From the NCBI GenBank assembly GCA_001179505.1, contig CDMY01000876.1:1-13700 (forward strand): DNA of 13,700 bases, in the 5' to 3' direction. Source of the stretch: Vitrella brassicaformis CCMP3155. Taxonomy: Eukaryota > Protista > Chromerida. Below are positions 1 to 13,700 of this stretch, one piece after another (the first letter of the stretch is position 1; every line of letters begins with the position of its first letter). Made by a program: the position numbers and the translations under genes. The notes under the pieces are model-generated. The model was given only the letters and a program-made list of their open reading frames with translations. It had not been told where the DNA came from and did not search any database.

Positions 1-130
1 GACTTCAAATTATAAATCAGGGTTTGCGGGGTTGTCTCCCTCGTCTCGTCGCGAAATATTATCTCGCCGCACCTTTGCATTGGCTTTCTCCGACCAGAGG
101 AATTGCCAAGCGCAGAGAGAATAGCTGCCG
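1..130 (+). repeat. Inverted repeat, left copy (partner 5848-5989); may extend beyond the window start
   Basis: 1-84 is the exact reverse complement of 5906-5989. Similarity resumes at 107-130 versus 5848-5871 (22/24). Confidence 0.95.
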
Positions 131-246
131 TCCTTTCAACGGCCAGGATCCTGTGGAGATTTACGGAGGCTTTGGTTGGCGCGATGCGGTCTTCGTCTTC
201 GTCTTCCACTCAGCAGCAGGTCCCTCGCCAGAACCGCAGCGGCAGC

Positions 247-758
247 ATGTCGGCCAGGGAATACGAGAAGCGTCTGAAGGTATGCATCTTCTGCATCAAC
301 ACACCGACCCCACCATACGGAAGGTCAATGGTGTGGACAGGAGGTGTTGTTGGAGGTCAAGAAGGCCCGCCGTCCGTCTGAGCCCGAGACCATCTCCCTC
401 AAAGGCATCTGGGACCCGCTCGAGTTCGCCGGAGGGCTGGACGGCTGCGGCGGGCTGTATCATGAGGCCCAGCAGGTGTGGAAGCAGAAGAAGGCCGCCG
501 TGGTGCACCCCTACAGCTCAATCATACTCACCAACGTACCCAAGACGGAGCGCAAATCCAACAACCGTAGGCTGCGCAGCACACGTCCATGGAGAGAGAT
601 GGAGGGGTGTGTGTGTGCGTGTTGTACAGGCTGGCGCGACTATGAGAAGGGCAACATGGGTGAGCTGGGCATCTGCAGTGGCGACTGTGGCGAGAATCAG
701 GCGCTGGCACTCGCTGTGAGGGCCAAGGATCCGGTACGACGAACACACGCACCCTCAG

Positions 759-795
<37 letters not shown>

Positions 796-1067
796 TCTGT
801 GTGTGTGCGTGTGTGTCAGTCTAAGGGCATAACGTTTGCGGATATCATGTCGGAGATGCAGGCATACGAGAATGGAAAAATGTGCTCATTCTACACTGAC
901 GAGACCGAGTGAGTCAGTCAGTCTTGCAACGCCATAAACACACGTGTGCATCGCGCGTGAAGTGATGCGTGATTGGTGCTATCAGGGCAGTGTCGTGTGC
1001 CCGTCGTGAGTACTGCGGTCGCTATCGGCTGGAGTACGGTCGCGACTACACCTACCTCGACCTCTGA
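247..1067 (+). CDS. Hypothetical protein, 177 aa, 5 exons (247-279, 341-566, 630-733, 820-908, 986-1067)
   Basis: Four GT-AG introns (61, 63, 86, 77 nt) with consistent phases give the open frame MSAREYEKRLKEVLLEVKKARRP...ETEAVSCARREYCGRYRLEYGRDYTYLDL*. No family recognised. Without the last intron the gene would stop at TGA 910-912. Confidence 0.75.
759..816. repeat. Compound (CT)n(GT)n microsatellite in intron 3 of the first gene
   Basis: Directly visible dinucleotide tracts immediately before the acceptor CAG at 817-819. Confidence 0.9.
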
Positions 1068-1382
1068 CCGAACCGCACAGCCACATTAGATAGAAGAAAC
1101 ACACCAACACCAACACGAGTCGATTGAGCCGACAGAAACAGAGAAGGAGAGACCGATGCGTGAGTGTGTTCGTGCCTTGTGTGTACAGCCAGCCTGCCTT
1201 TGCGCGTCGTATGTTTGCATGCCATCTCATGGGTATTCACCGATGTCATCCATCGCAGCTGTTCATGACGCACGAAAAGGAAAGACAGACAGACAGACGG
1301 ACGGACCGATAGAGCGGCTCCTCAGCACAGATTCATTCATGCGAATGATGAACGACATGAACGAATGGCTGCAAGCATGAGG

Positions 1383-1448
1383 TCGATTCGCCGCTCTCAA
1401 GTCCACCACGAACACGCCACTGCCCCCCAGACGAGCACTGCCATACAA
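1383..1448 (-). pseudogene. Possible highly decayed TLDc-domain C-terminal remnant
   Basis: Minus-strand LYGSARLGGSGVFVVD resembles LGGSEVFVADELEV, the end of the TLDc relic at 8566-8625. No intact frame around it. Confidence 0.3.
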
Positions 1449-1670
1449 ATTGATACCCCTGCTTCACGCACTTCATCAAAAATTCTATCTGCCTCTCTCT
1501 CGCCCTTCCTCAGATTGCAAAGCTGGACGAGAATCAGACAGTGACAGATGCAGAGCCTCTCTGTGCATCTGTCTGCCGTCGTCGCAGCCGAGATACGCCA
1601 TCTCGAGGCAACGGCCACAAACAACACCCTCCCCACCTCCCCTCATCTATCCATCCATCCATTCATGTAC

Positions 1671-3471
1671 TCATCTGAGCCGTGGCTCCCCGAAAAGGCT
1701 GCGTTTGTATCTGAACTCGGCCTTGCCGCGGTTGAGGAAGCCCAAACCCTCCGGCCCGCCCCGCCGCGCTCCCCGGTACTTGACATTGGGGTCGTCATAG
1801 AGGGGAATGCCACCAAAGCCCTTCCGCCACAACTCGGGCTTCCTCTCGCCTCCTGTGGCAGCGGCATCGCCGCCGGCAGCGAGCATCAGCTGCTGGGCGG
1901 GGGGGATGGCCATACCTGAAGCCAGGAGAGAGGGGTGCATGGATGAGTGGGTGTGGTGGTGGTGTTTTGGCATCCTCACCGTCGGCTGCGGCGACCTCTG
2001 CGTCGAATTCCGCGAGCTCTGTGCGGACGCGCTGCTCCTCCTGATACACACACGCACACACAGAAGGACGGCGCGTGTGTCTTTCCTCTGTTTGTTGTTG
2101 CGTTTGGTCTCATGGTCTGTCCTACATACCTGCAGTAGCCACATGGGTTTGATGTATCTGACTTTGCAGCCCCTGGCACGCATCACCTCCAAGTAGTGCA
2201 CCCACTTCAGATTCGGACGGGGCTGCATATGTGTGGCAACACACATACGCACACATATACACATGGATCGCCGCCCTAATGCGATGTGTGGTGTGGTGTG
2301 GCGGTACTGACCGTCTTGGGAAGCACTTCGAATTTGTATGGTCGGAGATGGGCACGCAGCGTCACTCGAGTGCGGTAGGTGATGTTGATCGAACCTGACA
2401 CGTACGTACATCAACAAGCAAACAGGTATGTATGCGAAGCGAATGAATGTATCCGCGCGTCCTGCCCGTGAGTGCACTTGCATACCTCCGACTTTGTTGA
2501 TCATGTCGATGGATGACTGATCCGCCCCCGCCACCTCTATGTCAATCTTGTAGGGGAACGGATAGTCATTCTGACAACACACACACACACACCCCACCCG
2601 TTTCTCACTGACACATGGGGGGACCGCCAGGATGACCTACTTACATAGTTGAAGAGCCGCACGCCCCTCTTGACCCGACAACACCGCGACTCGTGCAAAT
2701 GACGCTGCGTGATGGGAAACCTGCACACAACCAACAGAGGAACACCCATCCAGCCATCCATCTATCGACCATTCCCACCCCAGCTACCGCCTACCGTGTG
2801 TCGAGCAGCCCCCTCTCAATCCATTCCCTCAGCTTTGCCAAACTCAGGGGGTCCAGCCCCTTGCGCCGCCGCTGCATCCATGCCTCGGGCCACTTGGGCA
2901 GCCGCTTGAACAGAGGCGTGTTGCCGCCCTCAAACGTGCGGGCGCCTTGTCGGTAGTGCGGCGCGCTGTCGTGCTTGTACACTATGCCGCGCCAGTTCTT
3001 GCCGCGGCCAATCTTCTTGTGACCACGCTTCAAACCCTGACCAAGGCATGGAAGAAACACAAACACACTCACAAGAGAGAAGATTGCGGCATAGGAAACA
3101 GGCAGACGACCAGGCGGCTGCTGACGTCGGCTGACCTTTCGTCTGATATTTCTGGGTTCGATGGGAAAGAATGGCCGGTTGGAGAATGCGAAGCGGCGGT
3201 TGAAGGGGTGCGGCCGAAACTGACCCGTCTCCCCATCGTTGAACTGCTGATCTGTGTGATAACTCCTCCACCACTCCACATGCTGCAGGCGCTTCGGTGA
3301 GGCTGCAAAAAATGCAGATCTGCTCCCAAAAGGCGGAGCACCGATGGTGCTTGCGAGGCTGCTGACACATCGGGCAGCGACTCGTGGTGGTGCGGATGTA
3401 GCAGCGGCAGGTGAGGGGCAGAATGAGGGCAGCAGTGGTGCCGTGATGACCCGAGAATGCAGCGCCTTCAT
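1671..3471 (-). CDS. MRPL15: Mitochondrial large-subunit ribosomal protein uL15m, ~406 aa, 8 exons (3471-3136, 3036-2795, 2720-2645, 2570-2486, 2394-2312, 2222-2130, 2040-1980, 1915-1671)
   Basis: uL15 motifs: KIGRG...FEGGNTPLFKRLPK, LDPLSLAKLREWIERGLLD, YKIDIEVAGADQSSIDMINKVGGSINITY. The N-terminus is Arg/Ser/Ala-rich and acid-poor, like a mitochondrial presequence. Seven GT-AG introns with consistent phases. An alternative in-frame ATG lies at 3525. Confidence 0.9.
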
Positions 3472-3716
3472 AGCCGTTTCATTCAAAGATCCGCGACCAT
3501 TATCAGAGCCGGGGGAAATCCTCATCTGCGAGCTTAGCTGCACTTGAGCTCGCAGGTGAAAAGTGGCGCGCCTTCTTTCTAACTTTTGTGCCGCATCTGC
3601 CGTGCTTCGTGGGTTGAAGGGCCTCAGTGATGACAAATAGGTGATGATTCATCGTGAACGACTTCACTGAGAGTTCTTGCTTCAGCAGCGTGAGCGACGA
3701 GCAACAGTGGGTGTTG
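3472..3716. promoter_or_regulatory. Putative bidirectional promoter / 5'UTR interval
   Basis: 245 bp between the divergent start codons of MRPL15 (-) and the MGCSSS gene (+). Positional inference only. Confidence 0.5.
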
Positions 3717-5381
3717 ATGGGTTGCTCCAGCAGCAGGAGCGAGGACGCTGAGAGCTCCTACAGGGCCGCGTCGGCCAAATCTGACGGCGAGATCATACGA
3801 TTCGAAGACAGAGAGGGTGCCAGCGACCCGCTGATGCCTGACCCCGGTGAGTGAGGGAAAGGGACCTGTGCGTCATTCCATTCCATTGCAATCATGACTC
3901 TTGTGTGAGTGTTTCTCTGGTGTGTTTGTCTGCAGATTTTGGTTGGCGTCGCGTTCCCCCTGCAAACGGAGGGACGAATGGCGTTGTCCCCAAGCCGTCC
4001 AAGAGCCTGGCTCTACCGCGGTCCAGAGGCCGAGGGTCCGCCAGCCACCACCCCAGCCTGGACGACCCTTACACCTACATCGCCTTCACCAACGTGCGAA
4101 CGGGCAAATCGTGCTCGGTCAGCCCCGTGACTCTCAGCATCAACATAGCTGTGAGGGCATCCCGGCTGGCTACACGGTTTGGCATTGAGGTGCCCACCGC
4201 TGACATCGACACTCCGGTCAGTCGGCATGTGTGCGACGCTGCCAGTCTGCATCACTTGTACAATGCGTCTGTCTCTTCTGCTTTGTGTATGTCGTTCAAC
4301 AGCCCATTTATGCCCTTCTTCGCGTTCCTTCGGGCTACGGGTGGAAGCTGCTGCCGTCCCCCTCGCCATTGGCGCCCCAGCTTACCACCGGCCGTCGGCG
4401 GACCAAAGCCATGTCGGTCGGTGGCGTCGAGTCGCCACAGACGGGCCTCTCCCCGGGAATATCTCCCCGTTCGTCACCGGATGAGGCGGGCGGCGGTGAC
4501 GACTACCGGCGGCTGGTGAGGATGCGGCAGGAGGGCATGCCGACCGTCAGGACCGACCCTGCTGAGATGGGTGAGTGACCGGATGGGTGGGTGGGTGGGN
4601 NNNNNNNNNNNNNNNNNNNNNNNNNNNNNNNNNNNNNNNNNNNNNNNNNNNNNNNNNNNNNNNNNNNNNNNNNNNNNNNNNNNNNNNNNNNNNNNNNNNN
4701 NNNNNNNNNNNNNNNNNNNNNNNNNNNNNNNNNNNNNNNNNNNNNNNNNNNNNNNNNNNNNNNNNNNNNNNNNNNNNNNNNNNNNNNNNNNNNNNNNNNN
4801 NNNNNNNNNNNNNNNNNNNNNNNNNNNNNNNNNNNNNNNNNNNNNNNNNNNNNNNNNNNNNNNNNNNNNNNNNNNNNNNNNNNNNNNNNNNNNNNNNNNG
4901 AGATGGGTGAGTGACCGGATGGGTGGGTGGGTGGGTGGGTGGGCGATGTTCCATCCATTGTATGTTTCATGTGTGTTGTCGTTTCTGCTGCCTGGCTGCC
5001 ATGCAGCGATGAACATCCACGAGCAGCTGTTCCGCTTGGAGGGTCAATCGACGCACAGCCACTTCTTGCCGCTGGAGACTTTCTCATGGGACGTCATCAG
5101 ATCCTCAGACCCTCCAAACAGGGACGAGCAGCCCGCTGTCCAGGTACGCTATGCATGGGGGCCTGGAAGGCCGGTTGAATGTCATGTGTGCTGCCTTCCA
5201 TCCGTCCACTCAGGTTCGTTCGCCGGACGGCGAGGCGTGCTCGGTGGTGCCAGAGGAGATCATGATGAACACGGTGACCTGGGTCGTGACCACATACCTT
5301 ACACAGGCGCCGGCCTTCCCACAGATGATGGCCACACAGCCCAAAGCCAGGGGCCGACCTCTCACACTCACCAGTGGATGA
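3717..5381 (+). CDS. Hypothetical protein, ~327 aa, predicted N-myristoylated/palmitoylated (MGCSSS); 5 exons (3717-3846, 3936-4216, 4303-4570, 5007-5143, 5214-5381)
   Basis: GT-AG junctions with consistent phases (1,0,1,0) give one open frame ending ...RGRPLTLTSG*. The N-terminus has G2, C3 and S6. Intron 3 contains an assembly gap. Confidence 0.75.
4600..4899. other. Assembly gap (300 N), probably spurious
   Basis: The 36 nt before the gap (4564-4599) are repeated exactly after it (4900-4935) and end in a (GGGT)n tract. Confidence 0.85.
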
Positions 5382-5701
5382 GGACTCTTGCTGCAACCCT
5401 GTCGGTCGCTCATTTGTCCTGTGAGTGTGATCGCGTGCGTATGTGTGTGTGTGAGTTTTTCTCTGAGGTCGTCCCCGAAGAGTGCTCGCATGTGAGTTGG
5501 AGATTTCGGTGTGAGTCCATGCGTTTTTGCCTTTCGACTGCACTGGTCTTTTCCACGTTGGCTTTTGAGACGTGTGTAGAGGTGGTGTGGCGTACGTGCT
5601 GGTGGTGGACAGCGAGGAAGTGCCGCGGCCCTCTTTTTGGCCAGCTGCCGGTGGCTCTGTGTCAGGAAAGACCCCTATGTGGGCATTCGATTCATCGGCC
5701 G

Positions 5702-5741
5702 CCAACAGGACGTGACGGCCACCAACAGGACGTGACGGCCA
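5702..5741 (+). repeat. Perfect 20-bp tandem duplication (ccaacaggacgtgacggcca x2)
   Basis: Directly visible: 5702-5721 = 5722-5741. Confidence 0.9.
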
Positions 5742-5847
5742 CCAGACATGTGGCACGTGAACAAAGGAGAGGTCCATGCAGCACATCATGTCAGACACGA
5801 ACTTGCAGAGAAGCAAACGCAGGGGAAGCGAGTCGCCCGAACTGCGG

Positions 5848-5989
5848 CGGCAGCTATCCTCTCTGCCCTTGACTTTCTTCTATGGCCTCCTCTTGTCCGC
5901 AGAAGGCCAATGCAAAGGTGCGGCGAGATAATATTTCGCGACGAGACGAGGGAGACAACCCCGCAAACCCTGATTTATAATTTGAAGTC
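5848..5989 (-). repeat. Inverted repeat, right copy (partner 1-130)
   Basis: Reverse complement matches 1-84 exactly and 107-130 at 22/24. Confidence 0.95.
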
Positions 5990-6204
5990 AACTTTCACAG
6001 TTTCCGCCCCTCGTTAGGCTTTCCAGCTTCTTTCCGCCACGAACGCCTCGTCTTTTTTTCCTTTCGCCTGCTTGGTGGCTTATGCAACGCCCTTCACACT
6101 TGTCCGGATGAAATCTGTCCCTTCCTTCCCCGCCGCTATGCCGCGAGCGAGGCCTCATCAAACGACCGTCATCTCCTGAGTTCTGTTCATCCCTGCGGTT
6201 TTCC

Positions 6205-6236
6205 TGCGAGCTGAAGGACGAGATTGCAGGAGCTGC
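6205..6236 (+). promoter_or_regulatory. Conserved leader motif of the NOT1-like paralogues (copy A)
   Basis: tgcgagctgaaggacgagattgcaggagctgc is identical at 10548-10579 and matches 26/28 at 12802-12829. Each copy is followed downstream by a CAG-rich tract. The function is unknown. Confidence 0.55.
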
Positions 6237-6498
6237 GAAACTCAAGGGGGAGACATCGCAACCAGGAGAATAGCCGCCCAGTAGCAGCACACAGCAGTAG
6301 TAGTAGCGAGCATCCGGCCGACAGCCACGGCATCGCCGCTCGCTGCGTCCAGGAAGACGCCCAAGCTGACGCTCGCCTCTCCTTTCAGACTCGTGTCTCT
6401 CTCTGTCTCCTGAAACCGCTGCTGCGAAGCGAGACGGCCAAGAGACGGCAACAGCAGCAGCAGCAGGAACAAGAGCAGCACCAGCAGCAGCGACGACC

Positions 6499-7634
6499 AT
6501 GGGCGCCTCTGGCAGCAAGAAGGAGCTGACGGCCGAGAGCCACCCGCACCACCTCCTCCAAGACTTCCACGACCACCACATCGCCAAGAAGACGCCCACC
6601 CCGGGCTTCTGCTGCACCTGTGGAGCCCCGCCGCCTGCCGAGAAGCCTCCCATCGACGAGTTCAAGACGCTCATCTTCGCCCTCAGCAATGCCCCCGGCT
6701 GCGCCAACCTCAAGGTACGTTCGCGTGCGCAGAGGAGAGAGCAGCAACTTGAAGAGAAGGAATGAACCCGTCGCCATTCGTCTGTCATCATGTCTGTCAT
6801 GTGTTGGTTTTCTTGTGTGTGCGTGTTGCCCGCAGGGCAGGGAGGCAGCGCAACTGGTCACGGAGGACAACGTGCACCACCTGGCCTTCATGGTGATCGA
6901 GCGGGCGGCGGCCACTGAGAGGAGCGAGGACCGCACCACCCTCGCGACGTTCCTCGACGCCATCGATTCCCTACAGCCAATCCCCTTCGCCATCTCCAAG
7001 ACCAGCGGGCTGGTGATGAAGGCCATCGACCACCTGTCGGAATACGCCACCTGCAGCCCCACCGCCGACGACGTCAAGAACAGGAGGACACTGGCCAACT
7101 TGGGGGACTTTGCCGGCAAGCTCCTCGCCAAGCTGGACCATCATGCCGCTGCCCCCTTCACCGAACGCCTCCCCGCAATGCTCGAGAAGGCGTGCAAGGA
7201 CGGGCGACTGCTGACGGTCGTCCCCCTTGTATGCAACATCATGCAGCACATATCGAGCATCGGCATTGGTGATGACGACGTGTTGGGCATGCTAAAGGAG
7301 ATCGTGGAGCTCCCTACCATTCGGCTGCAGCTGGAGTTCGACATCGTGCGGCTGTTCAAGCAGCTGGACATCAACATCGAGACTCTGCGGACGACGGGGC
7401 GAGTGAGGGCTAAGGCGATGGCGGCGCCACAGGCAAGTCGTGGGGTCTCCATCCCTCCACTCAGGTTCGTTCGTCTTTGGGGGGATAGTGGTTCATCGCG
7501 TAGAGGATCTGCTGGATCCCCATGTGCGGATGATCGACTTGGCATGCTGCGTGTGTGTGCAGCATCGCTGCTTACATTTTATATTCCGATGGCTGTGTTG
7601 TTGGTTCCGTCGTGCTCACTCTGGTGTGGATTAG
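6499..7634 (+). CDS. Myristoylated stand-alone CNOT1 (NOT1) CAF1/DDX6-binding MIF4G-domain protein, copy A, ~271 aa plus a short tail; exons 6499-6714, 6836-7432 and a tentative 7563-7634
   Basis: Starts MGASGSKK. By-eye alignment to the CNOT1 MIF4G domain as recalled: KPPIDEFKTLIFALSN ~ EPPENIQEKIAFIFNN; MVIER ~ LVMKR; RRTLANLGDFAGKL ~ RSLLKNLGHWLGMI; DGRLLTVVPLVCNIM ~ ELLYVVPFVAKVL; IRLQLEFDIVRLFKQLDINI ~ [20 protein letters not shown]. GT-AG intron 6715-6835. The 3' end depends on a GC donor at 7433; unspliced read-through stops at 7657. Confidence 0.8.
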
Positions 7635-8079
7635 GCAGACTGAATGGGTATGACTGACGGGCGCTGTGAGGGGCGTGCAGACCGATGACATCTGGATGAA
7701 TTTCTGTTAGCCAAGAGAGTCCATTGACGGATAAGTGTATAATACACACACGCATAGCATCCGGGGGAGGGGGTCCCCTCACTCACGCAGCACTAAGAAC
7801 AGAACGTGATGACACCGAAACAGCGCCCATGCAGCGTGAAAGATGGATAATAGCAGGTCTCTCTCATGCACTTTACAGTCAGGACTTCCATCCACCTCGT
7901 CAGCTACGGACCTATCTGCACTCAGCACTCACGAACGCCGTCGTTACCGACAGACAGCCACAGATCGACGCCCACGGACCGACATGACTACATCTTCCCA
8001 TCGTGCACATCCGTCCGTCGCCCGCCCCATCGCCACCATCAAGTGACCCACACCCTGGGTGGGGTGGGTGCATCCCCAT

Positions 8080-8221
8080 GTTTGTCGTCCAGCGTCTTTG
8101 TGGTGGCGCCAGCTGGAAGTGTCGGCAGGCGGCCGGACGCCGCCGCTGATGTAGACGCCGAGCACGTATGTGTCCTTACGGACGATGATCAGCCAACACA
8201 ATGGAGCCGTTGACAGACGAC
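8080..8221 (-). pseudogene. TLDc-domain relic (internally deleted fragment)
   Basis: The acceptor CAG is followed by SSVNGS (cf. SSVDGS at 9040-9059), then frameshifted LIIVRKDTYVLGVYISGG, which resembles the TLDc 'llivk...vFGaf' segment. Confidence 0.55.
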
Positions 8222-8565
8222 CTGCGCTTGACAGACAGACAGACACACACACACACGACTCTTCATCTACACTCATAGTGCGGACGTTTGTGAGTGGTTG
8301 TGTACCGGTAGATGAGGGTGAGTAAGACATCGCGGTCTCTGCGTTCGCGCCAAAAAAGACTGAAACTTCAGTCACGCGAAGCTGCGGCCTATCCACACAC
8401 ACTCTGAACGGTGTCCACACACACATACATGTCGCTGTGTGTGTACACATTCGCTTCTCCACGGACAGCGAAACGAACCACGAGGGAAAGTCAAGTAGAG
8501 AGAGCTATACAGATGCCCTCAGGTACCCATGCACCACAGGCAGCAGCGGGGCCCGCACTGCTCTC

Positions 8566-9220
8566 TCACCGTACGGCCCGGACCTCCAGCTCGTCCGCCA
8601 CGAACACCTCACTGCCCCCAAGTGGCACAGGCAGTGCCAGGCTTATCTGTCCCCTCTCCCAGGTAATATCCGTCCCCATCCGTAGGCAGCCAGGTCATGG
8701 GCAGACGTCAGCAGCATAGCTAGTGCTGCCGTCCCCGGACCCCAGCCACCCAACACCCACACATCCCAGTGGCCGGCCACGATTCTTCTCCCTAGCCGCC
8801 ACCTCCACAACTGGGGGATGGGAGAAATGGGGCATCTCGCTCCTTCTCGGTGTGGAGTAGTGCCGGGACAGCGAGAAGAACCACGAGTCAGTCACTTCAA
8901 TACTGGCGGCTCATCGTCTGGTCGGCAGGCAGCACAATGCCGCGAGTGACTGACGTCAGTGCCGAACAAAGTCAGCAGGTTGCGGACCATGATCAGTAGG
9001 GACCTCCTGCCGGCCACACGCTCGAGGAAGTCATGATACTTGGAGCCATCTACAGACGACTTGCACCACACACAGACAGACAGACAGACACGAGCCTTGA
9101 TCTGCACTGAGTGCGCGTTTGTGTTGGTTTGTGTTGGTTTGTCTTTCGCCCATCGCATGGCCCGCTGCCGCTGTCCGCCGGTACATGTACTTCCATGCCG
9201 ATGAAGAGGCCGCCATCCAC
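8566..9220 (-). pseudogene. TLDc (TLD) domain pseudogene, copy 1, cut at 9220/9221
   Basis: Ordered TLDc motifs: WKYMYR|SSVDGSKYHDFLERVAGRRSLLIMVR, then WFFSLS, VVEVAARE, SYAADV, then LGGSEVFVADELEVRAVR*. There is a frameshift near 8890, an internal TGA at 8695-8697 and degenerate splice sites. Confidence 0.7.
8742..9220 (+). repeat. ~480-bp direct repeat, copy 1 (partner 9944-10417)
   Basis: Near-identical by eye, with a handful of substitutions and small indels, including one in the (GACA)n/(CA)n tract. Confidence 0.95.
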
Positions 9221-9641
9221 CACTACCCGACAAGGTGCGGCGAAAAGCTGGAGTTCCGGCCGGAAAGCTGAGAGGAGGCGGGGAAAGCTAGCTAGGCCCA
9301 CAGAAGGCTAGCTAAGCCCGCGGAAAGCCAGCCAGCCACCCGGAAAGCTGGCCAGACCACCCGGAAAGCCAGCTTTCCAGGTCTCCCTGCCAGCTTGCCA
9401 GCCAGAAAGCTGGATGTCCAGCCGGAAAGCTGGCCAGACCACCCGGAAAGCTGGCCTTCCGGGCCTCCCTGCCAGCTTGCCAGCCGGAAAGCTGGCTGTC
9501 CCGCCCTCCTGTGTGCTCAGAGGGCGGAAAGCTGGCCTTCTTCACTGATGCGAAGGCCTCCACGGACAGCCCTGCGACTCTCTTCATGAGTCATTGACTG
9601 TCAGTGAATGAATGCCATGCATTGGCTCCATCGGTCCAAAA
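9221..9641 (+). mobile_element. Putative left end of a CACTA/EnSpm-like element with a subterminal repeat array
   Basis: Starts CACTAC exactly where the duplicated TLDc segment breaks. About 12 CGGAAAGC(T/C)-type motifs at ~20-21 bp spacing (9241-9534). The right end is not visible because of the gap. Confidence 0.45.
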
Positions 9642-9941
9642 NNNNNNNNNNNNNNNNNNNNNNNNNNNNNNNNNNNNNNNNNNNNNNNNNNNNNNNNNNN
9701 NNNNNNNNNNNNNNNNNNNNNNNNNNNNNNNNNNNNNNNNNNNNNNNNNNNNNNNNNNNNNNNNNNNNNNNNNNNNNNNNNNNNNNNNNNNNNNNNNNNN
9801 NNNNNNNNNNNNNNNNNNNNNNNNNNNNNNNNNNNNNNNNNNNNNNNNNNNNNNNNNNNNNNNNNNNNNNNNNNNNNNNNNNNNNNNNNNNNNNNNNNNN
9901 NNNNNNNNNNNNNNNNNNNNNNNNNNNNNNNNNNNNNNNNN
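9642..9941. other. Assembly gap (300 N)
   Basis: Run of N. Confidence 0.99.
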
Positions 9942-9943
9942 GG

Positions 9944-10452
9944 CCAGCCACCCAACACCCACACATCCCAGTGGCCGGCCACGATTCTCCTCCCTAGCCG
10001 CCACCTCCACAACTGGGGGATGGGAGAAATGGGGCATCTCGCTCCTTCTCGGTGTGAGGTAGTGCCAGGACAGCGAGAAGAACCACAGTCAGTCACTTCA
10101 ATACTGGCGGCTCATCGTCTGGCCGGCAGGCAGCACAATGCCGCGAGTGACTGACGTCAGTGCCGAACGAAGTCAGCAGGTTGCGGACCATGATCAGTAG
10201 GGACCTCCTGCCGGCCACACGCTCGAGGAAGTCATGATACTTGGAGCCATCTACAGACGACTTGCACCACAGACAGACAGACAGACACGAGCCTTGATCT
10301 GCACTGAGTGCGCGTTTGTGTTGGTTTGTGTTGGTTTGTCTTTCGCCCATCGCATGGCCCGCTGCCGCTGTCCGCCGGTACATGTACTTCCATGCCGATG
10401 AAGAGGCCGCCATCCACAGCGAGCAGAGGCGACTGACCTGATGATGACTCAT
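9944..10452 (-). pseudogene. TLDc pseudogene copy 2 (direct-repeat partner of 8742-9220), uninterrupted at the insertion site
   Basis: Same decayed motifs. The frame continues upstream as QVSRLCSLWMAASSSAWKYMYR. The 3' part runs into the gap. Confidence 0.65.
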
Positions 10453-10547
10453 TCATTTCGCCCGCTCACCTACAGGCTTCTGTTTCCGCCTCATAATCAC
10501 TGAGCCTAAACCAGCAGGGAAGCGCGGGAGTTTCATTGTGGGGGCAG

Positions 10548-10579
10548 TGCGAGCTGAAGGACGAGATTGCAGGAGCTGC
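10548..10579 (+). promoter_or_regulatory. Conserved NOT1-like leader motif (copy B)
   Basis: 32/32 identical to 6205-6236. Confidence 0.55.
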
Positions 10580-10704
10580 AAAGCGCGGTGCGCGCGCAGG
10601 ACGGCAGCAGCACCAGCGGCTGCAGCAGCAGTAGCAGCAGTAGCAGCAGCAACAGCGACTCGAGAACAGCGACGGCCAACAGCGAGGAGCAGCAGGAGCG
10701 GGAG

Positions 10705-11275
10705 ATGGAGCTGCTGGGCCAGCTCAGCCCCGAGGAGCAGGCCGCTATCTACGGGAAGGAGCGCGAGGTCAACAAAGGCGACGCTGCAGTGAGATGGATG
10801 TGCGCAAATGACATACACGTGCATCCCCACACTGACACCCTGGTCTGGTCTCCCCCTGTCTGTCGGTCTTGTCAGCTGGATGCGAGGCTCGCCAGCCGCA
10901 CCCAGGAGCTGACTCTGCAGTACCAGGGCGTGGCCAACACCGAGGTGGGTGGGAGGGTGGGCTGAGTGTCACATAGACAGATGCGGGCAAGGGTGGACGG
11001 CCTCACTGGCTCACTCGTGAGTACATCTGTGTGTGTGTGTGTGCGTGTGTGTGTGCAGGAGGAGGATGGGGAGGAGGACGATGGGCAGGTGCCCGAGTGG
11101 TTGGATGAGCCCCTCCCACAGCACACCTCGCTGCCGGTAGGCAAGGCACCCCACAATCAAAAGACCGACGTGTGACATACACACGTGTGTGTGTGCGTGT
11201 GTGTGTGCACATCTTGGTGGTTTCTACCAGTTGGCCACCCAGCCGCAGCAGCAGCCCCAAAGCTTCTCCCGCTAG
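10705..11275 (+). CDS. Small acidic hypothetical ORF or gene fragment, 91 aa, 4 exons (10705-10788, 10876-10944, 11059-11136, 11231-11275)
   Basis: Three phase-0 GT-AG introns with typical (GT)n acceptors give MELLGQLSPEEQAAIYGKERE...EEDGEEDDGQVPEWLDEPLP...LATQPQQQPQSFSR*. The frame is open upstream to 10558, so the start is uncertain. Confidence 0.5.
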
Positions 11276-11565
11276 TCCATCCGTCGATGCCCGTCCGCCT
11301 GTTTGTCCGCCTCGCTGTCCGTCCATCCCGTGTTGCGTGTCCGCCCACACCCCCGTGTACTCGACTGCCATGGCTGCCGACACTCCACCTGTCTGCCCAC
11401 CTTTCCGACTCTTCGACTGCTCCAACCACGCCGCCACTCCCCCATTCTTACCCTCCCTGCCCCGTCGAGCACTCAAGGCGACCCTCATGACACACCAGCA
11501 GCAGCAAGCGGCCCCCCCGCAGCTACTGGAGCGGAAGGTGTTTCAAGATGCTCTCGCGGCGGGCC

Positions 11566-12076
11566 TCCCTCGGCCAACGACTTGGCCTACAGGAAGGCGA
11601 TGGCCAACCTGGGGGACCTGCTAGGCAAGCTCCTCGCCCTGGTCGACCACCACGCCGCCGCCCCCTTCACCAGCCGCCTCCCTGGCATGCTCGAGACGGC
11701 CTGCAGGGATGGCCACCTCCTGACGCTGCTGCCCGTCGTGTGCGGCATCCTGCGGCAGCTCTCGGCCAGTGGGGTGGAAGGTGATGGCGATGTGCAGACC
11801 GCTCTGAGCATGCTCAAGGACATCGGAGACCTGCCGAACATCCGGCTGCAGCTGCAGTTCAACGTTGTCCGGCTCTTCAAGGAGCTCCAGCTCGACATCG
11901 ACAGCCTGCAGACCACAGGGCGGGTCAGCACCACGGCCATGGCGGCGTCAGAAGTAAGGCACCACCACCCGCCCACATGACGTGCCTCATGGGTGTGTCG
12001 TGTCCCTTGTGTGTGTTTCGTGTGTGTGTCGTGTGTCCTATCTATTTGTGTGTGTCAGGTCCAAGAGCAATCTTGA
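11566..12076 (+). pseudogene. 5'-truncated NOT1-MIF4G paralogue, copy B (C-terminal half; exon to 11953, intron 11954-12058, tail VQEQS*)
   Basis: 11579-11775 differs from copy C 13504-13700 at 3 of 197 nt. It lacks the MGASGS exon and the first half of the domain. First in-domain ATG is at 11600. Confidence 0.75.
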
Positions 12077-12801
12077 AGGCCGCGGCTGAGCTGAGGAGGG
12101 CAAGTGAAGACCCACACCACAGCACACTCACTACACCCACCGCTATGCCGCCACCACGTGTGTGCTGCCTGCGTGCCTGTGATCGGAGGGGAGGAGGGGT
12201 CACAACACAATGAGCTGCTGCTGCTGCTGCTGATCTGCCTACCATCACCATATACCATATCATCACACCACTACACTGACTGCACCCACTACTATCTGAC
12301 GATGAGCGGGCGAGCGACAGAGAGCGAGGGGGTGCGGTGCAATGGACTGGCTGACCGTCGGCGACATGTCACGGGTGGTCTGCTGCGACTGACCATCCCA
12401 CCACAACACACACAACACACAACCTTTTGGTGCCACTGGGCGCCACCACGTGACTTGACTATCGTGGCCCACAGCCAGAGAGGTAGAGAGACAGACAGGT
12501 CATCGATGGGTGTGTTTATGGGGGGTTGTGTGTGTGGATGGGTCGGTTGGCTGGGCTGCAATTCACTCATTACCTTTTTGTCGATGGATGCTTGCCGCCT
12601 AGGATCTCCGAGTCGTGACAGCCACCGACACGGCCGTGGCTTCGAGGCGACAGATTGCATTGGCGAGGGTGGGTGTGGCGTTCAGTGTTTTGATGGGTGG
12701 CAGAGTTGGCTGGTCCTTTTTTGTGGGTGTGTGGTTCTGTACAGAAGGTTCTGTAGACGTCATGGAATCTAGGGGCATCTAGTGAGCGATAGATCCCAAG
12801 G

Positions 12802-12829
12802 TGCGAGCTGAAGGACGAGCTTACAGGAG
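12802..12829 (+). promoter_or_regulatory. Conserved NOT1-like leader motif (copy C)
   Basis: 26/28 match to the copy A/B motif. Confidence 0.5.
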
Positions 12830-12911
12830 GGAGCCGAAAGGCGAAGAAGAGGAGACGGCAGCAGCAGTAGTAGCAGCAGCAGCACCAGCAGCAGCAGCAA
12901 CAGCGACGACC

Positions 12912-13700
12912 ATTGGCGCCTCTGGCAGCAAGAACCAGGAGCTGACGGCCGAGAGCCACCCGCACCGCCTCCTCCAGGACTTCTACGACGAGTGCATCAG
13001 CAGGAAGGCCTCCGCCCCGGCCTTCTGCTGCCCTTTCAGCTGCTGTGGCAGCCCCGCGCTCGTTGAGAAGGCGCCGCTCGACAATTTCAAGACCTTCCTA
13101 TTCGCCCTCAGCAACGCCCCGGGCTGCGCCACCTGCAAGGTACGTTCGTGTGCGCAGAGCAAAGAGCAGCAACTTGAAGGGAATGAACTCGCCGTCTGGC
13201 ATCATGTCTGTCTGTCTGTCTGTCATGTGTTGGTTTGCTGTGTGTGCGTGTCGTGTTGCCTGGCTGCAGGGCAGGGAGGCTGCTCATCTGGTGACGGAGG
13301 ACAACATCAGCCACCTGGCCTTCATGGTGGTCGAGAGGGCGGCGACGGCCGAGAGGGACGAGGACCGCAGCACCCTCGCCACATTCATCGCCGCCATCGA
13401 CACCCTCCAGCCCGTCCCATTCGCCACCCTCAAGAGCAGCCGCGTGGTGATGGCCGCCATCGACCACCTGTCCGCCTACGCCACCAGCAGCCCCACCGCC
13501 GAGGACTTGGCCTACAGGAAGGCCATGGCCAACCTGGGGGACCTGCTAGGCAAGCTCCTCGCCCTGGTCGACCACCACGCCGCCGCCCCCTTCACCAGCC
13601 GCCTCCCTGGCATGCTCGAGAGGGCCTGCAGGGACGGCCACCTCCTGACGCTGCTGCCCGTCGTGTGCGGCATCCTGCGGCAGCTCTCGGCCAGTGGGGT
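12912..13700 (+). pseudogene. NOT1-MIF4G paralogue, copy C, with the start codon read as ATT; exon 12912-13139, intron 13140-13269, exon 13270 to the window end
   Basis: cagcgacgaccATTggcgcctctggcagcaag versus copy A cagcgacgaccATGggcgcctctggcagcaag. The spliced frame is otherwise open with no stops. The intron is homologous to copy A's in position and sequence. An upstream in-frame TGA lies at 12783 with no ATG in between. Confidence 0.7.

Follow-up and report, generated by a model that had tools for sequence, protein, structure and literature searches.

As a rule, NOT1 exists as one very long scaffold protein, and the question raised by this locus is whether its MIF4G module can stand as a gene of its own behind a membrane-anchoring start. 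The window analysed is the entire 13.7-kb scaffold CDMY01000876.1 of Vitrella brassicaformis CCMP3155 (GCA_001179505.1). The initial annotation had proposed that it carries a tandem family of three lipid-anchored "mini-NOT1" paralogues (copies A, B and C), each with one NOT1-like module, which had been amplified and might act as a tether or decoy for CCR4-NOT partners. All three copies were found on the plus strand where that annotation had placed them, but to speak of a family of three was an overstatement, as B holds half a domain and C has no ATG and is cut by the end of the scaffold (Table 1).

The identity of the domain was examined by profile and by fold. The A protein scored 50.8 bits against Pfam PF16415 (CNOT1_CAF1_bind; gathering score 33.4 bits) over profile positions 24–216 of 225. 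Copy B reached 40.9 bits (E = 2e-10, positions 101–218) and a further copy, E, reached 40.2 bits, whereas the exon 2 fragment of C fell under the gathering score (20.5 bits, 3e-4) because it is cut by the scaffold end. The AF2 model of A (pLDDT 71, pTM 0.73) had pLDDT values below 50 at residues 1–19 and 22–48, and a helix was predicted at residues 52–64. A Foldseek search with this model returned CNOT1/Not1 MIF4G domains as all 12 best PDB matches (E = 3e-6 to 1e-4). VIA-align superposed it on human and yeast NOT1 MIF4G with Z scores of 18.4–20.3 (rmsd 2.7–3.3 Å, 202–227 residues), compared with 15.2 at most for the MIF4G domains of UPF2, eIF4G and CWC22. An independent ESM Atlas model agreed, with a TM score of 0.73 to PF16415 clusters. 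Together, these data solidly support the assignment of the A module as a NOT1-type MIF4G domain, as had been proposed from the open reading frames.

Table 1. Features of the 13.7-kb window relevant to the NOT1-like copies.
Feature	Position	Strand	Remarks
5' leader of gene A, CAG-rich	6442..6498	+	common to C (12852-12911) and partly to D; self-BLAST
Gene A exon 1	6499..6714	+	72 codons: first residues MGASGSKK; linker of low confidence that includes FCC; helix 1 of MIF4G (residues 52-64)
Gene A intron, GT..AG	6715..6835	+	73% identical to the intron of C
Gene A exon 2, remainder of MIF4G domain	6836..7432	+	exon alone vs Pfam PF16415: E 2.5e-13, 50.4 bits
479-bp repeat copy 1, left of gap	8742..9220	.	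97.7% identical to 9944-10417
Assembly gap (N run)	9642..9941	.	intergenic, flanked by the two 479-bp repeat copies
479-bp repeat copy 2, right of gap	9944..10417	.	97.7% identical to copy 1
Gene D, unrelated small gene	10547..11275	+	annotated CDS 10705-11275, 91 aa
Copy B, 5'-truncated relic	11567..12076	+	C-terminal half of MIF4G (11567-11953) and terminal exon (12059-12076)
Copy C exon 1	12912..13139	+	ATT for ATG, then GASGSKN...; FCC kept
Copy C exon 2	13270..13700	+	open MIF4G frame, cut by scaffold end

Gene A consists of two exons (6499–7432) that encode about 270 residues (268–294 aa by model) with one complete NOT1-type MIF4G domain, and it matches the annotated protein CEM36035.1 (A0A0G4GY91). 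The annotated model exits exon 2 at 7402 and adds 7465–7488; homology with B would favour an exon 2 that extends to 7432 with a GC donor, leaving the 3' end of A ambiguous.

RNA data, which the initial annotation had called for, showed gene A to be transcribed. This evidence was taken from run X6 alone, which behaves as RNA: its spacers are not covered at all, and a GT..AG joint was seen at 5140/5211; runs X1–X3 were rejected as RNA, their contigs being continuous across the intron and spacers, and represent DNA. Contigs from X6 lie on gene A at 6492–6689 and 7142–7324, the latter with 0 differences, and depth was zero across 5695–6330 upstream of A. No splice junction of A was recovered from X6. 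Expression was low, with an X6 word depth of 3–12 versus 127 for the upstream gene. Separately, the contig on exon 1 has two variants typical of a chimeric copy on another scaffold (6647T, 6652C), and possibly joins the two loci as a chimera of the assembly graph.

Copies A and C align by self-BLAST at 80% DNA identity (6442–7216 with 12852–13650). Copy C reads IGASGSKN behind its ATT, in the same ACC context as A, and no in-frame ATG was found between the upstream stops and this ATT. X6 contains 0.63 of the sampled 31-mers of the C region (12780–13700). Copy C is probably a transcribed paralogue whose ATG was lost. Copy B, annotated as a protein of 123 aa starting at an internal Met, is 96.7% identical to the matching C segment (13492–13700). 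The chimeric copy, on scaffold CDMY01001004.1, has an A-like 5' half fused to a D-like 3' part, and gene D itself uses a mini-NOT1-like 5' leader. Copy E lies on a 171-kb scaffold among unrelated annotated genes and has only 51% protein identity to A; its exon 1 is frame-broken yet still reads MGSTNS. There are at least five copies in all; the two further ones are chimeric or frame-broken, and A is the only one with an intact N-terminus. The MIF4G frames of C and E are still open. The N run in the window begins about 2 kb past 7657, the furthest point at which A could end, and stops about 600 bp short of the leader of D. It interrupts none of the reading frames of A, B and C, but the spacing of A and B and the number of copies between them may differ from those in the assembly. 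Copies A, B and C probably belong to a rearranging gene cluster.

The PROSITE N-myristoylation pattern PS00008 specifies a Met-Gly start followed through as G-{EDRKHPFYW}-x(2)-[STAGCN]-{P}. Copy A fits it (M-G-A-S-G-S-K), as does the relic exon of E (M-G-S-T-N-S-I); the residues seen in A recur in C behind the ATT, as had been noticed earlier, and B is without an N-terminus. By its sequence, A is the sole intact lipid-anchor candidate among the copies, with a textbook N-myristoylation consensus, so that the suggestion of a lipid-anchored family is retained for A and echoed in the MG start of E, but does not extend to B or C. Based on this motif, the A protein would be myristoylated and peripheral to a membrane. 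The FCC motif, kept in A, C and E, could be a site of palmitoylation.

The surfaces by which NOT1 binds its partners were compared residue by residue. In NOT1 MIF4G, the CAF1 knobs are N-K-P in L(α6–α7) and P-P-N-P-W in L(α8–α9) (Petit et al. 2012, PMC3510486). In our alignment, A has KLDHHAAAPF for KNKPIL and IGDDDV for FRPPNPW, and its α8–α9 loop is about 5 residues shorter than the canonical one. The replacements AAAPF and D-x-DV are conserved in A, B and E, with AAAPF also in C, and these family-specific motifs lie on one surface of the domain. The DDX6 RecA2 contacts F1098, L1101, S1102, E1137 and F1140 (numbering of Rouya 2014) map to L62, A65, P66, E100 and E103 of A, one of the five being identical and one conservative (F to L, L to A, S to P, F to E, with only the Glu kept) when judged against these published canonical contacts; in copy E the residue equivalent to E100 is Arg. 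With the CAF1 loops replaced and one of five DDX6 contacts identical, the proposed decoy or tether for CCR4-NOT partners is weakened: at the level of residues nothing speaks for it in the case of CAF1, and little in that of DDX6. A CCR4-NOT decoy acting via CAF1 appears unlikely, while one acting via DDX6 is conceivable.

An exhaustive phmmer search with A found only Vitrella copies and 4 canonical NOT1 fragments, and a family-profile search found Vitrella proteins only. Short entries of the ESM Atlas and AFDB that carry PF16415 alone were considered as relatives and set aside, as they appear to be pieces of long NOT1 genes. The same phmmer search returned no full-length Vitrella NOT1 at E <1e-3, a fragment of canonical NOT1, used as query in a word-indexed search, had no Vitrella protein among the at least 120 matches listed, and the supplement of PMC5862402 gives no Vitrella NOT1 accession.

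Our preferred reading, to which we assign a probability of about one half, is that A descends from the MIF4G domain of NOT1 as a stand-alone, lineage-specific gene, with an N-myristoylation consensus and situated in a rearranging cluster. The short, gapped scaffold and the truncation of C at its end might suggest instead that a long canonical NOT1 gene was broken up by mis-assembly or mis-annotation and that these are some of its internal exons. That explanation was rejected, and we give it hardly any credence: there is an in-frame stop 43 codons 5' of the ATG of A with no ATG in between, the DNA upstream holds a spacer free of RNA and an unrelated gene, the other annotated neighbours are likewise unrelated to NOT1, and identity to canonical MIF4G domains is only about 20%. 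No TTP-binding, DUF3819/CAF40-binding or Not1 domain was found on CDMY01000876.1 or beside copy E on its 171-kb scaffold, tblastn located no further NOT1 pieces, and PF16415 was the only Pfam domain in the A protein. Gene A is therefore supported as a stand-alone NOT1-type MIF4G gene, as first proposed, and is not an orthologue of the NOT1 scaffold subunit, a long protein with DUF3819/CAF40-binding and C-terminal Not1 domains. A harder alternative to set aside, though we consider it doubtful, is that the whole family consists of decaying partial NOT1 duplicates, transcribed relics without present function, of which A has simply not yet been hit. Truncation, chimeric fusion, a broken frame or the lack of a start codon marks four of five copies; the family sits on small, repeat-rich, gapped scaffolds in one species, and A is weakly expressed. 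Against decay, the dN/dS of the MIF4G part (0.36–0.56; Fisher p 7e-3 to 9e-8), although just moderately below 1, is significantly so in every comparison, including lineages with dS >1 (about 1.2), a pattern of substitution that shows moderate purifying selection on this part. Exon 2 is open for 199–261 codons, as against 4–6 stops in the other two frames, and both the motifs conserved on one surface and the good representation of the C region in X6 are unexpected of relics.

The selection estimates also bear on whether A might be a functional but soluble MIF4G protein, a cytosolic regulator or decoy whose MG start is unmodified or whose modification is irrelevant. Exon 1 is weakly constrained (dN/dS 0.69, indistinguishable from neutral), and C, with no ATG, and E, with a broken exon 1, keep open MIF4G frames that could be produced only from the conserved internal Met of FMV(I/V)ER, and hence anchorless. 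An over-expressed CNOT1 MIF4G fragment is described, in Huntzinger 2013 as cited in PMC4138323, as dominant negative in miRNA silencing, which it derepresses in human cells. Translation from the internal Met would, however, yield proteins without HEAT repeat 1 and half of the next, and the MG-x-x-x-S start has been retained in A and E despite their divergence, with a remnant in C, as has the Kozak-like ACCATGG context. We consider a soluble protein unlikely.

If A is the stand-alone descendant that we favour, its protein would comprise a probably flexible N-terminal extension of about 50 residues leading into a complete five-hairpin MIF4G domain, with no other part of NOT1. Canonical CAF1 binding would have been lost, and A may bind or regulate another partner through its remodelled, family-conserved surface, as other MIF4G domains do; the most plausible partner would be a DDX6/DOZI-type DEAD-box ATPase, or else a new kind of protein. 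That a membrane-tethered NOT1 MIF4G, uncoupled from the deadenylase, recruits or activates such a partner at the membrane is a speculation that we rate as distinctly improbable in this specific form.

Among known systems, the nearest match to A is the CNOT1/Not1 MIF4G domain itself (PDB 4GMJ, 4GML, 4CT4, 5ANR, 4B89; PF16415; Z about 20, 50.8 bits), with which it shares the five-hairpin fold and the core motifs LxNLG, VVPxV and LxLxF. It differs in its low identity, in not lying inside a scaffold of at least 2000 aa, in its N-terminal MG lipidation motif, and in having AAAPF and D-x-DV for NKP and PPNPW and four of five DDX6 contacts changed. MIF4G–DEAD-box ATPase pairs include eIF4G–eIF4A, Gle1–Dbp5 and CWC22–eIF4A3, and small stand-alone MIF4G proteins such as SLIP1/MIF4GD exist. 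These have the fold in common with A (Z 12–15) and are farther from it in sequence and structure than NOT1 is, and they set a precedent for a lone MIF4G domain as an adaptor or ATPase regulator; we know of no N-myristoylated member among them. The over-expressed CNOT1 fragment resembles the decoy idea in being an isolated module that titrates partners, but it is an experimental construct with CAF1 and DDX6 sites intact, most residues of which the Vitrella protein has lost. NOT1-G of Plasmodium, Babesia and Theileria is the sole NOT1 duplication reported, with no other annotated one known (Hart et al. 2021, PMC8562791). Like the Vitrella genes, it is a paralogue that arose from NOT1 within the lineage of apicomplexans and chromerids; it is, however, a full-length scaffold with CAF1, CAF40, NOT4 and NOT1 domains, whereas the Vitrella genes encode MIF4G alone.

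A naturally excised MIF4G domain that is under selection, with a remodelled CAF1 face and a lipidation motif, would amount to a natural experiment on what the domain can do by itself. With the family confined to one species and most copies damaged, it is for now a curiosity and not a solved mechanism. If the membrane-tethered module is real, it could mean localised mRNA repression or storage in a free-living relative of the Apicomplexa, and mini-NOT1 might be a sign that chromerids control the fate of mRNA at membranes. The initial annotation had regarded the architecture as apparently undescribed; we found no paper describing these genes, but the architecture is already in UniProt in the form of automatic gene-model names.

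Vitrella brassicaformis is a photosynthetic chromerid, kin of the Apicomplexa, and the window is the complete 13,700-bp scaffold CDMY01000876.1 of strain CCMP3155 (assembly GCA_001179505.1). The annotation of this scaffold lists six genes, two of which have the Pfam label PF16415 (CNOT1_CAF1_bind, the NOT1-type MIF4G domain) and products with automatic UniProt names (CEM36035.1 and CEM36038.1). Both models, with their Pfam label, are already publicly available, so the mini-NOT1 sequence itself is not new. The architecture has not been described before, as the initial annotation supposed: a literature search combining MIF4G, NOT1 and myristoylation found no paper. Hart et al. 2021 (PMC8562791) noted no annotated NOT1 duplication outside Aconoidasida, and the paralogues of that group are full length, whereas Vitrella A comprises the MIF4G domain alone.

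The initial annotation had described a tandem family of three copies, A, B and C. Its positions and starts were correct, with A beginning at 6499 and C, from 12912, having the same residues behind an ATT except for a lysine to asparagine change at the last position (IGASGSKN). As a family of three it was reduced to one intact member, A; B is a half-domain that is 96.7% identical to the corresponding part of C, and C lacks an ATG and runs off the scaffold. The DNA of C is 80% identical to that of A, intron included (73% for the intron alone), and its ATT lies at the position of A's ATG in the same ACC context, with no in-frame ATG found between the upstream stops and this ATT. Tblastn with A and with E, a divergent copy on a 171-kb scaffold, yielded no additional matches on CDMY01000876.1. 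The cluster is unstable and consists of a single intact gene accompanied by relics; for A itself, the claimed architecture holds. The homologous stretch in B (AMAA.. after GRV..) suggests, against the annotated model, that A may remain coding to 7432 and leave the exon there through a GC donor. Candidate 3' ends for A are 7402/7465, 7432/7562 and read-through.

Features of the mini-NOT1 cluster (window coordinates unless CDMY01001004.1 is named)
Feature	Position	Strand	Details
Gene A, annotated (PF16415)	6499-7488		268 aa; CEM36035.1 / A0A0G4GY91
Gene A, exon 1	6499-6714	+	72 codons; starts MGASGSKK
Gene A, intron	6715-6835	+	GT..AG
Gene A, exon 2	from 6836	+	annotated model exits at 7402, then 7465-7488
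Gene B, annotated (PF16415)	11600-12076		123 aa; CEM36038.1
Copy B	11567-11953 plus 12059-12076	+	starts mid-domain; C-terminal half of module only
Copy C	12912-13139 plus 13270-13700	+	cut by scaffold end; unannotated
Gene D	10547-11275; counterpart CDMY01001004.1 3281-3960		91 aa; acidic; no Pfam family
N run	9642-9941		intergenic; flanked by both 479-bp repeat copies
479-bp repeat, two copies	8742-9220 and 9944-10417		97.7% identical (self-BLAST)
~90-bp element, three copies	CDMY01001004.1 199-294, 4067-4162, 5742-5830		

The assignment of A as a NOT1-type MIF4G protein was confirmed by both profile and fold. Full-length A matched positions 24-216 of the 225 in PF16415 (E 1.8e-13; 50.8 bits against a cut-off of 33.4 bits). 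In the alignment with canonical NOT1 fragments the first MIF4G helix (residues 52-64) is encoded by exon 1, and the domain of A is therefore complete. The AlphaFold2 model, whose input alignment contained canonical domains, had a pLDDT of 71 and a pTM of 0.73, with low confidence at residues 1-19 and 22-48. The best 12 Foldseek matches in the PDB, at E 3e-6 to 1e-4, consisted entirely of MIF4G structures from human CNOT1 or yeast Not1. VIA-align gave Z of 18.4-20.3 with NOT1 MIF4G (rmsd 2.7-3.3 A over 202-227 residues) versus 15.2 or less with UPF2, eIF4G, CWC22 and Gle1. An independent, single-sequence ESM Atlas model (pTM 0.80) landed on PF16415 clusters with a TM of 0.73.

The partner-binding surfaces of the domain differ from those of canonical NOT1. 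Petit et al. 2012 (PMC3510486) identified two NOT1 loops that hold CAF1: L(a6-a7), through N1207, K1208, P1209 and H1212, and L(a8-a9), through V1250-F1252 and the PPNPW motif. The central knob is P1257, and binding is lost when P1209Y is combined with P1257Y. Based on numbering anchored on PDB sequences and mapped through the alignment of A with canonical fragments, the Vitrella equivalents are KLDHHAAAPF and IGDDDV, and the a8-a9 loop is ~5 residues shorter in the model of A. The canonical fragments in the alignment retain PNPW or PNVW. A, B and E, which extend over both loops, share AAAPF and D-x-DV, and C also has AAAPF. The replacement motifs are thus conserved across copies, and the CAF1-side face is constrained, though for a role different from canonical CAF1 binding. 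The DDX6 contacts F1098, L1101, S1102, E1137 and F1140 (Rouya et al. 2014, PMC4138323; numbering that of Petit minus 5) correspond to L62, A65, P66, E100 and E103 in A, where the glutamate is the sole contact kept; it is an arginine in E. Retention of the DDX6 side is therefore partial at best.

The reading that we find likeliest (about 0.5) is that A is a functional, probably myristoylated MIF4G protein in which canonical CAF1 binding has been lost; its N-terminus would be myristoylated and its remodelled MIF4G surface would serve a partner other than CAF1. That the exons are internal parts of a long NOT1 is very improbable, being contradicted by an in-frame stop 43 codons 5' of A's ATG, with no ATG in the interval, by unrelated neighbors and by the lack of an adjoining NOT1 domain. 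The gene upstream of A is unrelated, with its spliced joint seen in sequencing run X6, the depth of which is zero over 5695-6330; these features bear out the stand-alone character first proposed for A. Copy E is flanked on one side by an SNF2 helicase gene and on the other by a NudC-like one, and no other NOT1 domain was found adjoining any mini-NOT1 copy. A word-indexed search with a canonical NOT1 fragment did not retrieve the canonical NOT1 of Vitrella among the matches listed.

Turning to the modification itself, MGASGSKK matches the N-myristoyltransferase pattern, PROSITE PS00008; Lys-Lys follows the motif, and after it come ~40 residues that are modelled with low confidence. A, C and E share a conserved FCC motif. 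Exon 1 of E begins ATG GGG TCG ACG AAC AGC (MGSTNS) and also retains EKPP..F, and the keeping of such a start at 51% identity argues that MG-x-x-x-S was under selection in the family ancestor. A alone has an intact N-terminus, and an AUG-initiated N-terminus bearing this candidate modification motif can now arise only from A. We regard a soluble, unmodified regulator as quite unlikely. Decay of the whole family is the stronger of these two main rivals, though also unlikely. In E the pieces named above occupy three different frames; 20 nt are deleted, and the exon junction is out of phase. Exon 1 of A versus C has a dN/dS (Nei-Gojobori) of 0.69, indistinguishable from 1. The MIF4G part has a dN/dS of 0.36-0.56 in all comparisons (Fisher p 7e-3 to 9e-8), including A-E and C-E, where dS is >1. 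Exon 2 is open for 199 codons in A and 261 in E, and the remaining two frames have 4-6 stops.

Runs X1-X3 are DNA, and X6 behaves as RNA. Transcription of A was supported by X6 contigs on exon 1 with the ATG (6492-6689, depth 12) and on exon 2 (7142-7324, A-specific, 0 differences, depth 3.6); none of the family's splice junctions turned up in X6. The share of sampled words present in X6 was 0.63 for 12780-13700 versus 0.24 for 6400-7700, which suggests stronger expression of ATT copy C (or of an unassembled near-twin) than of A. Short, very deep X6 contigs (depth ~835) occur at 7749-7818, and a 1056-nt contig connects 7822 to 8353, matching the arrangement on CDMY01001004.1 (window 7749-7822 and 8353-9220); some part of this "intergenic" DNA, or of its paralogue, is transcribed.

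When 1.84 billion representatives were searched exhaustively with A by phmmer, the only matches were four Vitrella proteins and four canonical NOT1 fragments (the latter at E 3e-7 to 5e-4), and a family-profile search found no members beyond these. A chimeric 296-aa copy on CDMY01001004.1 is A-like from codon 19 to "LAKLDH" (94.6% in DNA) and continues as the D-like coding part. In the window, D has a mini-NOT1-like 5' leader and is followed by half-domain B; together with the fusion, this order indicates that the cluster is recombining. The shared leader and the joining of D to an A-like 5' half point to exon shuffling or unequal recombination. No mini-NOT1 reading frame crosses the gap at 9642-9941, A ending at 7657 at the latest and the leader of D, the next gene, starting from ~10547. 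The DNA contigs are interrupted where the repeat begins and ends, and they show alternative joins (e.g., 8762 to 6449), which suggests that additional unassembled arrangements exist.

Several minor observations were also made. A0A0G4H1H3, an AlphaFold DB cluster match from outside the window, is an uncharacterised 412-aa protein with an accession in the Vitrella/Chromera block; it has a MIF4G-like fold at 102-361 (E 3e-3) and is possibly a sixth relative, more diverged than the others. The ~90-bp multi-copy element also lies directly downstream of A at 7539-7629 (DNA word depth 8-9x single-copy), and a candidate last exon of A would sit inside it. A second assembly gap (4600-4899), within the annotated gene at 3717-5381, has an exact 36-nt repeat on either side (4564-4599 = 4900-4935) and looks like an unmerged contig overlap rather than missing sequence. 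The left end of the scaffold (1-127) repeats the 5' flank of A (5888-5989) in inverted orientation at 96% identity and also matches CDMY01001004.1 2114-2210; another, inverted copy of the mini-NOT1 upstream region may lie just past this end. In marine sediment metagenomes of 2023-2025, the share of 31-mers from 12780-13700 that were present reached 0.60, and V. brassicaformis or a near-identical strain occurs in those sediments.
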